In this document: positions 1 to 32,000 of the stretch, in pieces
Layout: each line of letters starts with the position of its first letter
How positions within the stretch are numbered: the stretch's first letter is position 1
Made by a program: the position numbers and the translations under genes
Notes under the pieces: model-generated
Told to the model about the DNA's origin: nothing
Database searches by the model: none
The model's input: only the letters and a program-made list of their open reading frames with translations
DNA from: Pseudomonas aeruginosa
Lineage (GTDB): Bacteria > Pseudomonadota > Gammaproteobacteria > Pseudomonadales > Pseudomonadaceae
Assembly (NCBI RefSeq): GCF_001457615.1
Contig: NZ_LN831024.1
Span: 2,370,001-2,402,000, forward strand
Direction of reading: 5' to 3'
DNA length: 32,000 nt

Positions 1-9
1 CGGCTTCCT

Positions 10-49
10 CATTGGATAACGAGCGTTATATAAAGATCATTATCCAATG
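10..49. promoter_or_regulatory. Candidate operator: 10-bp perfect inverted repeat flanking a -10-like TATATA, upstream of the TetR-family gene
   Basis: CATTGGATAA (10-19) and its exact reverse complement TTATCCAATG (40-49) bracket TATATA (27-32). The repeat ends 37 nt before the ATG at 86. Function is inferred from position only. Confidence 0.35.
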
Positions 50-85
50 TGACGACATCGTCTCCCCAACCAACGGATAGTCGGC

Positions 86-667
86 ATGCGCTACAAACCG
101 GAACAGAAACAGGCCACCCGCGCCCTGCTGTTGAGCAAGGCCGCTCCGCTGGTGAAGCGCCAGGGCTTCGCCAGCACCGGCCTGGACACCTTGATGAAGG
201 CGGCTGGTCTTACCACCGGGGCGTTCTACTCGCAATTCTCCAGCAAGGCGGAGTTGCTCGAAGCGATCCTGCAGCGCGAGCTGAGCGCCCAGCACGATGC
301 CTTTCCGCTGGACAGCCTGGAGCAACTGGCCGGCGCCACCCGTCTCTACCTCAGTCGCGGTCATGCGCAGCATGCCGACATGGGCTGCCCGATTCCGGCG
401 CTGGCCGCCGAGGTGGGCCGGGCAGGGCCCGAGGTGCGGGAAACCTTCGAACGCGCCCTGGAACAGCGGCAACGGCGGCTGGCCGAACTGATGGGCGACG
501 AGAACCGGGCCTGGGTGCTCACCTGCCTGTCGGTCGGCGCGGTGCTTCTCGCGCGTGCCCAGGCGAGCGAGGTGGCGCGCGACAAGGTCCTGGATGCGGC
601 GCTGGAGCATGCGCTGGGCCTGCTTTCGGCGAGCGGAGCGGTTTCGCCGCAAGCGGACCGGGACTGA
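86..667 (+). CDS. TetR/AcrR-family transcriptional regulator
   Basis: 193-aa ORF with G/C-rich third positions. The N-terminal HTH segment (GFASTGLDTLMKAAGLTTGAFYSQFSSKAELL) is typical of TetR_N domains. Confidence 0.9.
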   Translation: MRYKPEQKQATRALLLSKAAPLVKRQGFASTGLDTLMKAAGLTTGAFYSQFSSKAELLEAILQRELSAQHDAFPLDSLEQLAGATRLYLSRGHAQHADMGCPIPALAAEVGRAGPEVRETFERALEQRQRRLAELMGDENRAWVLTCLSVGAVLLARAQASEVARDKVLDAALEHALGLLSASGAVSPQADRD

Positions 668-725
668 TTGCACAACTGCAATGTTCGGCGTCTAGCGTCA
701 GGCTTTCCCTCCGACAGGTAAGCCC

Positions 726-821
726 ATGAACGCCCATCATCTCGAACTCGCCAAGGCCCTGCTGGTGTTTGCCCTTGCCGTCGCCGGCCTGGTGGTCGGT
801 CTCATGCCGATGGAGTTCTGA
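726..821 (+). CDS. Possible 31-aa hydrophobic mini-protein (MNAHHLELAKALLVFALAVAGLVVGLMPMEF)
   Basis: Translated by hand; it falls below the ORF-track length cut-off. It has one predicted TM helix and a weak AGG-type RBS. No homology was recognised. Confidence 0.25.
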   Translation: MNAHHLELAKALLVFALAVAGLVVGLMPMEF

Positions 822-1026
822 GCGACGCAGGTCCGGCTTCGCGCTTTTCCCTCGTCTTCGAGTGGTCTCTGGCGTTGCACCGGTTTAGGATGCGCGGGTA
901 TTTCGGAGCCGCTTCGCTTGGCGTCGCCCGCCGCTGCGCTCCGAAACCGAGCATTGCTCGAACCAGAACGAGATCGAAGGTGCATCGCCACGAGCGGCGC
1001 ACGGCCTGATGATAGATGGAGGCAAC

Positions 1027-1908
1027 ATGAGCGCGGCTCAGCCAGGCATTCTCACCCCGATTCCGGTGGTGGGTCGCTACCTGTTTTTCAGCATTTCCCA
1101 ACCCGAGCAGGTGGCCGCGACCTTGGCCAGCCTGGCCGCGGCCACCGATGGTTACCAGCTGGTGGTGGGTATCGGCCATTCGCTGATGCTCAGCCTCGGC
1201 AAGACCGTCGAGGGCATGAAGGACTATCCGGTGCTCGCCGCGCCCGGCATCGACCTGCCGTCCACGCCCTCCGCGCTGTGGTGCTGGCTGCGCGGCGAGG
1301 ATCGCGGCGAGGTGACGCTGCGCTCGCACGCGCTGGAACGGTCGCTGGCGCCGGCCTTCCAGCGGACCGGCGCGGTGGATGCGTTCCTCTACGGCGAGGA
1401 CCGCGACCTGTCCGGCTACAAGGACGGCACCGAGAACCCCAAGGGCGATGCGGCGCTCGAAGCCGCGCTGGTCTCCGGGCGCGGTGCGGGCCTGGATGGC
1501 GGCAGTTTCGTTGCTGTCCAGCAGTGGCTGCATGACTTCGACCGGATGCAGGCGATCCCCGGCGAGGAGATGGACAACATCATCGGCCGCCGCAAGTCCG
1601 ACGACGAAGAACTGGAAGACGCGCCGGCCTACGCCCACGTTAAGCGCACCGAGCAGGAAAGCTTCGAGCCCGCCGCGTTCCTCCTGCGGCGCGGCGCGCC
1701 CTGGTCCGACGAGCACCGCGCGGGGCTGTTGTTCGCCGCCTTCGGCCGCTCGTTCGAGGCCTTCGAGGTCCAGTGGCTACGGATGATCGGCGTGGAAGAC
1801 GGGGTGCTCGATGGCCTGTTCCGTTTCACCCGGCCGATCAGCGGCAGCTACTTCTGGTGTCCGCCCATGGCCGACGGCCGCCTCGACCTGTCCGCCCTCG
1901 GCCTCTGA
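1027..1908 (+). CDS. Dyp-type (dye-decolorizing) peroxidase
   Basis: Belongs to ORF 1009..1908. I prefer the ATG at 1027, which is preceded by GGAGG (1017-1021). It has a DyP-like layout including YKDGTENPKG (GxxDG motif region). Confidence 0.88.
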   Translation: MSAAQPGILTPIPVVGRYLFFSISQPEQVAATLASLAAATDGYQLVVGIGHSLMLSLGKTVEGMKDYPVLAAPGIDLPSTPSALWCWLRGEDRGEVTLRSHALERSLAPAFQRTGAVDAFLYGEDRDLSGYKDGTENPKGDAALEAALVSGRGAGLDGGSFVAVQQWLHDFDRMQAIPGEEMDNIIGRRKSDDEELEDAPAYAHVKRTEQESFEPAAFLLRRGAPWSDEHRAGLLFAAFGRSFEAFEVQWLRMIGVEDGVLDGLFRFTRPISGSYFWCPPMADGRLDLSALGL

Positions 1909-1955
1909 GCCCGCCGCGGCAGCAGGCCAGGCCTGCTGCCGCGTCCTGCGCGGCG

Positions 1956-2651
1956 CTAGTGGGCGGTGGCCACGGCGGCCTCGTCGATCAGCGCCGCTAC
2001 TTCCTTCGCTCGCGAGGCCAGTGACGCGTGGCTGGCATCGAGGGTGACGATCTTCCTCGGTGCGATCCGCGCGGCCATCCGCTCCTGGTTCTCCGGCGCA
2101 ATCATGCGATCGGCGCTGGAAATCTGGTACCAGGAGGGCTTGCTCTTCCAGGCCGGGCTGCCGATGGCATCGCCGAAAGTGCTGGCCAGCGGAGCCTTCT
2201 GGGTGATGCCCATGACCAGCCCTTCGTCCGCAGCGAGATCCTGGCAGAAGCTTTCGTGGAACCTGTCCGCCTTCACCCAGAGATAGCCATCGCTGTCCGG
2301 CGCCAGGTTCGCTGCGGCCAGGGGCAAGTGCTCCTGGGTGATGCCACCGGGACTTTCGCCGCTGTCGGGGGCGAAGGCGGCGATATAGACCAGCCCGACC
2401 ACATTCGGCTGGTTGCCGGCCTCGGTGATCACCGCGCCGCCATAGGAGTGTCCGACCAGCAGGACCGGCCCCTGTTGCTGCGCGATCATCTTGCGCGTCC
2501 GCTCGGCATCGTCCGCCAGCGAGGTCAACGGTAGTTCGACGGCATGCAGGTTGTCGTGGCCGAGGCGTTTCAGTTCGAGAATGACCTTGCTCCAGTGGGC
2601 GGCGCCGCCCCAGAAGCCGTGGACCAGGATGATCGCAGGCAGGTTGCTCAT
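1956..2651 (-). CDS. Alpha/beta-fold hydrolase
   Basis: The ORF track gives 1956..2765. The internal ATG at 2651 has an AAGGGAG RBS and starts MSNLPAIILVHGFWGG. It carries the oxyanion HGF motif and nucleophile elbow GHSYGG. Confidence 0.85.
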   Translation of the reverse strand: MSNLPAIILVHGFWGGAAHWSKVILELKRLGHDNLHAVELPLTSLADDAERTRKMIAQQQGPVLLVGHSYGGAVITEAGNQPNVVGLVYIAAFAPDSGESPGGITQEHLPLAAANLAPDSDGYLWVKADRFHESFCQDLAADEGLVMGITQKAPLASTFGDAIGSPAWKSKPSWYQISSADRMIAPENQERMAARIAPRKIVTLDASHASLASRAKEVAALIDEAAVATAH

Positions 2652-2981
2652 CGTGTTGCTCCCTTGTGGGTGAGGGTTGCTGGCATGAGGCATCGCCCGG
2701 CGAGCATACGAGGTCGCGATGGGCGGGCGATAGCGGGAGGCGAGGACGTTCGTCGAAAAGAACAACTCCTTGTTCCGGTAGGCGACGTGATATCGGCACG
2801 GCGGTATGTTGCAAGTCCGGACCCGACCGATCGGGTTGTCGCGACGGGCATGGAGGGGTGATCGGTCGGTCGGGTTCGCGTCTTTTCGGGGCTCCCGAAT
2901 CTGAAAAAATCTTGCTTCTCGCCATACCGGGGGAGCGGGGCGGGTAGATTTTCTTCCGAATCCTTCACTTTCTACCCGGTC

Positions 2982-3191
2982 ATGGAAAAAGCTCTGAAAT
3001 TGGCGTCATGCCTCTACGGCCTGCTGATCCTGCTCAGCCTGGCGATGGTCGCCTTCCTCAGCCAGTTTCCGTTTCTCCTCAGCTCGGGAGCGGAAAACCT
3101 CTCGATGTCGATTCTGCCGCTGCTGATCCCGCTGATGGTCGGGCTGGTCGTCTGCGAGGCGGTGCGGGCGGTGGTGCCGAAGAAGCGCTAG
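2982..3191 (+). CDS. 69-aa two-TM small membrane protein (paralog of 3664..3873)
   Basis: ORF with two hydrophobic segments and a basic C-terminus (PKKR). It aligns without gaps to the 69-aa product of 3664..3873. Confidence 0.6.
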   Translation: MEKALKLASCLYGLLILLSLAMVAFLSQFPFLLSSGAENLSMSILPLLIPLMVGLVVCEAVRAVVPKKR

Positions 3192-3205
3192 GCGCGGGGC
3201 CGGGA

Positions 3206-3394
3206 TCAGCGGCCGAGAATGCGCTGGCGGCGCAGCCGGTACTGCTCGTAGGGAAGGCCCTGGCGGTTCAGCTCTTCCAGCTGGCGTTCGCTGGCGCTGC
3301 GGGAAAACGATTCCTCGACTATCGAGTCCGGCGTGACAGGCTGTGCGCAGGCGCTGGCCAGCAGCACACCCAAGACCAGGGCAATGCGTGGCAT
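3206..3394 (-). CDS. Small lipoprotein (62 aa)
   Basis: The internal ATG at 3394 gives MPRIALVLGVLLASAC..., a signal peptide with a lipobox-like LASAC. The longer 88-aa ORF start lacks a signal sequence. Confidence 0.55.
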   Translation of the reverse strand: MPRIALVLGVLLASACAQPVTPDSIVEESFSRSASERQLEELNRQGLPYEQYRLRRQRILGR

Positions 3395-3663
3395 GCGATC
3401 TCCATGGACTACGGCAGAAGGGAAAAAAAGGCCATTACCAAGCGGGGGGAGGGTTGGTAATGGCCTGTACAAGGGACATTTGCCAGGCCTTGGGGATCTG
3501 GCGAAAAAGACGATATCAAGGGGGAATTTGATTAGCCAGCTAACAAAGTGGAATGAAGTTTTGCGGCAGGCGTAACAATTCTGTCCGAATCGTCATTCTT
3601 GCGTCACCGCCGGGACAGAGCGGTTTCGGCAGACTGCGGGGGAGTCGCCGAAGGAGATTCGTC

Positions 3664-3873
3664 GTGGACGATACGCTCAGGTTCGCCTCGCGCTTGTGCA
3701 AGTTCATCGTCGCCGCCAGCTTCCTGCTCGTGGCGGTCGCCAGCCTTTGCCTGTGGTGGACGGGCCAGGCCTACGAATACGCGGCGCTGGCGTTCTTTCC
3801 GTTCGCCGTACCCATGCTGCTGCTGATCATGGTCTGCGACCTGCTGGCAGCGCTGAATGGCAGGCGTCGCTGA
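3664..3873 (+). CDS. 69-aa two-TM small membrane protein (paralog of 2982..3191)
   Basis: Belongs to ORF 3553..3873. Its first 37 codons have atypically A/T-rich third positions. The GTG at 3664 lies 7 nt after AAGGAG (3651-3656), and the product VDDTLRFASRL...NGRRR is 69 aa. Confidence 0.55.
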   Translation: MDDTLRFASRLCKFIVAASFLLVAVASLCLWWTGQAYEYAALAFFPFAVPMLLLIMVCDLLAALNGRRR

Positions 3874-3984
3874 GCGCCCGGGCTGCCTAGCGCTTTCAGC
3901 TAGGCCGATGTCGAACCCAGACAACCGGCGCCCCGCGCGTGGCCCTATGGTGAGGCATTCATCCACTGCCTTCCTGGAGCGACC

Positions 3985-4329
3985 ATGTCAGATTTCATCA
4001 CCGTACTGCGCGATACCTGTCCCGTACCCGTGCTGGACGCCACCAAGTGGAAGCGGATCGACGGCGATCCGCATACCGTCAACCTCAACGCATACGCCTC
4101 GGCGGACGGCAGCAAGCTGATGGGCACCTGGATCTGCACGCCGGGCAAGTGGGAGGTGAACTACGAACGCTGGGAGTTCTGCCACTTCCTCGACGGCTAC
4201 TGCATCATCACCCCGGAAGGCGAGCAACCGGTGCACCTGAGGGCGGGCGACGTGTTCGTCATCGAGCCGGGCCTGCGTGGTACCTGGGAGGTGGTGGAGA
4301 CGGTGCGCAAGTACTTCGTCTTCGCCTGA
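3985..4329 (+). CDS. Cupin-domain protein (DUF861/cupin_3-like)
   Basis: 114-aa ORF with an RBS (CTGGAG). The C-terminal beta-barrel pattern WEFCHFLDGYCIITPEGE...GDVFVIEPGLRGTWEV is typical of this small cupin family. Confidence 0.8.
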   Translation: MSDFITVLRDTCPVPVLDATKWKRIDGDPHTVNLNAYASADGSKLMGTWICTPGKWEVNYERWEFCHFLDGYCIITPEGEQPVHLRAGDVFVIEPGLRGTWEVVETVRKYFVFA

Positions 4330-4371
4330 CGGTATTGCCGCACGTCCGGGATGCCTGCCGGACGTCGCGCC

Positions 4372-4743
4372 TCAGTCCTGGTGGACGATGCGGCGGATGG
4401 TGCCGCCGCAGGACTGGTAGCAACTGCGGTACTCGTCCTGGCAGTCGTCGCCGAAATCGAAGTTGCGCTGCGGGTAGGGGCAGGACTTGCGCTTCTTCTT
4501 GTCGCTGTTCTGCATGCAGTAGTTGTAGGCCGTGCTCTGCGCCTGGTAGAGCGCCTCGTCCTGGCGCTGCTGCAGCTTGGCGAGGGTCTTGCACTGGCGC
4601 TTCTCGGCATTGCACTGGCTCACGCAGTGCAGGCCGGCATCGCTGGTCGGCGGAATGTAGGAGTAGCTGACGCTAGGGCCGCAACCGCCGAGCAGCAGGG
4701 CAAGACCGAGGAGGGGGAGCAGAAGGTGTTTCCGGAACGGCAT
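4372..4743 (-). CDS. Cys-rich lipoprotein, unknown function
   Basis: The ATG at 4743 gives MPFRKHLLLPLLGLALLLGGC (signal peptide plus lipobox LLGGC). The mature part contains 8 further Cys residues. Confidence 0.7.
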   Translation of the reverse strand: MPFRKHLLLPLLGLALLLGGCGPSVSYSYIPPTSDAGLHCVSQCNAEKRQCKTLAKLQQRQDEALYQAQSTAYNYCMQNSDKKKRKSCPYPQRNFDFGDDCQDEYRSCYQSCGGTIRRIVHQD

Positions 4744-4845
4744 TGTCGATATCGATAAGCAATGGCAAGCGAGAGCGAATGCTATCACTGGCTTTCCGAA
4801 GCTGTACGGCTCTACCCGATAAGGTTGAACTGGCGCACGAAACGC

Positions 4846-4875
4846 AAAAAAGAAAACCCCGGGACTGGCCCGGGG
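4846..4875 (-). terminator. Rho-independent terminator of the porin gene
   Basis: Stem CCCCGGG (4857-4863) / CCCGGGG (4869-4875) with a 5-nt loop. On the minus strand it is followed by TTTTCTTTTTT (plus-strand A-tract 4846-4856). It lies 25 nt downstream of the porin stop. Confidence 0.75.
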
Positions 4876-4899
4876 TTCTCGTCGCGCTCGCAGGTTCGA

Positions 4900-6180
4900 T
4901 CAGAACACGCTGAACGGGTACTCGACGAAGGCACGGATTTCGTTGCCGCCACTGAAGTAGCTATCGCGGGCATCAGCAGAAACGCGGGCAAACGAGCTAC
5001 GCAGGCGCAGGGTGAGGTCCTTGGCCGGACCGCTCTGCACCACGTACTGGACCTGGTTGAAGATCTCGCGCTCCTTGCCGTTGCTGGTCTCGGCGGTCTT
5101 GATGTTGTCGCCGCGCACGTAGGCTACGCGGTAGGTCAGGCCGGGCACGCCGTACTTGGCGAAGTCCAGGGCGTAGCTGACCTGCCAGGAACGCTCGTCC
5201 TCGGCGTTGAAGTCCGACCAGTAGGAGTTGGCCAGCCAGATGGTGGTGCCGCCGTCGCCGATGCCGCCGGCGTTCTGGTACCAGCCGTAGTTGTAGCCGG
5301 TGTCGCCGGTGTTGCGCTGGTGGGCGATCATGAAGGTGTGGGCGTCGATGGTGTAGGACGCCGCCAGGCTCCAGATCTTGTTGTCGCGGTTACCGTTGAA
5401 GTTCTGGTCGGCGAAGTCGCTGTCCAGCTTGGTGCGATAGCCGTTGAAGTCGAAGTTCAGCGACTGGTCGGCCTGCAGCGGGATGGTGTAGTTCAGGTTG
5501 ATGTACTGCTTCTTCAGTACGTCCTCGACGTCGGAAGCGTACAGCGAGGCGTTGAAGTGATCGGTGAAGGCGTACTTGCCGCCGAACACGTTGATGCTCT
5601 TCAGGCCGCCGCTGTCGCGCCCTTCGGCGCTCTTGCGGGATTCCGCGGTGAAGCGACCGGCGTTCAGCTCCAGGCCCTCGATCTCCTTGGAGGTGATCAG
5701 GGTGCCGCTGTAGCTTTCCGGGAGCAGGCGCGAGTTGTCGTAGCTGAGCACCGGCAGGCTGGGCATCTGGTCGCCGTACTTGAGCACGGTGTTGGAGATG
5801 CGGAACTTCACCGCCGCGCCGCCCTTGGACAGATCGTCCGCCGCGGAGCCGCTGTCGCCCTGCTTGAAGAAGTCGATACCGGCGGCGCCGCTACGACCCT
5901 TCCCGCCGTCCAAGCGAACAGCGTACATACCGAACACGTCCACACCTATCCCGATGGTTCCTTGGGTGAAGCCGGAAGTGAAGGTCGCGGTTGCAGCCTG
6001 GCCCCACTCTGCTTGGTCCTCTGTACCGTACTTCTTGTCGCGTTTGATATATGCATTGCGGAAGAACAGATCGAGGTGGCTGTCCTCGACAAACCCCTTT
6101 GCTGCTTCTTGGTCATTGGCCATCGCCTGGCTTGCAGTCGCGATGCCCAGTGCCAGCAGGCAAATCCTTTTCTTCAACAT
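4900..6180 (-). CDS. oprQ: OprD-family outer-membrane porin (position matches P. aeruginosa OprQ/PA2760 as I recall it)
   Basis: 426-aa ORF with signal peptide MLKKRICLLALGIATASQAMA, the OprD-family N-terminus GFVEDSHLDLFFRNAYIKRD and the aromatic C-terminal beta-signal ...YPFSVF. The gene symbol rests on remembered synteny, not a search. Confidence 0.88.
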   Translation of the reverse strand: MLKKRICLLALGIATASQAMANDQEAAKGFVEDSHLDLFFRNAYIKRDKKYGTEDQAEWGQAATATFTSGFTQGTIGIGVDVFGMYAVRLDGGKGRSGAAGIDFFKQGDSGSAADDLSKGGAAVKFRISNTVLKYGDQMPSLPVLSYDNSRLLPESYSGTLITSKEIEGLELNAGRFTAESRKSAEGRDSGGLKSINVFGGKYAFTDHFNASLYASDVEDVLKKQYINLNYTIPLQADQSLNFDFNGYRTKLDSDFADQNFNGNRDNKIWSLAASYTIDAHTFMIAHQRNTGDTGYNYGWYQNAGGIGDGGTTIWLANSYWSDFNAEDERSWQVSYALDFAKYGVPGLTYRVAYVRGDNIKTAETSNGKEREIFNQVQYVVQSGPAKDLTLRLRSSFARVSADARDSYFSGGNEIRAFVEYPFSVF

Positions 6181-6544
6181 CTTATTGTTCCTGGTTGTTG
6201 GCTTGATGTGCGCTGAAATTGAAGGAAGCGCAAGGTTCGAAGTGCACGGGAGTCATTTGTCCCATTTACCGTGCGTGGCGGTTCTGGATTCTTGTTTCTC
6301 CCGTTGGCGGCGCAACAATACCAGAACATTGTTCGATCCAAGAAAGCTTCGAGTCATTTGCTAATAACCAAAGTGCAAGGAAAGCCCCTTCCATAGGCTC
6401 TGAATCGGGCGTTGCCGGATCGCTTCGTCATGCGCCTGCAATATCAACCTTATCGATAAGTACCATGCCGCGAAGTCGCTGCAGTTCTCGCTTTGGGCGG
6501 TGATACCGTCGAATCGTGAACGGATCGACAAAGAGGGACGTGAC

Positions 6545-6859
6545 ATGAAGATTCTTATCGCTGTATTCGCCGCCCTGGCCCTCTCCGCCTGTGCCTCGCC
6601 TCCCGCTTCGAACGCCCCGGCGCTGGCCGCCAGCACCAGCAAGGCTCCCTACGATTACGCGATGTGCGTCTTGCCCAAGTGGCAACGCCAGGCGCCGGGC
6701 GTGGCGCTGATGGAGGAAGGCCGCGGCTATCGCCTGGCGGACGCCGGTCAGTGGCTGGAGGTGCAGCCGGCGAGGGGTGGCAGCCTGGTGCGAATCCATG
6801 ACCAGCAGCCCTGGGTCACCCGCGGGGCCTTCATCAATGCGGCCAGGACCTGTTCCTGA
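6545..6859 (+). CDS. Lipoprotein, unknown function (104 aa)
   Basis: The ATG at 6545 is preceded by AGAGGGA. The product starts MKILIAVFAALALSAC (lipobox LSAC). ORF-track start 6500 is upstream of the RBS. Confidence 0.7.
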   Translation: MKILIAVFAALALSACASPPASNAPALAASTSKAPYDYAMCVLPKWQRQAPGVALMEEGRGYRLADAGQWLEVQPARGGSLVRIHDQQPWVTRGAFINAARTCS

Positions 6860-6876
6860 GCCGCGAGGAAGAGGGA

Positions 6877-6915
6877 AGAGCTCCGGCCCCCCTAGCATGA
6901 AGTGTCCGGAGCTCT
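6877..6915. repeat. 10-bp perfect inverted repeat (stem-loop) in a convergent intergenic region
   Basis: AGAGCTCCGG (6877-6886) and CCGGAGCTCT (6906-6915) are separated by 19 nt. No adjacent T-tract is present, so it is not called as a terminator. Confidence 0.4.
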
Positions 6916-7069
6916 ACGGCCGCAAACGGAGGATGGCCGCAGAACGATCATCTGCCTATGGCCGGTGCTGCGCTTGATCGAGATCAAGTACTGGAGGCCG
7001 GGGAGCCGGCGTGTGCGGCGATTCGCGTGACGGGTCTCGTTTTTTCTGTGAAGTGCATTGCATAACGCT

Positions 7070-7957
7070 TCAATCGGGACGGGTGGCCAGCATGCCAACC
7101 AGTTCCTGGGCGGCCTTGCGCAATGGCTGGTTTTTCAGCCAGATAGCGTGGACAGGCAGTTTCAGCTCGTTCTTGGTATTCCTGAAGTCCAGGCGTACCA
7201 GCCTTCCCGTTGCCAGCAGCGGCGCGACCCGGGACAACGGGAAATTGCCCCAGCCGATCCCCGCCTCGACCATTTCCAGCGCCGTGCCCAGGCTGTCGGT
7301 GCGCCAGCAGGCGCCGGCAATCAGCGGACGGGTGTCGGCCAACGGCAGGTCGCAACTGGCCACCAGGATCTGCCGCACGTTCACCAGCTCTTCCAGGTAC
7401 AGCGCCTGCCCCGGCTTCTGCAGGGCGGGATGGCGCGGCGAGATGGTCGCGACCAGCGATTCCGCGCCGACATACTGGAAGCGCTCCTGCGGGTTCACGC
7501 TGATGCCGGCGAATCCGAAGCACAGGCTGATGCGGCCGCCATGGAGCAGGGCGAGGGCATCGTCCTGCGCCGCGCTGAGCACCTCGACATCGAGCAGCGG
7601 GTAGCGCTCGGAAAGGGTGCGGAGGGCGCCGAACAGCCGCCCGCTGTCGATGTCCGCAACCACGCCGAGCGACAGGCGGCTTTCCAATCCCTGGGAGAGT
7701 TCCAGCGCATGCACCTGCAACTGAGCGAGCTGCTCGGCGATCATCCGCGCTTGCGGTGCCAGGGCCCTGGCCAGCGCCGTAGGACGGGCTTCGCGGTGGG
7801 TTCGCTCGAAAAGGGCGAAACCCAGCTCCGCCTCCAGGTTGGCGATGCCCATGCTCACCGCCGAAGGCACTCGACCCAAGGCACGGGCGGCGCCGGAAAA
7901 GGAGCCGCGGTCGAGGACGGCGAGGAACAGCTCGATGGTATCGCTGGAAAAGTTCAT
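7070..7957 (-). CDS. LysR-family transcriptional regulator
   Basis: 295-aa ORF with an N-terminal HTH (LFLAVLDRGSFSGAARALGRVPSAVSMGIANLE) and a LysR substrate-binding-type C-terminus. It is divergent from the PACE transporter gene. Confidence 0.9.
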   Translation of the reverse strand: MNFSSDTIELFLAVLDRGSFSGAARALGRVPSAVSMGIANLEAELGFALFERTHREARPTALARALAPQARMIAEQLAQLQVHALELSQGLESRLSLGVVADIDSGRLFGALRTLSERYPLLDVEVLSAAQDDALALLHGGRISLCFGFAGISVNPQERFQYVGAESLVATISPRHPALQKPGQALYLEELVNVRQILVASCDLPLADTRPLIAGACWRTDSLGTALEMVEAGIGWGNFPLSRVAPLLATGRLVRLDFRNTKNELKLPVHAIWLKNQPLRKAAQELVGMLATRPD

Positions 7958-7970
7958 GGCAATTCTCCTA

Positions 7971-7993
7971 TCAGCAGATCTGAAAGCTGCTGA
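7971..7993. promoter_or_regulatory. Candidate LysR-type operator dyad in the divergent promoter
   Basis: TCAGCAG (7971-7977), a 9-nt spacer, then CTGCTGA (7987-7993). It lies 14 nt upstream of the LysR start, between the divergent genes. Function is inferred. Confidence 0.4.
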
Positions 7994-8059
7994 CTTTTTC
8001 TGTCAAGAAAATTGATCCAACCTTGCCCGCCCTTCCGCTATCACGCCCGAGAGGTCCAC

Positions 8060-8503
8060 GTGCAAGGCATCAAGCGCAAACTGGTCTACGTGACCGCCTA
8101 CGAATTGATCGGGATGAGTATCTCGACCCTGGGGCTGGCCCTGCTCGCCGGTTCCACGCCCACTACCACCGGCCCCCTGGCGGTGGTGATTACCACCGTC
8201 GCGGTGACCTGGAACTTCATCTACAACTGCCTGTTCGAGTTCTGGGAGCGGCGCCAGGCTGTGCGCGGACGCAGCGTTGCGCGGCGGGTGGCGCACGCCA
8301 TCGGCTTCCAGCTGACCCTGGTGGTCTACCTGATCCCGCTGATCGCCTGGTGGATGGGGATTTCCCTGCTGGAGGCGTTCTGGCTGGACCTGGCGCTGAT
8401 CGTCCTGATCCCGTGCTACACCTTCCTCTTCAACTGGGCCTTCGATCGCCTGTTCGGCCTCCCGACTTCCGCGTTGCCGGCCGGCGAGGTGGCCTCCGTC
8501 TGA
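8060..8503 (+). CDS. PACE-family (AceI-like, bacterial transmembrane pair) efflux protein
   Basis: Belongs to ORF 8012..8503. The GTG at 8060 follows GAGAGG. It has two tandem BTP repeats with the family signatures TWNFIYNCLFEFWE and RRVAHAIGFQL...YTFLFNWAFD, close to Acinetobacter AceI as I remember it. Confidence 0.75.
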   Translation: MQGIKRKLVYVTAYELIGMSISTLGLALLAGSTPTTTGPLAVVITTVAVTWNFIYNCLFEFWERRQAVRGRSVARRVAHAIGFQLTLVVYLIPLIAWWMGISLLEAFWLDLALIVLIPCYTFLFNWAFDRLFGLPTSALPAGEVASV

Positions 8504-8674
8504 GGATTTTTTTTCTTCAGCGCCATTCGCGCTCGCCTTGGCCGGGGCAAATCGCCTACCTTAGACGGACGTGCGCTGTGGTGCCGGTTCAGGGAGGAAG
8601 TACGACCGCAAGCCATGAAGGTCTGCCCCGGCGAGGATGGGGTACGGCATTTCGATGAACGGATTGGGGTCACT

Positions 8675-9076
8675 ATGCGGATTTTGGGGATGCTACTGGG
8701 GGCCGTCTTGCTGGCGGGTTGTTCGACATCGACGCCCTCGCTCGACGAGACGGACCAGGTACCGAAGGAGCGTTTGTACAACTACCAGTTCCGTGACGAC
8801 GGCGACGCCTTCCTGGTGGTTTCCCGGGACCGCGAGTTCCTCGGCAGCGTCTGCAATACCCGCTTGATCATCGATAGCCGCCTGGCCGCCGAGATCCAGG
8901 CTGGCGAGAGCGCGCGTTTCCGTCTTCCGGCGGGGCTGCGGGTGGTATCCGTGCAGGGCGATGGGATCTGCCGCGGCGAGGCGCCCAAGCAGGTGGTGCA
9001 TGTGCAGAACGGGCAGACCACGCATTACCGGATCACCGTGGACTCCGGCCTGAACATCGGCCTGGCGCCGGGCTGA
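8675..9076 (+). CDS. Lipoprotein, unknown function (133 aa)
   Basis: The ATG at 8675 gives MRILGMLLGAVLLAGCSTS (lipobox LLAGC). ORF-track start 8615 lacks a signal peptide. Confidence 0.7.
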   Translation: MRILGMLLGAVLLAGCSTSTPSLDETDQVPKERLYNYQFRDDGDAFLVVSRDREFLGSVCNTRLIIDSRLAAEIQAGESARFRLPAGLRVVSVQGDGICRGEAPKQVVHVQNGQTTHYRITVDSGLNIGLAPG

Positions 9077-9090
9077 AGCCGGCGCAACGA

Positions 9091-9116
9091 AAAAAGCCGC
9101 CCGTGGGCGGCTTTTT
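9091..9116. terminator. Bidirectional rho-independent terminator between convergent genes
   Basis: AAAAA-GCCGCC-CGTG-GGCGGC-TTTTT. A GC stem is flanked by an A5 run and a T5 run, between the lipoprotein stop (9076) and the ecotin stop (9129). Confidence 0.8.
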
Positions 9117-9128
9117 CATGCGCGGCGT

Positions 9129-9599
9129 TTATTCGCTGACCGCTTTCTCGACCTTTTCGGACGCCGACCAGATCCGATAGCGGACCTCCACGTCCTTCGG
9201 CGCATAGACCACGATCGGCAGCTTGCTGTTGTAGCGCAGCAGGAAGCCTTCGCCGACCACCGGGATGAAGCGCTGCTCCTTCTTCTGGCCGGGGCAGGCC
9301 ATCATCGTGCTCATCGGCCCGCTGACCTTGTCCAGGCGGTAGTAGGAGTAGCCCCAGCCTTCCAGGGTATGTTCTTCCAGCTCGCCGCCCAGGCGCTGCT
9401 GGTTGCAGTCGGCCTCGAGGGTCTTGCCGGCGATGATCTCGACCTTGAATGCGTCTTCCGCGTCCTGTTTCGGCAGGTGGATGACCTGGCGGGTGAAGCC
9501 GGCATCTGCCTTCGGGTAGGGAACCTTTTCATCCAGTTTGGCGGCCATGGCGGTGCTGGAAAGAGCGGCAACGCCGGCGGCGATCAGTAGTGCTTTCAT
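9129..9599 (-). CDS. eco: Ecotin (periplasmic serine-protease inhibitor)
   Basis: The ATG at 9599 has a GGAGAA RBS and the product begins with a signal peptide [19 protein letters not shown]. It is collinear with E. coli ecotin (PYPKA..., LEGWGYSYY, reactive-site loop [22 protein letters not shown]). Confidence 0.92.
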
Positions 9600-9733
9600 G
9601 TCCTTGAGGTTCTCCTTACGTGGTAACGCGAGCAGGGTAAGACACCGAGGCACGGGTGAAAAGTTCAGTGGGGGACGTAACGGAATGTTCCATGTCCTGG
9701 GCCAGCTGGTCGGGGCACGGCCGAATCGCGGGC

Positions 9734-9771
9734 AAAAAAAAGACCATCTGCGGGGGGAGGGCGATGGTCTT
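9734..9771 (-). terminator. Candidate rho-independent terminator about 175 nt downstream of the DUF2789 gene
   Basis: Stem AAGACCATC (9740-9748) / GATGGTCTT (9763-9771) with a 14-nt loop. On the minus strand it is followed by T8 (plus-strand A-tract 9734-9741). Confidence 0.45.
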
Positions 9772-9946
9772 CAAAGGAGCGTCGGGGACTTGGGGTTCTC
9801 CCGACGTCGCTACGATCTCACGCCGCTCCGCTGGGGAAAAATGCTTTGGACTGATAGTGGCTATCGATGCCGGTGACTTGAAATTCCCCGCCAACTCATA
9901 GCAAGTTCCGCACGATAGAGCCGTCAGCGCATCAGTTTGCGTTTTT

Positions 9947-10177
9947 TCAGCGGGTCAGTTGCAAGGCCAGTTCATCGACCTGTTCGGCCCAGTCGGAGTC
10001 CTCGGCCAGGGCCTCGCGCAGGAAGCTGGCCTGGGCAGGGTTCCAGAATGGCGCATCGGGCAGCGCCGTGCCCTCCTCGAGGTGGTGCCGGGCGAGAAAG
10101 GCGACGATGTCGTCCCGCCCAGCGGGGAGCCCCAACTGGCGGAACAGGTTGGAAAAGGTGTGCGGGCTGGTGTCCAT
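9947..10177 (-). CDS. DUF2789-family small protein
   Basis: 76-aa ORF MDTSPHTFSNLFRQLGLPAGRDDIVAFL...APFWNPAQASFLREALAEDSDWAE, matching the pattern I associate with DUF2789. Confidence 0.75.
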   Translation of the reverse strand: MDTSPHTFSNLFRQLGLPAGRDDIVAFLARHHLEEGTALPDAPFWNPAQASFLREALAEDSDWAEQVDELALQLTR

Positions 10178-10355
10178 GACGGTTCCTCCTGGATTCGCTG
10201 TTTTTCCACTATAGCCGGCGGGACGGCAGGGCCGCCGTGGGAGCCGGGGGTGGGTAATTTTGTCGCAGATGAAAAAGACTGTTGTGCGCGGCGTGCTTCA
10301 TGGCGAAGGGGCGGGCGCTTATTATTAGCAAGCTAATGATAACCGGAGTCAGCCT

Positions 10356-10553
10356 ATGTCCAGAATCGAAGTCGCCGTGCTGGTGGGGACGTCCGTTCCC
10401 GAATCGCTGCGCAGCAAGGGATTGCTGGCCTGTTGGATCCTGATGGTGGACGGCGCCATGTGGGCCGGCCCCTTCACCAGCCGTGACGAGGCGGAAGCCT
10501 TGAAGGGAACCTGGGAACTGAGTTGGCCGCTGGAGGCGGCGATCTCCGCCTGA
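10356..10553 (+). CDS. Hypothetical 65-aa protein
   Basis: ORF with a GGAG RBS 8 nt upstream and G/C-rich third positions, followed by a stem-loop. No family was recognised. Confidence 0.55.
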   Translation: MSRIEVAVLVGTSVPESLRSKGLLACWILMVDGAMWAGPFTSRDEAEALKGTWELSWPLEAAISA

Positions 10554-10574
10554 GCCAAGGCCCTTGCCTTGCCG

Positions 10575-10600
10575 AAAAGCCCGCCGAGCGCGGGCTTTCT
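10575..10600. terminator. Candidate bidirectional terminator
   Basis: AAAA-AGCCCGC-CGAGC-GCGGGCT-TTCT, lying between convergent stops at 10553 and 10619. Confidence 0.55.
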
Positions 10601-10618
10601 GTTGCCTGCGGAAACGCC

Positions 10619-10948
10619 CTAGCGGCGGCCCACCAGCAGGCCGAGGAGGAAGCCGGCGCCGGCCGATACGGCGATGGTCTGCCAGGGATGGTCCTCGACG
10701 TATTCCTCGGTCGCTTCGGCGGCCGCCTGGCTGCGTTGCACCACGCCGCGGCGGGTGCGCTCGATGGCGTCGCGACCACGATGCAGCACGGAATTGATCT
10801 GTTCACGCAGGTTCGCGCCCTCCTTGCCGGCCAGGCTGCCGGTGCCGCTCATCAACTGGTCCACCTCGGCGATCAGGTCCTGCAGTTCGGCCATGGCCTG
10901 GTCCTGGATAGCCTGCTTGGCGCGAGCGGAGCGGGTTTTCAGAGTCAT
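10619..10948 (-). CDS. ElaB/YqjD/DUF883-family membrane-anchored stress protein
   Basis: 109-aa ORF with a coiled-coil N-terminus and the family's C-terminal signature HPWQTIAVSAGAGFLLGLLVGRR. Confidence 0.85.
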   Translation of the reverse strand: MTLKTRSARAKQAIQDQAMAELQDLIAEVDQLMSGTGSLAGKEGANLREQINSVLHRGRDAIERTRRGVVQRSQAAAEATEEYVEDHPWQTIAVSAGAGFLLGLLVGRR

Positions 10949-11058
10949 GTCGGTCTCCTTGACGAGGATGGTTACCTAGGTATGGAGTCGCCCGCTTCGC
11001 TGAAAGTTGCACGGCATGGCCTGCGTCGGGGGTTTCCGTAGCATGCGGGAGAGCCGTT

Positions 11059-11433
11059 TCAGGATGCCCCGGCCTCGCCGCGCAGGTAGCGGTCGAGGTC
11101 GATCGCTTCGCCGCTCTTGAGTTTCAGGCGTCGGCGCAGGTCGTCGAACATAGCGTCGTACTCGCGGCGCTGGCGCACGATCGGTCCCTGCCGCAAGCGC
11201 AGGCCGTGGCGTCGGGCCAGGCGACTGGCACGGCTGGCGAAATGCACGGCGGCGTCGCGTGGCAGTTCGAAGCTTTCGCTGAAAGGCTGGCCGTCGATCC
11301 GGCCCTCCATGTCGAAGTGTACGGCCACCGGGCGGGCCTCGGCCTCCAGGACCCGGTAGCGCAGGTGGATATCGAATGCCTGGCGGTCGACTTCGCTGGC
11401 CGAGGCGAGATGCAGATGGCCGGGAATGAACAT
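11059..11433 (-). CDS. Hypothetical protein (124 aa)
   Basis: C-terminal part of the 401-aa ORF. The ATG at 11433 is preceded by a perfect AAGGAGG. The upstream extension overlaps the YqaA gene on the other strand and looks non-coding. Confidence 0.7.
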   Translation of the reverse strand: MFIPGHLHLASASEVDRQAFDIHLRYRVLEAEARPVAVHFDMEGRIDGQPFSESFELPRDAAVHFASRASRLARRHGLRLRQGPIVRQRREYDAMFDDLRRRLKLKSGEAIDLDRYLRGEAGAS

Positions 11434-11568
11434 GGCCTGCCTCCTTTTCGGATAACCGGGGAAATGCCCTTGCCTGCCAGGGTATGCTTCGCCGGCCTCG
11501 GGACGGCTGTCCCAGGTCAGTTTTTTCCGGATTGGAGCGGGGATGCGAATGGCGCTGGGAGCGTTCGG

Positions 11569-12012
11569 GTGTTGACTGACTGGGCCGCGTACGCCGGGCT
11601 GTTCCTCTCGGCGTTCGGTTCGGCGACCCTGCTGCCGTTGCAGTCGGAAACCGTGCTGGCCGCCTTGCTGCTGCGCGGCGGCCAGTCGGTCGCGTGGCTG
11701 CTGGCGCTGGCCATCGTCGGCAATGTGCTGGGTTCCTGGGTCAACTGGTGGCTGGGTCGCTACCTCGAGCATTTCCGCGGTCGCCGCTGGTTTCCCGTGG
11801 GCGAGGTGCAGTTGCTCAGGGCGCAGCGACACTATCGCCGCTACGGCCGCTGGACCCTGCTGCTCAGTTGGGTGCCGGTCATCGGCGATCCGCTGACGCT
11901 GGTGGCCGGCATCATGCGTGAGCCCTGCTGGAGTTTCCTGCTGATCGTCGGCCTGGCCAAGACGCTCCGCTACCTGGCCCTGGCTGCGCTGGTGCTGGGC
12001 TGGGCCGGCTGA
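11569..12012 (+). CDS. YqaA/DedA-type (SNARE-associated) inner-membrane protein
   Basis: C-terminal part of ORF 11206..12012. The GTG at 11569 lies 7 nt after GGGAG. Family pattern: LFLSAFGSATLLPLQSE...GNVLGSWVNWWLGR...LLLSWVPVIGDPLTLVAG. Confidence 0.8.
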   Translation: MLTDWAAYAGLFLSAFGSATLLPLQSETVLAALLLRGGQSVAWLLALAIVGNVLGSWVNWWLGRYLEHFRGRRWFPVGEVQLLRAQRHYRRYGRWTLLLSWVPVIGDPLTLVAGIMREPCWSFLLIVGLAKTLRYLALAALVLGWAG

Positions 12013-12088
12013 GCGCTTCGTCGGCGAGCGTAGAACTATTTTTCGCGGGGCAATGTCCATTGCTGCGAGGTGTAACTGCCGCCTCATC

Positions 12089-12136
12089 GCCCCCGGGGCC
12101 TTTAGTTGCCGCTGTGGTCCCGGGGGCTTCTCTTTT
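12089..12136 (+). terminator. Candidate terminator after the yqaA-like gene
   Basis: 9-bp GC stem GCCCCCGGG (12089-12097) / CCCGGGGGC (12119-12127) followed by TTCTCTTTTCC. The 21-nt loop is long, so confidence is moderate. Confidence 0.45.
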
Positions 12137-12167
12137 CCTGCCTGTTTCCGGCGATGCGAGGTGCGCA

Positions 12168-12484
12168 ATGTCGAGGGTGGTTGCGGGATCGCTGGTCTGC
12201 CTGCTGCTCGGTTCGGCGCCGGCCTGGGCTTCCACGGCCGAGGCGTGGAGGCGCACGACGCCATGGTGCGTGCCGCCTGCCTGAAAGCCAGCGGCTTGCG
12301 CCAGGTACGCGCGGTGGGGCAGGTACTGCCCTTCGACGATGAGGTGGGCTATTCGGCGCTGCTCCTGCAGGGCCGCTATCCGCAGCCGCACATGCAGGGC
12401 CGCCAGGGCCGCGAGCTGTGTCTGTACCGGCGCGCCACCGGCAAGGCCAGCGTCAGCGAGGCCGACGCCCTGCTCAAGCCTTGA
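12168..12484 (+). pseudogene. Secreted small protein gene apparently split by a frameshift near 12240-12246
   Basis: The ATG at 12168 has a GAGGTG RBS and encodes the signal peptide MSRVVAGSLVCLLLGSAPAWA|S, but that frame stops at 12284. A second frame with strong G/C third positions runs from about 12245 to 12484 (VEAHDAMVRAACLKASG...EADALLKP). Confidence 0.4.
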
Positions 12485-13373
12485 GTTCGGGGTCGTCGTT
12501 GTCCGGAAGTTCGCGCTCGCCAGGGTCCTTGCCGTCTTCCGAATGGTGTTCGATCACCGCGTTCAGCTCGGCGCCGAACAGCACCACTGCCGCCGACAGG
12601 TAGAAGTACAGCAGGAGGATGATGATCGCCCCGATGCTGCCGTACATGGCGTTGTAGTTGGCGAAGTTCTTCACGTAGAAGCCATAGGCGAGGGACGCGG
12701 CGATCCAGGCGATCACCGAGAGCACCGAGCCTGGAGTGATGAAGCGGAAACGCTGCTCGACATCCGGCACCAGGTAGTAGAACAGCGCCACCGCGAGCAT
12801 CAGCAGGAACACCGCAAGAGGCCAGCGCAGCCAGGTCCAGAGCGTCACCAGGTACTGTTCCAGACCGACCAGGCCGGCGATCCAGGCGATCACCTGCGGC
12901 CCGGTGACCATCAGGCCGGCCGCCACCAGCAACAACAGGGCGATGCCGAGGGTGTAGAGGATCGACAGGGAGAAGCGCTTCCATACCGGGCGGCTCTCCT
13001 TCACGTCGTAGGCGGCGTTGAGCGCGATCATCATCGAGCGGATGCCCGCCGAGGAGGTCCACAGCGCCACCGCGATACCGATCGACAGCAGGCCGCCTTT
13101 CTGCTGCTGCAACTGGTCGATCACCGGGTTGACCTGATCCATCGCCTCGGGCGGCAGCAGCAACGCCGCCTGCTCGCGCAGCCAGGCGAAGAACTCCGGT
13201 AGGTGCAAGTAGCCTACGAGGGTGATCAGCACCAGCAGGAACGGAAATAGCGAGAACAGCATCTGATAGGCGAGGGCCGAGGCGTAGGTCGGCATGTCGT
13301 CCTCGAGGAACTCGTTCACGGTGCGCTTGACCAGGCCGAACAGGCCTATTTCCCGATAAGCCGTACGGAACAT
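12474..13373 (-). CDS. YihY/BrkB-family (formerly 'ribonuclease BN-like') inner-membrane protein
   Basis: The ATG at 13373 has an AAGGAG RBS. The product MFRTAYREIGLFGLVKRTVNEFLEDDMPTYASALAYQMLFSLFPFLL is polytopic. ORF-track start 13481 is upstream of the RBS. Confidence 0.85.
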   Translation of the reverse strand: MFRTAYREIGLFGLVKRTVNEFLEDDMPTYASALAYQMLFSLFPFLLVLITLVGYLHLPEFFAWLREQAALLLPPEAMDQVNPVIDQLQQQKGGLLSIGIAVALWTSSAGIRSMMIALNAAYDVKESRPVWKRFSLSILYTLGIALLLLVAAGLMVTGPQVIAWIAGLVGLEQYLVTLWTWLRWPLAVFLLMLAVALFYYLVPDVEQRFRFITPGSVLSVIAWIAASLAYGFYVKNFANYNAMYGSIGAIIILLLYFYLSAAVVLFGAELNAVIEHHSEDGKDPGERELPDNDDPELKA

Positions 13374-13595
13374 TCCATCTCCTTGCTGTGTGCGTGCCGA
13401 TGACGATCGACCACCGATGGCCGCTTGCCGCCAGGCATTTTCCGTTGGGTGAAATTCGTCGCGTCCTTTCTGGGACGCCACGGCGGGCGAATTGGTTCGT
13501 CGCCGGCGTCATCATTCGGTCGCATCCGTTAGCCAGACTGCGCCTGCCCGCCGCGCGGCGGGCCTCCGTCCAACTTCTCAGAAATGGAGCGCACC

Positions 13596-13829
13596 ATGTC
13601 TGTCGACCTGAAGAAAATCGCCGCTGCCTTTCCCGAGTTCCAGTTGTCCAGCAAGAGCCGCCACGACGGCGCGCTGTTGTTGCAGTTGCAGGCCGCCGAC
13701 GGCCGCTACGTGGCTCGCACCATACCCTCGCCGCAGCTCAGCGCGCCGCCGGAGACCGAGTGGCTGATCCGCAGCATCCGCCGGGAACTGGCCGTGCCGG
13801 GCATGGAAATGGCGATGGCGGCACGCTGA
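13596..13829 (+). CDS. Small conserved protein (77 aa), paralog of 16994..17281
   Basis: Belongs to ORF 13584..13829. The ATG at 13596 lies 6 nt after GGAG. It aligns with the 16994 product: (I)xxAF...R(H/P)DG(A)LL(L/T)L...QL...W(L/F)I...RR(E/D)LA(V/L). Confidence 0.6.
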   Translation: MSVDLKKIAAAFPEFQLSSKSRHDGALLLQLQAADGRYVARTIPSPQLSAPPETEWLIRSIRRELAVPGMEMAMAAR

Positions 13830-13894
13830 GTTTTTTCGCCGCGGGAACCGATGATGCGATAATTCCGCCTTTCCACACAGCTGACGGGAAGGCA

Positions 13895-14125
13895 ATGAAG
13901 CGCGAGAAGGTTCGGGACAGGCAGGCGGCAGGGAAGATCTCGGCGACCCACATCATCGCCAATCCCACCCTGGCCAGGGAATGGATCGTGTTCTTCAAGA
14001 AGGACGGCGGGCGCAGCTATTTCCTGGTCGACGAGAGCGACGAGGTGATGTCGTTCCGCCGGCTCGACGACGCGGTCAAGGAGCTGCGCGGGCTGGGCAT
14101 CAAGTTCGCGGAGATCCATCTCTAG
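13895..14125 (+). CDS. Hypothetical 76-aa protein
   Basis: C-terminal part of ORF 13388..14125. The ATG at 13895 follows GGGAAGG. Product: MKREKVRDRQAAGK...FLVDESDEVMSFRRLDDAVKELRGLGIKFAEIHL. No family was recognised. Confidence 0.55.
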   Translation: MKREKVRDRQAAGKISATHIIANPTLAREWIVFFKKDGGRSYFLVDESDEVMSFRRLDDAVKELRGLGIKFAEIHL

Positions 14126-14618
14126 GAGCGGCGTCGCGCGGTCGCCACTGGCCAGCCTTGCGCGCCCGCGCTTCTTCCTCGGCGAACCGGTACTGGCCGC
14201 GCGCCTCGGCCGTCTGGCCGCTGTCCGGCGCGTCGCGCCAGCTGGCCAGGCCAATGGTCAGCAGGGCCAGCCCGGCATCCAGGGTATGTCCGCAGGTGGG
14301 GCAGTCGGCCGGGGTGACCCAGGCCGCGCCGAGGATGCGGAAGCGCGCGTCGCGGCCTTGCTCGCGGATGGTCGCCGATTTGCCGAGCAGCATGTCTTCC
14401 AGGGCTTCCCGGGCGCGCCGACGCCAGGGCTCGGCGGCCGGTAGCTCGACGGCATTGAGCTGGATGCGCAGCGCCTTGTTCGCGCCGGGCAGGCGGCAGC
14501 CCAGGCTGGCGTCGTCGTGTATCGCCACCACCGTGCAGTCGAAGCGGCGCTCCCCGGCGTCGGCGGCGAACGCCAGGGCGGCGCAGAGCGGCAACAGGGC
14601 GAGGGTGCGGAAGATCAT
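14100..14618 (-). CDS. Secreted thermonuclease (SNase)-like protein
   Basis: 172-aa ORF with signal peptide MIFRTLALLPLCAALAFA. It has an SNase-like layout (RIQLNAVELPA..., ...YRFAEEEARARKAGQW). It sits 18 nt downstream of endA on the same strand. Confidence 0.65.
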   Translation of the reverse strand: MIFRTLALLPLCAALAFAADAGERRFDCTVVAIHDDASLGCRLPGANKALRIQLNAVELPAAEPWRRRAREALEDMLLGKSATIREQGRDARFRILGAAWVTPADCPTCGHTLDAGLALLTIGLASWRDAPDSGQTAEARGQYRFAEEEARARKAGQWRPRDAAPRDGSPRT

Positions 14619-14636
14619 GGGCTACTCCGGCGGAGG

Positions 14637-15350
14637 TCAGCGTCGACGCGAGGATAGGTTGCTGCAGGTCGCCAGGTCCACCGGGCCGACATAGGGATTG
14701 CCCCAGCCCATCACGCAGCCGACCATGTGGTTGCGCTGGCGCTCCCAGGTCTGTGGCGGGTACTGCTTGTGCCAGGCGTTGTAGAGCTGGCGATCCTGCT
14801 TCGACAGGCGCAGGCCGTAGCGGTCGCTCATGTAGAAGTAGGTGCGGGCGATCATCCCGCGAATCTGCGGGCGTGGCATCGCCTTGCGCGCCTTGAAGTC
14901 CACCACCATCGGGCAGGCGCCGTATTGCTGGGGTTTCTGCGGCAGCCAGCCGAAGCCGAAGTTGCTGCGGTCGCCGTTGACCTCGCCGATGCTCGGCACC
15001 AGGTTGTGCAGGTCGGCTTCGGCGCGCTGGTAGGTGCTGTCGTGCCTCGCGCAGTTGCTCCGCCCGCCGTTCTGCCAGCAGCGCCGCTGGTGACCGATCA
15101 CCCAGGCCGGGACGATGTGTTCCCACTCGATGCGCCGCGCGCGGTTGGCGTTCTTCCTCGGCTTGTAGCCGCAACTGGCGAGGTCGACACGATTTCCCGA
15201 GTAGCGACAGCCGCAGTAGAACTCCACGGATTGCCGGGCGTAGAGCTTCCAGCCGATTTTCTTCGCTTCGGAGAACGTGCGCGGGGCGTTGGCCTGGCCG
15301 GCGCTGGCGAGGAGGAGGGCGAAAAGGCCTACAAACAAACGGGAAAGCAT
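14637..15350 (-). CDS. endA: Endonuclease I (periplasmic/extracellular DNA endonuclease)
   Basis: 237-aa ORF with a signal peptide. Endonuclease-I signatures are present: FYCGC...IEWEHIVPAW..., DLHNLVPSIGEVNGDRSN. Confidence 0.92.
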   Translation of the reverse strand: MLSRLFVGLFALLLASAGQANAPRTFSEAKKIGWKLYARQSVEFYCGCRYSGNRVDLASCGYKPRKNANRARRIEWEHIVPAWVIGHQRRCWQNGGRSNCARHDSTYQRAEADLHNLVPSIGEVNGDRSNFGFGWLPQKPQQYGACPMVVDFKARKAMPRPQIRGMIARTYFYMSDRYGLRLSKQDRQLYNAWHKQYPPQTWERQRNHMVGCVMGWGNPYVGPVDLATCSNLSSRRR

Positions 15351-15507
15351 GCGGCAACTTCCAAAAAAATCCGCATGTTACTGATTTTGCAGGAGATGCC
15401 AATCGTGGCCAGTCCATGGCCAGGCGAGGGGCGGACCTTCCCGTTTGCGCCGCGTCCATGCGATGGTTAGTATACGTTCCGTATATGTTTTGTAGTCGAG
15501 GTGTAGT

Positions 15508-15729
15508 GTGGGCCTGGTGAAGATTTCCGAGCAATTGCACGAAGAGGCGCGCATCGCCTGCAAGGCCATGTCGCGCTCGATCAATGCCCAGGCCGAGCAC
15601 TGGATGCGCATCGGCATGCTGATCGAAGCCAATCCCGGCCTGACCTATGCGCAGGTGCTACGCCAATTGATGGACGAAGCGCGCGAAAGCGACCGCCGCG
15701 AGCAGGACGCGGCGAGGATCTCGGGATGA
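15508..15729 (+). CDS. ParD-like (antitoxin-like, RHH-type) small protein
   Basis: GTG-initiated 73-aa ORF (M)GLVKISEQLHEEARIACKAMSRSINAQAEHWMRIG, matching my recollection of the ParD_like family. Its stop overlaps the map start by 4 nt (ATGA). Confidence 0.65.
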   Translation: MGLVKISEQLHEEARIACKAMSRSINAQAEHWMRIGMLIEANPGLTYAQVLRQLMDEARESDRREQDAARISG

Positions 15730-16508
15730 TCAAGAGCGCGGAGGAAATCCAGCGCATGAGCGTGGCCGGCGCGCTCACCGCGAAAGTCCTCGAAGTCCTC
15801 GACGAGGTGGTGCGGCCTGGCATCAGCACGGCAGAGATCGACCGCTTCTGCGAGCGCTACATCGTCGACACCCTCGCGGCGATTCCCGGCAGCAAGGGGC
15901 AGTACGGCTATCCGTTCACGGTGAACACCTCGGTCAACGAGGTGGTCTGCCATGGCTGGCCGTCGGCGCAGCAGATCCTCCGCGACGGCGATATCGTCAA
16001 CGTCGACGTCACGGTGATCAAGGACGGCTATTTCGGCGACAGCAGCAAGATGTACCGGGTCGGCGCCATCGACCGCCAGGCGCAGAAGCTGCTCGACGTC
16101 ACCCGCGAATGCCTGTACCGGGCGATCCGCGTGGTGCGCCCGGACGCCACCCTCGGCGATATCGGGCATGCCATCCAGAGTCACGCCGAAGCCAACGGTT
16201 ATTCGGTGGTCCGCGAATACTGCGGGCATGGCATCGGCCGCAAGATGCACGAGGCGCCGCAGGTCCTGCACTTCGGTCGCGCTGGCGCGGGTGCGCGGCT
16301 GAAGGCCGGGATGACCTTCACCATCGAACCGATGATCAACCAGGGCGGCCACGCGGTGAAGCTGCACAAGGACGGCTGGACCGTGACCACTCGCGACCGC
16401 CGCCTGTCGGCCCAGTACGAGCACACCGTGCTGGTCACCGAGCGGGGTTGCCGGGTCCTGACCCTGCGCGACGAGGAGCGCGAGGCGCTGGCCGACCTGG
16501 CTGGCTGA
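15726..16508 (+). CDS. map: Type I methionine aminopeptidase (second, non-housekeeping-context copy)
   Basis: 260-aa ORF with all MetAP metal-ligand contexts present: DGDIVNVDVT, GDSSKMY, CGHGIG, FTIEPM, QYEHTVLVT. Confidence 0.95.
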   Translation: MIKSAEEIQRMSVAGALTAKVLEVLDEVVRPGISTAEIDRFCERYIVDTLAAIPGSKGQYGYPFTVNTSVNEVVCHGWPSAQQILRDGDIVNVDVTVIKDGYFGDSSKMYRVGAIDRQAQKLLDVTRECLYRAIRVVRPDATLGDIGHAIQSHAEANGYSVVREYCGHGIGRKMHEAPQVLHFGRAGAGARLKAGMTFTIEPMINQGGHAVKLHKDGWTVTTRDRRLSAQYEHTVLVTERGCRVLTLRDEEREALADLAG

Positions 16509-16561
16509 TCGACGCCCGGCCTGGTTACACTGAGACGACTTTTCCGAAGGGAGGCTGGCGG

Positions 16562-16795
16562 GTGTCCGGCAGGCGTTTTGGCGAGTTCGAACTGCGCGCC
16601 ACCTGGTTGCGCGAGGACAGTGGCTATCTGGCCGAGATCGAGATAACCAGCATCGACGACGGACGCACCGAATGGCTGGTGCTGCCGGGCCAGCCGCCGT
16701 GCGAGAGTCCGGCGGCCGCGCTGTCGCTGGCGGAAGCGGCGCTGTACCGGGTGCGCGGCTTCGATGCGCGGGGCCGGCCGCTGTTTTCCGACTGA
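16562..16795 (+). CDS. Hypothetical 77-aa protein
   Basis: C-terminal part of ORF 16109..16795. The GTG at 16562 lies 7 nt after GAAGGGAGG. No family was recognised. Confidence 0.5.
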   Translation: MSGRRFGEFELRATWLREDSGYLAEIEITSIDDGRTEWLVLPGQPPCESPAAALSLAEAALYRVRGFDARGRPLFSD

Positions 16796-16869
16796 GCCTG
16801 CTGGCAAATCGCATGATGCATTTCGCACGATCTTGCAGTTTGCACGGACCGCTTCGCTGAGTCTTTTCG

Positions 16870-16882
16870 TAAGTTATTGATT
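16870..16882 (-). promoter_or_regulatory. Candidate IHF-binding site
   Basis: The reverse complement AATCAATAACTTA fits WATCAANNNNTTR at every constrained position. It lies in an AT-rich tract about 40 nt upstream of the candidate sigma-54 promoter. Confidence 0.35.
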
Positions 16883-16909
16883 TTGAATGGTTTTAATTTT
16901 CCATGTGGC

Positions 16910-16924
16910 TGGCATGAAAGCTGC
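16910..16924 (+). promoter_or_regulatory. Candidate sigma-54 (RpoN) -24/-12 promoter
   Basis: TGGCATGAAAGCTGC compared with the consensus TGGCACG-N4-TTGCW. The GG and GC dinucleotides have correct spacing. It lies about 70 nt upstream of the ATG at 16994. Confidence 0.45.
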
Positions 16925-16993
16925 CACCTTTCCCCGTGTTGCGGCTGCGCTGAAGTTCGCGGTCGGTTTTCATGCAAGAGGGGATAAACGATC

Positions 16994-17281
16994 ATGGAAA
17001 AGTCCATCAAGATGCTGTTCGATGCCTTCCAGGCCACCTTTGCCGTATCCACCCAGATGCGTCCGGACGGCGGCGCCCTGCTGACCCTGCGCAACGGCGA
17101 AGAGATCGTGACCCGTCGCGTGGTGTCCGCCGCCCAGTTGGCCGACGAGAAGCGCATGTACTGGTTCATCAACGCCGTGCGCCGTGACCTGGCCCTGGAG
17201 GCGGGGAGCCTGCCGGTGGATGTGGTCGGCACCCTGCGTCGTCTGCAGGAGCGCGGCCTGCCGAGCTACATGGCGGGCTGA
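16994..17281 (+). CDS. Small conserved protein (95 aa), paralog of 13596..13829
   Basis: ORF MEKSIKMLFDAFQATFAVSTQMRPDGGALLTLRNGEE...YWFINAVRRDLALE with an RBS (AGAGGGGA). Paralogy is visible by eye. Confidence 0.65.
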   Translation: MEKSIKMLFDAFQATFAVSTQMRPDGGALLTLRNGEEIVTRRVVSAAQLADEKRMYWFINAVRRDLALEAGSLPVDVVGTLRRLQERGLPSYMAG

Positions 17282-17499
17282 ACGGTTCGTCCGGAATCCT
17301 GGCGGAGACCTCCGGCAGGGCGGGCGAGAGTGCTAGAGTGAAGCTTCGAGGGGGCTGGGCGAGGATCGACCGGCCCCCGCTCGTGTCGGAAGGGAAGGCC
17401 AGGGCTGGCCTGCCCGTTCGGCGCTTCGGCAGGCTGGCGCAGAACGATGCAAGGTCGTTCGGGTCAGCATCAGGGATGAAATGACTGACAGGAGTCGGG

Positions 17500-17589
17500 A
17501 TGCTGCGTTACGTCGTGGGTTTTCTCGCGTTCACCGTGCTGGCGGCCTATCTGTTGCTGGGGGTTTCCCAGCACGCCTTCCTGCCGTGA
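17500..17589 (+). CDS. Possible 29-aa membrane mini-protein (MLRYVVGFLAFTVLAAYLLLGVSQHAFLP)
   Basis: Translated by hand. AGGAG (17490-17494) lies 5 nt before the ATG, and there is a single hydrophobic helix. It falls below the ORF-track cut-off. Confidence 0.3.
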   Translation: MLRYVVGFLAFTVLAAYLLLGVSQHAFLP

Positions 17590-17607
17590 CCGGTCGGCAT
17601 GGCGGCT

Positions 17608-17784
17608 TCAGCTGCGCTGCGGAAGAGGCTGTGGCGGCCGTGCGGGATGCCGGTTTTCGGCTTGCCGTGCCTTGCGTTGCAGGCGTGCGCGCCGACGCGG
17701 CACGCGCAGGAAGGCCCACAGGGTGACGCCGGCGAGGCCCAGCCAGGCGACGATCAGCAATGTGACGAAGGATTCGGGAGTCAT
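17608..17784 (-). CDS. Unlisted 58-aa small membrane protein with a basic tail
   Basis: Translated by hand as MTPESFVTLLIVAWLGLAGVTLWAFLRVPRRRARLQRKARQAENRHPARPPQPLPQRS. A strong AAGAGGAGGA RBS sits just upstream of the ATG at 17784. It falls below the ORF-track cut-off. Confidence 0.55.
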   Translation of the reverse strand: MTPESFVTLLIVAWLGLAGVTLWAFLRVPRRRARLQRKARQAENRHPARPPQPLPQRS

Positions 17785-17868
17785 GGTTCGTCCTCCTCTT
17801 ACCCAAGGATAGACCCTGCGGGAAGGGGAATTACTGCAATCGGTCTTCGACCATGGTCTGAAACGCGG

Positions 17869-18195
17869 TCATTCGGGGCCGGCACCGACCAGGGCCAGGC
17901 AGCCGGTCAGGCTGGTCAGCAGGGGCAGGGCGAGCAGGAAAGCCAGCCAGATGGCTTCCATGCGCAACAGCGTGGCGCCGAGGAACAGCGCGACCAGGAG
18001 GATGGTCATGAGCAGGGCGGTCCAGCCGAAGTACATGGCGAAGTTGTCGATGCCCAGGCCGATGCCCCAGCCCAGCAGCAGGGCCCATACCCCGGCCAGA
18101 GCCAGGCCGAGGGCCAGCATGCTCGCCAGGGTCCGGGCGGACGGGGCATGCAGCGGGTGGTTGCGGAATAGCTCGTAGAAGATCGGCGTATTCAT
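17869..18195 (-). CDS. Polytopic small membrane protein (108 aa)
   Basis: Belongs to ORF 17869..18204. The ATG at 18195 (MNTPIFYELF...) lies 8 nt after GGAGG, and the track's GTG start lies inside that RBS. It has three hydrophobic helices. Confidence 0.65.
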   Translation of the reverse strand: MNTPIFYELFRNHPLHAPSARTLASMLALGLALAGVWALLLGWGIGLGIDNFAMYFGWTALLMTILLVALFLGATLLRMEAIWLAFLLALPLLTSLTGCLALVGAGPE

Positions 18196-18386
18196 CGGCG
18201 TCACCTCCGCAGGGGAACTTCCAGCCTAGTCCAGCGGGCGAGACGGCCCTAGACCTATTTGTCATTACGGGGCGTGACCTCAGGCCGTTAACATCCATCT
18301 TTTCCAGGCGATGCCGTGCATCGGGCTGTGGGCCCGCTCACCGTTCGTCGCGCTGAGTCGAAAAAGAAACCGAAAGGGTTGCGTGC

Positions 18387-19250
18387 ATGAGTGGCGAACT
18401 CGCCTCGTTCGAGGTGGATGGGTATCAACTGGTCTATCAGGACCTGGGCGAGGGCACGCCGGTGCTACTGGTCCACGGTTCGCTGTGCGACTACCGCTAC
18501 TGGCAATGGCAGTTGCGCAGCCTCGGCGAGCGCCACCGGCTGATCGTGCCGAGCCTGCGTCACTACTACCCCGAGCGCTGGGACGGGCAGGGCGCGGACT
18601 TCACCAGCGCCCGCCACGTCGCCGACCTGCTGGCGCTGGTCGAGCGGCTCGGCGAGCCGGTACACCTGCTCGGCCATTCCCGTGGCGGCAACCTGGCGTT
18701 GCGCCTGGCGCTGGCCGCTCCGGACGCCCTGCGTTCGCTGAGCCTGGCCGATCCCGGCGGCGACTATGCCGCCGAGGTCTACGCCCACGCCGGCCTGCCT
18801 GCGCCCGAGGAACCATTGGAACGCAACCAGTTCCGGCGCCAGGCGCTCGAATTGATCCGTGGCGGCGAGGCGGAACGGGGACTGGAACTGTTCGTCGATA
18901 CGGTGAGCGGCGCCGGGGTATGGAAACGCTCGTCGGCGACGTTCCGCCGAATGACCCTGGACAACGCCATGACCCTGGTCGGGCAGGTGGCCGACCAGCC
19001 GCCGGCGCTGGCGCTGTCGGAACTGCGCTCGATCGACCTGCCGAGCCTGATCCTCAATGGCGAACGCAGCCCGCTGCCATTCCCGGCCACCGCCGAGGCG
19101 CTGGCGGCGGCCCTGCCGCGCGCCGAGCTGCAACGCATCCAGGGCGCGTCCCATGGCCTCAATGCCACCCGTCCGGCGGCTTTCAACCGGTCGGTACTGG
19201 AGTTCCTGGCGCGCGTCGATGGCGTTGCGCCGGACGTGGAAACGTCCTGA
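18387..19250 (+). CDS. Alpha/beta-fold hydrolase
   Basis: 287-aa ORF with VLLVHGS (oxyanion region) and nucleophile elbow GHSRGG. Confidence 0.85.
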   Translation: MSGELASFEVDGYQLVYQDLGEGTPVLLVHGSLCDYRYWQWQLRSLGERHRLIVPSLRHYYPERWDGQGADFTSARHVADLLALVERLGEPVHLLGHSRGGNLALRLALAAPDALRSLSLADPGGDYAAEVYAHAGLPAPEEPLERNQFRRQALELIRGGEAERGLELFVDTVSGAGVWKRSSATFRRMTLDNAMTLVGQVADQPPALALSELRSIDLPSLILNGERSPLPFPATAEALAAALPRAELQRIQGASHGLNATRPAAFNRSVLEFLARVDGVAPDVETS

Positions 19251-19499
19251 AGCGAGGCCGGGCGAACTGACCGCTCGTCAGCTCGCCGCGGATGCTTTAC
19301 CATGGGCGCTTCGCGCCGGATCAGCTCCGGCGTTTTTCGTCAGTATCCATTCCCAGTGATCTCCGTCCGCGCGCTTCGGCGCAGGGGTGCCGCAAGGCGC
19401 CTGCCACTGTGAGGCAGGCCGGCCCGGCGGGCGACGCTTACTGGCACATCCCAACCCACGTGGCCTTTGGTAGGGGTCACCACTAGGAGAGGAGGCGCC

Positions 19500-21422
19500 A
19501 TGCCCATCATTACTCTTCCCGACGGCAGTCAACGTTCCTTCGATCACCCGGTCTCCGTGGCCGAGGTGGCCCAATCCATCGGCGCGGGCCTGGCCAAGGC
19601 GACCCTCGCCGGCAAGGTCGACGGCCGCCTGGTCGACGCCTGCGACACCATCGATCGCGACGCGACCCTGCAGATCATCACGCCCAAGGACGAGGAAGGA
19701 CTGGAGATCATCCGCCACTCCTGCGCCCACCTGGTCGGCCATGCGGTCAAGCAGCTCTATCCGACCGCGAAGATGGTCATCGGCCCGGTGATCGAGGAAG
19801 GCTTCTACTACGACATCTTCTTCGAGCGCCCCTTCACCCCCGAGGACATGGCGGCGATCCAGCAGCGCATGCGCGAGCTGATCGACAAGGACTACGACGT
19901 GATCAAGAAGATGACCCCGCGCGCCGAGGTCATCGAGCTGTTCAAGTCCCGTGGCGAAGACTACAAGCTGCGCCTGATCGACGACATGCCGGACGAGAAG
20001 GCCATGGGCCTGTACTTCCATGAGGAGTACGTGGACATGTGCCGCGGCCCGCACGTGCCGAACACTCGCTTCCTCAAGGCGTTCCAGCTGACCAAGATTT
20101 CCGGCGCCTACTGGCGCGGCGACTCGAAGAACGAGCAGTTGCAACGCATCTACGGCACCGCCTGGGCCGACAAGAAGCAACTGGCGGCCTACATCCAGCG
20201 CATCGAAGAGGCCGAGAAGCGCGACCATCGCCGCATCGGCAAGCAGCTCGACCTGTTCCACCTGCAGGAAGAAGCGCCGGGCATGGTGTTCTGGCACCCG
20301 AATGGCTGGAGCGTCTACCAGGTGCTCGAGCAGTACATGCGCAAGGTCCAGCGCGACCATGGCTATGTCGAAGTGCGTACCCCGCAGGTGGTCGACCGCA
20401 TCCTCTGGGAGCGTTCGGGCCACTGGTCGAACTACGCCGAGAACATGTTCACCACCTCCTCGGAAAGCCGCGACTACGCGGTCAAGCCGATGAACTGCCC
20501 GTGCCACGTGCAGATCTTCAACCAGGGCCTGAAGTCCTATCGCGACCTGCCGCTGCGCCTCGCCGAGTTCGGCGCCTGCCACCGCAACGAGCCGTCCGGC
20601 GCGCTGCACGGGATCATGCGCGTACGCGGCTTCACCCAGGACGACGCGCATATCTTCTGCACCGAAGAGCAGGTGAAGAAGGAAGCGGCCGATTTCATCA
20701 AGCTGACCTTGCAGGTCTACCGCGACTTCGGTTTCACCGACATCGCCATGAAGCTGTCGACCCGTCCGGCCAAGCGCGTCGGTTCCGACGAGCTGTGGGA
20801 TCGCGCCGAAGGCGCGCTGGCCGATGCGCTGAACGAATCCGGCCTGGCCTGGGAATACCAGCCGGGCGAGGGCGCGTTCTACGGGCCGAAGATCGAGTTC
20901 ACCCTGAAGGACTGCCTCGGCCGTAACTGGCAGTGCGGCACCCTGCAGTACGACCCGAACCTGCCGGAGCGCCTGGACGCCAGCTACATCGCCGAGGACA
21001 ACAACCGCAAGCGCCCGGTGATGCTGCACCGTGCGATCCTCGGGTCCTTCGAGCGCTTCATCGGCATGCTCATCGAGCACTACGCCGGAGCCTTCCCGGC
21101 CTGGCTGGCGCCGACCCAGGCAGTGGTGATGAACATCACCGACAAGCAGGCCGATTTCGCCGCCGAGGTGGTGCGGATCCTCGGGGAAAGCGGATTCCGT
21201 GCCAAGTCCGACTTGAGAAACGAGAAGATCGGCTTTAAAATCCGCGAGCATACTTTGCTCAAGGTTCCCTATCTCTTGGTTATTGGAGATCGGGAAGTTG
21301 AATCGAAGGCCGTCGCGGTGCGTACGCGCGAAGGGGAAGACCTGGGCTCCATGCCCGTCACCCAGTTCGCTGAGCTGTTGGCACAGGCGGTTTCCCGGCG
21401 TGGTCGCCAAGACTCGGAGTAA
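19500..21422 (+). CDS. thrS: Threonine--tRNA ligase
   Basis: Belongs to ORF 19467..21422. The ATG at 19500 follows GGAGAGGAGG. The product starts [20 protein letters not shown] (TGS domain) and has class II aaRS motifs throughout. Confidence 0.97.
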
Positions 21423-21424
21423 TC

Positions 21425-21973
21425 ATTATTAAGCGTGAAATGAGACAGGATAAGCGAGCTCAACCGAAACCCCCGATCAACGAGAACATCTCGGCTCGTG
21501 AGGTACGGTTGATTGGAGCTGATGGCCAGCAGGTTGGTGTTGTTTCGATCGATGAGGCGATCCGCCTAGCCGAAGAGGCGAAGCTGGACCTGGTTGAGAT
21601 TTCGGCCGACGCGGTGCCTCCTGTCTGCCGCATCATGGACTACGGCAAGCACCTGTTCGAGAAGAAGAAGCAGGCTGCGGTCGCCAAGAAGAACCAGAAG
21701 CAGGCGCAGGTCAAAGAAATCAAGTTTCGTCCAGGGACGGAAGAAGGGGATTACCAGGTAAAACTACGCAACCTGGTACGTTTCCTTAGTGAAGGGGACA
21801 AGGCCAAGGTATCCCTGCGATTCCGCGGCCGTGAGATGGCTCACCAGGAGCTGGGGATGGAGCTGTTGAAGCGGGTCGAAGCCGACCTCGTGGAGTACGG
21901 CACCGTCGAGCAGCATCCTAAGCTGGAAGGACGCCAGCTGATGATGGTCATCGCTCCCAAGAAGAAAAAGTAA
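21425..21973 (+). CDS. infC: Translation initiation factor IF-3 (start ambiguous: ATT 21425/21428 or ATG 21440)
   Basis: The ORF from ATG 21440 is collinear with E. coli IF3 (EVRLIG...[12 protein letters not shown]...). In-frame ATT ATT AAG lies directly after the thrS stop, 5-8 nt from GGAG (21416-21419), matching the conserved AUU start of infC. Confidence 0.93.
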
Positions 21974-22034
21974 CCACCAGGGCACTGGCAGGCCTTGCGG
22001 TTATGCGTAATCACTCAATGCGGAGTATCCGAAC

Positions 22035-22229
22035 ATGCCAAAGATGAAGACCAAAAGTGGCGCGGCCAAGCGCTTCAAGAAGACTGCTGGTGGCCTCAAG
22101 CACAAGCACGCCTTCAAGAGCCACATCCTGACCAAGATGACCACCAAGCGTAAGCGTCAACTGCGCGGCACCTCGATGCTGAACAAGTCTGACGTTGCGC
22201 GCGTAGAACGCTCCCTGCGTCTGCGCTGA
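22035..22229 (+). CDS. rpmI: 50S ribosomal protein L35
   Basis: 64-aa [23 protein letters not shown]... Confidence 0.96.
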
Positions 22230-22252
22230 TTATTAAGGTAGAGGATTAATTC

Positions 22253-22609
22253 ATGGCTCGTGTTAAGCGTGGCGTTATCGCCCGTCGTCGTCACAAGAAA
22301 ATTCTGAAGCTCGCCAAGGGCTACTACGGTGCACGCTCGCGCGTGTTCCGCGTTGCCAAGCAGGCGGTGATCAAGGCTGGCCAATACGCCTACCGTGACC
22401 GTCGTCAGCGCAAGCGTCAGTTCCGCGCACTGTGGATCGCCCGTATCAACGCTGGTGCTCGTCAGAACGGTCTGTCCTACAGCCGCCTGATCGCCGGCCT
22501 GAAAAAGGCGGCCATCGAGATCGACCGTAAGGTCCTGGCCGATCTGGCAGTGAACGAAAAAGCGGCGTTTACCGCGATTGTCGAGAAAGCGAAGGCAAGC
22601 TTGGCTTAA
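22253..22609 (+). CDS. rplT: 50S ribosomal protein L20
   Basis: 118-aa [33 protein letters not shown]... Confidence 0.96.
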
Positions 22610-22657
22610 GCCCTACGACAATCACCGGACTTCGGTCCGGACGTAACGTCACCGATA

Positions 22658-23723
<1,066 letters not shown>

Positions 23724-23757
23724 GCCAGAACGCAACCGGATTCCTTAGGAGAACAGG

Positions 23758-26136
23758 ATGAAATTCAGTGAAAAGTGGCTGCGGAGCTGGGCAAATCCGC
23801 AGGTTTCCCATGACGAGCTGGTCGCTCGCCTGTCCATGGTCGGCCTCGAGGTCGACGCCGACCTGCCGGTCGCCGGCGCCTTCAGCGGCGTGGTGGTCGG
23901 TGAGGTGCTCTCGACCGAACAGCATCCGGACGCCGACAAGCTGCGCGTCTGCCAGGTCAGCAACGGCAGCGAGACCTTCCAGGTCGTCTGCGGTGCGCCC
24001 AACGTGCGCGCGGGCCTGAAGATTCCCTTCGCCATGATCGGCGCCGAACTGCCGGGCGACTTCAAGATCAAGAAAGCCAAGCTGCGCGGCGTCGAGTCCT
24101 TCGGCATGCTCTGCTCGGCCAAGGAATTGCAGATCAGCGAAGAGAACGCCGGTCTGCTCGAGCTGCCGGCCGACGCGCCGGTCGGCCAGGACGTCCGCAC
24201 CTACCTGGAGCTGGACGACTACACCATCGAGGTCGGCCTGACCCCGAACCGCGGTGACTGCCTGTCGCTCGCCGGCCTGGCCCGCGAAGTCAGCGCCATC
24301 TACGACGTACCGCTGGCGCCGGTGGCGGTGGACGCGGTCGCCGCGCAGCACGACGAGACCCGTCCGGTCGAACTCGCCGCGCCGGCTGCCTGCCCGCGCT
24401 ACCTCGGCCGGGTGATCCGCAACGTCGACCTGAGCCGGCCGACCCCGTTGTGGATGGTCGAGCGCCTGCGCCGTTCCGACATCCGCAGCATCGACCCGGT
24501 GGTCGACGTCACCAACTACGTGATGATCGAACTGGGCCAGCCGATGCATGCCTTCGACCTTGCCGAGATCAACGGCGGCGTGCGCGTGCGCATGGCCGAG
24601 GACGGCGAGAAGCTGGTCCTGCTCGACGGCCAGGAAATCACCCTGCGCACCGACACCCTGGTGATCGCCGACCACCAGCGCGCCCTGGCCATCGCCGGGG
24701 TGATGGGCGGCGAGCACAGCGGTGTCAGCGACAGCACCCGCGACCTGTTCCTCGAAGCCGCGTTCTTCGACACCATCGCCCTGGCCGGCAAGGCCCGCTC
24801 CTATGGCCTGCACACCGACTCCTCGCACCGCTTCGAGCGCGGCGTCGACAGCCAGTTGGCGCGCAAGGCCATGGAGCGCGCGACGCGCCTGATCCTCGAC
24901 ATCGTCGGCGGCGAGCCGGGGCCGATCGTCGAGCAGGTCAGCGAAGCGCACCTGCCGAAGGTCGCGCCGATCACCCTGCGCGCCGAGCGTGTGACCCAGA
25001 TGCTCGGCATGCCGCTGGACGCCGCCGAGATCGTGCGCCTGCTGCAAGCCCTGGAGCTGACGGTGGTAGCCGACGGGGAAGGGCAGTGGTCAGTCGGCGT
25101 ACCGAGCCATCGCTTCGACATTTCCCTGGAAGTCGACCTGATCGAGGAACTGGCCCGTCTCTACGGCTACAACCGCCTGCCGGTGCGCTACCCGCAGGCG
25201 CGCCTGGCGCCGAACAACAAGCCGGAAGCGCGCGCCGCGCTGCCGCTGCTGCGGCGCCTGCTGGTCGCCCGCGGCTACCAGGAAGCGATCACCTTCAGCT
25301 TCATCGATCCGGCCCTGTTCGAACTGTTCGATCCGGGCACCCAGCCGCTGACCCTGGCCAACCCGATCTCCGCCGACATGGCGGCGATGCGTTCCAGCCT
25401 CTGGCCGGGCCTGGTCAAGGCGCTGCAGCACAACCTCAACCGCCAGCAGTCGCGGGTCCGCCTGTTCGAAAGCGGCCTGCGCTTCGTCGGTCAACTGGAA
25501 GGCCTGAAGCAGGAAGCCATGCTCGCCGGCGCCATCTGCGGCAAGCGCCTGCCGGAAGGCTGGGCCAATGGCCGTGACGGCGTGGACTTCTTCGACGCCA
25601 AAGCCGATGTCGAGGCAGTGCTGGCCAGTGCCGGCGCCCTCGGCGACTTCAGCTTCGTGCCCGGCGAGCACCCGGCGCTGCACCCGGGGCAGACCGCACG
25701 CATCGAGCGGGAAGGGCGGCTGGTCGGCTACCTGGGTGCGCTGCATCCGGAACTGGCGAAGAAACTCGACCTCGAGCAGCCGGTGTTCCTCTTCGAGCTG
25801 CTGTTGGCCGAAGTGGTCGACGGTCACCTGCCGAAGTTCCGCGAGCTGTCACGCTTCCCCGAAGTGCGCCGCGACCTGGCGCTGTTGGTGGACCAGGACG
25901 TGCCGGCACAAGACATCCTGACACAAATCCGTGCGGCGGCCGGCGAATGGCTGACGGACCTCAGGCTGTTTGATGTGTATCACGGTAAAGGCATTGATCC
26001 GCATAGAAAAAGCCTTGCCGTCGGCTTGACCTGGCAGCATCCATCGCGCACTCTTAATGACGATGAAGTCAATAGCACGACGCAGAACATCGTCACGTCG
26101 TTGGAAGAAAGGTTCAATGCCACGTTAAGGAAATAG
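23758..26136 (+). CDS. pheT: Phenylalanine--tRNA ligase beta subunit
   Basis: 792-aa ORF starting MKFSEKWLRSWANP... with a tRNA-binding domain and B3/4, B5 and FDX-ACB layout. Confidence 0.97.
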   Translation: MKFSEKWLRSWANPQVSHDELVARLSMVGLEVDADLPVAGAFSGVVVGEVLSTEQHPDADKLRVCQVSNGSETFQVVCGAPNVRAGLKIPFAMIGAELPGDFKIKKAKLRGVESFGMLCSAKELQISEENAGLLELPADAPVGQDVRTYLELDDYTIEVGLTPNRGDCLSLAGLAREVSAIYDVPLAPVAVDAVAAQHDETRPVELAAPAACPRYLGRVIRNVDLSRPTPLWMVERLRRSDIRSIDPVVDVTNYVMIELGQPMHAFDLAEINGGVRVRMAEDGEKLVLLDGQEITLRTDTLVIADHQRALAIAGVMGGEHSGVSDSTRDLFLEAAFFDTIALAGKARSYGLHTDSSHRFERGVDSQLARKAMERATRLILDIVGGEPGPIVEQVSEAHLPKVAPITLRAERVTQMLGMPLDAAEIVRLLQALELTVVADGEGQWSVGVPSHRFDISLEVDLIEELARLYGYNRLPVRYPQARLAPNNKPEARAALPLLRRLLVARGYQEAITFSFIDPALFELFDPGTQPLTLANPISADMAAMRSSLWPGLVKALQHNLNRQQSRVRLFESGLRFVGQLEGLKQEAMLAGAICGKRLPEGWANGRDGVDFFDAKADVEAVLASAGALGDFSFVPGEHPALHPGQTARIEREGRLVGYLGALHPELAKKLDLEQPVFLFELLLAEVVDGHLPKFRELSRFPEVRRDLALLVDQDVPAQDILTQIRAAAGEWLTDLRLFDVYHGKGIDPHRKSLAVGLTWQHPSRTLNDDEVNSTTQNIVTSLEERFNATLRK

Positions 26137-26139
26137 CGT

Positions 26140-26442
26140 ATGGGGGCTCTGACGAAAGCTGAAATTGCGGAACGTCTGTACGAAGAGCTGGGCCTGAACA
26201 AACGGGAAGCCAAGGAGTTGGTGGAGCTGTTCTTCGAAGAGATCCGCCAGGCGCTGGAGCACAACGAGCAGGTCAAGTTGTCCGGTTTCGGCAACTTCGA
26301 CCTGCGCGACAAGCGCCAGCGCCCCGGACGCAACCCGAAGACCGGCGAAGAAATCCCGATCACGGCCCGCCGCGTTGTCACCTTTCGTCCAGGGCAGAAA
26401 CTGAAGGCCAGGGTTGAGGCATATGCTGGAACCAAGTCATAA
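26140..26442 (+). CDS. ihfA: Integration host factor alpha subunit
   Basis: 100-aa [39 protein letters not shown]...[26 protein letters not shown]. Confidence 0.96.
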
Positions 26443-26779
26443 CGACGAGCTGCCACCGATTCCCGGCAAGCGCTACTTCACCATCGGCGAAGTCAGCGAC
26501 TTGTGCGCGGTCAAGCCCCACGTGCTGCGCTACTGGGAGCAGGAGTTCCCGCAGCTCAACCCGGTGAAGCGCCGCGGAAACCGCCGCTATTATCAGCGCC
26601 AGGACGTGCTGATGATCCGCCAGATCCGCGCGCTCCTCTACGACCAGGGCTTCACCATCGGCGGGGCGCGCCAGCGCCTCTCCGGCGACGAGGCCAAGGA
26701 CGACGTCACCCAGTACAAACAGCTCATCCGCCAGATGATCGCCGAGCTGGAGGAAGTCCTGCTGGTCCTGAAGAAGTGA
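26423..26779 (+). CDS. MerR-family transcriptional regulator
   Basis: Belongs to ORF 26414..26779; the ATG is at 26423. It has a MerR HTH ([28 protein letters not shown]...[12 protein letters not shown]). It overlaps the ihfA 3' end by 20 nt. Confidence 0.85.
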
Positions 26780-26868
26780 CGGAAGCAAAAAAAAACTTCC
26801 ACTTATCAGAAGCTTAGTATATAGTGCGGCTCACTTCGGAAGCACAGTCACTGAGCTTGGAAGTACAG

Positions 26869-26946
<78 letters not shown>

Positions 26947-26960
26947 AAAAACCCTAAAAA

Positions 26961-26992
26961 ATCCAGTCACTTAACGGTGACTGGATTTTTTA
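26961..26992 (+). terminator. Rho-independent terminator after tRNA-Pro
   Basis: 10-bp stem ATCCAGTCAC (26961-26970) / GTGACTGGAT (26977-26986) followed by TTTTTT. An A-tract precedes the stem. Confidence 0.8.
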
Positions 26993-27129
26993 TGCAGGGC
27001 GTTTTCCGTTGCTAATTCGAATTTGCCTATTTTGGTTGCCAATTGAGACTGCCTTCATGCCACATCATTCGAGCGTGTTGCTGAGGGAGTGTGGGTGGCG
27101 GATTTCAAGGTGGTTGTTGCGTGAGTGTG

Positions 27130-27459
27130 TCACGCTGCGTTTGATGTTTGCTTTAGTACCATATCCAACTCCGGGTTCAGGTACGTGATTGGTGCCAGCG
27201 GCCAATTCCTGATGTTGCCGCTCCAGCGCTCCGGCTGTCGTGCGTGCGCCACCTCATACAGATCGATACGTCTTTTCAGCAGTTTTTCCGCCTGGCCGGC
27301 ATGTCGCTGCGCCGGGGTCACGAACTTCAGTGCTCTGTGGCGGTGCTGGTGGTTGTACCAGTCCACGAAACGGTTTGCCCAGATCTTGGCTTGCTCGAGC
27401 ATATCGAAGGGCCGCTCCGGCCACAGTGGGCAGTACATGACCGTGCGGAATAGGCTTTG
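27130..27459 (-). mobile_element. Truncated IS3-family transposase (OrfB/rve C-terminal ~110 codons only)
   Basis: Product ...QSLFRTVMYCPLWPERPFDMLEQAKIWANRFVDWYNHQHRHRALKFVTPAQRHAGQ...RQPERWSGNIRNW matches the C-terminal end of IS3-family integrase-core transposases. An in-frame stop lies at 27460-27462, and no catalytic DDE region or OrfA is present. Confidence 0.75.
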
Positions 27460-27485
27460 TCATTGCTTGCCCGGGGGCGGCTGAA

Positions 27486-27725
27486 CTAGGGCATCACGCC
27501 CGGGTTCTGTATGGCATGCCAGCATGGTCGAGCCCTTCCCTGATCGACATACCCCGCTCGAAGCCATTTGCGCAGAATCGCTTTATCCATGGGCGTGTTG
27601 GCGAGCAGCCAGTCGCGGCTGATGTTTTCGAAACAGCCACGAATATCCCCCTCGAGGACCCAATGCGCTGACGCGCTTTGCCTGCGCATGATCGTGATTG
27701 CATGGAGCTTCGTTTCTGAAGTGAT
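27486..27725 (-). pseudogene. Internal fragment (~80 codons) of a group II intron-type reverse transcriptase
   Basis: Product ...KLHAITIMRRQSASAHWVLEGDIRGCFENISRDWLLANTPMDKAILRKWLRAGYVDQG matches the RT motif 2-3 region of bacterial group II intron ORFs. It lacks the N-terminus, the YADD motif, the maturase domain and the intron RNA ends. Confidence 0.7.
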
Positions 27726-27851
27726 CTACAGGCTAAGGCAGGACTCCCTGCGCAGCCCTATCGGTTATGCCTCATGAGAGGCATTTACCCCCGCGCTCAG
27801 AGCTGAGACTATCGATGGCAATATCAACATAGGTTGCAAAAGATTCGATAG

Positions 27852-29657
27852 ATGGCTCTTTCGATAAATGATCTACAGGAAATGACCAGCGGGTTCGCTT
27901 CCACTGGATACGGATGCTCGAGCATTCCTTCCTCGCCGCAGAATCCAGTCATGCTGGAATGGACTGATGATGTGGGCGATTTCAGAAAATTTCGCCTCTG
28001 GGTTTATGAGATTACTCATGGTGGTGGCGGCCGTGACGCAAAGGAAAACCGTATCCAGATTACCAACGCTCCCTCCAAGGGGGATGGTATGGACCATGAC
28101 GGAGCCATTGACCTAGTCATGGGTTATTCGCCGAGTCGGCGTGTTCTGGTGGCCTATGACAGGCGATGGTTGGAGAAGCGCATGGAGAAGGGGGAGGGAT
28201 CCCCGTCGGTCCAGGTAAAAGAGGAGGACATTAACGCGGCGCTGGTTACAGGGATACACCGCGTTACCAAGGATGTTTCCTTCGGCGTGGCCAGCATTGT
28301 GACTCTTAAGCCCGAACTTTTTCCCGAATACCTCAAAAATCATGAGGCCTTGCTATCAGGGGCGATGGCGACAAACAGCGTCCCCCAAATAACTGGAGGC
28401 ACCAACGTGTCACTCTGGCAATTCTGTCTTGATCGGGGCTTCTACTTTGAGCCAGACTTGCTGGCTAGGTATGTCGCATCCATTGCTGCTAAGCCATTTG
28501 TGATCCTGGCCGGTGTTAGCGGCACAGGCAAGTCGAAGATGGCGGAGCTGGTGGCGGAATTCTACTCTTCGACTAGGGAAGTGCTTCCAACTACTAAACC
28601 GGCAGGTCGTGCGCCTGCAGTTGGTGATGCATTTATCTTTGCCCCCGATAAATGCAAAAGCGATAAATCTCGTTTTGCCCTAGTGCCCGTGCGGCCTGAC
28701 TGGATCGACAATCAGTCCATTATCGGTTTTGTGAACCCGATCACCGGAAGATACGAGTCGACTCAAGCTCTAGACCTAATGCTCAGAGCCGCAAAGGCTC
28801 TGGAGGATGCCCCGGAAAAGGCTGCCGCCCCCCGTTATTTCATGCTACTCGATGAGATGAATTTGGCGCGCGTAGAGCACTATTTCAGCGACTGGCTTGC
28901 GTGTGCGGAGAGTAGGCGGTACCAACAAGACGGTGCGATCAGTCAGCAACCCATCCCACTGCATCGACATGCTGCGGCAACTGCCAGCCTCATCGGCCCA
29001 GGCCAGGCCGCTGTGGATGTGGACGTTCCAAATGCTCTACCTATCCCCACCAATCTGATAGTGACTGGTACCGTCAACGTCGACGAAACGACTTTTGGCT
29101 TCAGTCCTAAGGTGCTGGACCGTTCGATGGTGATTGAGTTCAATGACGTTGACTTGGATGGTATGAGGTATGGTGTTGCCGCAGCTGTTCAGAACGGCTA
29201 CCGCTTTCCTGAAGAATTACCGCCGTTCCGTTTACCTACGACCGCTGCGTTTAAGGATTTGTCACAAGAAGCGCATGACCACCTTGTTTCGATAAACCGG
29301 ATTTTGGAAAGGGCACAGCTTCACTTTGGCTACAGATCTGCCTCAGAGATCGGTTGTTTCATGCAGATTTATAGCAGCATCCTCCCTGAGGACGTAAACG
29401 ATACTGCTATGCTCCGAGCACTTGATGGGGCCGTTCTTCAGAAGATCTTGCCGCGTATTCAGGGGAACCGAGCCCGGCTGGAGGAAACTCTTTGCACTCT
29501 GCTTTGGTATTTCCGTGATCTCGCTATGCCCGGATCTGACCAGGACATTCAGACTATCAGGTGCGATGATGCAGCGAAGCTCCCGAAGTCTTATTGCCGT
29601 GGTTTTGAAATGCTGGAACGGTTGCGCGGATTCGGCTTTGTGACCTTTTTCAAGTGA
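27852..29657 (+). CDS. McrB-like AAA+ (AAA_5-type) NTPase with an unrecognised ~190-aa N-terminal domain
   Basis: 601-aa ORF. Walker A is GVSGTGKS (nt 28512-28535) and Walker B is LLDEMN (28845-28862). It has a McrB-type sensor/Arg-finger stretch NLIVTGTVNVDETTFGFSPKVLDRSMVIEF and a C-terminal helical lid (HFGYRSASEI...LDGAVLQKILPRIQG). Composition is lower-GC than the core genome. Confidence 0.85.
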   Translation: MALSINDLQEMTSGFASTGYGCSSIPSSPQNPVMLEWTDDVGDFRKFRLWVYEITHGGGGRDAKENRIQITNAPSKGDGMDHDGAIDLVMGYSPSRRVLVAYDRRWLEKRMEKGEGSPSVQVKEEDINAALVTGIHRVTKDVSFGVASIVTLKPELFPEYLKNHEALLSGAMATNSVPQITGGTNVSLWQFCLDRGFYFEPDLLARYVASIAAKPFVILAGVSGTGKSKMAELVAEFYSSTREVLPTTKPAGRAPAVGDAFIFAPDKCKSDKSRFALVPVRPDWIDNQSIIGFVNPITGRYESTQALDLMLRAAKALEDAPEKAAAPRYFMLLDEMNLARVEHYFSDWLACAESRRYQQDGAISQQPIPLHRHAAATASLIGPGQAAVDVDVPNALPIPTNLIVTGTVNVDETTFGFSPKVLDRSMVIEFNDVDLDGMRYGVAAAVQNGYRFPEELPPFRLPTTAAFKDLSQEAHDHLVSINRILERAQLHFGYRSASEIGCFMQIYSSILPEDVNDTAMLRALDGAVLQKILPRIQGNRARLEETLCTLLWYFRDLAMPGSDQDIQTIRCDDAAKLPKSYCRGFEMLERLRGFGFVTFFK

Positions 29658-31231
29658 GTAAGATTGCATTCGAATACCGCCCTCGGCGCTGCGATGGGTT
29701 GAGCTCAGCTCTTGTCGGGGACGTTGTCGACCTGGCGGAGAACGTCGAGTACGTCATTGAATTCCCGGAGGCGCCGTCTGCTTCGGAAGTTGGTGCACTG
29801 CTTGAAGTGGGCTATGAACCTATCGGTGACAAGATGGGCGTGCTGGCTTTCAAAAACTTTGTAGGGACGGCCCGCTTTGCCGGAGTGACCCTGCGGGTTT
29901 CCTCATCCAAACTCGGCGAGGAAGGGGTTTCTGGCCTGCTCGAGCAGGTATCGCGTTTATCATCGAACTTGGTGTTTGGGTGGCGTTCGCCCGCAGGCTT
30001 TTCCGCGATTGCGTCTGGGGACTCTAAGTCTCCAATTCCGTATCACCAGCTGCAGTTTCTGCGAGAAGTCATCCTTCGGCGGGAGGCAGGACTGCGCCTA
30101 CAAGATTTTTTTGCAGTTGTGGAACGGAATCCGACTCGGAGGTTTGTGTTGGAGCGGCCGGTAGTTCCCGCTGAGCGGGTTCGTAGCTTCGATGCGCGCT
30201 CGGTTACCGATATATTTAATCGGCCAGATCGACTGATTACGGTACGCGAGCACTACGCTGTCGCCGGTAGTCCGTTAGCACGGGCCCTCAAAATTGGGGT
30301 ACCTCCTGTAGAGCATTTTCCAGCGCGGGTATCAGTGTCATCACGGCGACTGTCTTTCGACACCCCCGAGAATCGCTTTGTCAAGCACTTTCTCGGAGAG
30401 TGCTTGACCATCGTATATAAGCTGCTCGATGACCGGAACATCCATATTCAAATGCGCTCCGATTGCCGGGAAATGGCAACCATTCTCGAGACAGCCTCGA
30501 GGTCGCTATTCCTATCAGAGGTCGGTGTTCTAACAGCATTCACTGGCCCTACTCATGCTCTTGCCAAGGTGGAGGGCTACAAGGACATTCTGGATCTTTG
30601 GCTGCAGCTGGGGGCGCATCAGTCCTTGCCCACTTCTGAAAGGGAGGTCCAACGGCTGCTCCAAGGAAAAGATGTCGCGCTGTTGTATGAGTATTGGGTG
30701 TTCCTCAAGGTGCTCGAAGCTGTTTCCTTGGTCATGGGCATCTCAGCTGGCTCTGTAACGGTTTCGCGCAGTGCCCTGGGCGAAGGTCTTGATCGCGGCC
30801 TTGTCGTGCGGCTGTCAGCCAGCGTAGCCGTCGCCTTCAACCCCTCCTACGTCAGGTCGGCTGGGGCCGCTTATTCTACTCCGCTAAGGCCGGACGTCGT
30901 TTTGACCCTCAATGGGGCGCGTTTTGCCTTTGACGCGAAGTATCGATTGCAGTGGCTGACATCGTTGGAGGATGGTCAAGATGATGAGGCTTCATTCGTC
31001 CGCGCTGATCTGTACAAAATGCACACATACCGGGATGCGATCACGGATATGAAGGCTGCCTTTGTGGTTTATCCGGGTACGGAGTTTGTGTTTTTTGAGA
31101 GGGGCGGCGGTCGGCGCCAGTGCCCTGGCGAAATTATGGTGTTCGATGGCGTTGGCGCCATTCCGGCGAGGCCGGATGGCGCCGAGGTATCGATGCTACT
31201 GGATCTGGTGCAGGCGTTACTCGATCAGTGA
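29654..31231 (+). CDS. DUF2357-like / McrC-analogous PD-(D/E)xK nuclease partner
   Basis: 525-aa ORF. Its GTG start overlaps the upstream stop (GTGA at 29654-29657). Motifs are FDTPENRFVKHFL (30356-), LLYEYWVF, LRPDVVLTLNGARFAFDAKYR (D414 at 30893-30895; D427/K429 at 30932-30940) and DLYKMHTYRDAI. Confidence 0.8.
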   Translation: MSKIAFEYRPRRCDGLSSALVGDVVDLAENVEYVIEFPEAPSASEVGALLEVGYEPIGDKMGVLAFKNFVGTARFAGVTLRVSSSKLGEEGVSGLLEQVSRLSSNLVFGWRSPAGFSAIASGDSKSPIPYHQLQFLREVILRREAGLRLQDFFAVVERNPTRRFVLERPVVPAERVRSFDARSVTDIFNRPDRLITVREHYAVAGSPLARALKIGVPPVEHFPARVSVSSRRLSFDTPENRFVKHFLGECLTIVYKLLDDRNIHIQMRSDCREMATILETASRSLFLSEVGVLTAFTGPTHALAKVEGYKDILDLWLQLGAHQSLPTSEREVQRLLQGKDVALLYEYWVFLKVLEAVSLVMGISAGSVTVSRSALGEGLDRGLVVRLSASVAVAFNPSYVRSAGAAYSTPLRPDVVLTLNGARFAFDAKYRLQWLTSLEDGQDDEASFVRADLYKMHTYRDAITDMKAAFVVYPGTEFVFFERGGGRRQCPGEIMVFDGVGAIPARPDGAEVSMLLDLVQALLDQ

Positions 31232-32000
31232 ACCTTGTTCTGGTTGTGACGCTTTCTCCATAAGTTCTCGGATGTCTGAGAAGTCGACAAAAATACTGGC
31301 ATCCGTGGAGGCCAGGCGGCGCATTACTTCCGCATGAATTCCCTGGACGCCGCGGACCGCAAATTGGGGGGTGGTGGCAAGCTCGGCTACTAACGCCGGA
31401 AGGTCGAATGCCTTGGCTGTCTTCCTGGGTGGGGTTGTCTTGACCTTCTCGGGTTTGCGAAGGTTCATCACTACGTCGAAATGGGCGACGTCCTCCTGCC
31501 CGCTGCGACCCTTGTAGCCTTTGTGGCTCTGTTGCTTGCGATCAAGGGATGCCGCCTCATGGAACTCAAAGCCTGCTTCCTTCGCCGCGCTCTGAAGGGC
31601 TGCCCAGACTCCTCCGTCGGTGTTATGGAAGACGACAGTGGCCCAACCGCCCGGTTTAAGTACACGAGCTATCTCGCGCATTGCTCCCGTCATTAGTGCT
31701 TCATACCCAGCCAGTGTCTTACCGCCGGCCGATTCGGCAAGTGATTTGTTGACAACCGCCTCATTGGTTGGGTCCGTGATTCTGCCAAGCCATGACTCCC
31801 AGATCAGGTTGCAGTCGGCGTAAAAAAGGTTCGATCCGAAGGGCGGGTCAGTGAAGACATAGTCAATGCTCCCGTCTTGCACATCTGCAAGGTCGGTGGC
31901 GCTCCCGTTCAAGACAAACGGCATCTGTTCGGCCGTAGGCTGGAAGGTGGCATAGTATCTTTTCAACTGCGCGATCTTGTTGCGCATGACTTCGAAAACG
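31217..32000 (-). CDS. DNA (N6-adenine or N4-cytosine type) methyltransferase, C-terminal part; the ORF stays open to the window edge
   Basis: Motif IV is IDYVFTDPPFG (DPPF at 31838-31849), followed by ARVLKPGGWATVVFHN. No FxGxG AdoMet motif lies downstream of DPPF, so it must lie upstream, beyond 32000. There is no in-frame stop between 31988 and 32000. Its 3' end overlaps the nuclease gene by 15 nt. Confidence 0.8.
   Translation of the reverse strand, partial: VFEVMRNKIAQLKRYYATFQPTAEQMPFVLNGSATDLADVQDGSIDYVFTDPPFGSNLFYADCNLIWESWLGRITDPTNEAVVNKSLAESAGGKTLAGYEALMTGAMREIARVLKPGGWATVVFHNTDGGVWAALQSAAKEAGFEFHEAASLDRKQQSHKGYKGRSGQEDVAHFDVVMNLRKPEKVKTTPPRKTAKAFDLPALVAELATTPQFAVRGVQGIHAEVMRRLASTDASIFVDFSDIRELMEKASQPEQGSLIE

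What the first reader, a model, noticed from the sequence alone, without database searches (positions are those of the whole stretch)
27852..32000. tRNA-Pro island cargo: coupled McrB-like NTPase and DUF2357-type nuclease converging on a DNA methyltransferase; candidate composite, poorly characterised defence system
Seen in sequence: two genes are fused by a GTGA start/stop overlap (29654-29657). The first has the McrB/AAA_5 motif set (GVSGTGKS, LLDEMN, NLIVTGTVNVDET...VLDRS). The second has a DUF2357-like core (FDTPENRF) and a C-terminal PD...D-A-K nuclease signature (RPDVVL...FAFDAKY). Their 3' end overlaps by 15 nt the 3' end of a minus-strand methyltransferase (FTDPPF) that continues past the window. 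The whole block is more AT-rich than the flanking core and sits beside mobile-element scars at a tRNA gene.

Established knowledge: McrBC is a modification-dependent (type IV) restriction enzyme. LlaJI shows that McrB/McrC-like subunits can instead act as the restriction half of a methylation-protected R-M system.

Inference: this locus is either (a) a type IV enzyme beside an unrelated methylase, (b) a LlaJI-like methylation-protected system, or (c) one edge of a larger multi-gene methylation-associated defence locus. Option (c) would resemble the DUF1156/DUF499-type or MADS-type loci reported in P. aeruginosa; I cannot verify that similarity here. The sequence past 32000 is needed to decide.
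Basis: partly seen in the sequence, partly recalled or inferred. Interest (0 to 1): 0.85.

Follow-up and report, generated by a model that had tools for sequence, protein, structure and literature searches.

The report
McrBC-type restriction enzyme with own methylase
This is a self-contained three-gene restriction-modification module in a known Pseudomonas aeruginosa defence hotspot: a double DNA methylase that most likely marks the host's own DNA, and a motor-plus-nuclease pair of the McrBC type that most likely cuts unmarked DNA. The general kind is already known from two tested systems, but this widespread family has never been tested.

Summary
ORF A (27852-29657) is an McrB-type NTPase with an N-terminal MTaX1 domain. 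ORF B (29654-31231) is a McrC-type DUF2357 + PD-(D/E)xK nuclease, joined to A by a GTGA overlap. A minus-strand methylase overlaps B's 3' end by 15 nt and runs off the window.

Extending the contig shows a roughly 1,289-aa methylase: an HTH domain plus two intact, paralogous amino-methyltransferase modules. The trio is not a chance neighbourhood. All 12 genome loci found through ORF A that reach far enough have the same order and convergent orientation. The two gene ends overlap by 4-38 nt in 15 of 15 loci. A palindrome, TTGACA-N5-TGTCAA, precedes the methylase in 14 of 14 loci.

No fourth gene is conserved, so the MADS, DUF1156 and BREX readings fail. In the reverse survey, 39 of 39 methylase loci with good flanks encode an MTaX1 protein, fused to McrB, HNH or GmrSD-N.

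Best reading: a methylation-protected, NTP-driven R-M system that works like LlaJI and PcaI. The NTPase carries the uncharacterised NxD signature. Bell et al. (2024) flagged this methylase association but deferred describing it. I rate it a new variant of a known kind, of moderate interest.

The parts
26870..26946 (+). tRNA-Pro(GGG). It marks the left edge of the variable region, the P. aeruginosa core defence hotspot cDHS1.
   Evidence: ARAGORN. Johnson et al. 2023 define the left flank of cDHS1 as pheS/pheT, ihfA, MerR and a proline tRNA. The flanking genes are confirmed.
27130..27438 (-). Remnant of an IS3-type transposase (C-terminal integrase-core fragment). It is context, not part of the module.
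   Evidence: Pfam rve_3, E 9.7e-6, covering only profile positions 33-67 of 67. Called as an rve_3 (weak) gene in L001-L003.
27486..27689 (-). Possible remnant of a reverse transcriptase. Weak evidence; context only.
   Evidence: Pfam RVT_1, E 0.012, 15.8 bits, below threshold.
27784..27812 (+). Promoter-like element of the restriction operon: TTTACC, a 17-nt spacer, then GACTAT. It lies about 40 nt upstream of the ATG.
   Evidence: The element is shared by three Pseudomonas variants of the module whose proteins are only 68-77% identical: TTTACC-N17-GA(C/G)(T/C)AT, with CAGAGCTGAGA in the spacer (sequence). Promoter function is inferred. The consensus scan did not flag it.
27852..28376 (+). 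MTaX1 ('methylase-associated X1') domain of ORF A, residues about 1-175. It is the presumed target or methylation-state reader, or a methylase-docking domain.
   Evidence: Pfam PF20296, 59.8 bits against a cut-off of 25. The AlphaFold model of residues 1-183 has pLDDT 91. No solved structure matches at E<0.001; the best match is the SPARDA nuclease-domain protein at E 0.04. An MTaX1 ORF accompanies this methylase family in 39 of 39 well-flanked loci.
27852..29657 (+). ORF A, 601 aa: an MTaX1 domain plus an McrB-type AAA+ NTPase. Walker A is GVSGTGKS (221-228). Walker B is LLDEMN (332-337). The signature is N409-V-D411-E412, the 'NxD' variant.
   Evidence: invariant residues. The model has pLDDT 86, and its Foldseek matches are BchI, NorQ, MCM, dynein and RavA AAA+ proteins. 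McrB homology is transitive: a Salinibacter DUF3578 protein matches ORF A at 9e-27 and matches solved E. coli and T. gammatolerans McrB at 1.8e-11 and 1.2e-6. Motifs align.
29654..31231 (+). ORF B, 525 aa: a McrC-type subunit. It has a DUF2357 domain (residues 61-316, including FDTPENRF) and a PD-(D/E)xK nuclease (D414, D427, K429). Its GTG start overlaps ORF A's TGA stop (GTGA, 29654-29657).
   Evidence: Pfam DUF2357 82.9 bits, PDDEXK_7 63.6 bits and McrBC 24.2 bits, all above their cut-offs. Catalytic residues are invariant in 42 homologues. The GTGA overlap is shown.
31217..32000 (-). The last 261 codons of the methylase gene, covering motif IV (DPPF) and the end of its second module. The gene continues beyond the window to an ATG at window-equivalent position 35086 (L004 15433).
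   Evidence: There is no upstream stop in the window. PADLOC MTase_II PDLC03312 matches positions 1089-1344 of 1344, E 9e-181. The full protein was read from L004, which is identical to the window over 12,347 nt.
31217..31231 (.). Tail-to-tail overlap of 15 nt between the nuclease gene and the methylase gene. It leaves no room for an intergenic terminator.
   Evidence: The overlap is 4-38 nt in all 15 loci examined.

Best explanation
This is a three-gene, methylation-protected restriction-modification system whose restriction enzyme is of the McrBC type.

Shown:
- The methylase is about 1,289 aa. It has an N-terminal Xre-type HTH domain and two paralogous amino-methyltransferase modules. Each module has FxGSG, a four-cysteine zinc ribbon and DPPF.
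- ORF A is an MTaX1 domain fused to an McrB-type NTPase with the NxD signature.
- ORF B is a McrC-type DUF2357 + PD-(D/E)xK nuclease.
- The three genes travel together across phyla.

Inferred:
- The two methylase modules methylate the two strands of an asymmetric site (m6A or m4C), as the two LlaJI methylases do.
- The HTH domain binds the conserved TTGACA-N5-TGTCAA palindrome in front of the methylase gene and sets the methylase level.
- ORF A forms a ring that ORF B plugs into, as in McrBC. Through MTaX1 the complex engages sites that lack the cognate methyl groups. It burns GTP or ATP to translocate, and ORF B cuts incoming DNA.
- The overlapping convergent gene ends couple expression of the two halves and keep them linked during transfer.
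For: 1. Conserved linkage. All 13 genome loci found through ORF A have ORF B next to it. All 12 that extend far enough have the methylase convergent on it. These loci come from Burkholderiales, Alphaproteobacteria, Acidobacteriota, Gemmatimonadota and Binatia. The methylase is 58-66% identical. No fourth gene is conserved.

2. Reverse test. Of 79 metagenome loci found through the methylase alone, 16 carry the same convergent pair. All 39 loci with at least 3 kb on both sides encode an MTaX1 protein.

3. Both methylase modules keep their catalytic, SAM-binding and zinc-ribbon residues in 12 sequences. In two genera the modules are separate genes, as in LlaJI.

4. The operator-like palindrome precedes the methylase in 14 of 14 loci.

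5. The 3' overlap is present in 15 of 15 loci.

6. The decay pattern is the one expected for R-M. ORF A is broken in L008, L014 and L011 (an IS insertion). The methylase is intact in L008 and L014; it lies off the contig in L011. No locus shows the reverse pattern.

7. Experimental precedents. In LlaJI and PcaI, an McrB-like NTPase plus a McrC/DUF2357 nuclease restrict unmethylated DNA and are held in check by a cognate methylase.

8. The module keeps its integrity in three P. aeruginosa variants that sit in different contexts.
Against: - Nothing here measures methylation, cleavage or phage resistance.
- MTaX1's other fusion partners (HNH_2, GmrSD_N) are typical of modification-dependent (type IV) enzymes. 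So are the extra EVE or DpnI_C reader domains on some homologues.
- MTaX1 has no recognisable DNA-binding fold. Its role as reader is therefore assumed.
- Direct similarity of ORF A to solved McrB is weak: hhalign probability 18%, and no McrB among the top 50 Foldseek matches.
- MTaX1 and the methylase are unusually well conserved for specificity determinants.
- The palindrome was not found in front of the restriction operon, so any control of restriction by the HTH domain is not supported.
Confidence: 0.62

Rival explanations
1. Methylase-guided restriction, as in type I, type III or BREX systems. The large methylase is the only sequence reader. MTaX1 is a docking domain that attaches interchangeable effectors (McrB/McrC, HNH, GmrSD-N) to the methylase. 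The methylase triggers them when it meets an unmodified site. Self DNA is still protected by methylation, but the restriction enzyme has no DNA specificity of its own.
For: - MTaX1 and this methylase family are an obligate pair, found together in 39 of 39 loci, whatever effector is attached.
- MTaX1 has no match to known DNA-binding folds.
- MTaX1 and the methylase are both highly conserved, as interacting surfaces would be.
- Stand-alone MTaX1 proteins sit directly downstream of the methylase in many loci.
- The methylase resembles PglX (PADLOC PglXI, 710 bits), and BREX defence depends on PglX.
Against: - The methylase and the restriction genes are transcribed convergently rather than as one operon.
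- In LlaJI and E. coli McrBC, the N-terminal domain of the McrB-type subunit is the DNA reader.
- No interaction was tested here.
Confidence: 0.22
2. Modification-dependent (type IV) or inverted, Pgl-like logic. ORF A/B attacks methylated DNA. The methylase is normally kept repressed by its HTH domain. Its role is to mark invading or progeny phage DNA for destruction, or to act as a toxic trigger.
For: - McrBC, GmrSD-N and HNH_2 are the classic effectors of type IV enzymes.
- Some ORF A homologues carry EVE or DpnI_C domains, which read modified DNA.
- The methylase resembles PglX.
- The methylase appears to be tightly autoregulated.
Against: - A nuclease triggered by its own linked methylase would kill the host unless further control genes exist, and none is conserved.
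- Methylating both strands with two intact modules is what maintenance of self-marking requires.
- Broken restriction genes occur beside intact methylases, and not the reverse.
- The two tested McrBC-plus-methylase systems both cut unmethylated DNA.
Confidence: 0.1
3. Chance adjacency: an ordinary type IV McrBC enzyme next to an unrelated orphan or type II methylase.
For: - Defence genes of unrelated systems do cluster in cDHS1.
- The genes are on opposite strands.
- PADLOC labels the methylase simply 'MTase_II'.
Against: - The same trio, in the same orientation and with overlapping ends, occurs in distant phyla and in three different P. aeruginosa contexts.
- The reciprocal survey gives the same pairing.
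Confidence: 0.02
4. One edge of a larger multi-gene methylation-associated system (MADS, DUF1156/DUF499, BREX or DISARM).
For: - There are weak PADLOC matches to mad2 (79 bits) and mad8 (E 0.046), and a match to PglXI.
- A type III Res fragment lies next to the methylase.
Against: - The neighbours beyond the methylase (194, 100 and 393 aa) have no counterpart in the 13 genome loci from other taxa, and nothing else is conserved. The 100-aa ORF does recur near the module in the two other P. aeruginosa variants.
- NCBIfam MAD2 and DUF1156 scores are roughly 2% of their cut-offs.
- No PglZ, BrxC, DrmA or DrmB gene lies within 8-10 kb.
Confidence: 0.02

Closest known systems
LlaJI R-M system (Lactococcus lactis plasmid pNP40; homologue in Helicobacter pylori)
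   Same: - The restriction enzyme is an McrB-related NTPase (R1) plus a McrC-related nuclease (R2).
- It attacks unmodified DNA at an asymmetric site.
- Two methyltransferase activities are needed for full protection (review text).
- Here there are also two intact methylase modules, and they are separate genes in two genera.
   Different: - R1.LlaJI reads DNA through a B3-type domain. ORF A has MTaX1, which matched no solved fold at E<0.001.
- ORF A has the NxD signature.
- Here the methylases are fused, carry an HTH domain, belong to the N6_N4 amino-methyltransferase family, and converge on the restriction genes.
- From memory, not checked here: LlaJI is a co-directional four-gene operon with HgaI-like m5C methylases.
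PcaI R-M system (Pectobacterium carotovorum RC5297; Birkholz et al. 2022, PMC8989522)
   Same: - It has a methylase plus a two-part restriction enzyme made of an AAA+ GTPase subunit and a DUF2357 nuclease subunit.
- It was shown to restrict unmethylated DNA and to defend against phage.
   Different: - M.PcaI is a single Dcm-like m5C methylase acting on CCNGG.
- PcaIB has extra N- and C-terminal extensions.
- Whether PcaIA has an MTaX1 domain or an NxD motif was not tested here.
E. coli K-12 McrBC (type IV)
   Same: - The operon runs NTPase then nuclease, with overlapping stop and start codons.
- It has Walker A/B motifs and an N-x(x)-D signature.
- McrC has a DUF2357 domain plus a PD-(D/E)xK nuclease, and the DTxxNR and DAKY motifs align.
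   Different: - McrBC requires methylated cytosine, reads it through DUF3578, has the NxxD signature and has no cognate methylase.
- Direct profile similarity to ORF A and ORF B is weak.
NxD-branch McrB GTPases: CoCoNuTs and their 'methyltransferase-associated' relatives (Bell et al. 2024, PMC11090510)
   Same: - ORF A has N-V-D followed by E, exactly the NxD-plus-E/D pattern that defines this branch.
- It shares DEMNLARVE(H/Y)YF and GTVN(V/I)DETT with long McrB-like plasmid proteins from Salinibacter and Thermococcus; the Salinibacter one carries a DUF3578 domain.
- That paper notes that many NxD GTPases sit beside DNA methyltransferases.
   Different: - ORF A and ORF B have no coiled coil and no RNA-binding, HEPN or Hsp70 domain. 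The nuclease is intact.
- No two-component regulator genes are present.
- The paper defers the methylase-associated group to a future publication, and no later paper was found.
BREX methylase PglX
   Same: The methylase scores 710 bits on the PADLOC PglXI model over residues 264-695.
   Different: - Its best PADLOC match is a type II methylase model, full length, 3,299 bits.
- No PglZ, BrxC, BrxL or BrxA gene is nearby.

Membership tests
McrB-type AAA+ NTPase | Walker A and Walker B motifs in an AAA+ fold of the MoxR/dynein/MCM clade | tested here: met
   GVSGTGKS and LLDEMN are invariant in 87 sequences. The model has pLDDT 86, and its top Foldseek matches are BchI, NorQ, MCM, dynein and RavA at E 1e-5 to 3e-4.
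McrB-type AAA+ NTPase | N-x(x)-D signature motif in place of sensor 1 | tested here: met
   N409, D411 and E412 are invariant. They align with NTAD of E. coli McrB. The pattern is NxD followed by E, as Bell et al. define it.
McrB-type AAA+ NTPase | Detectable homology to experimentally solved McrB | tested here: inconclusive
   Direct tests are negative or weak. phmmer and hmmsearch against the PDB found nothing. hhalign against E. coli McrB gave probability 18%, E 1.3e-3. No McrB appeared in the top 50 Foldseek matches. A transitive link is positive: Salinibacter L020:954-4364 matches ORF A at 9e-27 and PDB entries 6ut6 and 6ut3 at 1.8e-11 and 1.2e-6, over the same region.
McrB-type AAA+ NTPase | Encoded directly upstream of a McrC partner in one operon | tested here: met
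   GTGA overlap with a DUF2357/PD-(D/E)xK gene. The pair is adjacent in 13 of 13 genome loci and in 16 metagenome loci.
McrB-type AAA+ NTPase | GTP-dependent hexamer stimulated by McrC | not testable with these tools
   This needs biochemistry.
McrC family | N-terminal DUF2357 domain | tested here: met
   PF09823, 82.9 bits against a cut-off of 23.3, residues 61-316 over the whole profile.
McrC family | C-terminal PD-(D/E)xK nuclease with intact catalytic residues | tested here: met
   PDDEXK_7 scores 63.6 bits against 22.1. Pfam McrBC scores 24.2 bits against 23.9. P413-D414 and D427-A428-K429 are invariant in 42 sequences.
LlaJI/PcaI-like R-M (McrBC-type restriction enzyme with cognate methylase) | Conserved genetic linkage of the NTPase/nuclease pair with a DNA methylase | tested here: met
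   12 of the 12 genome loci that extend far enough. 16 metagenome loci found through the methylase. 3' overlap in 15 of 15 loci.
LlaJI/PcaI-like R-M (McrBC-type restriction enzyme with cognate methylase) | Restriction of unmethylated DNA and protection by the cognate methylation | not testable with these tools
   Only indirect evidence: broken ORF A beside an intact methylase in L008 and L014 and an IS insertion in L011. No locus shows the reverse.
LlaJI sensu stricto | B3-type DNA-binding domain at the N-terminus of R1 | tested here: not met
Type IV (modification-dependent) restriction | No cognate methylase; cuts only modified DNA | tested here: not met
   A cognate methylase is conserved. 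Substrate preference itself is untested.
MADS (methylation-associated defence system) | MAD2 methylase and the other mad genes | tested here: not met
   NCBIfam antiphage_MADS2 scores 11.3 bits against a cut-off of 720. PADLOC mad8 has E 0.046 at the P-loop only. No other mad-like gene is conserved.
DUF1156/DUF499-type system | DUF1156 methylase with DUF499 and DUF3780 partners | tested here: not met
   NCBIfam DUF1156_antiphage scores 19.8 bits against a cut-off of 1000. No such neighbours are present.
BREX | PglX together with PglZ and BrxC | tested here: not met
   There is only PglX-like similarity in the methylase. No PglZ or BrxC gene lies in the 8-10 kb flanks.
P. aeruginosa core defence hotspot cDHS1 | Left flank pheS/pheT-ihfA-MerR-tRNA-Pro; right flank a large DUF4011 gene | tested here: met
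   Left flank in the window and in L001-L004. The right-flank 2,098-aa Pkinase-DUF4011 gene is in L002, L003 and L021-L023. The definition is quoted.

The most novel reading that the evidence does not exclude
MTaX1 plus the HTH double methylase defines a large, unrecognised class of restriction-modification systems. One conserved methylase is served by swappable 'type IV-style' effectors: McrBC, HNH or GmrSD-N. MTaX1 would be either a new kind of reader that senses the absence of a methyl mark or a methylase-docking adaptor.

In the most radical version the logic is inverted, as in Pgl: the methylase marks invader DNA and the effectors destroy marked DNA. In either version, this would be the first functional handle on the uncharacterised NxD branch of McrB GTPases.
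Probability: 0.3. Interest if true: 0.7.

Novelty: new variant of a known kind. Interest (0 to 1): 0.5.

Why it matters
McrBC is the textbook enzyme that attacks methylated DNA, so its regular pairing with methylases was called surprising in the 2024 census, which left it undescribed.

This locus gives a clean, minimal example of about 7.3 kb and three genes. It has clear boundaries and a predicted operator. It is present in many P. aeruginosa isolates, including the type strain DSM 50071, so it can be tested directly.

- It could show how an NxD-type McrB motor works; according to the 2024 census, none had been characterised.
- It could show what the MTaX1 domain reads.
- It could show how one methylase family serves several different nucleases.

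Practically, the PADLOC protein models searched here recognise only the methylase fully. This system is therefore probably an uncounted barrier to phage therapy and to genetic manipulation of P. aeruginosa strains.

Tried and rejected
- Direct searches of ORF A and ORF B against solved structures, by single sequence and by profile, gave nothing useful.
- hhalign against single E. coli McrB and McrC sequences gave low probabilities (18% and 2%), although the motifs aligned.
- Foldseek of the full ORF A model returned generic AAA+ proteins and no McrB.
- Foldseek of the MTaX1 model returned no significant match. The faint matches to PD-(D/E)xK proteins (SPARDA nuclease domain, a RecU-like protein) are too weak to build on.
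- The Thermococcus plasmid homologue did not work as a bridge to solved McrB.
- I looked for the methylase operator upstream of the restriction operon. In the window there is a partial resemblance, TTGCAAAAGATT against TTGACAAAGATT. It is within chance expectation and is absent from the other loci, so I dropped it.
- The consensus scan for promoters and terminators found nothing informative around the module.
- Literature searches for PDC-M26, CoCoPALM, DUF2357 (2023 onward) and P. aeruginosa methylomes found no description of this system.
- The 1,369-aa methylase gene call was rejected in favour of a start at its Met81. In-frame stops lie just upstream of the equivalent position in L012 and L014. 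DNA homology between module variants ends at L004 15516.

Full report
**1.

The window has two co-directional ORFs, 27852-29657 (601 aa) and 29654-31231 (525 aa). They are joined by GTGA at 29654-29657.

A minus-strand ORF ends at 31217, so its 3' end overlaps the second ORF by 15 nt. The frame has no stop between 31988 and the window edge, so the gene runs on past the window.

- ORF A, 87 sequences: GVSGTGKS, D334-E335-M336-N337, T405-N409, D411-T414 and L422-R424.
- ORF B, 42 sequences: T237/E239/N240/F242, R412-P413-D414 and F426-D427-A428-K429.

The first 20 residues of ORF A are conserved. The ATG at 27852 is therefore the real start, not the shorter 568-aa call found in databases.

G+C falls from 0.62-0.70 in the core genes to 0.53-0.57 across the block.

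tRNA-Pro(GGG) lies at 26870-26946. It is followed by a transposase fragment and a weak reverse-transcriptase fragment.

**2. What the proteins are**

ORF B is a McrC-type subunit. DUF2357 (82.9 bits), PDDEXK_7 (63.6 bits) and the Pfam McrBC family (24.2 bits) all pass their thresholds.

ORF A is harder to place.
- Pfam sees only an N-terminal MTaX1 ('methylase-associated X1') domain and a sub-threshold P-loop match.
- Sequence searches against solved structures found nothing.
- An AlphaFold model (pLDDT 86) matches AAA+ proteins of the BchI/NorQ/MCM/dynein/RavA group, but no McrB appears in the top 50.
- hhalign against E. coli McrB gives only 18% probability, although Walker A, Walker B and the signature motif line up.

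The link to McrB comes through an intermediate. A Salinibacter DUF3578 protein matches ORF A residues 204-600 at 9e-27. Over the same region it matches solved E. coli and Thermococcus McrB at 1.8e-11 and 1.2e-6.

Together with the fused operon partner, this places ORF A in the McrB family. Its signature is N409-V-D411-E412. Bell et al. (2024) define an 'NxD' branch in which the motif is 'usually followed by a glutamate or a second aspartate'. They also state that no NxD McrB has been characterised.

**3. Beyond the window**

Looking up ORF B by exact sequence found it in 248 blocks of the public assembly index. The contigs read from these include L004, which is identical to the window over 12,347 nt.

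The methylase gene call is 1,369 aa, but the true start is its Met81, giving 1,289 aa.
- In two relatives, in-frame stops lie just upstream of the equivalent position.
- DNA similarity between module variants ends 83 nt upstream of that ATG.

The protein has an Xre-type HTH domain followed by two paralogous modules that are 42% identical to each other. Each module has FxGSG, a CxxC...CxxC zinc ribbon and DPPF. All these residues are invariant in 12 sequences.

PADLOC matches the protein full length to a type II methylase model. It also scores 710 bits on PglXI.

The closest solved relatives are M.RsrI, CcrM and N4-cytosine enzymes. They match only around the SAM-binding motif, so m6A and m4C cannot be told apart.

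Past the methylase lie three further ORFs:
- a 194-aa C-terminal fragment of a type III Res subunit;
- a 100-aa ORF;
- a 393-aa ORF.

**4. The trio is one module**

A scan of one genome per species with an ORF A profile returned 13 loci. They come from Burkholderiales, several alphaproteobacterial families, Acidobacteriota, Gemmatimonadota and Binatia.
- All 13 have ORF B directly after ORF A.
- All 12 that extend far enough have the methylase converging on it, at 58-66% identity.
- None has the Res fragment, the 100-aa ORF or the 393-aa ORF.
- Clustering all flanking ORFs found nothing else conserved; the other clusters were shadow frames of the three genes.

The 3' ends of the nuclease and methylase genes overlap by 4-38 nt in 15 of 15 loci.

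A palindrome, TTGACA-N5-TGTCAA, lies roughly 40-70 nt upstream of the methylase start in 14 of 14 loci. It is the likely operator of the fused HTH domain.

In Undibacterium and Rugamonas the two methylase modules are separate genes, split at the same point.

Two further P. aeruginosa variants, with proteins 68-90% identical, keep the trio.
- One sits in the same hotspot but inverted, with an additional MTaX1-HNH gene.
- The other sits in an ICE- or prophage-like region.

**5. Reverse survey**

A search of metagenome contigs with the methylase alone gave 79 loci.
- Sixteen carry the convergent McrB/McrC-type pair.
- An iterative MTaX1 profile found an MTaX1 ORF in all 39 loci with at least 3 kb on both sides.
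- The MTaX1 domain is fused to the McrB NTPase, to HNH or to GmrSD-N, or it stands alone directly after the methylase.
- Among 50%-identity representatives, MTaX1 is also fused to NOV_C. Some ORF A homologues carry an extra EVE or DpnI_C domain.

The constant pair is therefore the double methylase plus MTaX1, and the nuclease machinery is interchangeable.

**6. Mechanism**

The best-supported reading is a methylation-protected R-M system that works like LlaJI and PcaI. Both of those systems combine an McrB-like NTPase and a McrC/DUF2357 nuclease that cut unmethylated DNA, with a cognate methylase.

Support from this work:
- the conserved linkage;
- two active methylase modules, as expected for marking both strands of an asymmetric site;
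- the autoregulatory HTH and operator;
- the decay pattern. ORF A is frameshifted in L008 and L014 and split by an IS in L011. The methylase is intact in L008 and L014, and lies off the contig in L011.

What remains inferred:
- the substrate preference;
- the base that is modified;
- the role of MTaX1;
- the role of the overlapping convergent gene ends.

The main rival keeps R-M logic but makes the methylase the only DNA sensor and MTaX1 a docking adaptor.

A less likely rival is type IV or Pgl-like inverted logic. It is suggested by the type IV flavour of MTaX1's fusion partners.

Chance adjacency is refuted, and so is membership of MADS, DUF1156, BREX or DISARM.

**7. Context and novelty**

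The flanks define core defence hotspot 1 (cDHS1) of P. aeruginosa.
- Left flank: pheS/pheT, ihfA, MerR and tRNA-Pro.
- Right flank: a 2,098-aa kinase-DUF4011 gene.

The proteins are annotated 'hypothetical protein', 'DUF2357 domain-containing protein' and 'DNA methyltransferase'. They occur in many P. aeruginosa isolates, including the type strain DSM 50071.

PADLOC has no model for the nuclease. For ORF A it has only a partial match to the candidate PDC-M26A.

The census of Bell et al. noted that McrB branches, including NxD ones, are 'surprisingly' linked to methyltransferases, and deferred the description. I found no later paper.

The Aravind group mentions MTaX1 in passing as a possible modified-DNA discriminator.

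The kind of system is known and this family has been glimpsed, but its anatomy and function have not been described. I rate it a new variant of a known kind, with interest 0.5.

Noticed in passing
L004 15676-16260 (+), window-equivalent 35329-35913, outside the window: A 194-aa ORF starts 3 nt from the annotated methylase start. It is the C-terminal fragment (model positions 943-1127 of 1154, E 2.7e-71) of a type III-like restriction subunit. It is probably what remains of an older system that was truncated when the module arrived.
   Followed up: partly
L004 16289-16591 (-); also L021 4928-5230 and L024 15018-15320: A 100-aa ORF with no Pfam or PADLOC match lies near the module in all three P. 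aeruginosa variants, at 77-81% identity, in different neighbourhoods. It is absent from the non-Pseudomonas loci. In L004 it overlaps a 393-aa ORF that has weak CoiA_N and zinc-ribbon matches.
   Followed up: partly
L021 16020-17075 (+): In the cDHS1 variant that carries the 68%-identical module, a second MTaX1 protein fused to an HNH_2 nuclease (351 aa) sits about 1.5 kb from the methylase start. One methylase may therefore serve two different nucleases in the same strain.
   Followed up: partly
L034, L037, L038, L052, L061, L082 and others: The commonest architecture around this methylase family is not the McrBC type. It is a divergent MTaX1-HNH gene about 200 nt upstream, plus a stand-alone MTaX1 ORF directly downstream of the methylase. 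The role of an MTaX1 protein with no effector domain is unexplained.
   Followed up: partly
P0046 (encoded in L017) and P0105: Some ORF A homologues carry an extra N-terminal EVE domain or a DpnI_C domain in front of MTaX1. Both domains read modified DNA. The L017 locus still has the methylase. These may be enzymes that attack both unmarked DNA and foreign-marked DNA.
   Followed up: partly
L011 2394-4026; L008 about 9422-9923; L014 about 11278-11320: ORF A is interrupted by a 1.6-kb insertion encoding a 519-aa ORF, probably a transposase (not checked against Pfam), in L011. It appears frameshifted in L008 and L014. These are metagenome-assembled genomes, so the frameshifts could be assembly errors.
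   Followed up: partly
L005 4780-8732 and L006 8082-12055: In Undibacterium and Rugamonas the methylase is two adjacent genes, split at the same position between the two modules, rather than one fused gene.
   Followed up: partly
L002/L003 19300-21578: The right side of the hotspot carries a SymE-toxin homologue, a 448-aa ORF with no Pfam match, and the 2,098-aa kinase-DUF4011-helicase gene that marks the right flank of cDHS1. E. coli symE also sits next to mcrBC, which may be coincidence.
   Followed up: no
window 19258-19333 (+): Rfam finds the Pseudomonas sRNA P13 (105 bits) just upstream of thrS. Rfam at gathering threshold did not report the tRNA-Pro that ARAGORN finds at 26870-26946.
   Followed up: no
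L001 18032-19345 (-): In one strain background the region after the 393-aa ORF holds a 437-aa AAA_2 ATPase. It has weak matches to PADLOC candidates PDC-M37B and DolB, so it may be another defence gene in the hotspot.
   Followed up: no

What the first reader, a model, noticed from the sequence alone, without database searches (positions are those of the whole stretch)
27852..28436. Unrecognised N-terminal domain on the McrB-like NTPase; likely the target-sensing module
In McrB-family enzymes the N-terminal domain is the variable DNA or modification reader, with the AAA+ motor behind it. Here the first ~190 aa precede the Walker A. They include MLEWTDDVGDFRKFRLWVYEITHGGGGRDAKENRIQITN...IDLVMGYSPSRRVLVAYD. 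I could not match them to a reader fold I know (McrB-N/DUF3578, SRA, YTH/EVE, Mrr-N). The glycine run THGGGGR next to conserved-looking R/K/E positions could be a nucleic-acid or nucleotide pocket. The motor also lacks the McrB NTAD guanine-specificity motif, having VNVDE instead. GTP versus ATP usage is therefore open.
Basis: inference. Interest (0 to 1): 0.7.

Follow-up and report, generated by a model that had tools for sequence, protein, structure and literature searches.

The report
MTaX1 domain on methylase-linked McrB motor
The "unrecognised" N-terminal domain is a catalogued but never-tested Pfam family, MTaX1 ("methylase-associated X1"). It sits on a McrBC-like motor-nuclease that always travels with its own large DNA methylase, so it most likely helps the enzyme tell the host's methylated DNA from unmethylated foreign DNA.

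Summary
ORF 27852-29657 (601 aa) has a folded N-terminal module of about 175 aa and a linker ahead of Walker A. It contains the quoted THGGGGR and VNVDE strings, and the start codon is supported by conserved homolog N-termini.

The domain is not unknown. It matches Pfam PF20296 MTaX1 (62.9 bits against a cutoff of 25). The Aravind group has predicted this family to be involved in modified-DNA discrimination. No experiment or solved structure exists. A confident AF2 model (pLDDT 88) has no significant Foldseek match in PDB, and none of the known reader families matches.

Context changes the reading. In all 16 related loci with enough flank, including this window, the same cassette recurs: MTaX1, McrB-like AAA+, McrC-like (DUF2357 + PD-DxK), and a convergent methylase of about 1300 aa with two MTase modules. 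Distant MTaX1-HNH proteins lie directly downstream of a methylase gene. I therefore read the system as an R-M-type McrBC, like LlaJI and PcaI, rather than a Type IV enzyme. MTaX1 is most likely the sensor of methylation state. Docking onto the methylase is the main rival.

VNVDE is the published NxD variant of the McrB signature. That motif is not the guanine determinant. The nucleotide preference is nonetheless untested.

Verdict: a new member of a computationally known, uncharacterised kind, of moderate interest.

The parts
27852..28376 (+). MTaX1 domain (residues 1-175) of the 601-aa protein. The Pfam PF20296 model covers residues 45-161 (nt 27984-28334). The AF2-defined fold also includes the N-terminal helices and a strand (residues 5-26).
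   Evidence: - Pfam hit of 62.9 bits against a cutoff of 25.
- AF2 pLDDT 88.3, pTM 0.86.
- The conserved N-terminus in homologs supports ATG 27852.
28014..28034 (+). THGGGGR glycine-rich hairpin loop (residues 55-61) between strands 44-53 and 65-69. It is followed by the E65-x-R67-x-Q69 strand.
   Evidence: - T55, H56, G57-G60 and R61 are at least 90% conserved in close homologs.
- E65 and Q69 are invariant across all architectures.
- Strand positions come from the AF2 model.
28377..28436 (+). Linker between MTaX1 and the AAA+ core (residues 176-195).
   Evidence: It has lower pLDDT: 59-74, and 181-184 below 50. Its sequence and length vary among homologs.
28437..29657 (+). McrB-like AAA+ NTPase of the NxD clade (residues 196-601).
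- Walker A G221-S228 (nt 28512-28535).
- Walker B D334-E335 (nt 28851-28856).
- N409-V-D411-E412 (nt 29076-29087).
   Evidence: - The motif residues are invariant in the 58-sequence alignment.
- hhalign to E. coli McrB aligns Walker A, Walker B and N409 with N of NTAD, at E 8.6e-4.
- PADLOC PDC-M26A, 2e-37.
- Foldseek top hits are BchI, MCM, dynein, NorQ and RavA, all AAA+.
- The NxD motif is described in PMC11090510.
29654..31231 (+). McrC-like partner (525 aa) with DUF2357 and a PD-(D/E)xK nuclease. Its GTG start overlaps the upstream stop by 4 nt.
   Evidence: - Pfam DUF2357 2.7e-23, PDDEXK_7 3.2e-17, McrBC PF10117 24.2 bits against 23.9.
- A ...RPD...FDAKY... motif is visible in the translation.
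- The gene is conserved next to the motor in all related loci.
31217..32000 (-). 3' end of the convergent cognate methylase gene. It encodes the C-terminal MTase module with a DPPF motif. The gene runs off the window end.
   Evidence: - 99% identical to residues 1095-1348 of the 1348-aa methylase (HTH_3 plus two N6_N4_Mtase modules) of Pseudomonas paraeruginosa locus L007.
- DPPF motifs at residues 543 and 1145 of that protein.

Best explanation
Residues 1-175 form an MTaX1 domain. It acts as the sensor module of a methylase-linked, McrBC-type restriction system made of four pieces: MTaX1, an NxD-clade McrB-like AAA+ motor, a DUF2357/PD-DxK McrC-like nuclease, and a convergent tandem N6/N4 methylase of about 1300 aa.

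Proposed mechanism:
1. The methylase marks host DNA at a fixed target.
2. MTaX1 contacts DNA and reads whether that mark is present. It uses the conserved polar face (E65-x-R67-x-Q69, D103, S117-x-S119-x-Q121) next to the Gly-rich THGGGG loop.
3. Only unmarked DNA licenses productive loading of the hexameric motor.
4. NTP-driven translocation then delivers the McrC-like nuclease for cleavage.

What is shown: the domain's identity, its confident fold, the conservation pattern, the conserved four-part cassette, and intact catalytic motifs.

What is inferred: DNA binding by MTaX1, the polarity (unmethylated DNA as the target), the translocation-collision mechanism, and the nucleotide used.
For: **Domain identity**
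- Pfam MTaX1 scores 62.9 bits against a cutoff of 25.

**Cassette conservation**
- MTaX1, AAA+ and McrC-like genes facing a large methylase recur in the window, in L001-3 (Vibrio, with MTaX1 as a separate gene), L004, L007, L010-15, L017, L018, L021 and L025.
- These loci span Pseudomonadota, Acidobacteriota, Gemmatimonadota and Binatia.

**Domain swap**
- A motor that is 60% identical but carries Mrr_N instead of MTaX1 lacks that methylase.

**Simplest architecture**
- In MTaX1 + HNH_2, MTaX1 is the only non-nuclease Pfam domain.
- The gene lies immediately downstream of a methylase gene: it overlaps it in Thiothrix and leaves a 3-nt gap in Roseivivax.

**Nuclease partnership**
- MTaX1 is paired with an effector in most architectures seen, as expected of a specificity module: HNH_2, McrBC-like, or an SF2-helicase/ABC system.
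- One copy is fused to a DUF262 protein flanked by HEPN and HNH genes, whose nuclease role I did not establish.

**Conserved residues**
- Seven positions are invariant across all architectures: P32, E65, Q69, G91, D103, S117 and Q121. E65 and Q69 alternate on one strand, as do S117 and Q121 on another.

**Precedent**
- LlaJI and PcaI are methylase-linked McrBC-like enzymes. Both belong to R-M systems that restrict unmethylated DNA.
Against: - There is no direct evidence that MTaX1 binds DNA.
- The domain is not basic. The median pI is 6.4 in 54 homologs, and this copy has pI 5.4 and net charge -5.
- Foldseek finds no known DNA-binding or reader fold. The best TM-scores, about 0.3, are to RecU-type resolvases and are not significant.
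- HNH_2 and McrBC scaffolds are best known from modification-dependent (Type IV) enzymes.
- Some variants add EVE and ScoMcrA_N modules, which are modified-base readers.
- The methylase has no hypervariable target-recognition segment, with 0.4-0.9 identity in every 50-aa window beyond residue 100. Site specificity could therefore reside in the methylase, with MTaX1 merely docking onto it.
Confidence: 0.55

Rival explanations
1. MTaX1 is a protein-protein adaptor. It docks the motor or nuclease onto the cognate methylase. The methylase supplies DNA-sequence recognition and methylation sensing, as in Type I and Type III enzymes, where the R subunit has no DNA specificity of its own.
For: - MTaX1 co-occurs strictly with a methylase.
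- The methylase is the most conserved component, about 60% identical across phyla, and carries an HTH.
- MTaX1 is not basic.
- In L004, two different restriction modules each carry an MTaX1 next to one methylase: the McrBC-like module and an SF2-helicase/ABC module with HTH_17-MTaX1.
Against: - The partner methylases differ greatly. One type is about 320-360 aa, beta-class, with SPPF. The other is about 1300 aa, tandem, with DPPF.
- The two types share only a stretch of about 39 aa around motif I. A conserved docking surface is therefore not evident.
- One MTaX1 protein (DUF262 fusion, L024) has no annotated methylase beside it, although that gene table is incomplete.
Confidence: 0.22
2. MTaX1 is a classical Type IV-style reader. 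It binds a modified base, possibly a foreign modification, and triggers cleavage of modified DNA. The neighbouring methylase then serves another role, such as decoy, regulation or addiction.
For: - McrBC is the prototype Type IV system, and HNH_2 is commonly fused to modified-base readers (established knowledge; McrBC described).
- N-terminal domains swap within this motor clade: Mrr_N in P0258, and EVE/ScoMcrA_N added in P0022 and P0045.
- Three conserved aromatic positions (50, 92, 102) could form a methyl-binding cage.
Against: - A methylation-dependent nuclease that is translationally coupled to a methylase would attack its own host.
- The methylase is retained in every complete cassette, and is lost when MTaX1 is replaced by Mrr_N.
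- EVE is added to MTaX1 rather than replacing it, which suggests that the two do different jobs.
Confidence: 0.13
3. MTaX1 is itself an enzyme or a small-molecule or nucleotide sensor. The invariant E, D, Q, S and H residues with the Gly-rich loop would form an active site or nucleotide pocket rather than a DNA-state reader.
For: - The invariant polar or acidic residues and a GGGG loop are typical of phosphate or nucleotide pockets.
- Weak, non-significant structural resemblance to RecU and NOV-C nuclease-fold proteins.
Against: - MTaX1 is paired with a dedicated nuclease in most architectures seen, which would make a second catalytic domain redundant.
- No Pfam, PDB-sequence or Foldseek match to any enzyme family.
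- The order of the acidic residues does not fit the PD-(D/E)xK pattern (reasoned).
Confidence: 0.05

Closest known systems
Pfam PF20296 MTaX1 (methylase-associated X1; Aravind group, cited in PMC10853773)
   Same: - The window domain is a member, at 62.9 bits against a cutoff of 25.
- It shows the same methylase association and the same predicted role in discriminating modified DNA.
   Different: - The Pfam model covers only residues 45-161, whereas the AF2 fold spans about 1-170.
- The family has no experimental function, structure or specificity.
NxD-clade, methyltransferase-associated McrB-like GTPases (Bell et al. 2024, eLife, PMC11090510)
   Same: - N409-V-D411-E412 is exactly the NxD(+E) signature.
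- The partner has DUF2357 + PD-DxK.
- A methyltransferase is adjacent.
   Different: - That paper deferred these systems to a later publication and does not mention MTaX1.
- It describes many NxD methylase-linked systems as having two-component regulators and extra McrC domains. I saw none here.
LlaJI (Lactococcus and H. pylori) and PcaI (Pectobacterium) methylase-linked McrBC-like R-M systems
   Same: - A McrB-like motor, a McrC-like nuclease and cognate methylase(s).
- LlaJI and PcaI are R-M systems that restrict unmethylated DNA. LlaJI has an asymmetric site and two MTases, which parallels the tandem two-module methylase here.
   Different: - The LlaJI.R1 N-terminal domain is a B3 fold (PMC7680126), and M.PcaI is a Dcm-type C5 methylase.
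- Here the N-terminal domain is MTaX1 and the methylase is of N6/N4 type.
- I could not obtain the PcaIA sequence, so I did not test whether it carries MTaX1.
E. coli McrB (DUF3578/ADAM + NxxD GTPase) and T. gammatolerans McrB (YTH + GTPase)
   Same: - Overall layout: an N-terminal specificity domain, a linker and an AAA+ motor, with McrC downstream and translationally coupled.
- Walker A, Walker B and sensor-1 Asn align.
   Different: - Those are Type IV enzymes with no cognate methylase.
- The N-terminal fold is different.
- NxD replaces NxxD.
- The base-stacking residue after GK[ST] is Lys229 here, not W, F, Y or R.
- Sequence similarity is marginal (hhalign E 8.6e-4, probability 24%).

Membership tests
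Pfam PF20296 MTaX1 | Score above the curated gathering threshold of the family HMM | tested here: met
   62.9 bits (domain alone) and 59.8 bits (whole protein) against a cutoff of 25, covering profile positions 1-111 of 111.
Pfam PF20296 MTaX1 | Genomic association with a DNA methylase | tested here: met
   - A convergent methylase of about 1300 aa is present in the window and in every related locus with enough flank.
- MTaX1-HNH genes lie directly behind a methylase gene.
Pfam PF20296 MTaX1 | Function in discriminating modified from unmodified DNA | not testable with these tools
   This is only a published prediction. No experiment was found in the literature searches.
McrB-like AAA+ GTPase | Walker A, Walker B and the Nx(xx)D signature in place of sensor-1 | tested here: met
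   - G221-S228, D334-E335 and N409-x-D411 are all invariant in 58 homologs.
- They align to the E. coli McrB motifs.
- The NxD form is a recognised clade variant.
McrB-like AAA+ GTPase | Operonic McrC partner with DUF2357 + PD-(D/E)xK | tested here: met
   DUF2357 2.7e-23, PDDEXK_7 3.2e-17, and McrBC 24.2 bits against 23.9. The start overlaps the motor's stop by 4 nt.
McrB-like AAA+ GTPase | Significant sequence or structure similarity to solved McrB | tested here: inconclusive
   - phmmer against PDB found nothing.
- hhalign to EcMcrB gave E 8.6e-4 but a probability of only 23.6%.
- Foldseek on the full-length model hits BchI, MCM, dynein, NorQ and RavA at about 1e-5. McrB is not among the top 50.
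McrB-like AAA+ GTPase | Pi-stacking residue (W/F/Y/R) directly after the Walker A GK[ST], and GTP preference | tested here: not met
   - The position is Lys229, invariant in the family.
- Niu et al. state that every McrB homolog has W, F, Y or R there.
- GTP against ATP use itself cannot be tested here.
Known McrB-family reader domains (DUF3578/ADAM, SRA, EVE/YTH/PUA-like, Mrr_N, B3) | Profile or fold match to one of these domains | tested here: not met
   - No such Pfam hit at E<=1.
- No PDB sequence hit for the single sequence or for the profile.
- Foldseek against PDB gave 0 hits at E<=1e-3.
Methylase-linked McrBC-type R-M systems (LlaJI/PcaI-like) | A cognate methylase encoded with the McrB-like and McrC-like genes | tested here: met
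Methylase-linked McrBC-type R-M systems (LlaJI/PcaI-like) | Restriction of unmethylated DNA and protection by the cognate methylation | not testable with these tools
   Inferred from context only. PcaI gives the experimental precedent.

The most novel reading that the evidence does not exclude
MTaX1 is a structurally new kind of DNA-state reader that recognises the unmethylated form of an N4-cytosine or N6-adenine target, an "anti-reader". It has a single specificity conserved across phyla together with a TRD-invariant tandem methylase. It can be plugged into HNH, McrBC-like and helicase/ABC effectors to turn them into classical self/non-self R-M systems. The attached NxD/Lys229 motor may use a nucleotide other than GTP.
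Probability: 0.3. Interest if true: 0.7.

Novelty: new member of a known kind. Interest (0 to 1): 0.45.

Why it matters
**A known family with no tested function**
- MTaX1 is widespread. The profile search gave 286 clusters at 50% identity, and 112 of the 120 nearest motor homologs carry it.
- It has no tested function, no solved structure and no detectable fold relative in PDB.

**What its activity would explain**
- It would show how a McrBC motor, the textbook modification-dependent enzyme, is rewired into a methylase-protected R-M system.
- It would also show how one small module is reused with HNH, McrBC-like and helicase/ABC effectors.

**A tractable test case**
- The unusually invariant methylase points to a fixed, easily determined methylation motif.
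- The first biochemical look at an NxD-clade McrB motor would come with it.

Tried and rejected
**Searches that found nothing**
- Sequence search of the domain against PDB, as a single sequence and as a 66-sequence profile.
- Foldseek of the confident AF2 model against PDB and BFVD. Nothing was significant. RecU, Holliday-junction-resolvase and NOV-C hits recur at TM about 0.3, which is too weak to call a PD-(D/E)xK fold. The order of the conserved acidic residues also does not fit that motif.
- Per-member Pfam scan of diverse MTaX1 sequences for recurrent weak hits. Only MTaX1 itself recurred.
- phmmer of the motor against PDB.
- An Rfam scan of 20000-32000 returned nothing.

**Tools or sources that were unavailable**
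The narrower A1 gave only 10 loci.
- Krishnan et al. 2020, the paper cited for MTaX1, is not held, so its description comes second-hand.
- I found no later publication on methylase-associated NxD McrBC systems, and nothing on PDC-M26.

**Ideas rejected**
- A downstream true start at Met34. Residues 1-33 are conserved and are folded in the model.
- The large and small MTaX1-linked methylases as one family with a shared accessory domain. They share only a motif-I stretch.
Full report
**1. What is in the sequence**

ORF 27852-29657 (+) encodes a 601-aa protein.
- MLEWTDDV starts at residue 34.
- THGGGGR is residues 55-61.
- IDLVMGYSPSRRVLVAYD is residues 86-103.
- Walker A GVSGTGKS is residues 221-228.
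- VNVDE is residues 408-412.

The flagged span, 27852-28436, is residues 1-195 and precedes the AAA+ core.

The start codon is sound. ATG 27852 is the first start after the upstream stop. Homologs from distant phyla begin with the same M-[AV]-L-S-x-x-D sequence and conserve residues 1-33.

**2. The domain has a name**

Pfam assigns residues 45-161 to PF20296, MTaX1 ("Methylase-associated X1"), at E 4.9e-17 and 62.9 bits against a gathering cutoff of 25. PADLOC, NCBIfam and PDB sequence searches add nothing for the domain.

[quoted passage not shown] It cites Krishnan et al. 2020 (PMC10853773). That source paper is not in the library. I found no experimental work.

So the "unrecognised domain" is recognised but uncharacterised.

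**3. Fold**

With a 66-sequence alignment, AF2 gives a confident model of residues 1-195 (pLDDT 88.3, pTM 0.86). The secondary structure is two short N-terminal helices, five strands (33-38, 44-53, 65-69, 86-93, 98-102), helix 105-113, strand 119-123, helix 124-133, a hairpin (135-142, 145-152), and helices 154-169. A lower-confidence linker follows. The full-length model reproduces this and adds a strand at 20-26.

Foldseek finds no PDB chain at E<=1e-3. The best TM-score is 0.31, to RecU 1y1o. In BFVD only weak hits appear, again including RecU-type resolvases and a NOV-C domain at TM about 0.3. I do not regard that as a fold assignment.

**4. Family and architectures**

A profile search of 1.84 billion representatives gives 286 clusters at E<=1e-3. 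A few of these match only the AAA+ columns of the profile, so the count is approximate.

Architectures seen:

| Architecture | Size | Evidence |
|---|---|---|
| MTaX1 + McrB-like AAA+ | about 600 aa | 112 of the 120 closest motor homologs. Found in Pseudomonas (97% identical protein in P. paraeruginosa), P. syringae, Burkholderia, Paraburkholderia and Nitrobacter |
| MTaX1 as a separate gene upstream of the motor | 178 aa + 420 aa | Vibrio campbellii. A "439-aa" motor is likewise preceded by MTaX1 coding sequence |
| MTaX1 + HNH_2 | about 330-345 aa | Probably the most numerous distant class, judging by the many hits of that length |
| HTH_17 + MTaX1, beside an SF2 helicase, a small protein and an ABC ATPase | 275 aa | |
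| ScoMcrA_N + EVE + MTaX1 + AAA+ | 574 aa (frameshifted gene) | |
| MTaX1 at the N-terminus of a DUF262 protein | 521 aa | |

Across all these architectures seven positions are invariant: P32, E65, Q69, G91, D103, S117 and Q121. The T-H-G-G-G loop, R61, R67 and three aromatic positions (50, 92, 102) are nearly so. E65/R67/Q69 alternate along one strand and S117/S119/Q121 along another. Their side chains should therefore cluster on one face. That last point is inference from the strand assignment, because I had no coordinates.

**5. Context is the key evidence**

The next gene, 29654-31231, starts 4 nt before the motor's stop. It is McrC-like: DUF2357 2.7e-23, PDDEXK_7 3.2e-17, and PF10117 just above threshold.

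Convergent to it, 31217-32000 (-) is the 3' end of a methylase gene. It is 99% identical to residues 1095-1348 of a 1348-aa protein in P. paraeruginosa. That protein has an HTH_3 and two homologous N6_N4 MTase modules, each with a DPPF motif.

tblastn with the four components shows the same cassette in the window and in L001-3, L004, L007, L010-15, L017, L018 and L025. A decayed version is present in L021. These loci come from Gammaproteobacteria, Alphaproteobacteria, Acidobacteriota, Gemmatimonadota and Binatia. Of the remaining related loci:
- L016 ends before the methylase position.
- L019 holds only an MTaX1 remnant.

The methylase is the best-conserved part, at 58-61% identity, against 41-51% for MTaX1. 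It has almost no indels and no hypervariable segment. That suggests one fixed specificity.

A motor that is 60% identical but carries Mrr_N instead of MTaX1 lacks this methylase. This is a single example seen on two contigs.

Independently, the two full-length MTaX1-HNH genes on plasmids lie immediately downstream of a site-specific methylase gene. The genes overlap in Thiothrix and are 3 nt apart in Roseivivax. Those methylases are beta-class with SPPF, are 63% identical to each other, and resemble the large methylase only around motif I.

**6. The motor**

Walker A, Walker B (D334-E335), N409, D411, E412 and many other residues are invariant in 58 homologs.

Direct similarity to McrB is marginal:
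- phmmer against PDB finds nothing.
- hhalign to E. coli McrB gives E 8.6e-4 and probability 24%. The alignment does place Walker A, DEMN on DEIN, and N409 on the N of NTAD.
- Foldseek with the full-length model (pLDDT 83.7) hits BchI, MCM, dynein, NorQ, ComM and RavA at about 1e-5. These are all AAA+ proteins. McrB is not in the top 50.

The McrB-like label therefore rests mainly on the motifs, the McrC partner and PADLOC PDC-M26A.

The motif N-V-D-E is exactly the "NxD" variant that Bell et al. 2024 describe. It is "usually followed by a glutamate or a second aspartate". Many NxD GTPases are methyltransferase-associated, and none has been characterised (PMC11090510).

According to Niu et al. 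2020:
- Mutating the motif does not change nucleotide preference.
- N acts as sensor-1, and D contacts the McrC Arg/Lys finger.
- Guanine is read by elements upstream of the AAA+ core, plus a pi-stacking residue right after GK[ST]. That residue is W223 in TgMcrB and F209 in EcMcrB, and it is always W, F, Y or R (PMC7680126).

In this family that position is an invariant Lys229.

**7. Mechanism**

A nuclease that always travels with a methylase, and is translationally coupled to it in the minimal form, must spare DNA carrying that mark. I therefore read the cassette as an R-M-type McrBC system that attacks unmethylated DNA. LlaJI and PcaI are the precedents.

MTaX1 sits where McrB homologs carry their specificity domain. 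It is the only non-nuclease Pfam domain in MTaX1-HNH. It is retained when EVE is added. These points make it the best candidate for the module that checks the methylation state (confidence 0.55).

The main rival (0.22) is that MTaX1 docks the effector onto the methylase, which would then do the DNA reading as in Type I and Type III enzymes. Three observations keep this alive:
- The domain is not basic: the median pI is 6.4, and this copy has pI 5.4.
- The methylase is invariant and carries an HTH.
- In L004, two MTaX1-bearing effector modules flank one methylase.

The dissimilarity of the two methylase types argues against it.

A Type IV reading (0.13) fits the scaffolds but would be suicidal given the linkage. 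A catalytic or ligand-sensing role (0.05) has no positive support.

**8. Verdict**

It is wrong on three points:
- The domain is not unrecognised.
- The implied Type IV logic does not fit the context.
- NTAD is not a guanine-specificity determinant.

This copy is an ordinary member, 97% identical to an annotated Pseudomonas protein, of a family and a system class that comparative-genomics papers have already noted and nobody has tested. Interest is moderate. It would rise if MTaX1 proves to be a new fold that reads the unmethylated state, or if the NxD/Lys229 motor turns out not to be a GTPase.

**9. Setting**

The cassette lies in a lower-GC island (0.53-0.56 against about 0.62-0.70 upstream). 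The island begins after pheS, pheT, an IHF/HU-family gene, a MerR-family gene and tRNA-Pro(GGG) at 26870-26946. An integrase-core (rve_3) remnant sits in between. In P. paraeruginosa the same cassette sits beside other defence genes.

Noticed in passing
window 28536-28538 (Lys229, directly after Walker A GKS): Niu et al. 2020 state that every McrB homolog has a pi-stacking residue (W, F, Y or R) at this position, for example F209 in EcMcrB and W223 in TgMcrB. Here it is Lys, invariant in 58 homologs. Together with the NxD motif, this makes the nucleotide preference genuinely uncertain.
   Followed up: partly
window 31217-32000 (-); L007:13384-17430 and the equivalent genes in L001, L010-L015, L017: The cognate methylase (HTH_3 plus two homologous N6_N4 modules, DPPF at residues 543 and 1145) is about 60% identical across at least four phyla. 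It has almost no indels and no hypervariable TRD-like window. That is unusual for R-M methylases and suggests one fixed target.
   Followed up: partly
L004:591-6081 (-), next to the MTaX1-McrB-like gene at L004:6538-8193: A second MTaX1 protein (HTH_17 + MTaX1, 275 aa) heads a divergent operon with an SF2 helicase, a 69-aa protein and an ABC/SMC-like ATPase. Two different effector modules therefore each carry MTaX1 beside one methylase.
   Followed up: partly
L021:9001-19649: This variant has ScoMcrA_N and EVE added in front of MTaX1. The locus is decaying: the motor gene is frameshifted, the McrC-like gene is split by an IS21-type insertion, and the methylase is split in two.
   Followed up: partly
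L008:7001-10254 and L009: A motor 60% identical to the window's carries Mrr_N instead of MTaX1 and lacks the large tandem methylase. A Type III-like Mod/Res pair lies divergently upstream instead.
   Followed up: partly
L024:6004-7569 (Hymenobacter cellulosilyticus plasmid): MTaX1 forms the N-terminus of a DUF262 protein, followed by a HEPN gene and an HNH gene. No methylase is annotated beside it, but the PLSDB gene table is incomplete.
   Followed up: no
window 26870-27850: - tRNA-Pro(GGG) marks the start of a lower-GC island (0.53-0.56 against about 0.62-0.70).
- Between the tRNA and the cassette lies an integrase-core remnant (rve_3, 27130-27438, - strand).
- A 67-aa ORF (27486-27689, - strand) has no Pfam match. 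It looks to me like a reverse-transcriptase fragment, from memory only.
   Followed up: partly
window 29654-29657: The McrC-like gene starts at a GTG that overlaps the stop of the MTaX1-McrB-like gene by 4 nt, which suggests translational coupling. The same arrangement occurs in L007.
   Followed up: no
window 20000-32000: The Rfam gathering-threshold scan reported no family at all, not even tRNA, although ARAGORN finds tRNA-Pro at 26870-26946.
   Followed up: no
L019:10001-10429 and L016:1393-4268: These are degraded copies. L019 is a Gemmatimonadota locus with only a truncated MTaX1 remnant and no motor, nuclease or methylase. L016 is a Bryobacterales locus whose motor gene is interrupted by an insertion of about 1.6 kb.
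   Followed up: no
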